Shown here: one piece after another, positions 1 to 64,000 of the stretch | Numbering within the stretch: position 1 is the first letter of the stretch | Layout of the letters: every line of letters starts with the position of its first letter | NCBI RefSeq assembly: GCF_001677475.2 | Contig: NZ_CP015229.1 | Direction: 5' to 3' (one strand) | DNA from: Escherichia coli | GTDB taxonomy: Bacteria; Pseudomonadota; Gammaproteobacteria; Enterobacterales; Enterobacteriaceae | DNA: 64,000 nt | Made by a program: the position numbers and the translations under genes | Notes under the pieces: generated by a model | What the model saw: only the letters and a program-made list of their open reading frames with translations | Told to the model about the DNA's origin: nothing | Databases searched by the model: none

Positions 1-17
1 CGACTTGCAGGCAGGTT

Positions 18-52
18 TGCCGGACAGGCGGTTAACGCCATATCCGGCCTGA
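18..52. repeat. REP-like palindromic element downstream of mlaB (approximate coordinates)
   Basis: Sequence gccggacaggcggttaacgccatatccggcct resembles the E. coli REP consensus (GCCGGATG...CCGGC); read directly from the sequence. Confidence 0.5.
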
Positions 53-58
53 AAAAAT

Positions 59-351
59 TTAACGAGGCAGAACATCAGCAGGCAAATTATACAATTTCGC
101 CAGGGTATACACTTTATCGTTTACCCCCTGAAGCGTCACGTTGTTGCCCTGCTTTTTCGCCAGATCGATAAGATGGAGCAGCAGTGCCAGTCCACCCGTA
201 TCCACGCGGGACACACGGCTAAGATCGATGCAGGTAATCCCCTTCACCGCTTCCTCACGCATTTCCCAAAGCGGTAGCAGAACGTCCTGATCCAGCTCTC
301 CGGATAGCGCCAGCGTGTCACCCGTCTGCATCCAGCTCAGTGACTCGCTCA

Positions 352-352
<1 letters not shown>
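59..352 (-). CDS. mlaB: MlaB, STAS-domain component of the Mla phospholipid transport system
   Basis: ORF track 59..448(-) trimmed to the internal ATG (MSESLSWMQTGD...), giving 97 aa; lies directly downstream of mlaC in the mlaFEDCB operon. Confidence 0.9.
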
Positions 353-1005
<653 letters not shown>

Positions 1006-1557
1006 TTATTTCGTTGTACCCACAGGTTCAGTGGTTTCATTATTACCTGGCGCAGCAGCTGGCGCATCGCCACTATTCTTATTGTCATCGCCTTTACTAC
1101 CGTAAAGGAACTGACCAATGAGATCTTCCAGCACCATCGCAGACTTAGTGTCCTGAATTGTATCGCCATCCTTCAGGATAGCAGTCCCCAGTTCCGGGTC
1201 TTCAAAACCGACGTTTAATGCCAGATATTGTTCCCCCAGCAGGCCGGAAGTACGAATGCTCAGCGAACTGGTATCAGGAATGTGGTTATAACGTTGTTCA
1301 ATTTCCAGCGTTACGCGCGGCAGATAGGTTTTCGGGTCCAGCGTAATATCCGCCACCCGGCCCACAACAACACCACCAATGCTGACCGGAGAGCGCGCTT
1401 TCAGGCCGCCAATGTTATCGAACGTCGCATAAAGCGTGTAGGTCGGTTCAGTACGTATGGACGTCACGTTCGCCGCCTTCAGGCAAACAAACAGCGCCGC
1501 CAGTAGTGCTGCTAATAAAAAGATACCCACCCAAATTTCATTTTTTTTCGTTTGCAT
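1006..1557 (-). CDS. mlaD: MlaD, MCE-domain inner membrane protein
   Basis: ORF track 1006..1572(-) trimmed to MQTKKNEIWVG... (183 aa). Confidence 0.92.
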   Translation of the reverse strand: MQTKKNEIWVGIFLLAALLAALFVCLKAANVTSIRTEPTYTLYATFDNIGGLKARSPVSIGGVVVGRVADITLDPKTYLPRVTLEIEQRYNHIPDTSSLSIRTSGLLGEQYLALNVGFEDPELGTAILKDGDTIQDTKSAMVLEDLIGQFLYGSKGDDNKNSGDAPAAAPGNNETTEPVGTTK

Positions 1558-1561
1558 GAAC

Positions 1562-3161
<1,600 letters not shown>

Positions 3162-3370
3162 AATTCACCCTTCGTCTTGCGTTGATTTTCTAAGCATGGC
3201 GCTCAATTTAACCTTGAACCCAACATATTTACAGAATATTACCCGCCGTGGTTAGCGAAAGCTGGCATTTGTTTTACTTTTTAGCCGCATAAAGTCAAAA
3301 TTAAGAATCCGTTACGGCTTTCTGAAAATCTTCAGCGGACCGGCGAGTATACCTGAAGAAAGGACGTTAG

Positions 3371-4348
3371 ATGCTTTTAGCTACGGCACTGTTAATTGTT
3401 GGTTTACTTTTGGTCGTTTACAGTGCCGACCGCCTGGTTTTTGCCGCGTCTATTCTTTGCCGAACCTTTGGCATCCCGCCGCTAATCATCGGCATGACGG
3501 TGGTCAGTATTGGTACATCGTTACCAGAAATCATCGTCTCGCTTGCCGCGTCTCTGCACGAACAACGCGATTTAGCCGTTGGTACAGCCCTCGGCTCAAA
3601 CATTATCAATATATTGCTGATCCTCGGTCTGGCTGCGCTGGTTCGTCCTTTTACCGTCCATTCTGATGTTCTACGCCGTGAATTACCCTTAATGTTGTTG
3701 GTCAGCGTGGTGGCCGGTTCCGTACTCTATGACGGACAACTTAGTCGCAGCGATGGTATCTTTCTCCTCTTTCTGGCTGTGCTATGGCTGCTGTTCATTG
3801 TTAAACTTGCACGTCAGGCTGAACGTCAGGGGACTGACAGCCTGACCAGAGAGCAGCTTGCAGAGCTGCCTCGTGACGGCGGATTGCCCGTCGCGTTTTT
3901 ATGGCTCGGCATTGCGCTTATCATCATGCCAGTGGCCACGCGGATGGTGGTTGATAACGCCACGGTGCTGGCGAATTACTTTGCCATCAGCGAGTTGACG
4001 ATGGGTTTGACGGCAATTGCTATCGGAACCAGCCTGCCGGAACTGGCAACCGCAATAGCGGGGGTTCGCAAAGGTGAAAACGACATTGCTGTCGGAAATA
4101 TCATTGGCGCAAACATTTTTAATATTGTCATCGTGTTGGGTTTACCCGCGCTGATAACGCCAGGAGAGATTGATCCACTGGCGTACAGTCGTGACTACAG
4201 CGTGATGTTGCTGGTGAGCATTATTTTTGCGTTGCTGTGCTGGCGGCGCTCCCCGCAACCGGGCCGTGGTGTAGGGGTATTATTAACTGGCGGATTTATC
4301 GTATGGCTGGCGATGTTGTACTGGTTATCGCCAATACTCGTTGAATAA
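3371..4348 (+). CDS. yrbG: YrbG, CaCA-family putative Na+/Ca2+ antiporter
   Basis: ORF track 3371..4348(+), 325 aa hydrophobic protein with duplicated GTSLPE motifs typical of cation/Ca2+ exchangers. Confidence 0.9.
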   Translation: MLLATALLIVGLLLVVYSADRLVFAASILCRTFGIPPLIIGMTVVSIGTSLPEIIVSLAASLHEQRDLAVGTALGSNIINILLILGLAALVRPFTVHSDVLRRELPLMLLVSVVAGSVLYDGQLSRSDGIFLLFLAVLWLLFIVKLARQAERQGTDSLTREQLAELPRDGGLPVAFLWLGIALIIMPVATRMVVDNATVLANYFAISELTMGLTAIAIGTSLPELATAIAGVRKGENDIAVGNIIGANIFNIVIVLGLPALITPGEIDPLAYSRDYSVMLLVSIIFALLCWRRSPQPGRGVGVLLTGGFIVWLAMLYWLSPILVE

Positions 4349-4361
4349 CTGGAAACGCATT

Positions 4362-5348
4362 ATGTCGCACGTAGAGTTACAACCGGGTTTTGACTTTCAG
4401 CAAGCAGGTAAAGAAGTCCTGGCGATTGAACGTGAATGCCTGGCGGAGCTTGATCAATACATCAATCAGAATTTCACACTTGCCTGTGAAAAGATGTTCT
4501 GGTGTAAAGGGAAAGTTGTCGTCATGGGGATGGGGAAATCGGGGCATATTGGGCGAAAAATGGCGGCAACGTTTGCCAGCACCGGTACACCTTCATTTTT
4601 TGTCCATCCTGGTGAAGCAGCGCATGGTGATTTAGGCATGGTCACCCCACAGGATGTGGTGATTGCTATCTCTAACTCAGGTGAATCCAGCGAAATCACG
4701 GCCTTAATTCCAGTGCTTAAGCGTCTTCACGTACCGTTAATCTGCATCACCGGTCGCCCGGAGAGCAGCATGGCGCGCGCCGCAGATGTGCATCTGTGTG
4801 TTAAAGTAGCGAAAGAAGCCTGTCCGTTAGGGCTGGCACCAACCAGCAGCACCACCGCCACGCTGGTTATGGGCGATGCCCTCGCTGTCGCGCTGTTAAA
4901 AGCACGCGGCTTTACTGCTGAAGATTTTGCGCTCTCACACCCAGGCGGCGCACTGGGTCGTAAACTTCTGCTGCGCGTAAACGATATTATGCATACGGGC
5001 GATGAGATCCCGCATGTTAAAAAAACGGCCAGTCTGCGTGACGCATTGCTGGAAGTTACCCGCAAAAATCTTGGTATGACTGTCATTTGCGATGACAATA
5101 TGATGATTGAAGGCATCTTTACCGACGGTGATTTACGCCGTGTCTTCGATATGGGCGTGGATGTTCGTCAGTTAAGTATTGCCGATGTGATGACGCCGGG
5201 GGGAATACGTGTGCGCCCTGGCATTCTGGCCGTTGAGGCACTGAACTTAATGCAGTCCCGCCATATCACCTCCGTGATGGTTGCCGATGGCGACCATTTA
5301 CTCGGTGTGTTACATATGCATGATTTACTGCGTGCAGGCGTAGTGTAA
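4362..5348 (+). CDS. kdsD: KdsD, D-arabinose 5-phosphate isomerase (SIS + CBS domains)
   Basis: ORF track 4341..5348(+) trimmed to MSHVELQPGFDF... (328 aa). Confidence 0.93.
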   Translation: MSHVELQPGFDFQQAGKEVLAIERECLAELDQYINQNFTLACEKMFWCKGKVVVMGMGKSGHIGRKMAATFASTGTPSFFVHPGEAAHGDLGMVTPQDVVIAISNSGESSEITALIPVLKRLHVPLICITGRPESSMARAADVHLCVKVAKEACPLGLAPTSSTTATLVMGDALAVALLKARGFTAEDFALSHPGGALGRKLLLRVNDIMHTGDEIPHVKKTASLRDALLEVTRKNLGMTVICDDNMMIEGIFTDGDLRRVFDMGVDVRQLSIADVMTPGGIRVRPGILAVEALNLMQSRHITSVMVADGDHLLGVLHMHDLLRAGVV

Positions 5349-5368
5349 AGATTCAAGGATAAACAATA

Positions 5369-5935
5369 ATGAGCAAAGCAGGTGCGTCGCTTGCGACCTG
5401 TTACGGCCCTGTCAGCGCCGACGTTATAGCAAAAGCAGAGAACATTCGTCTGCTGATCCTCGACGTTGATGGCGTACTGTCAGATGGCCTGATTTATATG
5501 GGCAATAACGGCGAAGAGCTGAAAGCGTTCAATGTTCGTGACGGTTATGGCATTCGTTGTGCGCTCACCTCTGATATTGAAGTCGCTATCATTACCGGGC
5601 GAAAGGCTAAACTGGTAGAAGATCGTTGTGCCACATTGGGGATCACTCACTTGTATCAGGGGCAGTCAAACAAACTGATCGCCTTTAGCGATCTGCTGGA
5701 AAAACTGGCGATTGCCCCGGAAAATGTGGCCTATGTCGGCGATGATCTCATCGACTGGCCGGTAATGGAAAAAGTGGGTTTAAGCGTCGCCGTGGCCGAT
5801 GCGCATCCACTGTTGATCCCGCGCGCCGATTACGTGACGCGCATTGCTGGCGGTCGTGGCGCAGTGCGAGAAGTTTGCGACTTATTACTCCTGGCGCAGG
5901 GCAAACTGGATGAAGCCAAAGGGCAATCGATATGA
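5369..5935 (+). CDS. kdsC: KdsC, Kdo 8-phosphate phosphatase (HAD family)
   Basis: ORF track 5369..5935(+), 188 aa; DVDGVL HAD motif. Confidence 0.93.
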   Translation: MSKAGASLATCYGPVSADVIAKAENIRLLILDVDGVLSDGLIYMGNNGEELKAFNVRDGYGIRCALTSDIEVAIITGRKAKLVEDRCATLGITHLYQGQSNKLIAFSDLLEKLAIAPENVAYVGDDLIDWPVMEKVGLSVAVADAHPLLIPRADYVTRIAGGRGAVREVCDLLLLAQGKLDEAKGQSI

Positions 5936-6507
5936 GTAAAGCCAGACGTTGGGTTATCATTGTGCTATCACTGGCGGTTCTGGTGATGATCGGCATTAAT
6001 ATGGCCGAAAAAGACGATACCGCCCAGGTGGTCGTCAACAACAATGATCCCACCTATAAAAGCGAGCATACGGACACGCTCGTCTATAACCCAGAAGGGG
6101 CACTAAGCTATCGATTGATTGCTCAACACGTTGAATATTATTCCGATCAGGCCGTTTCGTGGTTTACGCAGCCGGTACTTACCACGTTTGATAAGGATAA
6201 AATCCCGACATGGTCCGTAAAAGCAGATAAAGCCAAGCTGACCAATGACCGGATGCTCTATTTATATGGACACGTTGAAGTCAACGCACTTGTGCCGGAC
6301 TCTCAACTTCGCAGAATCACGACGGATAACGCGCAGATCAATCTGGTGACGCAGGATGTTACCTCTGAAGACCTCGTCACGTTATACGGAACAACATTTA
6401 ACTCCAGCGGTCTGAAAATGCGCGGCAACTTACGCAGCAAGAACGCCGAGCTGATTGAAAAGGTTAGAACATCCTATGAAATTCAAAACAAACAAACTCA
6501 GCCTTAA
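5932..6507 (+). CDS. lptC: LptC, LPS transport protein
   Basis: ORF track 5932..6507(+), 191 aa with N-terminal membrane anchor; start overlaps kdsC stop. Confidence 0.92.
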   Translation: MSKARRWVIIVLSLAVLVMIGINMAEKDDTAQVVVNNNDPTYKSEHTDTLVYNPEGALSYRLIAQHVEYYSDQAVSWFTQPVLTTFDKDKIPTWSVKADKAKLTNDRMLYLYGHVEVNALVPDSQLRRITTDNAQINLVTQDVTSEDLVTLYGTTFNSSGLKMRGNLRSKNAELIEKVRTSYEIQNKQTQP

Positions 6508-7033
6508 TCTTGTGCTTGCCAGCTCACTTCTGGCCGCCAGCATTCCGGCATTTGCCGTAACCGGAGACACTGATCAGCCGATCCACATTGAATCGGACCA
6601 GCAATCTCTTGATATGCAAGGCAACGTGGTTACCTTTACCGGTAATGTCATCGTCACCCAGGGCACCATCAAAATTAATGCCGACAAAGTGGTCGTTACC
6701 CGTCCGGGCGGCGAACAAGGTAAAGAAGTGATTGACGGCTACGGTAAACCGGCAACGTTCTACCAGATGCAGGACAACGGTAAACCCGTTGAAGGTCACG
6801 CTTCCCAGATGCACTACGAACTGGCAAAAGATTTTGTCGTTCTGACGGGTAATGCTTATCTGCAGCAGGTCGATAGCAACATTAAGGGCGATAAGATCAC
6901 TTACCTGGTGAAAGAGCAGAAAATGCAGGCTTTCAGCGACAAAGGCAAGCGCGTAACCACCGTTCTGGTGCCATCGCAGCTGCAGGACAAAAACAATAAA
7001 GGCCAGACCCCGGCACAGAAGAAGGGTAATTAA
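6476..7033 (+). CDS. lptA: LptA, periplasmic LPS transport protein
   Basis: ORF track 6455..7033(+) trimmed to MKFKTNKLSLNLVL... (185 aa, signal peptide); overlaps the lptC 3' end. Confidence 0.92.
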   Translation: MKFKTNKLSLNLVLASSLLAASIPAFAVTGDTDQPIHIESDQQSLDMQGNVVTFTGNVIVTQGTIKINADKVVVTRPGGEQGKEVIDGYGKPATFYQMQDNGKPVEGHASQMHYELAKDFVVLTGNAYLQQVDSNIKGDKITYLVKEQKMQAFSDKGKRVTTVLVPSQLQDKNNKGQTPAQKKGN

Positions 7034-7039
7034 TTCGTT

Positions 7040-7765
7040 ATGGCAACATTAACTGCAAAGAACCTTGCAAAAGCCTATAAAGGCCGTCGCGTGGTAGAAG
7101 ACGTCAGCCTGACCGTCAACTCCGGGGAAATTGTCGGCCTGCTGGGGCCAAACGGTGCCGGTAAGACCACCACTTTCTATATGGTTGTAGGCATTGTGCC
7201 GCGCGATGCGGGCAACATCATTATTGATGATGACGATATCAGTTTGCTGCCTCTGCATGCACGCGCGCGCCGCGGTATCGGCTATCTGCCACAGGAAGCC
7301 TCCATTTTCCGTCGCCTCAGCGTTTACGATAACCTGATGGCGGTACTGCAAATTCGTGACGACTTGTCTGCTGAACAACGTGAAGACCGCGCGAACGAGC
7401 TGATGGAAGAGTTTCACATTGAGCACCTGCGTGACAGCATGGGGCAGTCACTCTCCGGGGGTGAACGTCGCCGTGTAGAAATTGCCCGCGCACTGGCTGC
7501 GAATCCGAAATTTATTCTGCTCGACGAACCGTTTGCCGGGGTTGACCCGATCTCGGTTATCGACATTAAACGCATCATTGAGCACCTGCGCGACAGCGGC
7601 CTGGGCGTGCTGATCACTGACCACAACGTGCGTGAAACACTGGCGGTTTGTGAACGCGCTTATATCGTCAGTCAGGGGCATTTGATCGCCCACGGCACGC
7701 CTACAGAAATCTTACAAGACGAACACGTTAAGCGTGTATACCTTGGGGAAGACTTCAGACTCTGA
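7040..7765 (+). CDS. lptB: LptB, LPS export ABC ATPase
   Basis: ORF track 7040..7765(+), 241 aa; Walker A (GPNGAGKTT). Confidence 0.95.
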
Positions 7766-7812
7766 TAGGGTAGAAGTTTGCGACGTTTTAGCAGGAGAGT
7801 ACGATTCTGAAC

Positions 7813-9246
7813 ATGAAGCAAGGTTTGCAACTCAGGCTTAGCCAACAACTGGCGATGACGCCACAGCTCCAACAGGCAATTCGTCTGTTGCAGTTGTCGA
7901 CGCTGGAACTTCAGCAGGAGCTACAGCAGGCGCTGGAGAGTAATCCGCTGCTTGAGCAAATCGACACTCATGAAGAAATCGACACCCGCGAAACGCAAGA
8001 CAGTGAAACACTGGACACCGCCGACGCGCTCGAACAAAAAGAGATGCCGGAAGAGCTGCCGCTCGATGCCAGCTGGGACACCATTTACACCGCTGGTACA
8101 CCATCCGGCACCAGCGGTGACTACATTGACGACGAGCTGCCGGTATACCAGGGCGAAACGACGCAGACCTTGCAGGATTACCTGATGTGGCAGGTCGAGC
8201 TGACACCGTTTTCCGATACTGACCGCGCTATTGCTACCTCTATCGTCGATGCCGTTGATGACACCGGTTATCTGACTGTACCGCTGGAAGATATTCTCGA
8301 AAGTATGGGCGATGAAGAGATCGACATCGACGAAGTTGAAGCCGTCCTTAAGCGGATCCAACGGTTTGATCCGGTCGGTGTGGCGGCAAAAGATCTGCGT
8401 GACTGCCTGCTGATCCAACTCTCCCAATTCGATAAAACCACGCCGTGGCTGGAAGAGGCCAGACTGATTATTAGCGATCATCTCGATCTGTTAGCCAATC
8501 ACGACTTCCGCACTTTAATGCGCGTCACGCGTCTGAAAGAAGATGTGCTGAAAGAAGCCGTCAATCTGATCCAGTCGCTCGATCCGCGCCCCGGGCAGTC
8601 GATCCAGACTGGCGAACCTGAGTATGTCATTCCAGATGTGCTGGTGCGTAAGCATAACGGTCACTGGACGGTAGAACTCAACAGTGACAGCATTCCGCGT
8701 CTGCAAATCAACCAGCACTACGCCTCGATGTGCAATAACGCGCGCAACGATGGTGACAACCAGTTTATCCGCAGCAATCTGCAGGATGCCAAATGGTTGA
8801 TCAAGAGTCTGGAAAGCCGTAACGATACGCTCCTGCGCGTGAGTCGCTGTATCGTTGAACAGCAGCAAGCCTTCTTTGAGCAAGGTGAAGAATATATGAA
8901 ACCGATGGTACTGGCCGATATCGCCCAGGCTGTCGAAATGCATGAATCGACGATATCTCGCGTGACCACGCAAAAATACCTGCATAGTCCACGAGGCATT
9001 TTTGAACTGAAGTATTTCTTTTCCAGTCACGTCAATACCGAGGGCGGCGGCGAAGCTTCCTCCACGGCGATTCGTGCGCTGGTGAAGAAATTAATCGCGG
9101 CGGAAAACCCAGCGAAACCGTTGAGCGACAGCAAGTTAACCTCTTTGCTGTCGGAACAAGGTATCATGGTGGCACGCCGCACTGTTGCGAAGTACCGAGA
9201 GTCTTTATCCATTCCGCCGTCAAACCAGCGTAAACAGCTCGTTTGA
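7813..9246 (+). CDS. rpoN: RNA polymerase sigma-54 factor
   Basis: ORF track 7813..9246(+), 477 aa; Gln/Leu-rich N-terminus and C-terminal RpoN box ([10 protein letters not shown]). Confidence 0.96.
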
Positions 9247-9268
9247 CCCAACCGATAAGGAAGACACT

Positions 9269-9556
9269 ATGCAGCTCAACATTACCGGAAATAACGTCGA
9301 GATCACCGAGGCACTGCGCGAATTTGTTACAGCCAAATTTGCCAAACTTGAGCAATATTTTGACCGAATCAACCAGGTCTATGTTGTTCTGAAAGTGGAG
9401 AAAGTCACCCACACCTCAGATGCAACACTGCATGTAAACGGTGGTGAAATTCATGCCAGCGCGGAAGGTCAGGACATGTACGCTGCCATTGATGGCTTAA
9501 TTGATAAGCTGGCACGCCAGTTGACCAAACATAAAGATAAACTGAAACAACACTAA
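9269..9556 (+). CDS. hpf: Hpf, ribosome hibernation promoting factor
   Basis: ORF track 9185..9556(+) trimmed to MQLNITGNNVEIT... (95 aa). Confidence 0.93.
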   Translation: MQLNITGNNVEITEALREFVTAKFAKLEQYFDRINQVYVVLKVEKVTHTSDATLHVNGGEIHASAEGQDMYAAIDGLIDKLARQLTKHKDKLKQH

Positions 9557-9673
9557 TTGTCCGGGCAATTAGCATGTGCATGGCGGCCTGTTGTGCGGCA
9601 CAACGGGCCATTTGTACGGTTAATGCTCCGAGCCTGTTCCACTGTTTGAGTGGGCAGGTTCTTAGGTGAATTT

Positions 9674-10165
9674 ATGACAAATAATGATACAACTCTACAG
9701 CTTAGCAGTGTTCTTAACAGGGAATGTACGCGAAGCCGCGTCCACTGTCAGAGCAAAAAACGCGCCCTGGAAATCATCAGCGAGCTGGCGGCGAAACAAC
9801 TTAGCCTGCCGCCTCAGGTGGTTTTTGAAGCTATCCTGACGCGGGAAAAAATGGGCAGTACCGGTATCGGCAATGGTATTGCCATTCCGCATGGCAAACT
9901 GGAAGAAGATACTCTGCGTGCCGTTGGCGTTTTCGTTCAGCTCGAAACGCCTATAGCTTTCGATGCCATCGACAACCAACCGGTGGACTTACTTTTTGCC
10001 CTGCTGGTGCCGGCAGACCAAACTAAAACGCACCTGCATACTCTGTCACTGGTGGCGAAACGTCTGGCGGACAAAACCATCTGCCGCCGTTTACGCGCAG
10101 CCCAGAGCGATGAAGAGCTGTATCAAATCATTACGGATACCGAAGGTACTCCGGATGAAGCGTAG
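9674..10165 (+). CDS. ptsN: PtsN, nitrogen-related PTS EIIA(Ntr)
   Basis: ORF track 9650..10165(+) trimmed to MTNNDTTLQLSS... (163 aa). Confidence 0.93.
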   Translation: MTNNDTTLQLSSVLNRECTRSRVHCQSKKRALEIISELAAKQLSLPPQVVFEAILTREKMGSTGIGNGIAIPHGKLEEDTLRAVGVFVQLETPIAFDAIDNQPVDLLFALLVPADQTKTHLHTLSLVAKRLADKTICRRLRAAQSDEELYQIITDTEGTPDEA

Positions 10166-10210
10166 TTATTCGGTAATGTCTCTTTTAGACGTTGTGAGGA
10201 GAAACAGTAC

Positions 10211-11065
10211 ATGGTACTGATGATCGTCAGCGGACGTTCAGGTTCAGGTAAATCTGTCGCCCTGCGTGCGCTGGAAGATATGGGTTTTTACTGCGTGGAT
10301 AACCTTCCCGTAGTGTTGTTACCCGATCTGGCTCGAACTCTGGCCGATCGCGAGATTTCTGCCGCCGTCAGCATTGATGTTCGTAATATGCCGGAGTCAC
10401 CAGAAATATTCGAACAGGCGATGAGTAACCTGCCTGACGCTTTCTCACCGCAACTCCTGTTCCTGGATGCCGACCGTAATACCTTAATTCGTCGTTACAG
10501 TGACACGCGCCGACTGCATCCGCTTTCCAGCAAAAACCTGTCGCTGGAAAGTGCTATCGACAAAGAAAGCGATTTGCTGGAGCCTCTGCGTTCGCGAGCG
10601 GATCTGATTGTCGATACCTCAGAAATGTCCGTTCACGAGCTGGCTGAAATGCTGCGTACCCGTCTGCTGGGTAAACGTGAACGCGAACTGACAATGGTCT
10701 TTGAGTCTTTCGGCTTCAAACACGGTATCCCTATCGATGCAGATTACGTCTTTGACGTGCGCTTCTTGCCGAACCCGCACTGGGATCCGAAACTGCGTCC
10801 AATGACAGGTCTTGATAAGCCCGTCGCCGCGTTCCTCGACCGCCACACAGAAGTACACAATTTTATCTACCAGACGCGAAGCTATCTTGAGCTATGGTTA
10901 CCTATGCTGGAAACCAACAACCGTAGCTACCTGACGGTTGCCATTGGTTGTACCGGCGGGAAGCACCGTTCGGTGTATATTGCAGAGCAACTGGCAGACT
11001 ACTTCCGCTCGCGCGGTAAAAACGTCCAGTCACGCCATCGTACGCTGGAAAAACGTAAACCATGA
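10211..11065 (+). CDS. rapZ: RapZ (YhbJ), RNase adaptor protein with P-loop
   Basis: ORF track 10211..11065(+), 284 aa; Walker A GRSGSGKS. Confidence 0.94.
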
Positions 11066-11334
11066 CCGTCAAGCAAACTGTTGAAATCACAAACAAGCTG
11101 GGCATGCATGCCCGGCCTGCAATGAAGCTGTTTGAATTAATGCAGGGTTTTGACGCTGAAGTGCTGTTACGTAATGACGAAGGCACCGAGGCTGAAGCCA
11201 ACAGCGTTATTGCACTGCTGATGCTGGATTCTGCCAAAGGACGGCAGATTGAAGTTGAAGCCACCGGTCCACAGGAAGAGGAAGCACTGGCCGCCGTTAT
11301 CGCCCTCTTTAATTCTGGTTTTGATGAAGATTAA
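11062..11334 (+). CDS. npr: NPr, HPr-like phosphocarrier protein
   Basis: ORF track 11062..11334(+), 90 aa; GMHARPA active-site motif; overlaps rapZ stop. Confidence 0.93.
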
Positions 11335-11479
11335 TCTTCATCACTTTGACATTCAAATCCCTTCAAGCTCCCCCGACAATAAGAAAAGCGCGTACTGAAA
11401 TCGTTCTCAATCAACGTCATTTGTACATTTTGTGCGCTTTTCACTTTCAGAAGAACCTTAAGAAAACCTTAAGAGGCAT

Positions 11480-11497
11480 TGTTTAGGTTTTGTTTAA
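11480..11497 (+). promoter_or_regulatory. PhoP box-like direct repeat (TGTTTA-N5-TGTTTA) upstream of yrbL (approximate coordinates)
   Basis: Sequence tgtttaggttttgtttaa read directly; matches the PhoP direct-repeat consensus, and yrbL is a known PhoPQ-regulated gene in E. coli. Confidence 0.6.
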
Positions 11498-11546
11498 GTT
11501 AATCGACCATACTGGAGATCGTCAGAAAATATTTCCAGGAGATGGC

Positions 11547-12179
11547 ATGATTCGCTTATCTGAACAAAGTCCCCTGGGCACCGGAAGACATCGGAAATGT
11601 TATGCGCATCCGGAAGATGCCCAACGCTGTATCAAGATTGTCTACCATCGTGGCGATGGTGGCGATAAAGAGATCCGCCGTGAGTTAAAGTATTACGCGC
11701 ATCTTGGTCGCCGGTTAAAAGACTGGAGTGGAATACCGCGCTATCACGGTACCGTTGAGACGGATTGCGGAACCGGTTATGTCTACGATGTGATTGCAGA
11801 TTTTGACGGCAAGCCCTCCATTACGCTGACCGAATTTGCTGAACAATGCCGTTACGAAGAAGACATTGCACAACTGCGCCAGTTACTGAAACAGCTGAAG
11901 CGTTATTTGCAGGATAACCGTATCGTGACGATGTCGCTGAAGCCGCAGAATATCCTCTGTCACCGCATCAGTGAGTCAGAGGTTATCCCCGTCGTCTGCG
12001 ACAACATTGGTGAAAGCACATTGATTCCACTGGCGACCTGGTCGAAGTGGTGTTGTCTGCGTAAGCAAGAGCGGTTATGGAAACGATTTATCGCCCAACC
12101 GGCGCTGGCTATTGCCCTGCAGAAAGATCTGCAACCTCGTGAAAGCAAAACGCTGGCCCTCACTTCGCGCGAAGCTTAA
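11547..12179 (+). CDS. yrbL: YrbL, PhoP-regulated protein of unknown function
   Basis: ORF track 11490..12179(+) trimmed to [11 protein letters not shown]... (210 aa); synteny between npr and mtgA. Confidence 0.85.
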
Positions 12180-12904
12180 TCCAGCTGGTGTTGTTGCATA
12201 AACGACTCACCGCCTAACTGATACATCTGCCGTAAAATCCACGCCTGACGGCTACGCACGTAGCCCGATGGCGCGGAGACTTTGAAACGAAGTGGATTAG
12301 GTAATACAGCTGCCAGTAATGCAGCTTCCGACCGGGTAAGTTTGCTCGCGGGTTTGTGGAAATAACGTTGTGCCGCAGCTTCGACGCCAAACACACCGTC
12401 GCCAAATTCGGCGATATTCAGGTAAACCGTCAGGATACGCTTTTTGCTCCAGACCGTTTCTATCCCCAGCGTTAATCCGGCTTCTAGCCCTTTTCGAACC
12501 CAGCTACGCCCATCCCATAAAAAGAGATTTTTGGCCGTCTGCTGAGAAATCGTTGATGCACCGCGAATACGGTTTTCATTGCGCTCGTTGTGCGCCAGGG
12601 CTTTCTCAATGGAAGCGACATCAAAGCCCCAGTGCTCAGGAAATTTCTGATCTTCTGCGGCAATCACCGCCAGTCCCATCCACGGCGAGATTTGATCCAT
12701 ACTGACCCAGTCAGAATGTGCCACGTAACGAAAATTGCCATGCAGCCAGGCGCTGACCTGTCGCTCGACCATTACCGCTGAGAAAGGAACAGGCGCAACG
12801 CTAAACAACGCAATGCCCCCGCCCCAGAAAACGGCGAGGACAACCATTAACCGCAGAAGAAAACGGCGAACGAAACTAAACACCGTTAAGCGGCTTTTAC
12901 TCAT
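12176..12904 (-). CDS. mtgA: MtgA, monofunctional peptidoglycan glycosyltransferase
   Basis: ORF track 12176..12904(-), 242 aa; N-terminal TM segment and transglycosylase motifs. Confidence 0.93.
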
Positions 12905-13554
12905 TCAGCCAGAACCAGCACGCGGGAAACCAGCTTATCAATGCCGTTCGCCGCTTCCGCAATGTTCTGTGCCAACATATAAGCTGGTGTAGTGACAATC
13001 TTATTGTCTTCATCAACCACGATATCATCGACAGGACATGGCACATGCTCCGCGCCCATCTCTTCCAGCACTTCTGCGGTATCGATATCAGTACCGATGG
13101 TCAAACGCAGCGGGAAATCGAAAATTTTCGGCAGCATCGCCGGGGCAATACACACAAAACCAAGCGGTTTTCCGGCCTGATGCATCGCTTGTGCCAGCGC
13201 CTTTAATTCACGGTCAACGGTGCATTCGCTACCAAGACTGGCAAAATTGCTTAAATTCTTCGCCGCGCCAAACCCCCCCGGCACAATCAACGCATCCAGT
13301 TCAGCGGCATCGGCCTGGGCCAGAGGACGGATTTCACCGCGCGTTATTCGTGCCGCTTCAATCAGCACATTGCGCGTTTCCGTCATCGCTTCGCCAGTTA
13401 AATGGTTGATAACATCAACCTGCTGCTTATCCGGTGCAAAGCAGACCGCCTGCGCACCGCTGCGTGAAATAGCTAACAACGTCAACACCGCTTCATGAAT
13501 TTCAGAACCGTCATAGACGCCGCATCCGCTCAGAATTACGCCAATTTTCTTCAT
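12901..13554 (-). CDS. elbB: ElbB (YhbL), DJ-1/PfpI-like glyoxalase-family protein
   Basis: ORF track 12901..13563(-) trimmed to [10 protein letters not shown]... (217 aa). Confidence 0.9.
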
Positions 13555-13671
13555 TGTGATCATCCTTTCGCAATTGACTGAAACACATTAATTTTTTTAA
13601 TAAAAATGCTACGCATCACACATTTAACTGATTCATGTAACAAATCATTTAAGTTTTGCTATCTTAACTGC

Positions 13672-13792
13672 GTGCGGCCTGAAAAACAGTGCTGTGCCCT
13701 TGTAACTCATCATAATAATTTACGGCGCAGCCAAGATTTCCCTGGTGTTGGCGCAGTATTCGCGCACCCCGGTCTAGCCGGGGTCATTTTTT
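13672..13792 (+). ncRNA. arcZ: ArcZ (SraH/RyhA) Hfq-dependent small RNA
   Basis: Sequence GTGCGGCCTGAAAAACAGTGCTGTGCCCTTGTAACTCATCATAATAATTTACGGCGCAGCCAAGATTTCCCTGGTGTTGGCGCAGTATTCGCGCACCCCGGTCTAGCCGGGGTCATTTTTT recognised from memory as ArcZ; ends in a GC-rich hairpin plus T-run; convergent with arcB and overlaps its 3' end. Confidence 0.85.
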
Positions 13793-16120
13793 AGTGGCTT
13801 TTGCCACCCACGCTTTCAGTACTTCTACGTCGTGACGCCACTCTTCTTTCATCTCTTCAATCCATTCACCGACGTTATCTTCCCAGGCGGGAAGGTCAGG
13901 AGACTGAATTTGCTGACCCAGCTGTTGCAGATGGCGTAACCCCACTGACCCCGCCGCACCTTTAATTTTATGTCCTTCCTCAACAATGCCTTTTTTATCC
14001 TGCGCCGTCAGATTCGACTCCAGCACGCTGACATAGCCCGGCATCATCTTCTCAAACACCGCTAACCCGTCGGTGATCAGCTTCGGTCCTACAAGTTCGA
14101 GATACTGTTCCAGCATGGGAATATCGAGCAATGCTTCTGATTTACTGTTCTCTTCTGTCGTCACCGTACTCTCCTCATCATCCTGGGTATCCCAGAATTT
14201 CTTGATCATCGCGGTTAGCGCCGGAACAGAAAGCGGCTTACTCAGCACATCATCCATTCCAGCATTGAGGTACTCTTGTTTGTCTTTCAACACGTTAGCG
14301 GTTAAGGCCACCAGCGGCGGTAAATCCTCGCGCGGATAACGCTTCGTCAGTTCACGAGAGATATCCAGCCCGGTCATATCTGGCAACTGAATATCCAGCA
14401 ACACCAGGTCGTATTCGCCCGGTTTAAACATTTCCAGCGCCGCCTTGCCGGTCATGGCGACATCAACGCTGTTACCTAATTTTTCCAGCACAGAGCGTGC
14501 GACAATCACGTTCAGTTCAATATCTTCCACCAGCAGCACATTCAGCGCCGGTAAAGGCATATCGTCTTCATCAAACGCATCATCAACCTCTTCTGCTACC
14601 GACGGTGCGTGGATCGTCAACGTAAAGGTTGAACCTTTGCCCTGTTCGCTGGTAACCGTAATATCGCCGCCCATATTTTTCGCCAGACGACGAGAAACGG
14701 CCAGACCAATACCGGTGCCGGTGGCAGGTTTACCGCCATGACTGTCTTTCACTTGGTAATACATGGCGAAGATTTTATCCAGCTCATCTTGCGGAATGCC
14801 GATACCAGAGTCTTCCACTTCAAAATGCAGCATATCGCCTTCATCGTAGCGCACGCGCACGGTAACCTGGCCTTGCTGGGTGAATTTGACGGCGTTACTG
14901 ATGAGATTCCACAGGATCTGCCGTAAACGCGTCCCGTCGGTAATGACCTGATGCGGTAATGGCAGCGTCGGCTCCAGATTAAAGCGCAATCCTTTCTGTT
15001 GCGCCTGCAATGCGGAGAGATTTTCCAGATCGGCAAGGAAGCTGGTGAAATCAACCGGCTGATTATCAAGCTGGACCTTGCGCCGTTCCATCTTATCCAT
15101 GTCGATAATATCGTTGAAGATATTCCCCAGCGTGACGGCCGAAACATGGATGGTTTTGAGATATTTTTCCTGCTCGGCGGTGAGTTCGGTATCCAGTAGG
15201 ATGCGGCTCAGGCCGACGATACCGTTCAGCGGTGTACGCAATTCGTGACTGATGGTGGAGATAAACGTCGTTTTGTCGCGGCTGGCCCGTTCAAGCGCAT
15301 CCTGATACCGCTTACGCTCGGTAATGTCGCGACCAAAGCCCATCAAACCGTGACGTTTACCCACGCGGTCGTAGTACGGCACTTTACGAATTTCAAAGCA
15401 GGCTTTGCGTCCGTCGGGATAATCCAGCCACTGCTCATAGGTCAGTGACACATTATGACGGAACACTTTTTCATCGGTTTCAATGACTTTCGCAGCGGCT
15501 TCCGGTGAGTAAACATCAGCAGGTTTCAGATGAACCAGTTGTTTTTCGCTTTTTCCGGTCAGCAGCTCCATCGCGCGGTTACAGCCGGAAAACTCTTTAT
15601 CTTCGTTACGATAAAAAACCAGGTCGGGTGAAGCATCAAGGAAGGAACGTAAGAATGAGGATTGCTGCTCGAGCTGAATTTGTGTCTCTTCGCGCTCTTT
15701 GATTTCAATTTTCAGTTGGCCGAAGGTTTCCTGCAGTTCTGCTTCCGCTTTTTCACGAACGGCAATTTCCTGATTTAGCTGGGCAATATTATCTTTTAAC
15801 TGAACGTTGAGGCTCAAATCGCGCTCGCGCATCTCCTCCAGTTTTTGCACCAGCCGTGACAGACGTTGTCGTGACTCCTCCAGTTGCTCGACGACCACCG
15901 ATAGAAAGTAGACCGCCCACGGCGTAATCAGCAAACCAAAGAAGATAGAACGAATAACATCAATGCTTTCGACCTGACCATGCAGCACCATGGTTACCGC
16001 CATTTGTACCACAATGGCAAGAACGACGAGGGCCAGCGCCAGCAACATTGAGAAGCGCACCAGACCTAACTTCATCATCAGGTCAACATAATACTGCGCC
16101 AGCAGACGAATTTGCTTCAT
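13784..16120 (-). CDS. arcB: ArcB, aerobic respiration control sensor histidine kinase
   Basis: ORF track 13784..16120(-), 778 aa; HisKA motif (SHELRTPLN), receiver and HPt domains. Confidence 0.96.
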   Translation of the reverse strand: MKQIRLLAQYYVDLMMKLGLVRFSMLLALALVVLAIVVQMAVTMVLHGQVESIDVIRSIFFGLLITPWAVYFLSVVVEQLEESRQRLSRLVQKLEEMRERDLSLNVQLKDNIAQLNQEIAVREKAEAELQETFGQLKIEIKEREETQIQLEQQSSFLRSFLDASPDLVFYRNEDKEFSGCNRAMELLTGKSEKQLVHLKPADVYSPEAAAKVIETDEKVFRHNVSLTYEQWLDYPDGRKACFEIRKVPYYDRVGKRHGLMGFGRDITERKRYQDALERASRDKTTFISTISHELRTPLNGIVGLSRILLDTELTAEQEKYLKTIHVSAVTLGNIFNDIIDMDKMERRKVQLDNQPVDFTSFLADLENLSALQAQQKGLRFNLEPTLPLPHQVITDGTRLRQILWNLISNAVKFTQQGQVTVRVRYDEGDMLHFEVEDSGIGIPQDELDKIFAMYYQVKDSHGGKPATGTGIGLAVSRRLAKNMGGDITVTSEQGKGSTFTLTIHAPSVAEEVDDAFDEDDMPLPALNVLLVEDIELNVIVARSVLEKLGNSVDVAMTGKAALEMFKPGEYDLVLLDIQLPDMTGLDISRELTKRYPREDLPPLVALTANVLKDKQEYLNAGMDDVLSKPLSVPALTAMIKKFWDTQDDEESTVTTEENSKSEALLDIPMLEQYLELVGPKLITDGLAVFEKMMPGYVSVLESNLTAQDKKGIVEEGHKIKGAAGSVGLRHLQQLGQQIQSPDLPAWEDNVGEWIEEMKEEWRHDVEVLKAWVAKATKK

Positions 16121-16215
16121 TAGGGAATTCCTTCACGACAACCTGCCCCAATAATACCCAATTCTGACAGTTACGTTATAAATTGTGTGAGAAATGCGGA
16201 ATTCCCCTCAACGAC

Positions 16216-17145
16216 CTACTCCGTTGGAGGTAGCCACGGACGTCCCAGCGCCGATCCCTGTACGCCATGTTCATTCAGATAGCGATCCAGCTCGACCATT
16301 CCCGTCCATCGATTTTCGCACCACAGAGGAGCAAGCAGCGTCGGGCGACGGGCGCTGGCGGAAATGCGGTGGTAGATCACTTCCGGTGGCGTATGGCGAA
16401 TCATTTCTCCGGCAGTGAGCGTGTAATCCTCCAGTTCAATACCGTTCAAACGCCCCGCTTCCCAGGCTTTCGCCATAATGCTGCCTTTCACAATATGCAG
16501 CGGATGCAGCTTTATGCCGTCCACGCCGGTTTCAACCACTCGCTCCAGCGTTTGTAAACATTCAGCCTGCCCTTCGCCAGGCAGGCCGACAATTAAGTGG
16601 GAACACACCTTCAGCCCGCGCTGACGTGCCAGCTGGGTTGTACGCTGATAACAGGCAAAATCATGGCCGCGGTTGATGCGATGCAGTGTTTTGTCGTGGG
16701 CGGTTTGTAGCCCCAGCTCCAGCCACACTTCGTAACCCTGGTCCTTATATTCGCAAAGCAGATCCAGCACCGCATCCGGCACGCAGTCCGGGCGGGTACC
16801 AACACACAAACCGACAATATTGGCCTGGCTCACCGCCTGCTGATACATAGAACGCAGCACCTGAACTTCCGCAAAGGTGCTGGTATACGCCTGAAAGTAG
16901 GCCAGATAGCGTTTAGCGCGGTTAACTAAATTCGCCTGGTGCGCCAGTTGCTCGGCAATGGAACGATGCTGCTGCGCTTCATCGGCAAACGAGGCCACAT
17001 TACAGAATGTGCAGCCACCACGCCCGATGGTACCGTCACGGTTAGGGCAGCTAAAACCGCCGTGCAGCGTCAGCTTATGCACCTTTTGCCCATAACGACG
17101 GGTGAGATCACCACCAAACATATTGACTAATTTCTGTAACTGCAT
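16216..17145 (-). CDS. yhcC: YhcC, radical SAM family protein
   Basis: ORF track 16216..17178(-) trimmed to MQLQKLVNMFGG... (309 aa); Cys-rich radical SAM-like N-terminal region. Exact start uncertain. Confidence 0.85.
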   Translation of the reverse strand: MQLQKLVNMFGGDLTRRYGQKVHKLTLHGGFSCPNRDGTIGRGGCTFCNVASFADEAQQHRSIAEQLAHQANLVNRAKRYLAYFQAYTSTFAEVQVLRSMYQQAVSQANIVGLCVGTRPDCVPDAVLDLLCEYKDQGYEVWLELGLQTAHDKTLHRINRGHDFACYQRTTQLARQRGLKVCSHLIVGLPGEGQAECLQTLERVVETGVDGIKLHPLHIVKGSIMAKAWEAGRLNGIELEDYTLTAGEMIRHTPPEVIYHRISASARRPTLLAPLWCENRWTGMVELDRYLNEHGVQGSALGRPWLPPTE

Positions 17146-17726
17146 AATCTGATAGACCGCGCCTTGAAAAGAGGCCAAAGCCTGCCATTTTTAGCTCAAT
17201 TCGGCGATGACCTGGATCAATCGTCCCGGCCTGCTTTTATCAACTGCATAATCAATCAAAATTACCGAAATTTCATGCATAATCACATAAATCACTTTTG
17301 CTTATCTTGTGTCAGATTTTTTTATCTCCTTATGGATTTTAGGCAAAAACAGTAGCATGAAACGTCATTACCAATTAAGGCAGTATAAAATGCTGGCTTT
17401 CTCGTCAGTTCAAGGCAGGATAAGGGTTAACACGCCTTTATGACAGTCAGGAATTGGCTGTTTCTCTAACGACGCCCCTTTTAGCCTTAATTAGAAAATC
17501 TATTTTAATTTCAGTCAATTAATAAAGAATTTTGCGCTAAAGCACATTTCTGTACCAATAAGCTTGCCATTTGACCTGTATCAGCTTTCCCGATAAGTTG
17601 GAAATCCGCTGGAAGCTTTCTGGATGAGCAGCCTGCTCATCATATTTATGCAGTAATTGAGATCCCCTCTTCACCGTATTAACCGATGCGAAAAGGACAA
17701 CAAGGGGGCGAATGCGAGGCGCGCGT

Positions 17727-20700
17727 ATGACACGCAAACCCCGTCGCCATGCTCTTTCTGTGCCCGTGCGCAGCGGTTCGGAAGTGGGGTTCCCGCAGAG
17801 CCTGGGGGAGGTTCACGATATGTTGTACGATAAATCCCTTGAGAGGGATAACTGTGGTTTCGGCCTGATCGCCCACATAGAAGGCGAACCTAGCCACAAG
17901 GTAGTGCGTACTGCAATACACGCACTGGCCCGCATGCAGCACCGTGGCGCGATTCTCGCCGATGGTAAAACCGGTGACGGTTGCGGCTTGCTGTTACAAA
18001 AACCGGATCGCTTTTTTCGCATCGTTGCGCAGGAGCGCGGCTGGCGTTTAGCGAAAAACTACGCCGTCGGGATGCTATTCCTGAATAAAGATCCTGAACT
18101 CGCCGCTGCCGCACGCCGCATCGTTGAAGAAGAGCTGCAACGCGAAACCTTGTCGATTGTGGGCTGGCGTGATGTCCCCACTAACGAAGGCGTGTTGGGT
18201 GAAATCGCCCTCTCCTCTCTGCCACGCATTGAGCAAATTTTTGTGAACGCCCCGGCAGGCTGGCGTCCGCGCGATATGGAGCGCCGTCTGTTTATCGCCC
18301 GCCGCCGCATTGAAAAGCGTCTCGAAGCCGACAAAGACTTCTACGTCTGTAGCCTGTCGAATCTGGTGAACATCTATAAAGGTCTGTGTATGCCGGCGGA
18401 TCTGCCGCGCTTTTATCTGGATCTTGCGGACCTGCGTCTGGAATCGGCCATTTGCTTGTTCCACCAGCGCTTCTCCACGAACACCGTACCGCGCTGGCCG
18501 CTGGCGCAGCCGTTCCGCTATCTGGCGCATAACGGTGAAATCAACACCATCACCGGTAACCGCCAATGGGCGCGTGCGCGTACCTATAAATTCCAGACGC
18601 CGCTTATCCCTGATCTGCACGACGCCGCACCGTTCGTCAACGAAACCGGCTCTGACTCCAGTTCGATGGATAACATGCTGGAACTGCTGCTGGCAGGCGG
18701 GATGGATATCATCCGCGCCATGCGCCTATTAGTACCACCCGCCTGGCAGAACAACCCGGATATGGACCCGGAACTGCGTGCCTTCTTTGACTTTAACTCC
18801 ATGCATATGGAGCCGTGGGATGGCCCGGCGGGCATCGTGATGTCCGATGGTCGTTTTGCCGCCTGTAACCTCGACCGTAACGGTCTGCGTCCGGCGCGCT
18901 ACGTCATCACCAAAGATAAGCTCATCACCTGCGCCTCTGAAGTCGGTATCTGGGATTATCAGCCTGACGAAGTGGTCGAAAAAGGCCGCGTCGGGCCAGG
19001 CGAACTGATGGTTATCGACACCCGCAGTGGGCGTATTCTGCACTCGGCAGAAACCGATGACGATCTGAAAAGCCGCCACCCTTATAAAGAGTGGATGGAG
19101 AAAAACGTCCGCCGCCTGGTACCGTTTGAAGATCTGCCCGATGAAGAAGTGGGTAGCCGCGAACTGGACGACGACACGCTTGCCAGCTACCAGAAACAGT
19201 TTAACTACAGCGCGGAAGAGCTGGACTCCGTAATTCGCGTACTGGGCGAAAACGGTCAGGAAGCGGTCGGATCGATGGGCGATGATACCCCATTCGCCGT
19301 GCTCTCCAGTCAGCCGCGCATTATTTACGACTACTTCCGCCAGCAGTTTGCTCAGGTGACTAACCCGCCAATCGACCCGCTGCGTGAAGCGCATGTTATG
19401 TCGCTCGCCACCAGCATTGGTCGTGAAATGAACGTCTTCTGTGAAGCAGAGGGCCAGGCGCACCGTTTAAGCTTTAAATCGCCGATTCTGCTCTACTCCG
19501 ATTTCAAACAGCTCACGACGATGAAAGAGGAGCACTACCGCGCAGATACGCTGGATATCACCTTTGACGTCACTAAAACCACGCTCGAAGCGACAGTCAA
19601 AGAGCTGTGCGACAAAGCCGAAAAAATGGTACGTAGCGGCACCGTGTTGCTGGTGCTCTCCGACCGGAATATCGCTAAAGATCGCCTGCCGGTTCCGGCT
19701 CCGATGGCGGTTGGCGCGATCCAGACCCGTCTGGTCGATCAAAGCCTGCGCTGCGATGCCAACATCATCGTCGAAACCGCCAGCGCCCGCGATCCGCACC
19801 ATTTCGCCGTGTTGCTGGGCTTCGGTGCGACGGCTATTTATCCGTACCTTGCCTATGAAACGCTGGGCCGTCTGGTAGACACCCACGCGATTGCCAAAGA
19901 TTATCGTACCGTGATGTTGAACTACCGTAACGGCATCAACAAAGGCTTGTACAAAATCATGTCCAAAATGGGCATCTCCACCATCGCCTCTTACCGCTGC
20001 TCGAAACTGTTTGAAGCGGTCGGTCTGCACGATGATGTAGTGGGCCTGTGCTTCCAGGGAGCGGTCAGTCGCATTGGTGGGGCGAGCTTTGAAGACTTCC
20101 AGCAGGATCTGCTGAATCTCTCGAAACGTGCCTGGCTGGCGCGTAAGCCCATCAGCCAGGGCGGCCTGCTGAAATATGTGCACGGCGGCGAATACCACGC
20201 CTACAACCCGGACGTGGTGCGCACGCTGCAACAGGCGGTACAGAGCGGCGAGTATAGCGACTATCAGGAATACGCGAAGCTGGTTAATGAGCGTCCGGCA
20301 ACCACGCTACGCGATCTGCTGGCAATTACGCCGGGTGAAAACGCGGTCAACATTGCTGATGTTGAACCGGCAAGCGAACTGTTTAAACGCTTCGATACCG
20401 CTGCGATGTCTATCGGCGCGTTAAGCCCGGAAGCCCACGAGGCGCTGGCTGAAGCGATGAACAGCATCGGCGGTAACTCGAACTCCGGTGAAGGCGGTGA
20501 AGACCCGGCGCGCTACGGCACTAACAAAGTGTCGCGCATCAAGCAGGTGGCGTCAGGTCGCTTCGGTGTTACTCCGGCGTACCTGGTCAATGCTGACGTC
20601 ATTCAGATTAAAGTCGCCCAGGGCGCGAAGCCGGGCGAAGGCGGTCAGTTGCCAGGTGATAAAGTCACGCCTTACATCGCCAAACTGCGCTATTCGGTGC

Positions 20701-22280
20701 CGGGCGTGACGCTGATCTCCCCGCCGCCGCACCATGATATCTACTCTATCGAGGACTTAGCGCAGCTTATTTTCGACCTCAAGCAGGTTAACCCGAAAGC
20801 GATGATCTCCGTGAAGCTGGTTTCCGAACCGGGCGTAGGCACCATCGCGACTGGCGTGGCAAAAGCTTATGCCGATTTAATCACCATCGCAGGCTATGAC
20901 GGCGGCACCGGCGCAAGTCCGCTTTCATCGGTGAAATACGCAGGCTGTCCGTGGGAACTCGGCCTGGTGGAAACCCAACAGGCGCTGGTTGCCAACGGTT
21001 TACGTCATAAAATTCGTTTGCAGGTTGATGGCGGCCTGAAAACGGGCGTTGATATCATCAAAGCGGCGATTCTCGGCGCAGAAAGCTTCGGCTTCGGCAC
21101 TGGCCCAATGGTCGCGCTCGGTTGTAAATATCTGCGAATTTGCCACCTGAACAACTGCGCCACGGGTGTAGCAACTCAGGATGACAAACTGCGTAAGAAT
21201 CACTATCACGGCCTGCCGTTCAAAGTGACTAATTACTTTGAGTTTATCGCCCGTGAAACCCGCGAACTGATGGCACAGCTGGGCGTAACGCGTCTGGTGG
21301 ATCTGATTGGTCGCACCGACCTGCTGAAAGAGCTGGACGGTTTCACCGCCAAACAGCAGAAACTGGCGCTGTCGAAGCTGCTGGAAACCGCCGAACCGCA
21401 TGCAGGTAAGGCGCTCTACTGTACCGAAAACAATCCGCCGTTTGATAACGGCCTGCTGAACGCGCAGTTGCTGCAACAGGCGAAACCGTTTGTCGATGAA
21501 CGCCAGAGCAAAACCTTCTGGTTCGATATCCGCAACACCGACCGTTCTGTCGGCGCGTCGCTTTCAGGCTATATCGCCCAGACGCACGGCGATCAGGGGC
21601 TGGCAGCCGATCCTATCAAAGCGTACTTCAACGGCACCGCAGGCCAGAGTTTCGGTGTGTGGAACGCGGGCGGCGTGGAACTGTACCTGACCGGGGATGC
21701 CAACGACTATGTCGGTAAAGGCATGGCGGGCGGCTTAATCGCCATTCGTCCTCCGGTTGGTTCCGCCTTCCGCAGCCATGAAGCAAGTATTATCGGCAAC
21801 ACCTGCCTGTATGGCGCGACCGGTGGTCGTCTGTATGCCGCAGGCCGCGCGGGTGAACGTTTCGGCGTGCGTAACTCCGGTGCTATCACCGTGGTAGAAG
21901 GCATTGGCGACAACGGCTGTGAATATATGACGGGTGGTATCGTCTGTATTCTGGGTAAAACCGGCGTTAACTTCGGCGCGGGCATGACCGGCGGCTTCGC
22001 TTACGTTCTCGATGAAAGCGGCGATTTCCGCAAACGCGTTAACCCGGAACTGGTCGAGGTCTTAAGCGTTGACGATCTGGCGATCCATGAAGAGCATCTG
22101 CGTGGTCTTATCACCGAGCATGTTCAGCATACTGGCTCTCAGCGCGGTGAAGAGATTCTGGCGAACTGGTCAACCTTCGCCACTAAATTTGCGCTGGTTA
22201 AACCGAAGTCCAGTGATGTAAAAGCACTGCTGGGTCACCGTAGTCGTAGCGCAGCAGAGTTGCGCGTGCAGGCGCAGTAA
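17727..22280 (+). CDS. gltB: Glutamate synthase (NADPH) large subunit
   Basis: ORF track 17712..22280(+) trimmed to MTRKPRRHALSV...; the mature N-terminal Cys of the amidotransferase domain sits in ...ERDNCGFGLIAHIEG. Confidence 0.95.
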   Translation: MTRKPRRHALSVPVRSGSEVGFPQSLGEVHDMLYDKSLERDNCGFGLIAHIEGEPSHKVVRTAIHALARMQHRGAILADGKTGDGCGLLLQKPDRFFRIVAQERGWRLAKNYAVGMLFLNKDPELAAAARRIVEEELQRETLSIVGWRDVPTNEGVLGEIALSSLPRIEQIFVNAPAGWRPRDMERRLFIARRRIEKRLEADKDFYVCSLSNLVNIYKGLCMPADLPRFYLDLADLRLESAICLFHQRFSTNTVPRWPLAQPFRYLAHNGEINTITGNRQWARARTYKFQTPLIPDLHDAAPFVNETGSDSSSMDNMLELLLAGGMDIIRAMRLLVPPAWQNNPDMDPELRAFFDFNSMHMEPWDGPAGIVMSDGRFAACNLDRNGLRPARYVITKDKLITCASEVGIWDYQPDEVVEKGRVGPGELMVIDTRSGRILHSAETDDDLKSRHPYKEWMEKNVRRLVPFEDLPDEEVGSRELDDDTLASYQKQFNYSAEELDSVIRVLGENGQEAVGSMGDDTPFAVLSSQPRIIYDYFRQQFAQVTNPPIDPLREAHVMSLATSIGREMNVFCEAEGQAHRLSFKSPILLYSDFKQLTTMKEEHYRADTLDITFDVTKTTLEATVKELCDKAEKMVRSGTVLLVLSDRNIAKDRLPVPAPMAVGAIQTRLVDQSLRCDANIIVETASARDPHHFAVLLGFGATAIYPYLAYETLGRLVDTHAIAKDYRTVMLNYRNGINKGLYKIMSKMGISTIASYRCSKLFEAVGLHDDVVGLCFQGAVSRIGGASFEDFQQDLLNLSKRAWLARKPISQGGLLKYVHGGEYHAYNPDVVRTLQQAVQSGEYSDYQEYAKLVNERPATTLRDLLAITPGENAVNIADVEPASELFKRFDTAAMSIGALSPEAHEALAEAMNSIGGNSNSGEGGEDPARYGTNKVSRIKQVASGRFGVTPAYLVNADVIQIKVAQGAKPGEGGQLPGDKVTPYIAKLRYSVPGVTLISPPPHHDIYSIEDLAQLIFDLKQVNPKAMISVKLVSEPGVGTIATGVAKAYADLITIAGYDGGTGASPLSSVKYAGCPWELGLVETQQALVANGLRHKIRLQVDGGLKTGVDIIKAAILGAESFGFGTGPMVALGCKYLRICHLNNCATGVATQDDKLRKNHYHGLPFKVTNYFEFIARETRELMAQLGVTRLVDLIGRTDLLKELDGFTAKQQKLALSKLLETAEPHAGKALYCTENNPPFDNGLLNAQLLQQAKPFVDERQSKTFWFDIRNTDRSVGASLSGYIAQTHGDQGLAADPIKAYFNGTAGQSFGVWNAGGVELYLTGDANDYVGKGMAGGLIAIRPPVGSAFRSHEASIIGNTCLYGATGGRLYAAGRAGERFGVRNSGAITVVEGIGDNGCEYMTGGIVCILGKTGVNFGAGMTGGFAYVLDESGDFRKRVNPELVEVLSVDDLAIHEEHLRGLITEHVQHTGSQRGEEILANWSTFATKFALVKPKSSDVKALLGHRSRSAAELRVQAQ

Positions 22281-23711
<1,431 letters not shown>

Positions 23712-23720
23712 GCTCTGTCC

Positions 23721-23753
23721 CAGCGCCGCCTCCTCAGAAAAGAGTCGGCGCTG
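23721..23753 (+). terminator. Putative gltBD terminator hairpin (approximate coordinates)
   Basis: Inverted repeat cagcgccg...cggcgctg starting about 10 bp after the gltD stop; the following T-run is weak. Confidence 0.4.
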
Positions 23754-23894
23754 AAATTCTCCTTTCTTTCTGGAAAGCGCCTCGCATAATCTGAAGAAAA
23801 CCAATGTAATACGCTCATCTGGATTGTTACCGGTAGATGCCCGGCGTATAGCTGATTCCATTATTCAACGCAGCGCCATATAAAGGGACAGATA

Positions 23895-25022
23895 ATGGAA
23901 TCGCTCTCAGAGAGAACCTCAACAGGCTACCAGCAAATCCACGACGGTATTATTCATCTGGTCGATAGCGCACGGACGGAAACGGTACGTAGCGTTAACG
24001 CGCTGATGACCGCGACATACTGGGAAATTGGCCGACGAATTGTCGAATTTGAACAAGGTGGCGAGGCCAGGGCTGCGTATGGTGCGCAGCTAATCAAGCG
24101 ACTATCAAAGGATTTAAGTCTAAGGTATAAGCGTGGGTTCTCTGCAAAAAACTTACGCCAAATGAGGCTTTTTTACCTCTTTTTTCAACATGTTGAAATT
24201 CGCCAGACAGTGTCTGGCGAATTAACACCATTGGGAATTCCGCAGACACCATCTGCAGAATTCCCATCGGCAAAGATTTGGCAGACGCTGTCTGCCAAAT
24301 CTTTCCCCCTGCCCTGGTCCACCTACGTCCGTTTACTTTCCGTTAAAAACGCTGACGCCCGCAGCTTTTATGAAAAAGAGACGCTCCGCTGTGGCTAGTC
24401 TGTTCGCCAGCTAGAACGGCAAATTGCGACCCAATTTTATGAGCGAACACTACTGTCACATGACAAATCAGCCATGCTGCAACAACATGCTCCTGCCGAG
24501 ACGCATATTCTTCCGCAACAGGCGATACGCGATCCTTTTGTGCTTGAATTTCTGGAGTTGAAAGATGAATACTCAGAATCCGATTTTGAGGAGGCGCTGA
24601 TCAACCACCTGATGGATTTCATGCTGGAACTTGGGGATGATTTTGCCTTTGTTGGTCGACAGCGAAGGTTACGCATTGATGACAACTGGTTTCGTGTCGA
24701 TCTGCTGTTTTTCCACCGCCGTTTACGCTGCCTGCTAATCGTCGATCTAAAAGTGGGCAAATTCAGCTATAGCGATGCCGGACAGATGAATATGTATCTC
24801 AACTACGCCAAAGAGCACTGGACGCTACCGGATGAAAATCCGCCCATCGGTCTGGTTCTCTGTGCAGAGAAAGGAGTCGGAGAAGCGCATTATGCACTGG
24901 CTGGTTTGCCTAACACCGTTCTGGCGAGTGAATATAAGATGCAACTACCTGATGAAAAACGACTCGCGGATGAACTCGTTCGAACACAGGCGGTGTTAGA
25001 GGAAGGCTATAGACGCCGTTAA
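23895..25022 (+). pseudogene. yhcG: yhcG (DUF1016 / PD-(D/E)xK nuclease-like family) interrupted by one in-frame TAG codon
   Basis: Track ORFs 23895..24398 (167 aa) and 24474..25022 (182 aa) are in the same frame. The only interruption is TAG at 24396..24398 (sequence tgt ggc TAG tct gtt cgc). Read-through length is about 375 aa, the size I recall for intact K-12 YhcG. Confidence 0.8.
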
Positions 25023-25081
25023 TTTCAGCGGTTTCGAATTCTCCAGACACTGTCTGGAGAATCTTTAAAACGAACTAAATT

Positions 25082-26414
<1,333 letters not shown>

Positions 26415-26418
<4 letters not shown>

Positions 26419-27104
26419 AGCACCGCCTTTTTCATCGCTGTGTTGTACCACTGACAAATGTGTTCAAGACGCGTAATGGCAGAACCGACCGTCACCGCCC
26501 ACGCGCCGTGGCGCATCGCATCTGCCGCCTGAGCAGGCGTGTTGTAACGCCCTTCGGCAATCACCCGACATCCGGCGTCGCTCAACGTTTTCACCAGCGC
26601 CAGATCCGGCTCTTCTGGCGTTTCAGGCGTGGTATAGCCAGAAAGCGTAGTGCCAATAATTTCGGCTCCCAGCTTTTGGCATGCCAGGCCGTCTTCCGGC
26701 GTTGAGCAGTCGGTCATCGCCAGTAAACCGTGATGGTGAATACGTGCCAGCAACGTTTCAACAGGCACCGGACGCGGGCGGTCGGTGCCGTCAATGGCGA
26801 TAATGTCCGCGCCCGCCTGCGCCAGCGCATCAACATCTTCAATATAGGCCGTGATGCGTACCGGAGAATCCTCCAGATCGCGTTTCACAATTCCAATAAT
26901 CGGCACGCTCACCACCGCACGCGTGGCTTGCAGATTTGCCACACCTTCAATACGAATGGCGACCGCGCCCGCCTGCTCTGCCGCTAATGCCATGGCAGCG
27001 ACGATTTCGGGTTTATCGAGCGGGCTGTCCGGAACCGGCTGGCAGGAGACAATCAGGCCACCGTTAGCAGCGATTTTTTGATCCAGTTGTGCAAGTAACG
27101 ACAT
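26415..27104 (-). CDS. nanE: NanE, N-acetylmannosamine-6-phosphate 2-epimerase
   Basis: ORF track 26415..27146(-) trimmed to [12 protein letters not shown]... (229 aa); 4-bp overlap with the nanK start. Confidence 0.93.
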
Positions 27105-27151
27105 ACATCTTCCCTTAGCGAAAGGCCCGGTACAGAGACCGGGCAACAGGA

Positions 27152-28642
27152 TTAACTTTTGGTTTTGACTAAATCGTTTTTGGCGCTGCCAAACGGCACG
27201 GCACCGCTGAATGGTTTACCGTCGATAGCGTCATGAGTACGCAACGCTTCCGGGCGCAACCAACGCTGAACACGAGAAGGCATATCCAGACCAATCAGCA
27301 GGATCACCACAAATGTCAGACTGAACGAGAGCGATGCCAGCGCCGTCCCCAGATCCAGACGTTGAGCGATCAACGCGCCGATGATTGGGGCCAGTGCGCC
27401 ACCCAATGCGCCAACGTTATAGGTAAAGCCCAGGCCCGCTGCACGCTGGTCGGTATCGAAATAACCGCCAATCAGTTTCGGTAAGATCCCGGCGATCCCT
27501 TGTCCAAGCATTTGCTGGAAGAACAGTAACAGACCGAGCACCCAGACGTTTGCGCCGCCAATCGCAAATACCGGAATAATCAGCAGCTGCGAGGCCAGCA
27601 GGCTACAAACGTACGCTTTGCGGGTTCCCAGCCAGTCACCGAGGAAGCCACCTACGCAGCATCCCACCGCCGCGCCAAAGCCACTAAAGAACAGCACATT
27701 GGCGACAGTATGCGGGTTATAAGCCAGATCGGTTTTCAGATACGTTGGCAGCAGCGCCTGAATCGGCCATGAGTAGAGGAAAGCAAACAACACGACCACC
27801 ATCAGCATTACGCCCGTTGGCCAGCGTTTGCCCGTACTTTGCACCATAAAGCTGATAAAGATTGCGGCGCATAACAGCCCAAGAACAGCGACGATCGCGG
27901 CATTTTGCAGGTTACCGGCGAAGCAAAACCACAGCGCAGTAGCCGCCGCCAGTGTCATTACGATATTGGCAATGCGATGTTCACCCCGGTAGAGAATATC
28001 TACCATCGTGCGTACTGGTGCTTTACCAGCATGTTTCTCTTTCCAGTCTTCCGCTTCCGGGATGTTTTTACGCAGCCAGAGAGCAAAGATGATTGGCAAA
28101 ATGCCGATAAAGAACAGCGCACGCCAGCCCCAGACCGGAACCACCAGGCTATAGACCTGAGCGGCAACGACGGCCCCCACAGAGAAGCCGGAAATCAGAA
28201 AACCACTGGCTTTATTACGCAGATGTTTTGGCCAGCTTTCAATGACATAGGTGGCGCTGGAACCGTATTCACCCGCCATCCCCATGCCGATGACCAGACG
28301 AGCGATAAACATGGTGATGTAGCCTGGCGCAAAGCCGCAGGCCAGCGTCCCGGCCGAGAAGAGAACGATGCTGGTGACCATTGCCAGACGACGCCCGTAG
28401 CGGTCACCCATAGCGCCGAGCATCAGGCCGCCGAACCAGCGAGAGATAAAGGCTGCGGAGATCAGACTTGCCGCCTGCACCGTCGTCAGCCCGAATTCAC
28501 CTTGTACTTCGGTGAGTACCAGGGCGATTAAAACGAAATCAAAACCGTCAAGCAGATATCCCAACCAGGCAGCGGAAAATGCCCGCCATTGTGCACGATT
28601 GAGATGGCGATACCACGGGATATTCTGGGTTGTAGTACTCAT
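27152..28642 (-). CDS. nanT: NanT, sialic acid MFS transporter
   Basis: ORF track 27152..28672(-) trimmed to [12 protein letters not shown]... (496 aa). Confidence 0.94.
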
Positions 28643-28711
28643 TGTGAGTCTCCCGCGGTGGGCGATGCCCACACGCTTTGGTATGAAAATTGTAGGGTAC
28701 AGATGCGTTTA

Positions 28712-28746
28712 TTTCCCCTCACCCGGTAGGGGCGAGCGAGGGGAAA
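28712..28746. repeat. Imperfect palindromic intergenic repeat (ttcccctcaccc...ggggcgagcgagggga), copy 1 (approximate coordinates)
   Basis: Read directly from the nanT-nanA spacer; a closely related copy lies at about 46561. Confidence 0.5.
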
Positions 28747-28750
28747 CAAC

Positions 28751-29644
28751 TCACCCGCGCTGTTGCATCAACTGCTGGGCCAGCGCCTTCAGTTCTGGCA
28801 GATATTTTTCATCTACCGGTCCAAACGGTTTGCGGCACAGCGGCACAGAAACGACATCCATATAATGGAGGACAGTTTTCAGGCCGCGAAATACGCCCGT
28901 TTTGATCAGTAAATCAATGACTTTATTGCACTCAGTTTGCAGTTTCTGCGCGGTCTGGATATCGCCTTCTTTCAGCGCCTTAACAATGCCCTGATAACGC
29001 CAGCCCATGATGTTGTAGGTACTACCGATACCACCATCAGCGCCCGCCAGAAGACCAGAGGCGAAGATTTCGTCGTAACCGTTATAGAGCACCAGATCAG
29101 GATGTTCACGACGGATCTGTTCCATCTGATAGAGATCGCCAGAAGTCTGTTTCAGCGCACCGACGCCAGGCAACGTAACAAGTGTGTTGATCTGATCCAG
29201 GGTCAGTTTTACCCCACTCAGGGCTGGAATGTTGTACACCACCATCGGCAACCCATCCGCTGAATCAATAATTGCCCGATAGTGATCGCAGTGTTCTTCA
29301 AAGCTGAAAGGATAGTAGAACGGCGTAACGGCAGAGACGGCATCGAAGCCATAACGTTTAGCCGATGCCGCAAGTTGTTGGCTTTCAGCAGTGCTGACGC
29401 AACCTACGTGAGCGATGAGTTTAATCTTGCCTTTCGCCTCTTCGGCGACGATTTCCAGTACCTGTTCACGCTCGGAAAGGCTTTGTACAAAGGCTTCGCC
29501 GGTAGAACCACCCACGTATAAACCGTCGATGCCCTGCTGAATATTGAACTGAACCAGGCGACGCAGACTCGCTTTATCCAGTGCTTGTTGTTGATCAAAA
29601 GGAGTCAGGAGTGCGGCCATTACGCCACGTAAATTCGTTGCCAT
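28751..29644 (-). CDS. nanA: NanA, N-acetylneuraminate lyase
   Basis: ORF track 28751..29644(-), 297 aa; DHDPS/NAL family. Confidence 0.95.
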
Positions 29645-29679
29645 AAATACCTCTGAAGTGATGCTTGTCTGATAAACGA

Positions 29680-29702
29680 TATACCTTTATACCTGTTATA
29701 CC
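29680..29702 (-). promoter_or_regulatory. NanR operator: three direct GGTATA repeats in the nanA promoter (approximate coordinates)
   Basis: Plus strand reads tatacctttatacctgttatacc, i.e. GGTATAACAGGTATAAAGGTATA on the nanA coding strand, about 40 to 60 bp upstream of the nanA start; matches the known NanR operator. Confidence 0.75.
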
Positions 29703-29765
29703 AGATCAATTAAGCAACACCCCATACAGAAAGCTTATAATGCGATCTGCTTCACTAAAGTGGCA

Positions 29766-30557
29766 TTATTTCTTTTTGTTGGTGCTCTGACCGAAGGCAT
29801 GCCAGGTAGCAGAGACGCTGTTGAGATGCGATTGCAACGCGCGATCGGCTTCATCGGGATCGTGGCGGCGGATCGCGTCAACGATCGCAATATGCTGTTG
29901 ATAGCTAACGTTGTTATGCTCGTGCAGAGCCTGATCAGCCACGGTTGGACGTGCGGCGATTAGCCAGTCGAGCAGGGCAACGTGGATCGCCATGAAGATT
30001 GGGTTACCTGGGATCTCCGCCAGCACGCGGTGGAAATCAACGTCTGAGCGAATGAATGCCGCGTTGTTATCCAGCGACTGACTGTTGATTTCCAGTGCTT
30101 TTGCCAGCAAATCGATTTGCTCATCGGTGGCGTGTTCAGCCGCATAGCGCACCAGGCTGGATTCAAAGAACAGACGTAATTGTTCGAAATGGGCAATCCC
30201 ACCTGGATGAGAAAGGAAATCTTTCGCCATGCCGGAAAGCTCGCCGATGATGGTGTCCGCAGAAGGTCGAGAGACACGAGCGCGTTCGCCGTTGTTTATT
30301 TGCACCAGACCTTTGCGTTTTAACGCTGCCAGCGCTTCACGCACAGAAGGACGCCCGACGTTAAAGAACGCCATCAGTTCGCGTTCAGACGGTAATTGTT
30401 CACCTTCGCCAAATTCACGACGGCGGATCATCTGTTCCAGCTCTTCTTCCACCATTTCGGAGAGTTTTTTACGCGCCAGCGGGCGGCTGCGCAAGTTGCG
30501 ACCAATTGCAGGTGAAGAATCTTCGGTTTGCGAATCAAATGCGTTCATAAGGCCCAT
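29766..30557 (-). CDS. nanR: NanR, GntR/FadR-family repressor of sialic acid catabolism
   Basis: ORF track 29766..30557(-), 263 aa; N-terminal GntR HTH. Confidence 0.94.
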
Positions 30558-30936
30558 TCTGTAAGGTCAGTGTGATTAACATCATCAGTGACATCCTATC
30601 ACAGGATTGAAAGTAGGGGAAAATGGCAGGGTTTTCTCTTTGTGCCTCATCATTACCATAATTAATGGAATAATTAACTATTGCGGAAAATTAATGTAAC
30701 GCAGATAAAAACATCCCGATTGAATTATTTATAAGACTATTCACGAGCATTATGAATATTATGAATGTGTTCTTACAAAATAATCATAAGCGCATATTTT
30801 TTAATGAAAAATCACCTCACCCACAATTAAAAACACGACATCCGCACCATAAATAGACTTGCAAAAAATATAACATCATTGTTTTCAATCTGCCGTTTAT
30901 GGGATTGACCGTTTTCTTTTGACACGGAGTTCAACA

Positions 30937-32304
30937 ATGTTCGGCATAATTATATCTGTCATCGTATTAATTACGATGGGCTATTTGATCCTGAAAAACT
31001 ACAAACCTCAGGTGGTGCTGGCTGCCGCAGGTATCTTCCTGATGATGTGCGGTGTCTGGTTAGGGTTCGGTGGTGTACTCGATCCCGCCAAAAGCAGCGG
31101 CTACTTGATCGTCGATATTTATAATGAAATCCTGCGTATGCTGTCCAACCGCATTGCCGGATTGGGGCTGTCGATTATGGCGGTGGGCGGTTATGCCCGC
31201 TACATGGAGCGCACAGGAGCCAGTCGCGCGATGGTGAGCTTGTTAAGCCGCCCGTTAAAACTCATTCGCTCGCCGTATATTATTCTGTCGGCAACTTATG
31301 TCATCGGCCAAATCATGGCGCAGTTTATTACCAGCGCCTCCGGTCTGGGTATGTTGCTGATGGTCACCTTATTTCCGACGCTGGTGAGTCTGGGAGTAAG
31401 TCGCCTCTCTGCGGTGGCGGTTATCGCAACCACGATGTCCATTGAGTGGGGGATTCTGGAAACGAACTCCATTTTTGCTGCCCAGGTAGCGGGAATGAAA
31501 ATTGCCACATACTTCTTCCACTACCAGCTTCCGGTCGCCTCTTGCGTCATTATCTCGGTGGCGATCTCCCACTTTTTCGTGCAACGCGCTTTTGACAAAA
31601 AAGATAAAAATATCAATCACGAACTGGCAGAGCAAAAAGCTCTCGATAATGTCCCGCCGCTCTATTACGCCATTTTACCTGTGATGCCATTAATCCTGAT
31701 GCTCGGCTCGCTGTTCCTCGCCCACGTCGGGTTGATGCAGTCAGAACTGCATCTGGTGGTGGTGATGTTACTGAGTTTGACGGTGACGATGTTTGTTGAG
31801 TTCTTCCGCAAGCATAACTTGCGCGAAACAATGGACGATGTGCAGGCGTTTTTTGACGGCATGGGTACGCAGTTTGCCAACGTGGTAACGCTGGTGGTCG
31901 CGGGTGAAATATTTGCGAAAGGCTTAACGACGATTGGCACTGTTGATGCGGTTATCAGGGGTGCGGAGCATTCTGGTCTGGGCGGTATTGGCGTGATGAT
32001 TATTATGGCGCTAGTCATTGCCATTTGTGCCATTGTGATGGGCTCTGGCAATGCGCCGTTTATGTCATTTGCCAGTCTTATTCCGAATATCGCAGCCGGA
32101 CTACATGTACCAGCGGTTGTAATGATTATGCCGATGCATTTTGCCACGACGCTAGCGCGCGCGGTTTCGCCGATTACTGCGGTGGTTGTCGTTACGTCAG
32201 GAATTGCAGGCGTTTCGCCTTTTGCGGTAGTGAAGCGGACAGCGATCCCCATGGCAGTCGGTTTCGTGGTGAATATGATTGCCACTATCACGCTATTTTA
32301 TTAA
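30937..32304 (+). CDS. dcuD: DcuD, C4-dicarboxylate transporter family protein
   Basis: ORF track 30919..32304(+) trimmed to [11 protein letters not shown]... (455 aa), polytopic membrane protein. Confidence 0.92.
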
Positions 32305-32317
32305 GCGATTAAAAAGA

Positions 32318-32343
32318 CAAAACAGGCCGCCAGGGCCTGTTTT
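32318..32343. terminator. Bidirectional rho-independent terminator between convergent dcuD and sspB (approximate coordinates)
   Basis: aaaacaggccgccagggcctgtttt: perfect hairpin flanked by A-run and T-run. Confidence 0.7.
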
Positions 32344-32347
32344 AGTA

Positions 32348-32845
32348 TTACTTCACAACGCGTAATGCTGGTCGACCACCACGTGGTGGCTGCGGTGGTT
32401 CATCGTCAGGATGAGTGTCATCATCGTGATCTGGCTTGTCGCCATCAATAACCGACATAACGGTTTCGTTGTCTGCCGATGCCTCTTCATCATTCATGAT
32501 GCTGGCATCTTCATCGTAGGCAGCTTCAGGTTCAAACATCGTGCCTGCGCCATTTTCACGGGCGTAGATAGCCAGCACGGCAGCCAGCGGCACAGATACC
32601 TGACGCGGAATGCCACCAAAGCGCGCGTTAAAGCGCACCTCATCATTCGCCAGTTCCAGATTGCCGACAGCACGCGGCGCAATGTTGAGTACGATTTGCC
32701 CGTCACGCGCATATTCCATAGGAACCTGCACGCCAGGGAGCGTCACATCCACCACCAGGTGCGGCGTGAGCTGGTTATCCAGCAACCACTCATAGAATGC
32801 ACGCAGCAGATAGGGACGACGTGGTGTTAGCTGTGACAAATCCAT
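32348..32845 (-). CDS. sspB: SspB, ClpXP adaptor (stringent starvation protein B)
   Basis: ORF track 32348..32845(-), 165 aa; acidic C-terminal tail ending RGGRPALRVVK. Confidence 0.94.
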   Translation of the reverse strand: MDLSQLTPRRPYLLRAFYEWLLDNQLTPHLVVDVTLPGVQVPMEYARDGQIVLNIAPRAVGNLELANDEVRFNARFGGIPRQVSVPLAAVLAIYARENGAGTMFEPEAAYDEDASIMNDEEASADNETVMSVIDGDKPDHDDDTHPDDEPPQPPRGGRPALRVVK

Positions 32846-32850
32846 ACAGA

Positions 32851-33489
32851 TTAACTCCGGCCCAGACGCATTTCACGTTCTGCTTCAGTTAAAGAAGCAA
32901 GGAAAGAGTCACGCTCAAAGACGCGGGTCATATAGCCTTTCAGCTCTTTCGCACCCGGGCCGCTGAACTCGATGCCCAGTTGCGGCAGACGCCACAGCAG
33001 CGGAGCAAGGTAGCAATCGACCAGGCTGAACTCATCGCTCAGGAAGTACGGCTTCTGACCGAAGACCGGCGCAATCGCCAGCAGTTCTTCGCGCAGTTGC
33101 TTACGTGCGGCATCTGCTTCAGAAGCTGAACCGTTGATGATGGTGTTCATCAGCGTGTACCAGTCTTTTTCGATGCGATGCATGTACAGACGGCTTTCAC
33201 CGCGAGCTACCGGGTAAACAGGCATCAGTGGCGGATGCGGGAAACGCTCATCCAGATATTCCATAATGATGCGAGATTCCCACAGGGTCAGCTCACGATC
33301 CACCAGGGTCGGAACGCTCTGATTCGGGTTGAGGTCAATCAGATCCTGAGGCGGATTGTCCTTTTCCACGTGTTCGATCTCGAAACTTACACCTTTCTCA
33401 GCCAGCACAATGCGGACCTGATGGCTATAGATGTCAGTAGGACCGGAAAACAGCGTCATTACCGAACGTTTGTTGGCAGCGACAGCCAT
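32851..33489 (-). CDS. sspA: SspA, stringent starvation protein A (GST-like)
   Basis: ORF track 32851..33489(-), 212 aa. Confidence 0.95.
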   Translation of the reverse strand: MAVAANKRSVMTLFSGPTDIYSHQVRIVLAEKGVSFEIEHVEKDNPPQDLIDLNPNQSVPTLVDRELTLWESRIIMEYLDERFPHPPLMPVYPVARGESRLYMHRIEKDWYTLMNTIINGSASEADAARKQLREELLAIAPVFGQKPYFLSDEFSLVDCYLAPLLWRLPQLGIEFSGPGAKELKGYMTRVFERDSFLASLTEAEREMRLGRS

Positions 33490-33824
33490 GAAAACCTCCA
33501 GGTATAGTCAGAATTTTTACTGCTACCAGCCACCAGGTGGCCAGTCAGAAGTTGTGTTACCCAGTAAGGAACGACTCTCTTTGTTCGAAAATCAAACAAA
33601 AAATGAGCAATACCCGACATTTGGGCAGAAAATTGGATGATAGTTTACCAGATTTTGCGACCTTTGTGGTGAGTCGATGCCGGAAATGGGGAAAAAGAGA
33701 TGCGCTTTAGTCTGAAATAGTTGACTTAGTCCCTTATTGGCGATGTGGTTTTTGTTTTACCTGTCTGTCAGACGGCAGCAAAAAGCAACTTTCCATTTTT
33801 TACGCTGATTCAGAATTTAGCCAT

Positions 33825-33851
33825 AAAAAAACCCGCCGAAGCGGGTTTTTT
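33825..33851 (-). terminator. Rho-independent terminator downstream of rpsI (approximate coordinates)
   Basis: aaaaaaacccgccgaagcgggtttttt hairpin with flanking A/T runs, about 30 bp beyond the rpsI stop. Confidence 0.7.
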
Positions 33852-33883
33852 CGCAAATTGTTTTCTGCCGGAGCAGAAGCCAA

Positions 33884-34279
<396 letters not shown>

Positions 34280-34291
34280 CTATAATCCCGA

Positions 34292-34807
<516 letters not shown>

Positions 34808-34938
34808 CTACCCCTTCGAATAGCCTATGCCAGCACACAAAAAGTTTTGGGAAAAAAACTTTCTTGTAACGTGGGGTCGCAGGATTATAGAGAAGTCGGG
34901 GTCAAAGATCGACCCCTTTTTGTGATTTGTGGCAGGTT

Positions 34939-36066
34939 TTAACCCGCTAAATGCTCGCGCTTCAGATACTCTTCGCTTTGCATCTCTTGCAGACGTGACA
35001 GGCAACGCTGGAACTCAAATTTCAGCCGCTCGCCCTGATAAATGTCATATAGCGGCACTTCTGCACTCACCACTAATTTGACATGGCGCTCGTAAAACTC
35101 ATCCACCAGCGCAATAAAGCGCCGCGCTTCGCTCTCCATCAACCGCGTCATAACTGGTACATCAAACAACATGACCGTATGAAAGAGGCGTGAGAGCGCA
35201 ATATAGTCATGCTGACTGCGGGCGTCGACGCACAGCGTAGTAAAAGAGACCGCCAGCGTCTGGTTCTCGACGCCCATTGTCGCCAATGGCCGATGGTTGA
35301 TTTCTAATGTCGGTGAATTTTCTCGTTTCGCCCCCGCCAGCGCCAACCATAGTTTATCCATTTGCGCCCGGGTTTCATCGTTGAGGGGCGAAAGCCACAG
35401 ATGCGCCTGAGTGAGTGTACGCAGTCGATAATCAACACCAGCGTCCACGTTCATTACATCACAATGCTGTTTAATGGCATCGATTGCAGGCAAAAAACGC
35501 GCACGTTGTAGGCCATTTCGATAAAGTTCGTCCGGCGGAATATTTGACGTCGCTACCAGGGTAATACCGCGGGCGAACAGGGCTTTCATCAGACCGCCAA
35601 GTAGCATGGCGTCGGTAATATCAGAAACAAAAAATTCGTCAAAACAGAGCACGTCAGTTTCGGCTTTAAAGCGATCGGCAATAATTTCCAGCGGATCGCT
35701 TTGGCCTTGTAATTCGGTCAGCTCTTCGTGCACCCGCAGCATAAAACGGTGAAAGTGCAGACGCTGTTTCCGCTCTCCCGGCAGGCTTTGATAGAAAAGG
35801 TCCATCAGCCAGGTTTTCCCGCGTCCTACACCGCCCCACATATATAAGCCACGCACTGGCGTATGCTTTGTGTCTTCCCGTTTACCCCACAGCTTACCGA
35901 CCCGCGCCATTAGCCCACTCGTCCTGGGGGCTGGTGGCGTGCTATTGATGAGTTCCTGATAAATAATTTCCAAGCGGCTGACGGCCTCTTTTTGAACGTC
36001 GTCGGGTTGATGGCTGCCTTCATTGAGCGCCTTCAGGTATTGCGATGTTGGGGTAACGCTTTGCAT
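34939..36066 (-). CDS. zapE: ZapE (YhcM), AFG1-like cell division ATPase
   Basis: ORF track 34939..36066(-), 375 aa; Walker A GGVGRGKT. Confidence 0.93.
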   Translation of the reverse strand: MQSVTPTSQYLKALNEGSHQPDDVQKEAVSRLEIIYQELINSTPPAPRTSGLMARVGKLWGKREDTKHTPVRGLYMWGGVGRGKTWLMDLFYQSLPGERKQRLHFHRFMLRVHEELTELQGQSDPLEIIADRFKAETDVLCFDEFFVSDITDAMLLGGLMKALFARGITLVATSNIPPDELYRNGLQRARFLPAIDAIKQHCDVMNVDAGVDYRLRTLTQAHLWLSPLNDETRAQMDKLWLALAGAKRENSPTLEINHRPLATMGVENQTLAVSFTTLCVDARSQHDYIALSRLFHTVMLFDVPVMTRLMESEARRFIALVDEFYERHVKLVVSAEVPLYDIYQGERLKFEFQRCLSRLQEMQSEEYLKREHLAG

Positions 36067-36259
36067 GATCTTATTGTTATTCCTTGAATAATCGGTGCGC
36101 CGTTGTTCACGGTTGACGAAAAAAAGGCCGTTCTACACTACGCGATATGCAGTCGGGATTCCACTTCTGTGGAATTAACGGTTATAGTGGCATAATCAGC
36201 CGCAGGCATGGAGCCTGAAGCCAACACCCTACGGAAACAAAAGACAACGGGAGATGTTC

Positions 36260-36658
36260 ATGACCTGGGAATATGCGCTAATTGGGTTAGTCGTCGGCAT
36301 CATTATTGGTGCTGTGGCCATGCGTTTTGGTAATCGTAAACTACGCCAGCAACAGGCGTTGCAGTACGAACTGGAAAAGAATAAAGCTGAACTGGACGAG
36401 TATCGCGAAGAGCTGGTTAGCCACTTTGCCCGCAGCGCGGAATTACTGGATACCATGGCGCACGACTATCGCCAGCTGTATCAACACATGGCGAAAAGCT
36501 CCAGCAGCCTGCTGCCGGAACTGTCTGCTGAAGCAAACCCGTTCCGTAATCGTCTGGCAGAGTCTGAAGCTAGCAACGATCAGGCACCGGTGCAGATGCC
36601 TCGCGACTATTCTGAAGGCGCGTCCGGCCTGCTGCGTACTGGCGCGAAGCGCGACTAA
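36260..36658 (+). CDS. zapG: ZapG (YhcB), inner membrane protein
   Basis: ORF track 36254..36658(+) trimmed to MTWEYALIGLVVG... (132 aa). Confidence 0.9.
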   Translation: MTWEYALIGLVVGIIIGAVAMRFGNRKLRQQQALQYELEKNKAELDEYREELVSHFARSAELLDTMAHDYRQLYQHMAKSSSSLLPELSAEANPFRNRLAESEASNDQAPVQMPRDYSEGASGLLRTGAKRD

Positions 36659-36811
36659 TTTATTTTTCGGGCGCAGCCATTGCGCCCTCCTCTTCTTTCC
36701 CTCCCCGACTATCATTTAATCTGGTGTCTCATTGTTAGCCGTCTGAAAATTCAATAACATCAAACTGTTTTGAATCTCTTTTCTTATCATTCAGGTACGA
36801 GAGCAGGAATA

Positions 36812-38179
36812 ATGAAAAAACAAACCCAGCTGTTGAGTGCATTAGCGTTAAGTGTCGGGTTAACTCTCTCGGCGTCTTTTCAGGCCGTTGCGTCGATTCC
36901 AGGCCAGGTTGCCGATCAGGCCCCTCTCCCCAGTCTGGCCCCAATGCTGGAAAAAGTGCTTCCGGCAGTGGTGAGCGTACGGGTGGAAGGAACGGCCAGT
37001 CAGGGACAGAAAATCCCGGAAGAATTCAAAAAGTTTTTTGGTGATGATTTACCGGATCAACCTGCACAACCCTTCGAAGGTTTAGGCTCCGGTGTCATCA
37101 TCAACGCCAGTAAAGGCTATGTGCTGACTAACAACCATGTGATTAATCAGGCACAGAAAATCAGTATTCAGCTCAATGATGGGCGCGAGTTTGATGCAAA
37201 ACTGATTGGTAGCGATGACCAGAGCGATATCGCCCTGTTGCAAATTCAAAACCCGAGCAAATTAACGCAAATCGCTATTGCCGACTCCGATAAATTGCGC
37301 GTCGGTGATTTTGCCGTGGCGGTCGGTAACCCATTTGGCCTTGGGCAAACCGCCACCTCTGGCATTGTTTCCGCATTAGGCCGCAGTGGGTTGAATCTTG
37401 AAGGTCTGGAAAACTTTATCCAGACAGATGCTTCCATTAACCGCGGTAACTCCGGCGGTGCACTGTTAAACCTTAACGGTGAGTTAATTGGCATCAACAC
37501 GGCAATCCTTGCGCCTGGCGGCGGGAGCGTCGGGATTGGATTTGCCATCCCCAGTAATATGGCGCGAACACTGGCGCAGCAGCTTATCGACTTTGGTGAA
37601 ATCAAACGCGGTCTGTTAGGCATCAAAGGCACCGAGATGAGTGCCGATATCGCCAAAGCCTTCAACCTTGACGTGCAGCGTGGCGCGTTTGTCAGCGAAG
37701 TGTTGCCAGGTTCTGGCTCGGCGAAAGCGGGCGTCAAAGCGGGCGATATTATTACCAGCCTCAACGGCAAACCGCTGAATAGCTTTGCTGAGTTGCGCTC
37801 TCGTATCGCGACCACCGAGCCGGGCACGAAAGTGAAGCTTGGCCTGCTGCGTAACGGCAAACCACTGGAAGTAGAAGTGACGCTCGATACCAGCACCTCT
37901 TCGTCGGCCAGCGCTGAAATGATCACGCCAGCGCTTGAAGGTGCAACGTTGAGCGATGGTCAGCTAAAAGATGGCGGCAAAGGTATTAAGATCGATGAGG
38001 TTGTCAAAGGAAGCCCAGCTGCTCAGGCTGGCTTGCAAAAAGACGATGTGATCATTGGCGTCAACCGCGATCGGGTGAACTCGATTGCTGAAATGCGTAA
38101 AGTGCTGGCGGCAAAACCGGCCATCATCGCCCTGCAAATTGTACGCGGCAATGAAAGCATCTATCTGCTGATGCGTTAA
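36812..38179 (+). CDS. degQ: DegQ, periplasmic serine endoprotease (HtrA family, two PDZ domains)
   Basis: ORF track 36770..38179(+) trimmed to MKKQTQLLSALALS... (455 aa); GNSGGAL active-site motif. Confidence 0.94.
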   Translation: MKKQTQLLSALALSVGLTLSASFQAVASIPGQVADQAPLPSLAPMLEKVLPAVVSVRVEGTASQGQKIPEEFKKFFGDDLPDQPAQPFEGLGSGVIINASKGYVLTNNHVINQAQKISIQLNDGREFDAKLIGSDDQSDIALLQIQNPSKLTQIAIADSDKLRVGDFAVAVGNPFGLGQTATSGIVSALGRSGLNLEGLENFIQTDASINRGNSGGALLNLNGELIGINTAILAPGGGSVGIGFAIPSNMARTLAQQLIDFGEIKRGLLGIKGTEMSADIAKAFNLDVQRGAFVSEVLPGSGSAKAGVKAGDIITSLNGKPLNSFAELRSRIATTEPGTKVKLGLLRNGKPLEVEVTLDTSTSSSASAEMITPALEGATLSDGQLKDGGKGIKIDEVVKGSPAAQAGLQKDDVIIGVNRDRVNSIAEMRKVLAAKPAIIALQIVRGNESIYLLMR

Positions 38180-38268
38180 TGTCGTAAACCGGGCATCAGG
38201 CTGACGTGTGATGTCCGGTTAACTCGTGGTATGCTGCTGCCGTTCCCTTTTTTAATGACGCCTCCATC

Positions 38269-39336
38269 ATGTTTGTGAAGCTCTTACGTTCCGTTGCGAT
38301 TGGATTAATTGTCGGCGCTATTCTGCTGGTTGCCATGCCTTCGCTGCGCAGCCTTAACCCGCTTTCCACTCCGCAATTTGACAGTACCGATGAGACGCCT
38401 GCCAGCTATAATCTGGCGGTTCGCCGCGCCGCGCCAGCGGTGGTTAACGTTTACAACCGTGGTTTGAACACCAACTCTCACAACCAGCTTGAGATCCGCA
38501 CCCTGGGATCCGGTGTAATCATGGATCAACGCGGTTATATCATCACCAATAAACACGTCATCAACGACGCCGATCAGATCATCGTCGCCTTACAGGATGG
38601 ACGTGTATTTGAAGCATTGCTGGTGGGATCTGACTCTCTAACCGATCTGGCGGTACTTAAAATTAATGCCACTGGCGGTTTACCTACCATTCCGATCAAT
38701 GCACGTCGCGTACCGCACATTGGCGACGTAGTACTGGCGATCGGTAACCCGTACAACCTCGGGCAGACCATTACCCAGGGGATTATTAGTGCTACGGGTC
38801 GAATCGGTCTGAACCCGACCGGGCGGCAAAACTTCCTGCAAACCGATGCTTCCATTAACCACGGTAACTCTGGCGGCGCGCTGGTGAACTCGCTGGGAGA
38901 ACTGATGGGCATTAATACGCTGTCGTTTGATAAGAGTAACGATGGCGAAACGCCGGAAGGTATCGGCTTTGCGATTCCTTTCCAGTTAGCAACCAAAATT
39001 ATGGATAAGCTGATCCGCGATGGTCGCGTGATCCGCGGCTACATTGGTATCGGCGGACGTGAGATCGCACCACTGCACGCGCAGGGCGGTGGTATAGATC
39101 AACTGCAAGGGATCGTGGTTAATGAAGTGTCACCTGACGGCCCGGCGGCGAATGCGGGTATTCAGGTCAACGATCTGATTATTTCGGTGGATAACAAACC
39201 GGCCATCTCTGCTCTGGAGACGATGGATCAGGTGGCGGAAATTCGCCCTGGTTCGGTGATCCCGGTTGTAGTGATGCGTGATGATAAGCAGTTAACGCTG
39301 CAGGTCACCATTCAGGAATATCCGGCAACCAATTAA
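38269..39336 (+). CDS. degS: DegS, sigma-E-activating serine protease
   Basis: ORF track 38269..39336(+), 355 aa; HtrA family with a single PDZ domain. Confidence 0.94.
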   Translation: MFVKLLRSVAIGLIVGAILLVAMPSLRSLNPLSTPQFDSTDETPASYNLAVRRAAPAVVNVYNRGLNTNSHNQLEIRTLGSGVIMDQRGYIITNKHVINDADQIIVALQDGRVFEALLVGSDSLTDLAVLKINATGGLPTIPINARRVPHIGDVVLAIGNPYNLGQTITQGIISATGRIGLNPTGRQNFLQTDASINHGNSGGALVNSLGELMGINTLSFDKSNDGETPEGIGFAIPFQLATKIMDKLIRDGRVIRGYIGIGGREIAPLHAQGGGIDQLQGIVVNEVSPDGPAANAGIQVNDLIISVDNKPAISALETMDQVAEIRPGSVIPVVVMRDDKQLTLQVTIQEYPATN

Positions 39337-39352
39337 GTCGAGTGCTCAAAAC

Positions 39353-39382
39353 AAAAAACCGGAGTCTGTGCTCCGGTTTTTT
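39353..39382. terminator. Bidirectional rho-independent terminator between convergent degS and mdh (approximate coordinates)
   Basis: aaaaaaccggagtctgtgctccggtttttt hairpin flanked by A and T runs. Confidence 0.7.
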
Positions 39383-39398
39383 ATTATCCGCTAATCAA

Positions 39399-40412
<1,014 letters not shown>

Positions 40413-40709
40413 TTACAATGACCACATCTCAAGAATGTGTAGTCACGCAAGTTTAGCGTTTATGCATTTAATTGCCGTAATCAGGAACCTAACTTACGTA
40501 ATTAACAGTCGCTTATGCATTAGCGCAACATTCCAACAGGTGGTGACAATATACCCTACCGTTCAGCCAAAACAACATCAATTTGATAACAATTAATTTA
40601 CTTTTAAGCAGAATTTGCATGCCGTGACGCAGGCATGTTTCTCAATAACGAAATTTGATAAAATCCCGCTCTTTCATAACATTATTTCAGCCTTCTTCAG
40701 GGCTGACTG

Positions 40710-40749
40710 TTTGCATAAAAATTCATCTGTATGCACAATAATGTTGTAT
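40710..40749 (+). promoter_or_regulatory. Tandem ARG boxes (ArgR autoregulatory operator) in the argR promoter (approximate coordinates)
   Basis: tttgcataaaaattcatctgtatgcacaataatgttgtat, about 25 to 60 bp upstream of the argR ATG; matches the ARG box consensus (TGAAT-N4-ATTCA type). Confidence 0.7.
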
Positions 40750-40768
40750 CAACCACCATATCGGGTGA

Positions 40769-41242
<474 letters not shown>

Positions 41243-41606
41243 TCTCTGCCCCGTCGCTTCTGGCGGCGGGGAAAATGTTGCTTATCCCTCTCAACCCCCT
41301 GCTTTCCCCTGCGATTAATTTAACGAATAGTGCGTTTTACTGCGACATGTCATTCACACAATGAATACATACGGTAAAAAAAGCACATTATGCAAAATTC
41401 ATTATCTAATTGAAAATACTAGAATTAAAAATAAATAACCGTGTTTTTAATTCTTTTTTGTTATTAAAATTCACATTTTTAATACTTAGTATCAACTGAA
41501 ACAGTTAGCGTGGTATTAATTAGTTCAATAATTAGTGTATACTTGATTTTGTGATAAGGGTCACGAAACAAAGACCCAGCAAAAAGATTATGTTGAGGTA
41601 AAAATC

Positions 41607-41870
41607 ATGAAAATCAAAACCACTGTTGCTGCATTAAGCGTACTTTCTGTTCTCTCTTTCAGTGCATTCGCTGCCGACTCCATTGATGCTGCACAAGCAC
41701 AAAATCGTGAAGCAATCGGGACCGTATCCGTAAGTGGTGTGGCGTCTTCGCCAATGGATATGCGTGAAATGCTGAACAAAAAAGCAGAAGAGAAAGGCGC
41801 AACGGCCTACCAGATTACGGAAGCTCGTAGCGGTGACACCTGGCACGCTACGGCTGAACTGTACAAATAA
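41607..41870 (+). CDS. yhcN: YhcN, small periplasmic stress-induced protein (DUF1471-like)
   Basis: ORF track 41607..41870(+), 87 aa with signal peptide; AT-rich upstream region. Confidence 0.88.
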   Translation: MKIKTTVAALSVLSVLSFSAFAADSIDAAQAQNREAIGTVSVSGVASSPMDMREMLNKKAEEKGATAYQITEARSGDTWHATAELYK

Positions 41871-41897
41871 ACCCTCATCGTCTTGTCCGACGATATT

Positions 41898-41922
41898 GCC
41901 CCCGGTTCGGGGGCTTTTTTTT
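41898..41922. terminator. Bidirectional terminator between convergent yhcN and yhcO (approximate coordinates)
   Basis: gcccccggttcgggggc hairpin followed by an 8-T run. Confidence 0.7.
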
Positions 41923-41925
41923 GCG

Positions 41926-42198
41926 CTAATGACGAACATTAAAACGCAAATGCCCTTCCAGCTCTTCCTCTGCCTCATCAAACAGCAATATTAACGCACC
42001 AAAACGGCGACGCGTTTTCTCTCCCAGATGAACAAATTCAATCTCAAGTGGTAGCGGCAGGACATCGTTCATTAACACATCCCATAGTGAGTCGAGATCG
42101 CGTACCTTATCTTTCGCCAGACCAAATGTTTGGCTAAAGTCACGATAAAAATCCTCCTGACTCTCAATCTCATCAAAATCAAAGGTATAAATATTCAT
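41926..42198 (-). CDS. yhcO: YhcO, barstar-like small protein
   Basis: ORF track 41926..42198(-), 90 aa. Confidence 0.88.
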
Positions 42199-42256
42199 CT
42201 GTTGCCACCGTCACGTTTCGCGGCGAGTTCTGCCGTGCATCGCTAAGTATAGCCAT

Positions 42257-42286
42257 GAAAAAACCGACGCTTTTGGCGTCGGTTTT
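42257..42286 (-). terminator. Rho-independent terminator of the aaeXAB operon (approximate coordinates)
   Basis: aaaaaccgacgcttttggcgtcggtttt hairpin immediately downstream of the aaeB stop on the minus strand. Confidence 0.6.
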
Positions 42287-42289
42287 GAC

Positions 42290-44257
42290 TTAACTATCGG
42301 TCAACGCATGTTGATACTTATGGAGCATCCCCGCCAGCCGATGTACCGGTTCCGTCACCTGCGGTGGCGCTTGCCAGATGCGTAGCTTTTCCTGGTAGAT
42401 TTCCAGTTCTTCCAGCAACTGGCCAAAGTACCGACGACGTTTATCATCGCTACGGGCAGATATCACATGGTCTGCTGTGCGGCGCATTTGTCGGTGAAAC
42501 GCCGATAAATCCTCGTTAACCGGGATCGGCGCATCACGCAGGCGCTGGTGCGCGATAATCATCGTCAGCGCCAGGCGAAATTTCGGCAAATCCCCTGGGA
42601 ACTTATTCATCAGCAAAAACAGCTGCTGATAAAGTGCCGGGAGGTGGTTCTCTTTACGACGTGCCACATTGGTAGTCATCGCGGAAACAGCGGCAGAAAC
42701 AAACTGATTAAGCAGTACACGTCCAGTCCTGTCGCGCGATTTATCCCGCACCAGCAAAATAACGGTGAACGCGAGCACACAGCCGACGATTTGCCCTAAT
42801 GCGCTGTCGAGAAACTGACTGAAATGGAAAGTCATCGGGTTATCCAGCACGATAATATTTATGGTGCTGGCCAGTGCCCCCATCGAGCCCAGTCGCCGTT
42901 TCTGTACTTCTATACCGAGGAAGAATCCCAGCACTGCCAGGCTAATGCACAGCAGCAACATGCTCTGTTGGGTATTAGGGATAATCACCAAAAAGTAGAG
43001 CAGCCCTAACGGCAGCGCGGCCAGCGTCCCGTAGATAAAGTCGATCGCCACCATGCGTGGATTCGGCAAACGCATTGCCAGTGACGTCACTACCGCAATC
43101 ATCACCATTGCACCACTGCCGGAAGTCCAGCCCGTCCACAGCCAGAAAAGCGTGCCCAGAATGCAGGAAAGTGTGGTTCGCCAGAAGTTAACCATCGCAT
43201 GATGACGTTCGGCTGACTCTACTTTGACTTCCGGTTCGCCTTGCAGGATCTCTTCTTCGGTGGCGTTGATTTTTGTGTTACTGATAACGCCGCGCTTGAG
43301 AAGCTGATAACGCGTTGCCGCCGCAACCCAGCTATAAATGGTGACAGGCGTTTCCCGTTCCCCGGTCCAGGCGATCACTCTCCGCAGGCGTTTGAGCTGC
43401 TTGTGGACGTCCTGCGCGGTTTCTACCGGCGTGTCAAAAAATTCGCGGAAAGTATCAGTGATCAATTCCGGGCGCGTATTCTGAATAAGATAAGTTTCGC
43501 AGGATTGGGTAATCAGCGTCAGCGATAGCGTATTGATCGCTTTTAAACGTCGATTGGCCCGCGCCCAGCGGGAAGATTCCATATTCAGGTTGCTGCGCAT
43601 GCCTTGTAGCGCCGTGGTGCGTCGCACCAGGTCGCCCCAGGCTTTATCGACAACTTCACCATCGCCATGCTTGATACAGAGTTGCATTAATTGATATTGC
43701 GCGACGAGCAAACTTTCCAGCTCTCGATCCACTTCTTGTTTGATCGATCGCGGAGAAAAAAGCAAATCAGCCATAATCGCACACACAATACCGATAACGA
43801 TCTCGCTACAACGTTCGACAGCAAACTGCGGCGTAAGCAATGGTTCCGGCTGAATGGTGATCACAATGATCAGCGCGGTATAACCGGCCAGCCCCCACGC
43901 ATACGAGTTTTCTATTCGTACCAGCGAGGATATCCAGGTGCAAAAACCGGCCCAGATACAGCACACCAGAATCATCAATAATGGTGCGCGGATCATCGCA
44001 ATAATGATCACCAGTCCGGCAATACAGCCAATAAATGTGCCGATGATGCGCAAAAAGCCACGATAGCGTATCGCGCCAGAGTACGGTTCACCTCCCGCAG
44101 CAAAGGCCGGACCGGCGGCAACAATCGCCGCTGTCAGTACCGCCCAGCGTGGCGTTTCCAGCTGGAAGTGAAAGCCAACAAACAGCGCCAGTACAATGGC
44201 GGTCGCCAGTTTTACCGCAAAGCGAATATGTTGGTTAGCAATGGAGAAAATACCCAT
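42290..44257 (-). CDS. aaeB: AaeB, p-hydroxybenzoic acid efflux pump subunit
   Basis: ORF track 42290..44257(-), 655 aa, polytopic membrane protein. Confidence 0.94.
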
Positions 44258-44262
44258 CGTGA

Positions 44263-45195
44263 TTAACCAAACTCACGCAGGCGATGGGCCATTTTACGGA
44301 AGAACGAATCCTGGCTTTCGTCGCGATCTTGTTTGCCAGTGACCACCACTGTAGCAGTGGTGCCCGCAGGCCAGATGTTCTCTTGCTGGTTGTCGAGACG
44401 AATACGAACCGGAACACGTTGCGCCAAACGCACCCATTCAAGGTTAGAGTCGATGGTCGCCATCCCTTTGTCGTCACGCGTGCTGCTGGCGTTGGTGACC
44501 CCAGCGGCAACACTATCAACAGTCCCTTTCAGCACTTTGTTACTGCCAAGCGGCGTGATCTCTGCACGATACCCAGGGCGCACCCCTTCCAGCTTAGTTT
44601 CTTCCATATAGGCCAGTACATAGAAAGAGTTCTGTTTCACCAGCGCAACCGCCGTTGATCCACGAGTAATAAACTCACCGGTATAGACGTTGAGGTTGGT
44701 CACCCAGCCATCTGCTGGCGCGCGGATCACCGTGCGTTCAAGATCCAGTTTTGCCAGATCGCGGGTCGCCTGCGCTTTCGCTAACTGATGCAGAACCGTT
44801 TGTAGTACGTTGTTGGCCTGGTCTATCTCTTCGCGAGACATCGCCTGTATGCCGAGACGGTTACGACGTCCGGCCTCCTGTCGTTTTTCCTGTGCCAGCA
44901 CTTGATAATAAGCAACATCGGCTTGCGCTTCCTCGAGCGCCTTTTGATAGCGTGGCTGGTCGATGGTGAACAGTACCTGTCCTTTTTTCACCAGCTGGTT
45001 ATCATGAACATTTACCTGAGTAATGAGTCCGGATACGTCCGGCGCGATCGCAACGACGTCGGCGCTAAAGCGTGCGTCACGCGTCCACGGGGATTCGGTG
45101 TAATAGACCCAGGCATTAAAAATTGCGATGAAGGCCAGAATGACTAATACGACCGTGATGGCCGTACGGGAGAATTTTCTTATTAGTGTTTTCAC
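44263..45195 (-). CDS. aaeA: AaeA, efflux pump membrane fusion subunit
   Basis: ORF track 44263..45195(-), 310 aa. Confidence 0.94.
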
Positions 45196-45202
45196 TTCAA
45201 CC

Positions 45203-45406
45203 TCAAACGAACAGTCGCGATATCAAATAAAACAAGCAGCAATAGAGCGCGGTGTTGAACAACGCCGGATGCCAGACAAAGTCGTAGATACCTGTTGGCA
45301 CAAGTACCCGGCGCACCAGCCAGAAAATCGCCAGTGATAAAAGCAATTCGAAAAATATCGGTGGGAAGGACAGCCCAAACACCACGATAACGGGAAACAG
45401 ACTCAT
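45203..45406 (-). CDS. aaeX: AaeX, small membrane protein
   Basis: ORF track 45203..45475(-) trimmed to [16 protein letters not shown]... (67 aa). Confidence 0.88.
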
Positions 45407-45588
45407 GTTGACCTTGGTTGTATAGAGAGAGCAGGCGTTATTATTTTCAGCATCTGTCGCCGCAGAGAAGGGCATGGAAAGCCGGGCGAGAGCAACATTG
45501 CTGTAGATTGATATTTAATATATTAGCGTAACTGTTATGCTGTTATCTATATTATGTGATCTAAATCACTTTTAAGTCAGAGTGAATA

Positions 45589-46518
45589 ATGGAACGACTA
45601 AAACGCATGTCGGTGTTTGCCAAAGTAGTTGAATTTGGCTCTTTTACCGCCGCCGCCAGACAGTTACAGATGAGCGTTTCGTCCATCAGTCAGACGGTGT
45701 CAAAACTGGAAGATGAGTTGCAGGTAAAGCTGTTAAACCGTAGCACACGCAGCATTGGCCTGACCGAAGCCGGTAGAATTTACTACCAGGGCTGCCGTCG
45801 GATGCTTCATGAAGTGCAGGATGTTCATGAGCAACTGTATGCCTTCAATAACACCCCCATCGGGACGCTACGCATTGGCTGTTCTTCAACTATGGCACAA
45901 AATGTTCTCGCCGGGCTGACAGCCAAAATGCTGAAAGAATACCCAGGTTTGAGCGTCAATCTGGTTACCGGAATTCCTGCCCCCGACCTGATTGCCGACG
46001 GTCTGGATGTGGTGATCCGCGTCGGCGCGTTGCAGGATTCCAGCCTGTTTTCCCGCCGTCTTGGCGCGATGCCAATGGTGGTCTGCGCCGCGAAAAGCTA
46101 TCTCACACAATACGGCATACCGGAAAAACCCGCCGATTTAAGTAGTCATTCATGGCTTGAATACAGCGTACGACCCGACAATGAATTTGAACTGATCGCA
46201 CCGGAAGGGATCTCGACTCGCCTGATCCCGCAAGGGAGATTTGTGACTAATGATCCGATGACGCTGGTGCGCTGGCTAACGGCGGGCGCCGGGATCGCCT
46301 ACGTGCCGCTGATGTGGGTGATCAACGAGATCAATCGCGGGGAGCTGGAGATCCTGCTGCCACGTTACCAGTCAGATCCACGCCCGGTTTATGCGTTATA
46401 TACCGAAAAAGATAAGCTGCCGCTGAAGGTACAAGTCGTGATCAACTCGCTAACGGATTATTTTGTTGAGGTCGGTAAATTGTTTCAGGAGATGCACGGG
46501 CGCGGGAAAGAGAAGTAA
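45589..46518 (+). CDS. aaeR: AaeR, LysR-family activator of aaeXAB
   Basis: ORF track 45589..46518(+), 309 aa; LysR HTH; divergent from aaeX. Confidence 0.93.
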   Translation: MERLKRMSVFAKVVEFGSFTAAARQLQMSVSSISQTVSKLEDELQVKLLNRSTRSIGLTEAGRIYYQGCRRMLHEVQDVHEQLYAFNNTPIGTLRIGCSSTMAQNVLAGLTAKMLKEYPGLSVNLVTGIPAPDLIADGLDVVIRVGALQDSSLFSRRLGAMPMVVCAAKSYLTQYGIPEKPADLSSHSWLEYSVRPDNEFELIAPEGISTRLIPQGRFVTNDPMTLVRWLTAGAGIAYVPLMWVINEINRGELEILLPRYQSDPRPVYALYTEKDKLPLKVQVVINSLTDYFVEVGKLFQEMHGRGKEK

Positions 46519-46560
46519 TTCATATTGTACTGTTACGTTGTACAAACCTGTGCCAACGGG

Positions 46561-46594
46561 TTCCCCTCACCCTAACCCCAGAGGGGCGAGGGGA
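46561..46594. repeat. Imperfect palindromic intergenic repeat (ttcccctcaccc...ggggcgagggga), copy 2
   Basis: Read directly from the aaeR-tldD spacer; related to the element at about 28712. Confidence 0.5.
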
Positions 46595-46645
46595 CCGTTC
46601 GTGCACGTAGAAGGATTAATTATCCTTCTGAAAATACTGAAATTA

Positions 46646-48106
<1,461 letters not shown>

Positions 48107-48135
48107 TTAGTTACTGCAGTAGAGGATTTTTTACG

Positions 48136-48173
48136 GCTGCCGGATGCAGCGTGAACGCCCTATCCGGCCTACG
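48136..48173. repeat. REP element between tldD and yhdP (approximate coordinates)
   Basis: gctgccggatgcagcgtgaacgccctatccggcctacg closely matches the E. coli REP consensus. Confidence 0.7.
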
Positions 48174-48246
48174 GTTATGTTCTGGCTCGTTGGCCTTTGG
48201 CAACGATTATCATATGAGATTGGGGCAATTACGCGCCCTCGTCAAA

Positions 48247-51200
48247 TCATTGCGCTTTTTCTTTACGCGGTTGGCGCAACACTTCGTTGATTTGCGGATC
48301 GTCCAGCGGACCCGAAATGTGATAGCGCAAAATGGAGACTTTGCTCCACAGCGGCCCCAGCACTTTACTGGCGGCAAACACTGCCGCGCCAACAATAGGG
48401 TTAACCGCAAAAGCCGCAGCCACGCCCACCGTCGCAGAAATCTCTGGTGCGACAACCGCTTCCATATTCAGGTCGCGACGTACCAGATTTACCGACCCTT
48501 TCATGGCGATATCCGCTTCCAGGCCATCCACCAGCGTGTCGTCGGTGTGCATAACGCCGTCTTTAATCCACGCGGTGCTGCGAATGGAGTCAAAATAGAA
48601 CCCTTCGCCAAAAGTGTCTCTGAAATCAAAACGCAGCTTACGCATCAGGGCATCTACGCTCAATAAGCGCAGCAATTGCCCGGCATGTCCGGTGCTGATT
48701 TCGGTAATTTCGCCTTTGCCCAGTTGAGTATGAATGATGCCATTCAACGACGCCTCATCCGGCTGCCACGGTGCTTTGCGCCAGTGTAAATCGTAATCCA
48801 CATTAAATGACGACTGGCGTATGGGCGTCGTGACACCAAAAAATTCTGCGGCGGCATCAATTTTCTGCCCGCGCAGTTTTCCTTTCAGCGAGGTACGTTC
48901 ATTCCCCGGATTATTAACCCATTCACCATCGGCAGTAAGCCGCGAGAAACCAGTATCAATCAGTCCATTGGTCAGCGTTAACGTATCGCCAGAAATGGTG
49001 ATATCACTGTCAATGCGACCGAATTTTTGCCCCCAGAACCAGCACTCTGTGCATCGTATTTGTGCGTCCGGCCAGCCACGGAAGTTAATGCGCTCCGTTG
49101 TCGGGAAAGGTGATGACGGCGTTGAATCACCACGAGTTTTCGCCACGCTCGGGTTGTAATAAAGATATTTGATATTCGCCAGCCACGGCGCGTTATTACG
49201 CATCGCTAGCGTGGCGTTGATTTCACGCCCTTGCGCCTCCACCTGGGTGCCATTTGCCGTCGGTTGCGAAACAATACTCAGGTTATTCCATTGCTGATTT
49301 CCCAGTGACAACATAGGCGTACGTAACGTTATGTGTTGTGGGAAACTCGCTGCACCACCGACACTCTCCGCCGCGCCTTTCTGGAACAGGGCCAGCCACT
49401 CGGCACCATTCATCGGCGGCATATTGAGTTCAACGCCACTTTGTTCCGGCAACGGCGGGAGCGTTTTACTGTCTGCCGCCCAAATAGCACGATCGAGCGT
49501 CAGCTTTTGACCAAGCAACCAGCGGCTATTGAAATGGTTATCCGCACCAGCCTGTCCGGTTAACTCAAAGCTGTTGAGATTGCCATCAACCTTAACGTTT
49601 ACCGCTAGTGGTTCACCCGCAGGTTTGGCTAACGGTGAAGGTAAGTGACTGCTCACATTCTTCAGATCGCCGTTCAGCTCTACGTTATAGGTCGCGCCAG
49701 CATGATAAGGCAGATCAATGCCCACTTTACCATCCCACGCCACGCTGCCACTCAATGCTTCGTTCACCGCTTCAGGCAGAACGCCGGTTTTCGCCGGTTG
49801 CCAGTTACCGTTGAGGTTTACCGCTACCTGGTAGGCTTTTGCCCCTTCTTTGGTGGAAAAATCCACGTTCAACGGCTGATTAAACCAGCTTGCTGTCAGT
49901 GGTTCACTTTGCAGATCGCCATTGATAAAGCTGAATTTACCGCTCAAATTTTTCAGGGTGCTGTCGAGTGGTTTGATAAACAGACTGTTATTACGCAGCG
50001 TCACTTCACCTTTCGCGGTTACCAGCTCGCCGTTCAGCGGGATATCAAGATGTAAGCGAGCATTCACATCGCCGTCGAGCTGGAGTTCTTGCAGGGTCGC
50101 ACCCAGAGAATCTTTCAGCGGTGTCTCATCAAAGTAAGGGCCAACGGCTTTACCCGGACCTTTAATGTCAGCGTCAATCAGCAGTTTTTCTTTTGAGTAG
50201 TCAGGGATCACTGCTGTGAGATTACTCGCGCGCACGCCGCCCAGATTAACGCCATCGGTTTTCATCCATAAACCGTCGTTAATAAAGTCCAGTTCAATAT
50301 CAAGGTTAGTTAATGCAGGCCAGTCCGGCTGGAAGGCAAACTTCGCGTTGCGCAGCGGCACCAGCACTTCAAACTGACCTTCGTTGTGTTTATAGGGGAA
50401 GAGTTGCGGATTGCCACCATAAACCAGCGTCGCGTTATCCGCTTCACCGCCCTGAATCGCGCCACTTAAGTAATCAACCAGGTCTTTACCCATCAAGTTT
50501 TCCGGGAAATAGCGCCAGGCTTGTGAACCATCATCGGTACTGATGCCAGCCAGAATACCCAGCCAGGGTTCATCGTTAGCAGGTTGCAGGTAACGAAAAC
50601 CGCCGCGCGCATGGACGGCTTTGGCTTTAACGTCAATATTACGCCCATCCAGCTGGAAACCTTTGTCATTGTTCAGCCAGCTTATAGTTGCCTGGCCGTC
50701 GGCGATTTCCAGTGGCGCACGGAATACCGTTTCGTAAGGCATCTTTGCCTGCTTCATCGACGCAGTAAGCAAACCATTTTCAACGCTGCCGGAAAGCGTC
50801 CCGGAGAAGTGTTCCGCACCCGGTAATAATTTCCATTGCTTCCAGGCCAGATCGCTCCACGATGCCTGAAAACGGGTCTTGTCTGCCGCCTGAAGCGGGA
50901 TATCCAGCGCCAGAGTGTTAATCTTGCCGCTCGGTTGTGTGGAGCGCCAAACATCACCCAGTGCAGGTGAAAGTTTCGCGGCCAGCGGGCGTATGCCCTC
51001 CAGGCCTGCCAGCTCCAGATTACTGGCGCGAATCCGGAGTTCGTCACTGCGTTTATTGTCTTTGCCGCCAACGTCCTGTTCCGGTATCCAGGCCAGCGTC
51101 AATGCTCCGCTCGGCCAGGGTTTGCCGTCCATCGTGATCCGTGTATCGGGAATAGAGAACTGCCAGCCCGGATTTTCACGCGTAATATGCGCGGTCAGAT

Positions 51201-52047
51201 TATCCACCGACAGCGTATGCGTTTGCTTCTCGCCCAACCAGCTGGCACCGCCCTGTTTCAGCCAGACGTCACCGCCGGTTACATCGCCTTTGTCGATCGT
51301 CATCCAGCCTTCAAGGGAGAACTGTGCCGTTTCCAGCGCAATATTGTCCTGCATCCATTTACCGAGCCACGGCTTCAGGTCGATGTCATCCGCCTGGAGC
51401 CAGACGCGACCATTGCTTAACAACCCCTCATCATCGCGCAAATCCATGCGCACCTGCATCACGCCGTGCTGTCCGGTAAGGCTGGAGAGGCTTACCAGAC
51501 CTTCCGCACGGTGTCGACGTGGATCGTTCAGCCAGGTGAGTTGTGGGATCGCCAGCTCGGCGCGCTGACCGGATGGCGTCAGGAAACTGACTTCACTGTC
51601 GCGGAGATCGAAATGGTCAAATTGACGAAGAAACAGATCGCTGATGTGACTGGCTTCCAGACTGTCATCACTACCACCGCTGGTGATAGGAGTGTTGGTG
51701 CGAAAACGCAGCTGCCAGAAAGTGAGGTCGCGAAACTGCCAGCGCATATGTAACAGGCTCTGCCAGACATCCAGCGCCAGAGTAACGCGTTTAACCGAAA
51801 ATTCGCCGCCATCTTTTAGTTCTGCACGGATGTCGTGTGCTTCAAGCGTCGGGCCAAAATTCTGCCAGCTGGCTGAGAGCTGACTGGCTTCTACCGGCAT
51901 GCCAGTCGCGGATTCTATTTTGTTGAGGATTTCCGGACGCCAGGCGTCAAGATGCGGTAAAGCAATACGCAGGCCGCTAACCAGCAGGGCAGCGATCACA
52001 ACGAACGCGGCTCCAGTAAGCAGTAAAATCCCCGGCAATCGCCTCAC
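48247..52047 (-). CDS. yhdP: YhdP, AsmA-like large envelope protein (phospholipid transport)
   Basis: ORF track 48247..52047(-), 1266 aa with N-terminal TM anchor. Confidence 0.94.
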   Translation of the reverse strand: MRRLPGILLLTGAAFVVIAALLVSGLRIALPHLDAWRPEILNKIESATGMPVEASQLSASWQNFGPTLEAHDIRAELKDGGEFSVKRVTLALDVWQSLLHMRWQFRDLTFWQLRFRTNTPITSGGSDDSLEASHISDLFLRQFDHFDLRDSEVSFLTPSGQRAELAIPQLTWLNDPRRHRAEGLVSLSSLTGQHGVMQVRMDLRDDEGLLSNGRVWLQADDIDLKPWLGKWMQDNIALETAQFSLEGWMTIDKGDVTGGDVWLKQGGASWLGEKQTHTLSVDNLTAHITRENPGWQFSIPDTRITMDGKPWPSGALTLAWIPEQDVGGKDNKRSDELRIRASNLELAGLEGIRPLAAKLSPALGDVWRSTQPSGKINTLALDIPLQAADKTRFQASWSDLAWKQWKLLPGAEHFSGTLSGSVENGLLTASMKQAKMPYETVFRAPLEIADGQATISWLNNDKGFQLDGRNIDVKAKAVHARGGFRYLQPANDEPWLGILAGISTDDGSQAWRYFPENLMGKDLVDYLSGAIQGGEADNATLVYGGNPQLFPYKHNEGQFEVLVPLRNAKFAFQPDWPALTNLDIELDFINDGLWMKTDGVNLGGVRASNLTAVIPDYSKEKLLIDADIKGPGKAVGPYFDETPLKDSLGATLQELQLDGDVNARLHLDIPLNGELVTAKGEVTLRNNSLFIKPLDSTLKNLSGKFSFINGDLQSEPLTASWFNQPLNVDFSTKEGAKAYQVAVNLNGNWQPAKTGVLPEAVNEALSGSVAWDGKVGIDLPYHAGATYNVELNGDLKNVSSHLPSPLAKPAGEPLAVNVKVDGNLNSFELTGQAGADNHFNSRWLLGQKLTLDRAIWAADSKTLPPLPEQSGVELNMPPMNGAEWLALFQKGAAESVGGAASFPQHITLRTPMLSLGNQQWNNLSIVSQPTANGTQVEAQGREINATLAMRNNAPWLANIKYLYYNPSVAKTRGDSTPSSPFPTTERINFRGWPDAQIRCTECWFWGQKFGRIDSDITISGDTLTLTNGLIDTGFSRLTADGEWVNNPGNERTSLKGKLRGQKIDAAAEFFGVTTPIRQSSFNVDYDLHWRKAPWQPDEASLNGIIHTQLGKGEITEISTGHAGQLLRLLSVDALMRKLRFDFRDTFGEGFYFDSIRSTAWIKDGVMHTDDTLVDGLEADIAMKGSVNLVRRDLNMEAVVAPEISATVGVAAAFAVNPIVGAAVFAASKVLGPLWSKVSILRYHISGPLDDPQINEVLRQPRKEKAQ

Positions 52048-52114
52048 CCGTCACTCCTTGTCTGCTAAAAATGTGACTCAAAAACCCTTTGCCGGATGGC
52101 GGCCCAGCATCTGT

Positions 52115-53584
52115 TTACATCATTACGACGTCAAACTGCTCCTGGTTATAGAGCGGTTCAATTTGTACTTTAACCTGTTTGCCAACGAAAATTTCCACTT
52201 CCGCCAGCGAGTGTGACTCTTCGCCTTTCAAGGCTTCAGCTACTGCCGGAGAAGCATAGACCAGGAAACGGTCGGAGTCGTAAGCATGGTGGACACGAAC
52301 AATCTCGCGCATGATTTCATAGCATACCGTTTCCACGGTTTTCACCGTTCCGCGACCGTGGCAGGTTGGGCATTCGTTACACAGTACGTGCTCAATGCTT
52401 TCGCGGGTGCGTTTACGCGTCATCTCCACCAGCCCCAGCGCCGAAAAACCATTAACGCTGGTTTTCACCCGGTCTTTGCTCAACGCCTGCTCTAGCGAAT
52501 GCAGCACGCGGCGGCGGTGATCTTCATTATTCATATCGATGAAATCAATAATGATAATCCCGCCCAGATTACGCAACCGTAACTGGCGAGCGATAGCCTG
52601 CGTCGCTTCAATATTGGTATTGAAAATGGTGTCGTCCAGATTGCGATGACCGACAAACGCCCCGGTATTGATGTCCACGGTGGTCATCGCTTCGGTCTGG
52701 TCGATAATCAGATAGCCACCAGATTTCAGTTCTACTTTGCGTTCCAGCGCTCGCTGGATTTCGTTTTCGACATCAAAGAGATCGAAAATCGGCTGGCGTC
52801 CGGTGTAATGCTCCAGCTTGCTGGTCATCTCGGGAATGTACTCCGAGGTGAACTCAAGTAATGCTTCGTAAGTCAGGCGTGAGTCAACGCGAATGCGGTC
52901 CAGTTCGGCGTCGGCGAAATCACGCAGAACACGCTGAGCCAGCGCCAGTTCGCCGTACAGCTGATAACGGGTCTGCGGGCGTTTTTTACGCTCCATAACT
53001 TTGGTCCAGACGCGTTTCAGATAAGCGGCATCGGAGGCCAGTTCAGCCTCGCCAACCCCTTCCGCTGCGGTACGGATGATAAACCCGCCCTGCTCGTCGC
53101 AATACTCTGCGACCACTTTTTTCAAGCGTTCACGTTCTGATTCGCTTTCAATACGTTGGGAAACCCCAACGTGAGAAGCCCCTGGCATAAAGACCAGATA
53201 GCGAGAAGGCAGCGTGATATCGGTGGTCAGGCGCGCACCCTTAGTGCCAAGCGGATCTTTCACCACCTGCACCATCAGATCTTGCCCCTGACGGACCAGC
53301 TCCGAGATATCGCGTACCGTGAATTGCTTTTGTTCTTCACCCGCCACACATTCGGTGTGCGGCATGATGTCGGATGCATGAAGAAACGCGGCTTTATCCA
53401 GCCCAATATCTACAAAAGCCGCCTGCATACCCGGAAGTACACGACTTACACGACCCTTGTAGATATTGCCTACTATTCCGCGTCGCGCCTCACGTTCAAT
53501 ATGAATTTCCTGCAGAATACCGCCATCAATATACGCCACTCGCGTTTCCGAAGGCGTTACGTTTACCAACAATTCAGCCGTCAT
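52115..53584 (-). CDS. rng: RNase G
   Basis: ORF track 52115..53602(-) trimmed to [13 protein letters not shown]... (489 aa); S1 domain N-terminus. Confidence 0.94.
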
Positions 53585-54167
53585 GTTTATCCCTTTTCTC
53601 ACGCAGTGCGTTAAAATTACTTAATAATTCATACGTTTCAACCAGCGGTAAGCCGACTACGGCGTGATAGCTGCCATTTATCTTCCTGACAAAACAGCCA
53701 CCCAGCCCCTGAATACCGTATGCACCTGCTTTATCTAACGGTTCACCGCTGGCGACATAGCCCGCGATGTCTTCGTCTGTTAACGTTCTGAAAGTCACAT
53801 CGGTGACCACCAGGCAATCGAGAATGTGCTGGCTGTCGGCCAACGCCACTGCCGTCATCACCTGATGGGTCTGACCCGATAATTTGCGCAACATCTGCGC
53901 CGCATGCTCTGCGTCGCGCGGTTTCTCCAGCACTTCTCCGTTCAGGATAACGATAGTATCCGCACCCAGCACCGGGAGACCCTTCGCCGTTTGCGCGACA
54001 CCTGCCCGTGCTTTCTCGCGCGCCAGACGCACAACATACTGCTGCGCGCTCTCCTGCGGCTGACGCTGCTCCTCAATGCCCGTAACAATACGTTCAAAGG
54101 TCACGCCAAGTTGCGCAAGTAACTCCTGACGACGCGGAGAACCGGAAGCTAAATACAGAGAAGTCAT
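53574..54167 (-). CDS. yhdE: YhdE, Maf-like nucleoside triphosphate pyrophosphatase
   Basis: ORF track 53574..54227(-) trimmed to [17 protein letters not shown]... (197 aa); 3' end overlaps the rng start. Confidence 0.92.
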
Positions 54168-54175
54168 AGAAACCT

Positions 54176-55767
<1,592 letters not shown>

Positions 55768-55832
55768 AAGTTATGCGTATTCTCGTATCAGACCAGGCAG
55801 GGTAAACAGACACTTCCCCTGCCTGCATCCGA

Positions 55833-57002
<1,170 letters not shown>

Positions 57003-57180
57003 TTACAAATCTCTGCCTGAGTCCAGAAAGGCTTAATGCATCAGCAGCATTCCTCGCCTGTTTGCAACCGCGTAAGGTCATTCATCTGCATATGTGCTGC
57101 AACAATCTGGCGAGCAGACAAGCACACTCCCATGAGACGCAGCGCGCGTTATTCTACGTGAAAACGGATTAAACGGCAGG

Positions 57181-59121
57181 TTAAACCGAGTATCTTTGTG
57201 AATATTTTTTCACGTTAGTATCAAGTGGCTGTGAGGACGCGAAAAAATCCCCTTGCCCACCTGTAACACCGCGCTGAATCAGGGTCTGCCACTCGCTTCG
57301 CGAACGCACGCCGGTGGCGTAAACCTGGGTGCTGGTCCCGGAGCAGGCTTCCACCAGGCTTTGAACCAGCAGCTGGTTCTCCGTTCGCTTCTCAATGTTT
57401 CTGACCAGCCCCGGATGGAGCTTGAGTAACTCAACATTAAGTTCTTTGATCCAACTGGTGCTAACCAGCGTCAAACCAGCCTGGTTGACGGCTACCCGTA
57501 CCCCTAAAGCATTCACTAAACGAATAACAGGTTGTAAACGACTGATATGTTGACCTACATCGGCCTCTGCAAGTTCAATAATTATGCGTTTTCGTTGTGA
57601 TTTTTCACATTGCATTAACGTATCGCGCAGCCAACGCTGAAAACGCGGGCGAATCAGCGACTCAACGGTAACCTGAATCGCCAGATTTTCCTCCGGCCAG
57701 TAACGCAATAGTGGAATCAGACGGCTGATTTGCAGGCGGTCATACTCTTCCGATAAGCCAAACTGCAAGACCATCGGCATATACTCCGCCGAGCTAACCT
57801 CTTCGTTACCATCGAAGATGCGGCACATGAGTTCGCGATGATGAACCTGACCTTCGCGAGTAACCGCCGGTTTTTGATAAAGGCGCGGGCCGCCGCGACT
57901 GAGCATTTGCTCGATAAGCGTACGCCAGCGAACATTACCGCGTCCTTTTTCAGGCAACGAGTCATCGTAAATAGCCCAGCTATTGCCGCCCTGCAATCCC
58001 GCATTACGCGTGGCAGACTCTGCATGTTCCATTACCTGCTCGGTATCCTGACCACTACGCCAGGCACAGATACCAATGTGGATCATATCGTCGCGATCGA
58101 GCATTTTATTGTTCGGCAAGGTATCGACGGCTTTGATTAACTGACTGGCTATGCTCTCAGCCTCTTTTAACGTCCGGTGGGGCAACAGCGCAGCAAAATC
58201 ACTGCGGTGGTAACGCGCCAGCAGTGCGCCAGGGTAGCGCATCATAAATGTCGACAGCAGATTCGTCAGAGAGAAGAACTGTTCTTCAACCTGGCTGTGC
58301 CCCCAGGTATCACTCAACATATTGAAATCCGGCAGACGAATCATCATCACGATCCCGTGGGTACCTACTTTCTCTTGATCTTCCAGTAACGTTGCTAACT
58401 GATTATCGAAAAAGAGTCGGTTATTGAGGCCGGTTTTCATGTCCTGGGCGGCATAAGAGCGGATCAGCGTATCAAGACGGCTGTGTTGTTCGCGTGCGTT
58501 CTGAATTTCACGAAGCAGCGTATCCAGCGCACTGCTGGTTCTGGGCGGCCATTCATAGATGGTTCCCAACACATTAGAGCCACGCTCACCGTTTAAGATA
58601 CGAGTAGCCCGGGTTTCCAGCAATTCTTGCCCGGCAAGTTGCCGTTGTAACCAGCGTACCGCCAGGAAGAGCATAAGAATGATAAAGCCAATCGCCCCCG
58701 TGAGCGGCGCGGTGGTCATCAACGAATGGAAATAGTTGCCCATCGGATCCTGATAAACCAGACGCAGCGACATCCCCGGATGCTTTATCAACGGAACGCT
58801 CAGTTCGCGAAACAGATCGCTGGTGCCAACCGGACGATAACTACCATTTCTGGCGAGGGTATAAACCTGTTTATCACCATGCAGCAGGTCTACACGAACG
58901 ATATCTGCTGACACCATTAATTCGGTAATTTGTGGCCTTAATGCGCTGAAGTCATTCGACACAAGGTGGGTATCAATCGCCGTCGCCACCGCCTGAACGC
59001 GATGACTAAACTTATACTGAATGGCGTTGTAGAAACTTAGCGAACAGCCCAGCAAAGTCACAAAAATTGTTAACCCGGTGAGCAGCGTAACAAAGGCCGA
59101 AAATTTCGTCGTTAATCTCAT
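57181..59121 (-). CDS. csrD: CsrD, GGDEF/EAL-domain regulator of CsrB/CsrC sRNA turnover
   Basis: ORF track 57181..59121(-), 646 aa with N-terminal TM segments and degenerate GGDEF and EAL regions. Confidence 0.93.
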   Translation of the reverse strand: MRLTTKFSAFVTLLTGLTIFVTLLGCSLSFYNAIQYKFSHRVQAVATAIDTHLVSNDFSALRPQITELMVSADIVRVDLLHGDKQVYTLARNGSYRPVGTSDLFRELSVPLIKHPGMSLRLVYQDPMGNYFHSLMTTAPLTGAIGFIILMLFLAVRWLQRQLAGQELLETRATRILNGERGSNVLGTIYEWPPRTSSALDTLLREIQNAREQHSRLDTLIRSYAAQDMKTGLNNRLFFDNQLATLLEDQEKVGTHGIVMMIRLPDFNMLSDTWGHSQVEEQFFSLTNLLSTFMMRYPGALLARYHRSDFAALLPHRTLKEAESIASQLIKAVDTLPNNKMLDRDDMIHIGICAWRSGQDTEQVMEHAESATRNAGLQGGNSWAIYDDSLPEKGRGNVRWRTLIEQMLSRGGPRLYQKPAVTREGQVHHRELMCRIFDGNEEVSSAEYMPMVLQFGLSEEYDRLQISRLIPLLRYWPEENLAIQVTVESLIRPRFQRWLRDTLMQCEKSQRKRIIIELAEADVGQHISRLQPVIRLVNALGVRVAVNQAGLTLVSTSWIKELNVELLKLHPGLVRNIEKRTENQLLVQSLVEACSGTSTQVYATGVRSRSEWQTLIQRGVTGGQGDFFASSQPLDTNVKKYSQRYSV

Positions 59122-59272
59122 CCTTGTGTTAACTCCGATAGTGAGGAAGCGGGCATACTAGCAAATCAGATTTATCTCGCAATTTATTGCGCTTCATCGG
59201 CTTTGCTTTTCCATTAGCGAGTATAGTCTTCAGAAATTATTTTCCAATCCATCATGCACATGAGGACCACTT

Positions 59273-60247
59273 ATGCAGGCGTTACTTTTAGAACAGCAGG
59301 ACGGCAAAACTCTCGCATCAGTACAGACTCTGGACGAAAGTCGCCTGCCGGAGGGCGATGTCACGGTTGATGTTCACTGGTCGAGCCTGAACTACAAAGA
59401 TGCGCTGGCAATTACCGGTAAGGGAAAAATCATCCGTAATTTTCCGATGATTCCTGGGATCGATTTTGCCGGAACTGTACGCACCAGCGAAGATCCGCGT
59501 TTTCATGCCGGTCAGGAGGTGTTACTCACTGGCTGGGGCGTTGGTGAAAACCACTGGGGGGGGCTGGCGGAACAGGCGCGAGTGAAAGGTGACTGGCTGG
59601 TTGCCATGCCGCAAGGGCTGGACGCACGTCAAGCAATGATTATCGGTACTGCCGGTTTTACCGCCATGCTGTGTGTGATGGCGCTGGAAGATGCCGGTGT
59701 TCGCCCGCAGGATGGGGAGATTGTCGTGACGGGTGCCAGTGGTGGCGTCGGCAGTACCGCCGTGGCGCTGCTGCATAAGTTGGGTTATCAGGTCGTTGCC
59801 GTTTCTGGTCGCGAAAGTACCCATGAATATCTGAAAAGTTTAGGAGCCAGCCGTATTCTCTCTCGCGATGAGTTTACCGAATCCCGTCCTCTGGAAAAAC
59901 AACTCTGGGCTGGGGCAATTGACACCGTTGGCGACAAAGTGCTGGCGAAAGTGCTAGCGCAAATGAATTACGGCGGCTGCGTGGCGGCCTGTGGTCTGGC
60001 GGGTGGTTTTACTCTGCCAACCACGGTCATGCCATTTATTCTGCGTAATGTCCGTTTACAGGGGGTGGATTCAGTGATGACGCCACCAGCACGCCGCGCA
60101 CAAGCCTGGCAGCGACTGGTCGCCGATTTACCGGAATCATTCTATACCCAGGTGGCACAAGAGATATATCTGGCAGAGGCACCGAAGTTTGCCGAGGCCA
60201 TCATTAATAACCAGATCCAGGGTCGCACGCTGGTGAAGGTTAACTAA
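59273..60247 (+). CDS. acuI: AcuI (YhdH), acrylyl-CoA reductase (MDR family)
   Basis: ORF track 59273..60247(+), 324 aa; NAD(P)-binding GASGGVG motif. Confidence 0.93.
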   Translation: MQALLLEQQDGKTLASVQTLDESRLPEGDVTVDVHWSSLNYKDALAITGKGKIIRNFPMIPGIDFAGTVRTSEDPRFHAGQEVLLTGWGVGENHWGGLAEQARVKGDWLVAMPQGLDARQAMIIGTAGFTAMLCVMALEDAGVRPQDGEIVVTGASGGVGSTAVALLHKLGYQVVAVSGRESTHEYLKSLGASRILSRDEFTESRPLEKQLWAGAIDTVGDKVLAKVLAQMNYGGCVAACGLAGGFTLPTTVMPFILRNVRLQGVDSVMTPPARRAQAWQRLVADLPESFYTQVAQEIYLAEAPKFAEAIINNQIQGRTLVKVN

Positions 60248-61224
60248 CCATTTAGCAAGGATTAATAAGAGAGGGAACTCATTTTGAAATCATTATTCAA
60301 TCGGTTAACGGGAAAAGCGGTTAGCCGGACAGCTTTCGTCGAACATCTTGGTCATGAAGTTGTACAACATCATCCAAACTGGAAAGTCATGATTTCGACA
60401 GACCATACATTGATGCGCATTGAAACTCCACTAAACAGCCATTATTGATACGCCTCCGTCGCCTGTTAGGTTTATGGTGCTTTGCCTGGGCGACGCTACG
60501 CTTAACCTGTTACTGATTTCTGGTACCATGGGGTGAATAATCTGATTTTATTTGCCTACAAATTAACCACTCGAACGTATTTGATGCTGAGCATTGTCAG
60601 ACGGTTGATTTTGCGTGCTTTAGCATTCACATCTATCCAGACGATGAAGTGAAAATTGCGTAATCCTCAGCAACCGCTGCGTAATGTCGTCTATCTTGTC
60701 GCGATCCTGGCATCCCTACATTATTTGTGGTCTGTGAAGATTATCTCATTGCAGCCCCTCATCTTCGCAGGGCTGGCTTTACAGCTTTTAGCCTTACGTT
60801 ATAAGAAGTTCCGTCGATGATGGCGCTAATTTCGTGAGTTGTGCGGCTTGTTGCAAATTACACGGTGTTGAAGGTTATTTACATGTTAGCTGTTGATTAT
60901 CTTCCCTGATAAGACCAGTATTTAGCTGCCAATTGCTACGAAATCGTTATAATGTGCGACCTCGTTCTCCCTGACGCAGTTTTTGCGCTGCGGAAAAGGT
61001 GACATTGGCGCAACGAAGGTATATTTTGTTTTTTGCCGGAGGATAGCAGCAGATCGCTGCACAATGTCCGTCAAGTCTAACATTGACACTCTGGGGCAAA
61101 ATAGACCGGCGTCCCGGCCTGCTGGAATTTATCGCTATGCATACAGCTGTCGGGGCATACGCTTTACAGACGGCGGTGAAACGCCTGTCACAATCACACT
61201 AAACAAAGAGTACGGAACCCACTC

Positions 61225-61695
61225 ATGGATATTCGTAAGATTAAAAAACTGATCGAGCTGGTTGAAGAATCAGGCATCTCCGAACTGGAAATTTCTGAAG
61301 GCGAAGAGTCAGTACGCATTAGCCGTGCAGCTCCTGCCGCAAGTTTCCCTGTGATGCAACAAGCTTACGCTGCACCAATGATGCAGCAGCCAGCTCAATC
61401 TAACGCAGCCGCTCCGGCGACCGTTCCTTCCATGGAAGCGCCAGCAGCAGCGGAAATCAGTGGTCACATCGTACGTTCCCCGATGGTTGGTACTTTCTAC
61501 CGCACCCCAAGCCCGGACGCAAAAGCGTTCATCGAAGTGGGTCAGAAAGTAAACGTGGGCGATACCCTGTGCATCGTTGAAGCCATGAAAATGATGAACC
61601 AGATCGAAGCGGACAAATCCGGTACCGTGAAAGCAATTCTGGTCGAAAGTGGACAACCGGTAGAATTTGACGAGCCGCTGGTCGTCATCGAGTAA
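61225..61695 (+). CDS. accB: AccB, biotin carboxyl carrier protein
   Basis: ORF track 61225..61695(+), 156 aa; biotinylation motif [10 protein letters not shown]. Confidence 0.97.
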
Positions 61696-61705
61696 CGAGG
61701 CGAAC

Positions 61706-63055
61706 ATGCTGGATAAAATTGTTATTGCCAACCGCGGCGAGATTGCATTGCGTATTCTTCGTGCCTGTAAAGAACTGGGCATCAAGACTGTCGCTGTGCA
61801 CTCCAGCGCGGATCGCGATCTAAAACACGTATTACTGGCAGATGAAACGGTCTGTATCGGCCCTGCTCCGTCAGTAAAAAGTTATCTGAACATCCCGGCA
61901 ATCATCAGCGCCGCTGAAATCACCGGCGCAGTAGCAATCCATCCGGGTTACGGCTTCCTCTCCGAGAACGCCAACTTTGCCGAGCAGGTTGAACGCTCCG
62001 GCTTTATCTTCATCGGCCCGAAAGCAGAAACCATTCGCCTGATGGGCGACAAAGTATCCGCAATCGCGGCGATGAAAAAAGCGGGCGTCCCTTGCGTACC
62101 GGGTTCTGACGGCCCGCTGGGCGACGATATGGATAAAAACCGTGCCATTGCTAAACGCATTGGTTATCCGGTGATTATCAAAGCCTCCGGCGGCGGCGGT
62201 GGTCGCGGTATGCGCGTAGTGCGCGGCGACGCTGAACTGGCACAATCCATCTCCATGACCCGTGCGGAAGCGAAAGCTGCTTTCAGCAACGATATGGTTT
62301 ACATGGAGAAATACCTGGAAAATCCTCGCCACGTCGAGATTCAGGTACTGGCTGACGGTCAGGGCAACGCTATCTATCTGGCGGAACGTGACTGCTCCAT
62401 GCAGCGCCGCCACCAGAAAGTGGTCGAAGAAGCACCAGCACCGGGCATTACCCCGGAACTGCGTCGCTACATCGGCGAACGTTGCGCTAAAGCGTGTGTT
62501 GATATCGGCTATCGCGGTGCAGGTACTTTCGAGTTCCTGTTCGAAAACGGCGAGTTCTATTTCATCGAAATGAACACCCGTATTCAGGTAGAACACCCGG
62601 TTACAGAAATGATCACCGGCGTTGACCTGATCAAAGAACAGCTGCGTATCGCTGCCGGTCAACCGCTGTCGATCAAGCAAGAAGAAGTTCACGTTCGCGG
62701 CCATGCGGTGGAATGTCGTATCAACGCCGAAGATCCGAACACCTTCCTGCCAAGTCCGGGCAAAATCACCCGTTTCCACGCACCTGGCGGTTTTGGCGTG
62801 CGTTGGGAGTCTCATATCTACGCGGGCTACACCGTACCGCCGTACTATGACTCAATGATCGGTAAGCTGATTTGCTACGGTGAAAACCGTGATGTGGCGA
62901 TTGCCCGCATGAAGAATGCGCTGCAGGAGCTGATCATCGACGGTATCAAAACCAACGTTGATCTGCAGATCCGCATCATGAATGACGAGAACTTCCAGCA
63001 TGGTGGCACTAACATCCACTATCTGGAGAAAAAACTCGGTCTTCAGGAAAAATAA
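61706..63055 (+). CDS. accC: AccC, biotin carboxylase
   Basis: ORF track 61667..63055(+) trimmed to [14 protein letters not shown]... (449 aa). Confidence 0.97.
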
Positions 63056-63101
63056 TTTGTGACGCGCGGTGTTTTCATCGCGCTTAGCAAAGAACGTAAT
63101 C

Positions 63102-63136
63102 AACGCCGGGCCTGTTAACGCTGCCCGGCGTTTTTA
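63102..63136 (+). terminator. accBC rho-independent terminator (approximate coordinates)
   Basis: aacgccgggcctgttaacgctgcccggcgtt hairpin followed by tttttatt, about 45 bp after the accC stop. Confidence 0.65.
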
Positions 63137-63146
63137 TTGCCGTTAG

Positions 63147-64000
63147 CTAACGGTAGCCTGCAATTTCCGCTTTCAACGCGCTCATTTCAGCATCGCCATC
63201 AACAATTCCCAGCTCAAAGCAGTATTTCTTTGTTTCCCCTGGCTCTATAAAGGGCAGACGCCCCTGCGCTCGTTCTTTATCACGACCGTCAGGAAAACTA
63301 TTGCTGACCTCCAGCCCCATAACATATTCACCCGCGCCTAAATTTTTCCACTGGATAAAGTTGGGTAGCTGCATGGTGTCGAATTTCTCGTAAATTCCCC
63401 ACCCCAGTTCAGCGTTCACCAGCGCAATTTTACTCATCCCCTGACTGTCGCTATTCAAGGTGAGATAGTAAACCTGCTCGTCAAAACCGGGCTGTGGGGT
63501 ACAAATCTCCAGATGACTGGTTAACCCTTCCGCCGCATGCGGAGTTCGTGGCGTTACGCTTTTAGCCGACAGCAAGATTTCTGCCTGTGGCGATAATAAA
63601 GGCCAGCCGTAATTAAAGTGATAAAGAATTTGCAGCGGCTGGCGGGTGAAACCATGATTAGTCACCTCGTCTTCAATGCGCAGCACATTTTCGCCATAAC
63701 GGCAGCGAATGGTCCTTTCCAGCGTCAGATTTTCACCGAACAATCGCGTTTCCCGTACTTTGCCATTGATGACAAATTCAATGCCGTCGTCGGTCCGTTC
63801 TGTGCGATACCCCACCTCTTCTGCTGGAGTCGCAGCCAAACGCCCATGTAACCCCAGCGTTTCTCCTTCATCCTCACAGGGCGTGCCAATGTAGCTAAGT
63901 CCGCAGGTAGTCAGTAACCCCGCGTAAAAGCTACGTAAAAACCCGTTGCCCTGAGACTCGAAAAAAGCGGGGGCGACAATGCCGTTGGGGGTGATAAAAG
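63147..64000 (-). CDS. Hypothetical protein, possibly galactose-mutarotase-like/DUF4432-type; partial, with the 5' end beyond the window
   Basis: Track ORF 63147..63839(-) is the tail of a longer frame: I translated the minus strand by hand through to position 64000 and found no stop. Not a K-12 gene at this position (K-12 has yhdT/panF on the plus strand after accC). Family assignment is from motif impression only. Confidence 0.6.
   Translation of the reverse strand, partial: FITPNGIVAPAFFESQGNGFLRSFYAGLLTTCGLSYIGTPCEDEGETLGLHGRLAATPAEEVGYRTERTDDGIEFVINGKVRETRLFGENLTLERTIRCRYGENVLRIEDEVTNHGFTRQPLQILYHFNYGWPLLSPQAEILLSAKSVTPRTPHAAEGLTSHLEICTPQPGFDEQVYYLTLNSDSQGMSKIALVNAELGWGIYEKFDTMQLPNFIQWKNLGAGEYVMGLEVSNSFPDGRDKERAQGRLPFIEPGETKKYCFELGIVDGDAEMSALKAEIAGYR

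Follow-up and report, generated by a model that had tools for sequence, protein, structure and literature searches.

DcuD belongs to the Escherichia coli transporters whose substrate and inducing condition have yet to be found, and the literature regards its gene as silent, which backs the poor laboratory expression mentioned in a first-pass annotation of this DNA. The question raised by the locus is what the long AT-rich sequence in front of dcuD does, and whether it explains this silence; the first-pass annotation had proposed a promoter silenced by nucleoid proteins. The window, that is, the whole stretch of 64,000 nucleotides (64 kb) that was analysed, is part of an Escherichia coli-type chromosome, its genes running nanT-nanA-nanR, dcuD, sspB-sspA-rpsI. 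A gap of about 380 bp had been described between nanR and dcuD, and its coordinates are exact: since the nanR start codon ends at 30557 and the dcuD ATG lies at 30937, positions 30558-30936 (379 bp) are precisely the divergent spacer between both genes, with nanR on the minus and dcuD on the plus strand. The elements of the locus are the following (GC contents are given as fractions):

29766-30557, minus strand: nanR coding sequence, for a GntR/FadR-type repressor of sialic-acid genes (annotated so in the RefSeq record of the closest genome; NCBIfam NF003011)
30558-30936, no strand assigned: nanR-dcuD divergent intergenic region, 379 bp, GC 0.332
30937-32304, plus strand: dcuD coding sequence, DcuC-family C4-dicarboxylate carrier paralogue of 455 aa, GC 0.507

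The identity of NanR is supported by its match to NCBIfam NF003011 at 408 bits. DcuD is covered by NCBIfam NF007317 over 455 of its 455 residues (1026 bits), and it scores under the cut-off of the true-DcuC model NF007937. The name "dcuC" given to the transporter by the NCBI pipeline was discarded, as position and family point to the dcuD gene of K-12 (b3227). The spacer of K-12 MG1655, calculated to lie at roughly 3,372,514-3,372,892 in U00096.2, is also 379 bp long and 98.4% identical, and the K-12 literature can be applied here because none of the 6 differing positions falls in the conserved boxes described below, which are all identical.

The strong AT-richness reported for the spacer is borne out by its GC content of 0.332 vs. 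0.519 for the 64-kb window. Equally AT-rich 379-bp windows amount to 0.39% of the total, at two loci alone (nanR-dcuD and yhcN), and no other of the 33 intergenic gaps that measure 40 bp or more within the window has so low a GC (median GC 0.45). A/T tracts of at least four bases, also remarked on previously, number 12 in the spacer vs. approximately 3.4 expected per 379 bp (about 3.5-fold), and the A/T-tract string quoted on that occasion is found at about 30661-30700. The TpA frequency is 0.082 vs. 0.043, about 2-fold over the window average, and the densest AT-only runs (at least 8 bp) of the whole 64 kb occupy the stretch 30635-31013, the yhcN region being second. The high AT content over a few hundred bp, the A-tracts and the TpA steps that characterize an H-NS-silenced promoter are all present. 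AT-richness is furthermore retained even where the sequence of the spacer has diverged, as seen when orthologous spacers are compared.

The similar AT-rich block that had been pointed out before yhcN does exist, and it provides a comparison locus:

41243-41606, plus strand: argR-yhcN spacer, 364 bp, GC 0.335
41410-41439, plus strand: published yhcN promoter TTGAAA-18-AATAAC, located in the argR-yhcN spacer

Both spacers resemble each other in length (364 vs. 379 bp), GC (0.335 vs. 0.332) and content of A/T tracts and AT-only runs, and each precedes a gene that is poorly expressed or of the stress type; they differ in that the yhcN spacer is tandem and the nanR-dcuD spacer divergent. The argR-yhcN spacer was scored as H-NS-bound (Higashi, 2016; S3 Table) and, in a second, independent dataset, appears among the spacers bound by the sigma-70 holoenzyme alone, with an overlapping H-NS site (Shimada, 2014), whereas neither H-NS binding nor a polymerase-alone promoter was found published for nanR-dcuD. 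The flanking core genes nanE and sspB were scored as unbound by H-NS (Higashi, 2016; S2), and the nanR-dcuD spacer is missing from the "conserved intergenic regions" of the same work, presumably because one of its strains, SE15, is devoid of dcuD. The published datasets searched yielded no report of H-NS, StpA or Fis occupancy, or of expression in an hns mutant, at the nanR-dcuD spacer, and of 47 papers naming dcuD, 2 also name H-NS, neither of them connecting one with the other. The high-affinity H-NS consensus TCGATAAATT, with up to 2 mismatches, has 1 match in the nanR-dcuD spacer vs. about 1 expected; in the yhcN spacer there are 2 matches vs. about 0.9 expected, so that the bound control is likewise not enriched. 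Judged solely by its composition, the nanR-dcuD spacer makes a very plausible target of H-NS/StpA, since its argR-yhcN look-alike is reported as H-NS-bound.

This divergent control region is composite, being formed by about 70 bp on the nanR side (GC 0.42) and a dcuD module of about 305 bp (GC 0.31). Footprints were sought by comparing the window with Citrobacter, with identity calculated in 10-bp bins, and by aligning 20 Escherichia and Citrobacter spacers; the neutral yardstick was the 4-fold degenerate sites of dcuD, whose 40% identity between the window and Citrobacter corresponds to saturation. Four 10-bp bins reach 84-99% identity against the neutral 0.40 and stand out as footprints: three of them belong to the dcuD core (30778-30787, 30828-30837 and 30868-30877), and the fourth (30598-30607) lies inside a nanR-proximal box, here called box A. 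The mean identity to Citrobacter over the dcuD-proximal 190 bp is about 63%. The parts of the spacer are:

30558-30629, minus strand: segment beside nanR, presumed to hold its promoter and leader; GC about 0.42, moderately conserved
30593-30625, no strand assigned: box A, ATCCTATCACAGGATTGAAAGTAGGGGAAAATG; 78-91% identity to Citrobacter per 10-bp bin
30630-30747, no strand assigned: variable AT-rich spacer part, GC 0.30; identity to Citrobacter 0.06-0.48, at or below the neutral 0.40
30748-30880, plus strand: conserved core, predicted to be regulatory for dcuD; GC 0.28 (0.21-0.32 in 13 taxa)
30749-30766, plus strand: exact 9-bp tandem, two copies of ATTATGAAT; TGAA cores invariant in Escherichia and Citrobacter
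30772-30800, plus strand: CTTACA-17-TATTTT, best conserved sigma-70-like candidate for a dcuD promoter; 8/12 matches
30778-30787, plus strand: box AAATAATCAT, 90% identity, within the spacer of the CTTACA-17-TATTTT candidate
30828-30857, plus strand: block TAAAAACACGACATCCGCACCATAAATAGA, 62-84% identity per 10-bp bin
30864-30877, no strand assigned: box AAAAATATAACATC, 0.99 identity in its bin
30881-30936, plus strand: dcuD leader with Shine-Dalgarno GGAG at 30926-30929; GGAG invariant, 7 nt before the ATG

Box A keeps the pattern ATCCTATCACAGGATTGAAAG..GGG.GAAAATG, contains the palindrome ATCCT-N5-AGGAT and shows on the minus strand the sequence TGaTAGGAT, which resembles an extended -10; a diverged yet recognisable copy of it is present in strains that have no dcuD. 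The variable part keeps its length (about 100-130 bp) and its GC (0.27-0.39) in all orthologous loci, and not its sequence. The core 30748-30880, on the other hand, is both the most AT-rich and the most conserved part of the spacer. Within it, the ATTATGAAT tandem is a candidate factor-binding site; besides this tandem, the internal repeats of the spacer are just short two-copy matches. The 30828-30857 block follows the pattern TAAAAA.A.GA.A....A..CCA.AA, also written TAAAAACACGA...CCATAAA. Positions 30864-30876 are identical in 20 of the 20 Escherichia and Citrobacter spacers, with 30877 deviating in one Citrobacter. On the plus strand, AAAAATATAACATC offers a poor -10 (TATAAC or TAACAT) without a -35 upstream, and on the minus strand it can be read as an extended -10 (TGtTATATT); the box may act as an operator, as a -10 element, or as both.

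The spacer's AT-rich part is present in 4333 of 5426 complete E. coli genomes. In 1040 of the 5426 (~19%) there is no dcuD, and nanR is followed by sspB after 107 bp; these nanR-sspB junctions are nearly all at least 99% identical to one another. What is missing in them is a single unit:

30630-32318, no strand assigned: segment of about 1.69 kb comprising the upstream module and dcuD, absent as a unit in 1040 of 5426 genomes; ends approximate

According to the junction alignment, the dcuD-less genomes retain 30558-30629 next to nanR together with the shared sspB terminator, and since those ~70 bp remain there, the presumed nanR promoter would require the proximal ~70 bp alone. In a collection with one genome per species, dcuD is carried by 16 Citrobacter loci and by three further Escherichia lineages, E. 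whittamii among them. The order nanA-nanR-spacer-dcuD-sspB is found in 15 of the 15 Citrobacter loci with enough flanking DNA (in the sixteenth, L018, the DNA stops within dcuD, and one Escherichia locus breaks off in sspB), and the spacers of 19 orthologous loci measure 356-396 bp, with GC 0.29-0.35. The Citrobacter DcuD protein is 88-90% identical, on par with NanR, NanA and SspB, while silent sites are saturated, which argues for purifying selection on DcuD; the gene itself has a genome-like GC of 0.507 and is not compositionally foreign. The synteny with Citrobacter, along with a divergence equal to that of the neighbour genes, shows that the dcuD module is ancestral and dates from the Escherichia-Citrobacter split or earlier; its highly conserved blocks mark it as selected. 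A foreign islet between nanR and sspB, a reading first suggested by the presence/absence pattern, was rejected on these same two observations, and a later loss is the simplest account of the missing dcuD in ~19% of E. coli genomes. The horizontal acquisition associated with H-NS-silenced promoters is thus not seen here, given the GC of 0.507, the Citrobacter synteny and the neighbour-like divergence.

A simple sigma-70 consensus scan of the spacer gave 2 matches vs. 1.9 expected, both on the minus strand (toward nanR) and 0 on the dcuD strand, and a weight-matrix scan of 20 orthologous spacers did not find a strong dcuD-strand promoter. For the CTTACA-17-TATTTT candidate, 11 of the 20 orthologous spacers have a scoring -10-like hexamer at that point of the alignment. 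Very AT-rich DNA typically shows promoter-like sites on both strands. In the present case, the minus-strand promoter-like sites equal or surpass the plus-strand ones in quality, and for this reason some of the conserved boxes could, judging from the sequence, serve a distal nanR promoter. In genomic SELEX, the 492 spacers bound by the sigma-70 holoenzyme alone do not include nanR-dcuD (Shimada, 2014); this absence, from a listing and not from a direct binding test, fits a factor-dependent dcuD promoter. Neither dcuD nor nanR is named in part of the supplementary files of a genome-wide start-site study (Kim, 2012).

Concerning regulators, no conserved FNR (TTGAT-N4-ATCAA) or CRP (TGTGA-N6-TCACA) site lies upstream of dcuD. 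The best FNR-like palindrome (2 mismatches, 30571-30586) abuts nanR, is Escherichia-specific and is not conserved in Citrobacter. The paralogous genes dcuB and dcuC belong to the same transporter family and share a long AT-rich upstream region, but they are FNR-activated, whereas dcuD has no such site; in the portion considered of the supplementary tables of an FNR ChIP and transcriptome study, dcuB and dcuC appear as FNR-activated and dcuD is absent. The spacer likewise adjoins nanR and the nan operon, but NanR-controlled promoters have operators made of GGTATA repeats, and GGTATA occurs 0 times on either strand of the spacer. Consensus scans for FNR, CRP, ArcA, NarL, IHF and Fur, as well as for ArgR, Lrp, Fis, CpxR, PhoP and NagC, gave weak matches, none of them on a conserved block, and no fit of the conserved boxes to the consensus of a known factor was found in these scans. 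The spacer therefore falls outside the FNR-type and NanR-operator classes, as it lacks the features that define them, and likewise outside the riboswitch and sigma-54 classes considered below.

The explanation to which we grant slightly better than even chances is a weak factor-dependent dcuD promoter, with operator boxes placed on an AT-rich platform that H-NS/StpA probably coat. The ~70 bp adjoining nanR would serve nanR, and the remaining ~305 bp would constitute a private upstream module of dcuD, consisting of the variable AT-rich spacer, the ~130-bp conserved core, where the near-invariant boxes lie, and a short leader whose ribosome-binding site is normal. The core would hold a sigma-70 promoter that is weak in itself, lacks a usable -35 element and would fire only once a specific factor binds the conserved boxes; the laboratory silence of dcuD would then be due to the signal of this activator being missing under laboratory conditions. 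H-NS/StpA would probably occupy the AT-, A-tract- and TpA-rich DNA and add repression as a second layer, also suppressing the many spurious promoter-like sites on both strands, and the AT-rich composition itself may be under selection. In this sense, the nucleoid-protein-silenced promoter of the first-pass annotation survives in part. The spacer does have an H-NS-type composition like that of the H-NS-bound argR-yhcN region, and the silence of dcuD is documented; on the other hand, the rationale based on foreign AT-rich DNA fails (dcuD GC 0.507, Citrobacter synteny), and the footprints in the dcuD-proximal ~190 bp and the absence from the sigma-70-alone list also speak against silencing as the whole story. 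Taken as a whole, these findings point to a specific factor-dependent promoter, to which nucleoid-protein binding would plausibly add a further layer.

Among the competing explanations, pure nucleoid-protein silencing would imply a competent promoter smothered by an H-NS/StpA filament, the removal of H-NS being sufficient for dcuD expression. We consider it rather unlikely, albeit deserving attention, as the spacer matches or surpasses the H-NS-bound argR-yhcN in GC, length, A/T tracts and AT-only runs, dcuD is silent under laboratory conditions, and natural isolates, strain CFSAN061770 among them, carry IS1 insertions in the nanR-dcuD spacer, or replacing it. In bgl and other silent E. coli loci, H-NS silencing is relieved by IS insertions. 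The bgl locus also resembles the present case as an intact conserved gene, silent in the laboratory, with AT-rich DNA upstream and natural IS insertions there, but no evidence was found for activation of dcuD by an IS insertion or an hns mutation. A smothered competent promoter is also at odds with several of the above results: a good dcuD-strand promoter is not visible, the spacer is not in the list of those that polymerase binds unaided, the module is of ancestral, not foreign, origin and dcuD has a normal GC, the literature search for occupancy or an hns-mutant result returned none, and non-specific AT-binding does not require near-invariant boxes of 10-14 bp. At the opposite extreme, a functionless spacer would owe its AT-richness to mutation bias in a long non-coding gap beside a decaying cryptic gene. 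The purifying selection on DcuD, the identity of the core blocks, well over neutral, and the length and GC kept in 20 loci of two genera (with a median spacer GC of 0.45 in the window) make this improbable, even if dcuD mutants have no clear phenotype, the gene is dispensable and absent from ~19% of complete genomes, and IS1 disruptions are found in the spacer.

Control at the RNA or translation level would demand that transcription begin ahead of 30752 and that dcuD be gated by a short conserved upstream frame or by structure in the leader. Position 30752 is, besides that of dcuD, the sole plus-strand start codon (ATG, GTG or TTG) in all 20 spacers; its frame is open for at least 16 codons in each of the 20, and Asn5 and His12 are invariant, both with synonymous codon changes. 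Nonetheless, there is no Shine-Dalgarno before 30752, variation at codon positions 1 and 3 is equally frequent (hand count on the codon alignment), a similar "conserved ORF" arises by chance on the minus strand, and automatic calling annotates the frame sporadically and always as a hypothetical protein; a small protein from 30752 was accordingly rejected, with sporadic calls only and the ribosome-binding site absent. When 29500-32500 was scanned against Rfam, the spacer gave no match at E up to 1, and the dcuD leader shows neither a conserved nor an unusually stable structure (consensus fold -2.1 kcal/mol, 0 compensatory pairs, single-sequence z = -0.18), and we thus deem this type of control very improbable. 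The least credible of all is a sigma-54-dependent dcuD promoter, although dcuD figures in a 2011 list of RegulonDB sigma-54 promoters and was assigned a ChIP-seq site (Bonocora, 2015). The assigned site, TTGGTATGAAAATTGTA (28678-28694), falls in the gap between nanT and nanA, ~2.25 kb upstream, and its orientation is antisense to nanA and nanR; no GG-N10-GC exists on the dcuD strand in 30540-30960, and the best match to TGGCAC-N5-TTGCW in the spacer still has 3 mismatches. A sigma-54 promoter inside the spacer is therefore essentially refuted. A more specific proposal is that the ATTATGAAT tandem, AAATAATCAT, CCATAAA and AAAAATATAACATC are the operators of a dedicated regulator, or else that the frame at 30752 is a translated leader. 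We regard it as decidedly unlikely; if true, the region would be a specific switch, and its signal would reveal the substrate and role of DcuD.

Returning to the weak factor-dependent promoter, the region is probably, by analogy with yhcN and with classic silent loci such as bgl, an ordinary AT-rich conditional promoter, coated by nucleoid proteins and with nothing new in kind. Since the upstream region appears ancient, selected and rich in short invariant boxes, dcuD would be in use somewhere in nature, and the sequence 30748-30880, above all 30864-30877, offers itself as a probe toward the regulator of dcuD. The invariant boxes and a clean natural deletion are modest by-products that leave the understanding of such regions unchanged. 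Roughly one complete E. coli genome in five lacks dcuD together with its control module, which in practice provides a natural knockout for comparison. Recognisable by name among the dcuD-less genomes are Nissle 1917, NU14, O25b:H4 and the type strain ATCC 11775, which we take to be phylogroup B2 strains of extra-intestinal or probiotic character; SE15 is likewise taken as a B2 strain.

The gene dcuD and its upstream module (the approximately 305 bp of the nanR-dcuD spacer that belong to dcuD) are missing as one piece of about 1.69 kb, corresponding to window positions about 30630-32318, from 1040 of the 5426 complete E. coli genomes compared, including Nissle 1917, NU14, O25b:H4 and ATCC 11775. 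The first ~100 bp of nanR in these strains are 86% identical to the window, and what is left of the spacer is only 55% identical, versus 96-100% in the flanks; because of this unusual divergence, the nanR start and the leftover spacer are suggested to represent an old or imported allele. The spacer has also been altered by IS1 in two further strains. Most of the upstream module is replaced in CFSAN061770, leaving about 70 bp between the transposase gene and dcuD, and ET846 has lost the 5' end of dcuD along with the nan genes in an IS1-associated rearrangement.

L002 4159-4265: junction in a dcuD-less strain, corresponding to loss of window about 30630-32318
L038 3543-4322: IS1 in the spacer of strain CFSAN061770
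L003 3288-4001: IS1 in the spacer of strain ET846

Regarding the window itself, identity to its top match in the same collection of 5426 genomes reaches only 98.8% across 7 kb (27000-34000), and its lineage therefore lacks a close representative there; it would be a divergent E. coli, a strain of the Shigella type or a clade near E. coli. Over the 701 bases across the spacer (30400-31100), the top match reaches 99.4%.

Several sequence elements were located within the spacer:

30752-30856, + strand: conserved reading frame, with its start codon at the same aligned position in 20 of 20 spacers
30571-30586: palindrome TGTGATTAACATCATC, 14-29 bp ahead of the start codon of nanR
30577-30585: 9-mer TAACATCAT, copy just upstream of nanR
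30871-30879: 9-mer TAACATCAT, copy that overlaps the invariant box in the dcuD upstream module

The start codon of the conserved frame is ATG, GTG or TTG, and the frame then stays open for at least 16 codons in all 20 Escherichia and Citrobacter spacers, with the consensus M-K/N-x-x-N-M/V-x-x-x-N-N/Y-H-N/K-x-L-F; no Shine-Dalgarno sequence was found for it. The window's own version of the peptide has no database record, and the 34-aa peptide of the close strain E. coli LH50-c, differing from it by one residue, belongs to a six-member cluster made up of sporadic automatic gene calls annotated as "hypothetical protein". The palindrome, found in Escherichia and absent from Citrobacter, shows two mismatches to the CRP consensus and likewise two to that of FNR; nanR has been described as FNR-repressed in one of three transcriptome sets (Myers et al. 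2013). The double occurrence of the 9-mer may be due to chance.

Two sites outside the spacer were also noted:

28678-28694, + strand: perfect match to the sigma-54 motif TTGGTATGAAAATTGTA, in the nanT-nanA intergenic gap
41410-41439: yhcN promoter TTGAAA-18-AATAAC, in the argR-yhcN spacer (41243-41606)

Sigma-54 occupancy at TTGGTATGAAAATTGTA was reported in K-12 and the site attributed to dcuD (Bonocora et al. 2015), which lies 2253 bp downstream, the motif being oriented antisense through nanA and nanR. This site is probably the source of the old RegulonDB entry "sigma-54-dependent dcuD". The first-pass annotation had proposed an AT-rich dcuD promoter silenced by nucleoid proteins such as H-NS; the argR-yhcN spacer is a better-documented case of such an arrangement than the dcuD spacer, with H-NS binding reported by two papers and an exact match to a published "constitutive" promoter.

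Finally, a DcuD homologue is encoded on a contig of 2.8 kb assigned by binning to a Negativicutes genome:

L019 710-2077: DcuD homologue

It shares 75% identity with the window DcuD, versus 42-44% for other Negativicutes homologues, which hints at either a transfer of the carrier between phyla or a mis-binned contig. The contig has a GC content of 0.40 and a Firmicute-style GGAGG ribosome-binding site. Of the two ORFs flanking the homologue, one looks by eye like an amidohydrolase and the other, of 118 aa, like a small HxlR-type regulator.

Follow-up and report, generated by a model that had tools for sequence, protein, structure and literature searches.

The stretch of DNA between acuI and accB in Escherichia coli is very probably a product of gene decay, in which the relics of three genes (a DUF1444-like gene, msrQ and aroQ) surround one live regulatory region, that of accBC. 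The window that we analysed is a stretch of 64,000 nucleotides of E. coli. In it, the sequence and the list of open reading frames place the end of acuI at position 60247 and the start of accB at 61225, so that the gap measures exactly 977 bp, the length that the initial annotation had given as approximate. The gap is likewise 977 bp long in K-12, of whose sequence the window carries a strain variant (about 97% identical), and it is kept at 95–99% identity in 5,425 of the 5,426 complete E. coli genomes. It is preceded by csrD (minus strand) and acuI (59273–60247) and followed by accB and then accC. The features recognised in this region are the following.

60248–60283, plus strand: spacer leading from the stop of acuI to the start of yrdF', with a Shine-Dalgarno-like GAGAGGG about 8 nt 5' of the TTG
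60284–60426, plus strand: yrdF' (K-12 b4697), first 47 codons of a DUF1444-like gene, placed by offset from the K-12 annotation
60427–60829, plus strand: yrdE' (K-12 b4646), relic of msrQ codons ~67–199 (C-terminal two-thirds)
60830–60892, plus strand: spacer downstream of the msrQ relic, poorly conserved (68% identity to Citrobacter)
60893–60960, plus strand: conserved (aroQ-)accBC promoter block of 68 nt, from the promoter scan and cross-genus conservation
60961–61063, plus strand: first part of the leader, corresponding to the ancestral aroQ 5' UTR, from the start at 60961 and leader alignments
60975–60992, plus strand: probable 5' hairpin, from RNA folds
61064–61154, plus strand: aroQ' N-terminal relic, with the ATG at 61064 and about 9 recognisable codons, then decayed sequence
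61155–61202, plus strand: aroQ' C-terminal relic, last 15 codons (61155–61199) and TAA
61203–61224, plus strand: aroQ–accB spacer of 22 nt with the accB ribosome-binding region
61225–61695, plus strand: accB, given for context from the ORF list and the K-12 annotation

No intact gene lies within the gap, in agreement with the initial annotation, which had seen no credible protein-coding ORF there. Its description of the gap as non-coding holds to that extent, but about 550 bp consist of two pseudogene relics that are annotated in K-12, and the leader appears to be a relic of aroQ. Its statement that only short ATG frames are present is right for ATG starts, but among the ORFs of at least 25 aa it passed over two 54-aa TTG ORFs (60284–60448 and 60656–60820) and a 39-aa GTG ORF (60533–60652), all of which are open pieces of the two pseudogenes. 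The 89-aa ORF that it had noticed overlapping the accB leader is indeed present (60983–61252) and has no Pfam match. The direct repeat TGCGTAAT does occur twice, at 60657 and 60678, but only at chance level: about 7 pairs of repeated 8-mers are expected in 977 bp (977^2/2/4^8), and each copy falls on Leu-Arg-Asn codons when read in the frame of the decayed msrQ. A terminator scan of the gap found none.

Farther along the window, downstream of accC, a 230-aa ORF is found on the minus strand (63147–63839). The equivalent position of strain 8178 carries a minus-strand 'aldose 1-epimerase family protein', and in K-12 and PCN033 accC leads directly to yhdT, so that this segment looks like a strain-variable insertion.

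Two gene relics upstream of the promoter

The ORF of yrdF' enters the msrQ sequence in a frame other than that of msrQ and ends at 60448, which gives 54 aa; the junction between the two sequences was located by blastn at 60423/60424. In strain 23CRST009, the same TTG opens an intact 276-aa gene, named 'DUF1444 domain-containing' by PGAP, and the 60248–60283 spacer is also found 5' of the intact gene in strains of this second type (variant B). When the intact protein was compared with the window by tblastn, 44 of its first 48 residues were identical (92%, E 6e-29). The window and 23CRST009 have two blocks in common by blastn (60200–60423 and 60528–61260), between which the window contains 104 bp (the piece corresponding to MsrQ 69–95) vs 859 bp in 23CRST009. 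Searches of the 5,426 E. coli genomes with the private segments of each type assigned 4,749 genomes to the window type and 670 to the intact-yrdF type (88% vs 12%), and the two types are essentially mutually exclusive.

The intact 276-aa protein aligns end-to-end with DUF1444 (Pfam PF07285, profile 15–254 of 264) at 17.2 bits, the gathering score being 23.8, and with NCBIfam PRK13668 at 22.3 bits against 221. The 54-aa yrdF' ORF of the window gave no Pfam DUF1444 match; indeed, none of the separate ORF pieces of yrdF' and yrdE' gave a Pfam match, the pieces being too short. Homologues of intact YrdF are confined to Escherichia and a few metagenomic sequences. One of the latter (63% identity) has as neighbours genes with Pfam matches to KfrA, to Aca2/YdiL and, weakly, to ResIII; such surroundings, like those of a plasmid or phage, suggest a mobile origin of yrdF.

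Some separate observations concern yrdF. A third structure of the region, with an 84-aa ORF containing ambiguous bases, was seen in E. coli O157:H7 TR01 (L008, 2361–2615); it matches only 10% of the variant-B private segment and may be a recombinant or an assembly artefact. A hairpin in variant B was considered as a yrdF terminator and rejected, being the decayed 5' coding region of msrP. The 12-aa C-terminal extension that is specific to the MsrQ of the Escherichia hiuH locus (...KKLRSLFNRLRKQVHNKLSV) resembles the N-terminus of YrdF (LKSLFNRLTGKAV), the places compared being the K-12 msrQ 3' end (L006:4562–4619) and window 60284–60310. We rejected homology between this tail (LRSLFNRL) and the YrdF start (LKSLFNRL), for which tblastn gave an E of 0.17 and blastn no support; the likeness, which is not significant, could be the footprint of an msrQ::yrdF junction left by the move of msrPQ.

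The RefSeq record of K-12 MG1655 has both pseudogenes between yhdH (acuI) and accB, and if this annotation is transferred by offset, the second relic, yrdE', occupies window 60427–60820. In tblastn, residues 69–95 of K-12 MsrQ matched 60433–60513 with 89% identity, up to a TGA at 60514–60516, and residues 101–195 matched 60530–60814 in a different frame with 66% identity (joint E 3e-40). Two further in-frame stops are found, at 60650–60652 and, prematurely, at 60818–60820. The MsrQ of strain E69 also matched the relic in tblastn, and comparison with the 199-aa form of MsrQ places the ancestral stop at 60827–60829 (FRR*WR* vs FRQWWR*). A full-length MsrQ frame (about 199–211 aa) is thus absent, with codons 1 to ~66 missing, one frameshift and three stops. 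Against the NCBIfam MsrQ model NF003831, with the frameshift gap and one stop of the query filled with K-12 residues, yrdE' scored 98.7 bits (E 3e-28, profile 69–193), its truncation keeping it under the equivalog cut-off of 130 bits. Of the three histidines that we take to be the heme ligands of MsrQ (His91, His151 and His164), the first two are changed to Arg in yrdE' (TLHLTSY to TLRLTCY and QQLHNFVY to QPLRNVVY) and His164 is kept. In many strains PGAP describes yrdE' as a frameshifted, incomplete 'sulfoxide reductase heme-binding subunit YedZ / cytochrome b family protein'. yrdE' is a non-functional member of the MsrQ family. As for msrP, which is present in relatives, tblastn with MsrP found no match in the gap.

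We then looked at the position of these genes in other bacteria. A 24-nt pattern of the accB promoter, searched against species-representative genomes, returned 53 Enterobacterales loci, and msrP-msrQ lies directly 5' of the promoter in every one of them with enough stored flank. acuI adjoins msrP in most of the retrieved loci, and csrD is directly next to msrP in a few. The genera concerned include Yersinia, Serratia, Erwinia, Brenneria, Citrobacter, Klebsiella, Raoultella, Atlantibacter, Kosakonia, Buttiauxella, Trabulsiella and Yokenella; the order in a Citrobacter genome is mreB-csrD-acuI-msrP-msrQ-accB-accC-yhdT-panF. msrP and msrQ are also intact at the accB site of 'E. coli strain E69', which, with 90.6–93% DNA identity to the window, is a distinct Escherichia lineage. 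None of the 5,426 E. coli genomes has intact msrPQ at this site; all of them carry msrPQ in the order hiuH-msrP-msrQ-zinT, with about 86% identity to the genes of E69, together with the yrdE' relic. The identity of yrdE' to E69 msrQ (77.8%) is nearly equal to that to the K-12 hiuH-locus msrQ (76.5%), meaning that only synteny, not sequence, separates a relic of the ancestral copy from a relic of a duplicate.

The undeleted arrangement, acuI-yrdF (77% identity)-msrP, is found in a Logan contig from a relative (L068). In the minority type of E. coli, what follows yrdF is the ribosome-binding site of msrP with its start codon and a decayed remnant of about 30 codons (73% over 91 nt, E 1e-10); there, about codon 30 of msrP is joined to about codon 97 of msrQ. 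In the window type, yrdF breaks off at codon 48 and msrQ resumes at about codon 67. Neither form could have given rise to the other, so E. coli lost its syntenic msrPQ operon at this site in two independent deletion events. The minority arrangement is the one found in E. albertii. The scan with the promoter pattern gave one Escherichia genome and zero Salmonella, and the order and timing of the deletions therefore rest on few lineages.

Other copies of msrPQ were encountered. Two metagenome contigs (L010 and L011; P0002) encode an intact 196-aa MsrQ whose last 44 residues are identical to yrdE'; their DNA is E. coli-like through the promoter and is followed by a divergent leader, and they come either from an uncultured lineage of Escherichia in which the allele is live or from a low-coverage (0.84x) chimeric assembly. 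The 170-kb plasmid NZ_CP102245.1 of E. coli O7:H15 carries msrP-msrQ (73293–74859) with 89.7% identity to the E69 chromosomal copy, and it is closer to E69 than the E. coli chromosomal msrPQ is (~86%). The contig CACSKA010000008.1 (L062), labelled Chryseobacterium sp. 18061, contains an enterobacterial csrD-acuI-msrPQ-aroQ-accB locus nearly identical to that of 'Citrobacter sp. 18056' from the same study, and is probably a mislabelled or contaminated assembly.

The accBC promoter and its leader

The best sigma-70-like site of the promoter scan, CTGCCA-16-TATAAT (60926–60953), shows 10 of 12 matches, with the −35-like CTGCCA at 60926–60931 and the −10 TATAAT at 60948–60953. The promoter block is 100% identical to that of Citrobacter and near-invariant out to Yersinia and Serratia, and the invariant sequence in its upstream part includes CTGATAAGACCAG. 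The invariant CTGATAAGACCAGTATT (60908–60924) carries a CTGGTC half-site on the other strand, which we take to be reminiscent of FadR operators. Activation of accBC by FadR has been proposed (PMC11602165).

In the SMRT-Cappable-seq data (Yan et al. 2018, PMC6131387), a forward transcript assigned to b3255|b3256 is listed under two conditions with the coordinates 3405172–3407310 (or 3407308). With an offset of 3,344,211, K-12 position 3405172 corresponds to window 60961, 8 nt past the −10 box, which gives a leader of 264 nt. The two hexamers are thus accompanied by a mapped start 7–8 nt downstream, as looked for in a sigma-70 promoter. The long leader and own promoter that the initial annotation had ascribed to accB are borne out by this site and this published start. 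A leader of about 300 nt has reportedly been described, against 264 nt by SMRT-Cappable-seq. The SMRT-Cappable-seq entries listed include none in 34044xx–34048xx or 34050xx, and the rows listed in the Cappable-seq supplement (PMC4782308) include none for the gap region.

The leader itself contains the ends of another gene. AroQ residues 136–150 matched the window in tblastn with 93% identity (E 4e-7), and this C-terminal relic is 94–100% identical at the nucleotide level to Citrobacter and strain E69. Among the eight sequences of Escherichia and Citrobacter compared, the 22 nt that follow it (61203–61224) do not vary (22/22), and in most other Enterobacteriaceae they differ by at most one single-base indel. 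The distance from the promoter to accB is bimodal, a short form of 281–294 nt being found in Escherichia, Citrobacter and Klebsiella grimontii, and a long form of 606–760 nt elsewhere. The extra DNA of the long form encodes a 150-aa protein, AroQ (type II 3-dehydroquinate dehydratase), that matches Pfam DHquinase_II (PF01220) at 201 bits and TIGR01088 aroQ at 207 bits. When 12 sequences were aligned, the E. coli leader corresponded to the aroQ UTR, ATG and C-terminus minus an internal ~314 bp, and the aroQ Shine-Dalgarno GGAG was GCAG (window) or GAAG in the short forms aligned. The AroQ catalytic domain is not there, the E. coli relic comprising only residues 136–150 and a decayed N-terminus; its position is that of aroQ, with the same promoter, UTR, stop and spacer to accB (12-sequence and 95-nt upstream comparisons). 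What remains of aroQ in E. coli would now serve only as the accBC leader.

K. grimontii has the short leader, and yet aroQ is present in a Raoultella and in an uncultured Klebsiella sp. contig (L024), a pattern meaning that the aroQ deletion was recurrent or transferred. In some Yersinia and Serratia loci (L015, L016, L026, L038, L042, L049 and L058), the distance from promoter to accB is 742–760 nt vs about 619 nt; the extra ~125–140 nt lie between aroQ and accB and in most cases carry the motif GGGTATAATTGC.

The initial annotation had proposed to check conservation across Enterobacterales, and the promoter block and the ends of the leader did prove constrained, but the upstream DNA drifts and its place is taken by msrPQ. 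Identity to Citrobacter is 65% in yrdE', 68% in the spacer after it and 100% in the promoter block; it falls to 83% in the aroQ 5' UTR and 66% in the aroQ N-terminal relic, and rises to 94% in the C-terminal relic and 100% in the spacer to accB, accB itself being at 90%. Within E. coli, a divergence of about 5% in yrdE' contrasts with 98–100% identity in the adjoining spacer, the promoter block, the leader and accB. By this profile, the relics that precede 60890 look neutral, as does the middle of the leader, and the promoter and the final 70 nt have the look of functional sequence. Two elements of the leader 5' UTR, GGTGACA and GGTATATTTTG, are invariant in 46 sequences.

As to RNA structure, the whole leader folded no better than its shuffles (z = −1.27), and RNAalifold gave no consensus structure for the 46 leader sequences, probably owing to shifts in hairpin register between clades. 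A hairpin at +15 to +32 (60975–60992) recurs with different sequences in most Enterobacteriaceae and in Serratia; in Yersinia it is weak (mean z = −1.2). A permissive E-value scan of 59000–62000 with Rfam returned only a sub-threshold match to RF02764 Ysr190 at 60928–61027 (25.3 bits, E 0.59, gathering score 66); the Yersinia homologues of this region score 125–128 bits. In Yersinia similis, a match to Rfam Ysr224 (134 bits) was also seen just upstream of acuI (L022:436–542, minus strand).

Alternative readings and proposed history

The initial annotation had envisaged a discrete transcript or a structured RNA 5' of the promoter, and this idea gained no support. The covariance-model check that it had suggested found nothing in the upstream 650 bp, where we saw no Rfam family and no convincing conserved structure, nor any internal start site among the listed SMRT-Cappable-seq entries; the neutral-like divergence of the region and the msrPQ genes that stand in its place in relatives also count against it. 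More broadly, 60248–60890 might encode some unrecognised functional product, either an sRNA or a small protein (the 54-aa yrdF' or the hydrophobic 60656–60820 ORF). Indeed, the yrdF' ORF is open, with a Shine-Dalgarno-like sequence 5' of it, in the five window-type strains checked (5/5), 60656–60820 encodes a membrane-like segment, and the region is retained in nearly all E. coli. However, each of the two 54-aa ORFs is a piece of a larger gene found intact elsewhere, the tail of yrdF' shows several non-synonymous differences between strains, yrdE' diverges far more than its neighbours, and 12% of genomes have other DNA in place of 104 bp of the region. Given also that Rfam and the start sites listed are empty here, we regard such a product as very improbable. 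Even less credence is due to the view that the E. coli lineage never had aroQ, the ends of the leader being regulatory and aroQ having been inserted in the other Enterobacterales. The occurrence of the short form in several genera (Escherichia, Citrobacter and one Klebsiella) would fit such a history, but aroQ is found at this position in most Enterobacteriaceae and also in Yersinia, Serratia, Erwinia and Brenneria, which are deep outgroups, and this makes deletion, not insertion, the parsimonious event. E. coli moreover keeps the aroQ ATG in a conserved context and an in-frame 15-codon C-terminus with the same stop, and it is specifically the Shine-Dalgarno that is mutated in the short forms aligned; the current distribution of aroQ favours deletion.

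A different question is whether the conserved parts of the leader are a structured cis-regulatory RNA, for instance the target of AccB autoregulation, and not merely a relic. The last 70 nt are 94–100% conserved even where aroQ is dead, GGTGACA and GGTATATTTTG do not vary, the 5' hairpin recurs with different sequences, and accBC is autoregulated by the AccB N-terminal domain according to reviews (PMC3896788, PMC11602165). On the other side, the z-score of the whole leader is unremarkable, no consensus structure emerged, Yersinia has only a weak form of the hairpin, the leader gives no Rfam match above threshold, and the constraint could equally reflect DNA-level or translation-initiation signals. 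A structured RNA is therefore conceivable here, though we lean against it. With similar reserve, we put forward 61155–61224 (about 70 nt) together with GGTGACA/GGTATATTTTG as a possible cis-element for accBC translation, mRNA stability or AccB autoregulation. If true, this role would explain why pieces of a dead gene are near-invariant while the rest of the relic drifts.

Gene decay around a live accBC regulatory region remains the reading that we favour. From the observed homologies, synteny, variant frequencies, conservation profile and published start site, we infer the following order of events. The ancestral locus would have been acuI-msrP-msrQ-[promoter]-aroQ-accB-accC. In the lineage of Escherichia and Citrobacter, an internal deletion of ~314 bp would have killed aroQ, whose promoter, 5' UTR, start codon and last 15 codons would survive as the 264-nt accBC leader. 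The DUF1444-like yrdF would then have been inserted between acuI and msrP in the Escherichia lineage. In E. coli, the second msrPQ copy at the hiuH locus would do the work, and the copy next to accB would have been destroyed twice independently. Today, accBC is transcribed from 60961 by the conserved promoter. The stretch from 60248 to ~60890 would be inert and drifts, and strong constraint acts on the promoter block and on the 70 nt that directly precede accB. We call the relics inert because they drift and because the entries listed in one start-site dataset include none in them.

The relics yrdF' and yrdE' were already known from the K-12 annotation, and the aroQ origin of the leader is apparently a modest addition. 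The aroQ relic is not noted in the K-12 record, in the PGAP annotations sampled or in the literature found, and literature searches on yrdE/yrdF, on msrPQ with accB and on aroQ with accB/accBC gave nothing on the origin of the region. The case is one of ordinary reductive evolution, mostly known and of little wider importance. It nevertheless offers a historical explanation for the long accBC leader, which would be what remains of aroQ, and the split of this leader into a drifting part (61064–61154) and strongly constrained parts leaves 70–170 nt to target in work on accBC autoregulation. The locus also records the relocation of msrPQ in Escherichia, and its two deletions, which still segregate in E. 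coli (88% vs 12%), make a usable phylogenetic marker.

Comparison with known loci and families

With respect to K-12 yrdF (b4697) and yrdE (b4646), the relics of the window lie at the same locus with the same boundaries, and nothing essential differs. What is added here is the origin of the relics, the intact yrdF in 12% of genomes and the end of homology at 60829. Compared with MsrQ (YedZ; Pfam PF01794 Ferric_reduct), the heme-binding membrane subunit of the methionine sulfoxide reductase MsrPQ, yrdE' has 66–89% amino acid identity over residues 69–195 and stands where msrQ stands in relatives, ~100 nt upstream of the accB promoter; unlike MsrQ, it is without the N-terminal third and without msrP, it is frameshifted with 3 stops, and it has Arg in place of His91 and His151.

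In Yersinia, Ysr190 (Yersinia sRNA 190) coincides with the homologous promoter and the beginning of the aroQ leader (L022 3550–3651, 128 bits). The E. coli match is at the homologous position, and only its promoter part aligns well. As the model begins upstream of the −10 box, this family probably describes a promoter-plus-leader region, not an independent sRNA.

Finally, the aroQ-accB-accC operon of other Enterobacterales has in common with E. coli its promoter, the motifs of its 5' UTR, the context of the aroQ start codon and the last 15 codons of aroQ. E. coli differs from it by the absence of ~314 bp of the 453-bp aroQ, the whole catalytic core included, and by the mutated Shine-Dalgarno.

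Follow-up and report, generated by a model that had tools for sequence, protein, structure and literature searches.

The right-hand end of the 64,000-nucleotide stretch of Escherichia coli DNA analysed here (the window) raises two questions: which gene faces accC at this position, and what does its product do? The left side of the junction is accC itself, a core gene for biotin carboxylase, which we placed at 61706..63055 on the plus strand from ORF translation, collinearity with K-12 and annotation in relatives, and which forms the left flank of the island described below. A preliminary description of this DNA had reported beyond it a minus-strand ORF, convergent with accC and running without a stop to the edge of the window. 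Reverse-strand translation of 63147-63998 confirmed the frame, giving 284 codons with a single terminal stop and no internal one; the stop codon lies at 63147, the frame runs on unbroken up to base 64000, and the peptide that had been quoted from it, HGFTRQPLQILYHFNYGWPLL, is present in the translation. The convergent arrangement was also borne out, as accC ends on the plus strand at 63055 and the stop of the ORF is at 63147, leaving a spacer of 91 nt (63056-63146) between the two.

The visible frame comprises codons 66-348 and the stop codon, that is, the 3′ 82% of a gene on the minus strand at 63147..64000. The fragment matches the Pfam family DUF4432 (PF14486) with an E value of 8.3e-91 over model positions 40-303 of 304, and a full-length homologue of 348 amino acids matches it with an E value of 2.2e-104, so the initial guess of a DUF4432-type protein was right. 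The translated fragment shows 98% identity to WP_000787055.1, an annotated E. coli protein of 348 aa, over residues 66-348 of the latter, and RefSeq names the gene in relatives ‘aldose 1-epimerase family protein’. Because of the Pfam match together with the 98% identity to an annotated protein, the frame at 63147-64000 is a genuine gene and not a chance ORF. Its first 65 codons, like the remainder of the island, lie past the window edge at base 64000. We also considered a reading of the visible gene as low in G+C and rejected it, since its value is 50.8% as compared with 51.9% for the whole window; the low part (42-45%) corresponds to ABC transporter genes outside the window.

Comparison with K-12 defined where the additional DNA begins. 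The window is collinear with K-12 positions 3340000-3407266 at 98.2-98.8% identity, the last of these corresponding to window position 63055, and similarity to K-12 breaks off exactly at the accC stop codon (TAA). In K-12, yhdT begins 108 nt past accC and the DUF4432 gene is absent, so that the description of a non-K-12 gene immediately after accC was accurate; the ORF does not stand in front of yhdT and panF in K-12, and homology searches did not lead to some other well-characterised family. In a carrier strain, the far boundary of the island lies at the yhdT start codon, where the alignment with K-12 restarts. Since similarity ends at the stop codon of accC and resumes at the start codon of yhdT, the alignment identifies the island as a substitute for everything that separates the two genes in K-12, the accC terminator of that strain included.

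Departures from K-12 were also seen elsewhere in the window. At 23713-23767 yhcG follows gltD almost directly, and a 7-kb K-12 segment (3360618-3367698) carrying gltF, the fimbrial-type genes yhcA-yhcF and IS5 is missing; the gltD-yhcG junction found in the window is intact in many complete E. coli genomes. In the tldD-yhdP intergenic region (48133-48196) two K-12 alignment blocks overlap by ∼64 bases in the window and skip ∼210 K-12 bases (3392133-3392344), an alignment pattern that suggests a repeat-element difference from K-12.

The spacer at 63056..63146, a feature assigned to neither strand, was characterized by K-12 alignment, a terminator scan and RNA folding. It is island-side sequence in place of the K-12 accC-yhdT intergenic region and shows 0 differences in 91 positions from strain 2016C-3878. 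Hairpins are formed at 63064-63083 and 63102-63132, and the second is followed by TTTTTATT, giving a GC-rich hairpin plus T-run at 63102-63139; the terminator scan of the spacer returned a match at 63117-63132. The RNA fold has an energy of -41.8 kcal/mol, with z scores of -5.08 on the plus strand and -2.73 on the minus strand. As it precedes the T-run, the second hairpin is likely to be the accC terminator, and it possibly acts in both directions. The preliminary description had referred to an accC terminator at this place, and a hairpin with a T-run is indeed present, but it is not the accC terminator of K-12: the entire K-12 accC-yhdT spacer has been replaced and the sequence differs. An Rfam scan of 60200-64000 gave nothing credible. 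Upstream of accB, at 60928-61027 on the plus strand, the Yersinia sRNA Ysr190 gave an Rfam match of 25.3 bits (gathering threshold 66, E 0.74), which is most likely due to chance.

The region between accC and yhdT turned out to be already known, as a published study has described the island and characterised its function: it is the ‘EcN tag cluster’, a D-tagatose utilisation island of 8.5 kb located between accC and yhdT and not found in K-12 (Ha et al. 2022, iScience 25:105655; PMC9720028). D-tagatose induces all six genes of its operon more than 40-fold, and in E. coli Nissle 1917 growth on this sugar is lost when the operon, or the kinase alone, is deleted (PMC9720028). A plasmid-borne operon suffices for growth of K-12, B and W strains on D-tagatose, for which pfkA is required (PMC9720028). 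The published route consists of ABC import, 6-phosphorylation by the adjacent PfkB-type tagatose kinase, 1-phosphorylation by the host PfkA and cleavage by tagatose-bisphosphate aldolase; a second kinase of the cluster is induced only ∼2-fold on tagatose and is no substitute for the first (PMC9720028). Among phylogroup B2 genomes 93% have the cluster, as do 73% of those of phylogroup F, and it is rare in other phylogroups (PMC9720028), and the same region is listed as GR23 accC..yhdT in ExPEC strains in a 2026 genome paper (PMC12928451). Both the standing of the tag island as a lineage marker (B2, F) and its interpretation as a nutritional trait of extraintestinal pathogenic E. coli, adherent-invasive E. 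coli and the probiotic Nissle 1917 are thus already published; the island is also relevant to the use of D-tagatose as a food sweetener.

Within this cluster the window gene corresponds to ECOLIN_RS18670, its orthologue, with which it shares position, orientation and Pfam family. In otherwise similar α-proteobacterial clusters the place of ECOLIN_RS18670 is taken by tagE, although the two protein sequences are highly divergent (PMC9720028). This arrangement admits a reading in which the DUF4432 protein is a non-homologous stand-in for the tagatose-6-phosphate 4-epimerase TagE of Sinorhizobium and Agrobacterium and converts tagatose 6-phosphate to fructose 6-phosphate. Such a role conflicts with the requirement of tagatose growth for pfkA and with the presence in the cluster of its own bisphosphate aldolase, because both would be needless if fructose 6-phosphate were made directly. 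In addition, 4-epimerase chemistry needs a metal- or NAD-dependent mechanism, and no 4-epimerase chemistry is known for the mutarotase-type β-sandwich that is predicted for the protein (see below). We consider a 4-epimerase very improbable.

To establish the content of the island beyond the window edge we relied on relatives. Strain 2016C-3878 and SYNB1934, a Nissle derivative, have the same gene order: on the minus strand after accC come the DUF4432 gene, a sugar kinase, the permease, ATPase and binding protein of an ABC transporter, and a class II tagatose-bisphosphate aldolase; past the aldolase the plus strand carries a DeoR/GlpR regulator and then the second of the two sugar kinases, after which come yhdT and panF. 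Against the NCBIfam tagatose kinase model, whose cut-off is 420, the first kinase reaches 413.9 bits, and the aldolase passes the NCBIfam tagatose-bisphosphate aldolase models. Among NCBIfam families the binding protein of the transporter is closest to RbsB, which suggests that the tag operon may be analogous to the rbs operon with its transporter, kinase and pyranase RbsD. The stop codon of the kinase and the start codon of the DUF4432 gene overlap as ATGA, implying coupled translation of the two.

Of 5426 complete E. coli genomes, 1421 (∼26%) contain the DUF4432 gene, at 96.3-98.6% nucleotide identity, and in all but two of these carriers (1419/1421) 80% or more of the 8.68-kb island is present. 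The comparison of the accC-yhdT junction across E. coli that had been proposed therefore agrees with the earlier suggestion of an accessory sugar island at accC, of which only the last gene is visible here: in every relative examined the DUF4432 gene is terminal, and yhdT-panF resume beyond the island. The strain from which the window derives carries at least the island edge and almost certainly the whole island. From identity and context combined, we can be nearly certain that the frame encodes the final 283 of the 348 residues of a DUF4432 protein whose gene is the last in the six-gene D-tagatose operon. Taken together, the reading of this gene as the terminal DUF4432 gene of the published tag island, with a proposed mutarotase role, is the best overall explanation of the data, and we assign it a probability of roughly 0.8.

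Some related sequences were noted in addition. In the part of the island outside the window (26947-28744 of L001), a divergently transcribed DeoR/GlpR regulator is accompanied by a second PfkB kinase, which scores 343 bits on the tagatose kinase model and is under the cut-off of 420. One NCBI record (P0017) describes a 493-aa fusion of PfkB and DUF4432; this could be a frameshift or annotation artefact, given that the kinase stop and the DUF4432 start overlap. An aldolase gene 86.8% identical to that of the island lies at 50944-51877 of a conjugative E. coli plasmid (LR890578.1, 88.7 kb, in PLSDB), and an aldolase gene of the same 86.8% identity at 57221-58154 of NZ_JBTZOT010000002.1, a 66-kb record classed as a plasmid in the E. 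coli collection. The rest of the island is absent from both of these records.

We also asked of what nature and age the island might be. Among its annotated genes in 2016C-3878 and SYNB1934 there is no integrase, tRNA or IS. Apart from echoes of the two paralogous kinase genes, a search for repeats revealed neither direct nor inverted ones at the flanks, and no plasmid in PLSDB carries the island. On these grounds a mobile-element reading was rejected. The window gene diverges by 1.5% from the allele of 2016C-3878 and by 2.3% from that of the Nissle lineage, while the flanking core genes diverge by 1.0-2.3%. A recent transfer of the island is unsupported by these values. With the island gene no more and no less divergent than the core genes beside it, the sequences fit long residence of the island at the accC-yhdT locus rather than recent transfer.

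The window copy is distinct. Over residues 66-348 its allele differs by at least 1.4% from every allele in the 5426 complete genomes, and the SYNB1934 allele is 97.6-97.7% identical to the window fragment at the nucleotide level. Identity of the window to these genomes is never above 98.6-98.8%, for the core and the island gene alike; the limit for the window as a whole was measured on 40000-48000 and 62900-64000. The terminal 99-mer of the window (63902-64000) likewise had no exact match in the species-representative genome collection. As no complete genome exceeds 98.6-98.8%, these identities place the window in an E. coli-like lineage that is missing from the collection of 5426 genomes, and by the same comparison the difference of the window allele is lineage divergence and not the mark of another gene.

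How the copy has evolved bears on whether it is needed at all. The 13 nucleotide differences between the window gene and its nearest allele amount to 6 synonymous and 6 non-synonymous codon changes, and the ratios of non-synonymous to synonymous changed codons were 6:6 and 8:12, with none at an invariant residue (the invariant residues are described below). With about one synonymous per non-synonymous change and the invariant residues untouched, the pattern suggests that selection on the DUF4432 gene has been maintained. One could also take the fairly high share of non-synonymous changes (6:6 and 8:12) as the sign of a dispensable or decaying passenger that has no part in tagatose use, the window copy perhaps lying in a truncated remnant of the island. 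It is known that the homologue is annotated as a pseudogene in one B2 strain and that two Shigella boydii strains have only parts of the tag cluster (PMC9720028), and the database contains truncated protein clusters (P0011, P0012 and P0019), of which many may derive from short contigs. However, the 284 visible codons contain neither a stop nor a frameshift, the invariant residues are free of substitutions, the gene is annotated as intact across the listed genomes, and the full island is kept in 1419 of the 1421 carriers. The more than 40-fold induction on tagatose (PMC9720028) likewise argues against a passenger, and we regard this possibility as quite unlikely.

The preliminary description had called the product galactose-mutarotase-like and had proposed a search against aldose 1-epimerase; the fold upheld the first impression by structural comparison (Foldseek), while the Aldose_epim HMM was not matched. 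In a Pfam scan with E values up to 10 only DUF4432 was listed, Aldose_epim (PF01263) remaining unmatched, and no NCBIfam model matches the DUF4432 protein. With hhalign, an alignment of 48 DUF4432 sequences gave nothing against E. coli GalM alone, and against a four-sequence alignment of GalM, YphB, YihR and YeaD every alignment had a probability below 1%. A profile search of PDB sequences, again with E up to 10, had 3TY1 as its sole match. An AlphaFold model built from the 48 homologues has a mean pLDDT of 94.7, and its best structural match is likewise 3TY1 (TM 0.91, rmsd 1.7 Å; Foldseek). Next in the Foldseek results come the galactose mutarotases 4BZE, 1L7K and 1SNZ and related proteins, with E values of 1e-10 to 1e-13 and TM scores of ∼0.56-0.63, and the yeast hexose-6-phosphate mutarotase 2CIQ is also among the structural matches of the model.

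Three residues, H116 (in LHGR), H192 (in YHFNYG) and E295 (in GLEV/GLEP), are invariant in the 48 homologues down to 44% identity. The catalytic His/His/Glu of E. coli GalM are H104, H175 and E309, as counted on the K-12 sequence. In the low-confidence profile alignments (<1% probability) H192 pairs with GalM H175 and E295 with GalM E309, and the pairing of H116 with GalM H104 is made only on the shared LHG motif (LHGG in GalM). As the sequence methods do not link the family to Aldose_epim, the equivalence of these residues with the catalytic residues of GalM is a candidate one only.

The genomic settings of more distant relatives provide a further view of function. Homologues that are 44-57% identical are found in a variety of sugar clusters, in which their neighbours include PfkB kinases, ribose-type ABC transporters and a lyxose-isomerase-like protein; a fucose-isomerase-like enzyme with an FGGY kinase and a class II aldolase; or an SDR resembling rhamnose or glucose 1-dehydrogenase together with a lactonase. 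Mutarotases act as accessory enzymes in sugar clusters of this kind. The K-12 yph operon likewise has YphB after an ABC transporter, and in the yih cluster YihR is accompanied by a kinase, an aldolase and a DeoR-type regulator.

The chemistry of the substrate is also of importance. In water D-tagatose is mostly a pyranose, and in a ketohexopyranose the ring oxygen is O6; 6-phosphorylation therefore needs the furanose or the open chain. Based on the predicted fold, the invariant His/His/Glu, the coupling to the kinase, the sugar clusters of the homologues and this O6 chemistry, we propose that the DUF4432 protein may be a cofactor-free sugar mutarotase with a GalM-like His/His/Glu acid-base site. 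It would speed the ring opening and re-closure of imported D-tagatose, so that the predominant pyranose, with O6 locked in the ring, would pass to the furanose or an open form whose 6-OH is exposed to the kinase, and the protein would in this respect be the functional analogue of RbsD. We put forward this pyranose-to-furanose role as a tentative one with a little less than an even chance of being correct. The stricter statement, that the protein is a mutarotase dedicated to a ketohexose, a ‘D-tagatose pyranase’ that couples ABC import of tagatopyranose to the 6-kinase, is held slightly more cautiously still. Several points speak against a mutarotase role: sequence methods (Pfam, NCBIfam and hhalign) do not bridge to Aldose_epim, tagatose may mutarotate so quickly by itself that the gene is not needed, and the homologue is an annotated pseudogene in one B2 strain (PMC9720028).

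The same structural matches and the same coupling to the kinase could instead indicate an enzyme acting one step later. A phosphosugar mutarotase placed after the kinase would interconvert the α and β furanose anomers of D-tagatose 6-phosphate and so feed PfkA, much as YeaD/Ymr099c act on hexose 6-phosphates. Membership of the same fold superfamily, with the yeast structure 2CIQ among the matches, the translational coupling through ATGA and the dependence of the next step on the host PfkA, which could be anomer-selective, are all consistent with it. On the other hand, the distant homologues adjoin transporters with free-sugar isomerases or aldose dehydrogenases, and the structures of free-sugar mutarotases match the model at least as well as 2CIQ does. 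We therefore think a phosphosugar mutarotase rather unlikely. If the mutarotase acting on free D-tagatose is the correct reading, the DUF4432 family, whose Pfam label is still ‘domain of unknown function’ and of which a structure has been solved, would gain its first biochemical function, and the members of the family in Firmicutes sugar clusters would be rare-sugar ring-form converters.

It is instructive to compare the protein with the systems it most resembles. The solved structure, 3TY1, is KPN_04629 from Klebsiella pneumoniae, a structural-genomics entry described as a ‘putative aldose 1-epimerase’ and also a DUF4432 member; it is matched with E values of 2e-32 by the single protein and 6e-57 by the profile, and shares the HG(R/K), YH.N.G and GxEP motifs, but is only 27% identical. 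We found no published function for 3TY1, which is thus a structure without biochemistry, and literature searches on DUF4432, and on tagatose kinase together with a mutarotase, returned nothing relevant. With GalM (PF01263, EC 5.1.3.3; L. lactis 1L7K and E. coli GalM) the protein has the β-sandwich fold in common, and its candidate His/His/Glu triad occurs in the same chain order, although there is no significant sequence similarity and the TM score is only ∼0.6; the substrate of GalM is an aldose, whereas that of the DUF4432 protein is presumably a ketohexose. YihR, the sulfoquinovose mutarotase of the yih cluster, may follow the same logic as that proposed here, being encoded with a transporter, a kinase, an aldolase and a DeoR-type regulator, but it is a classical Aldose_epim protein and not a DUF4432 member. 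RbsD, the D-ribose pyranase of the rbs operon, is likewise outside DUF4432 and unrelated in fold, yet it would represent the same proposed logic, that of a ring-form converter encoded together with a transporter and a PfkB kinase.
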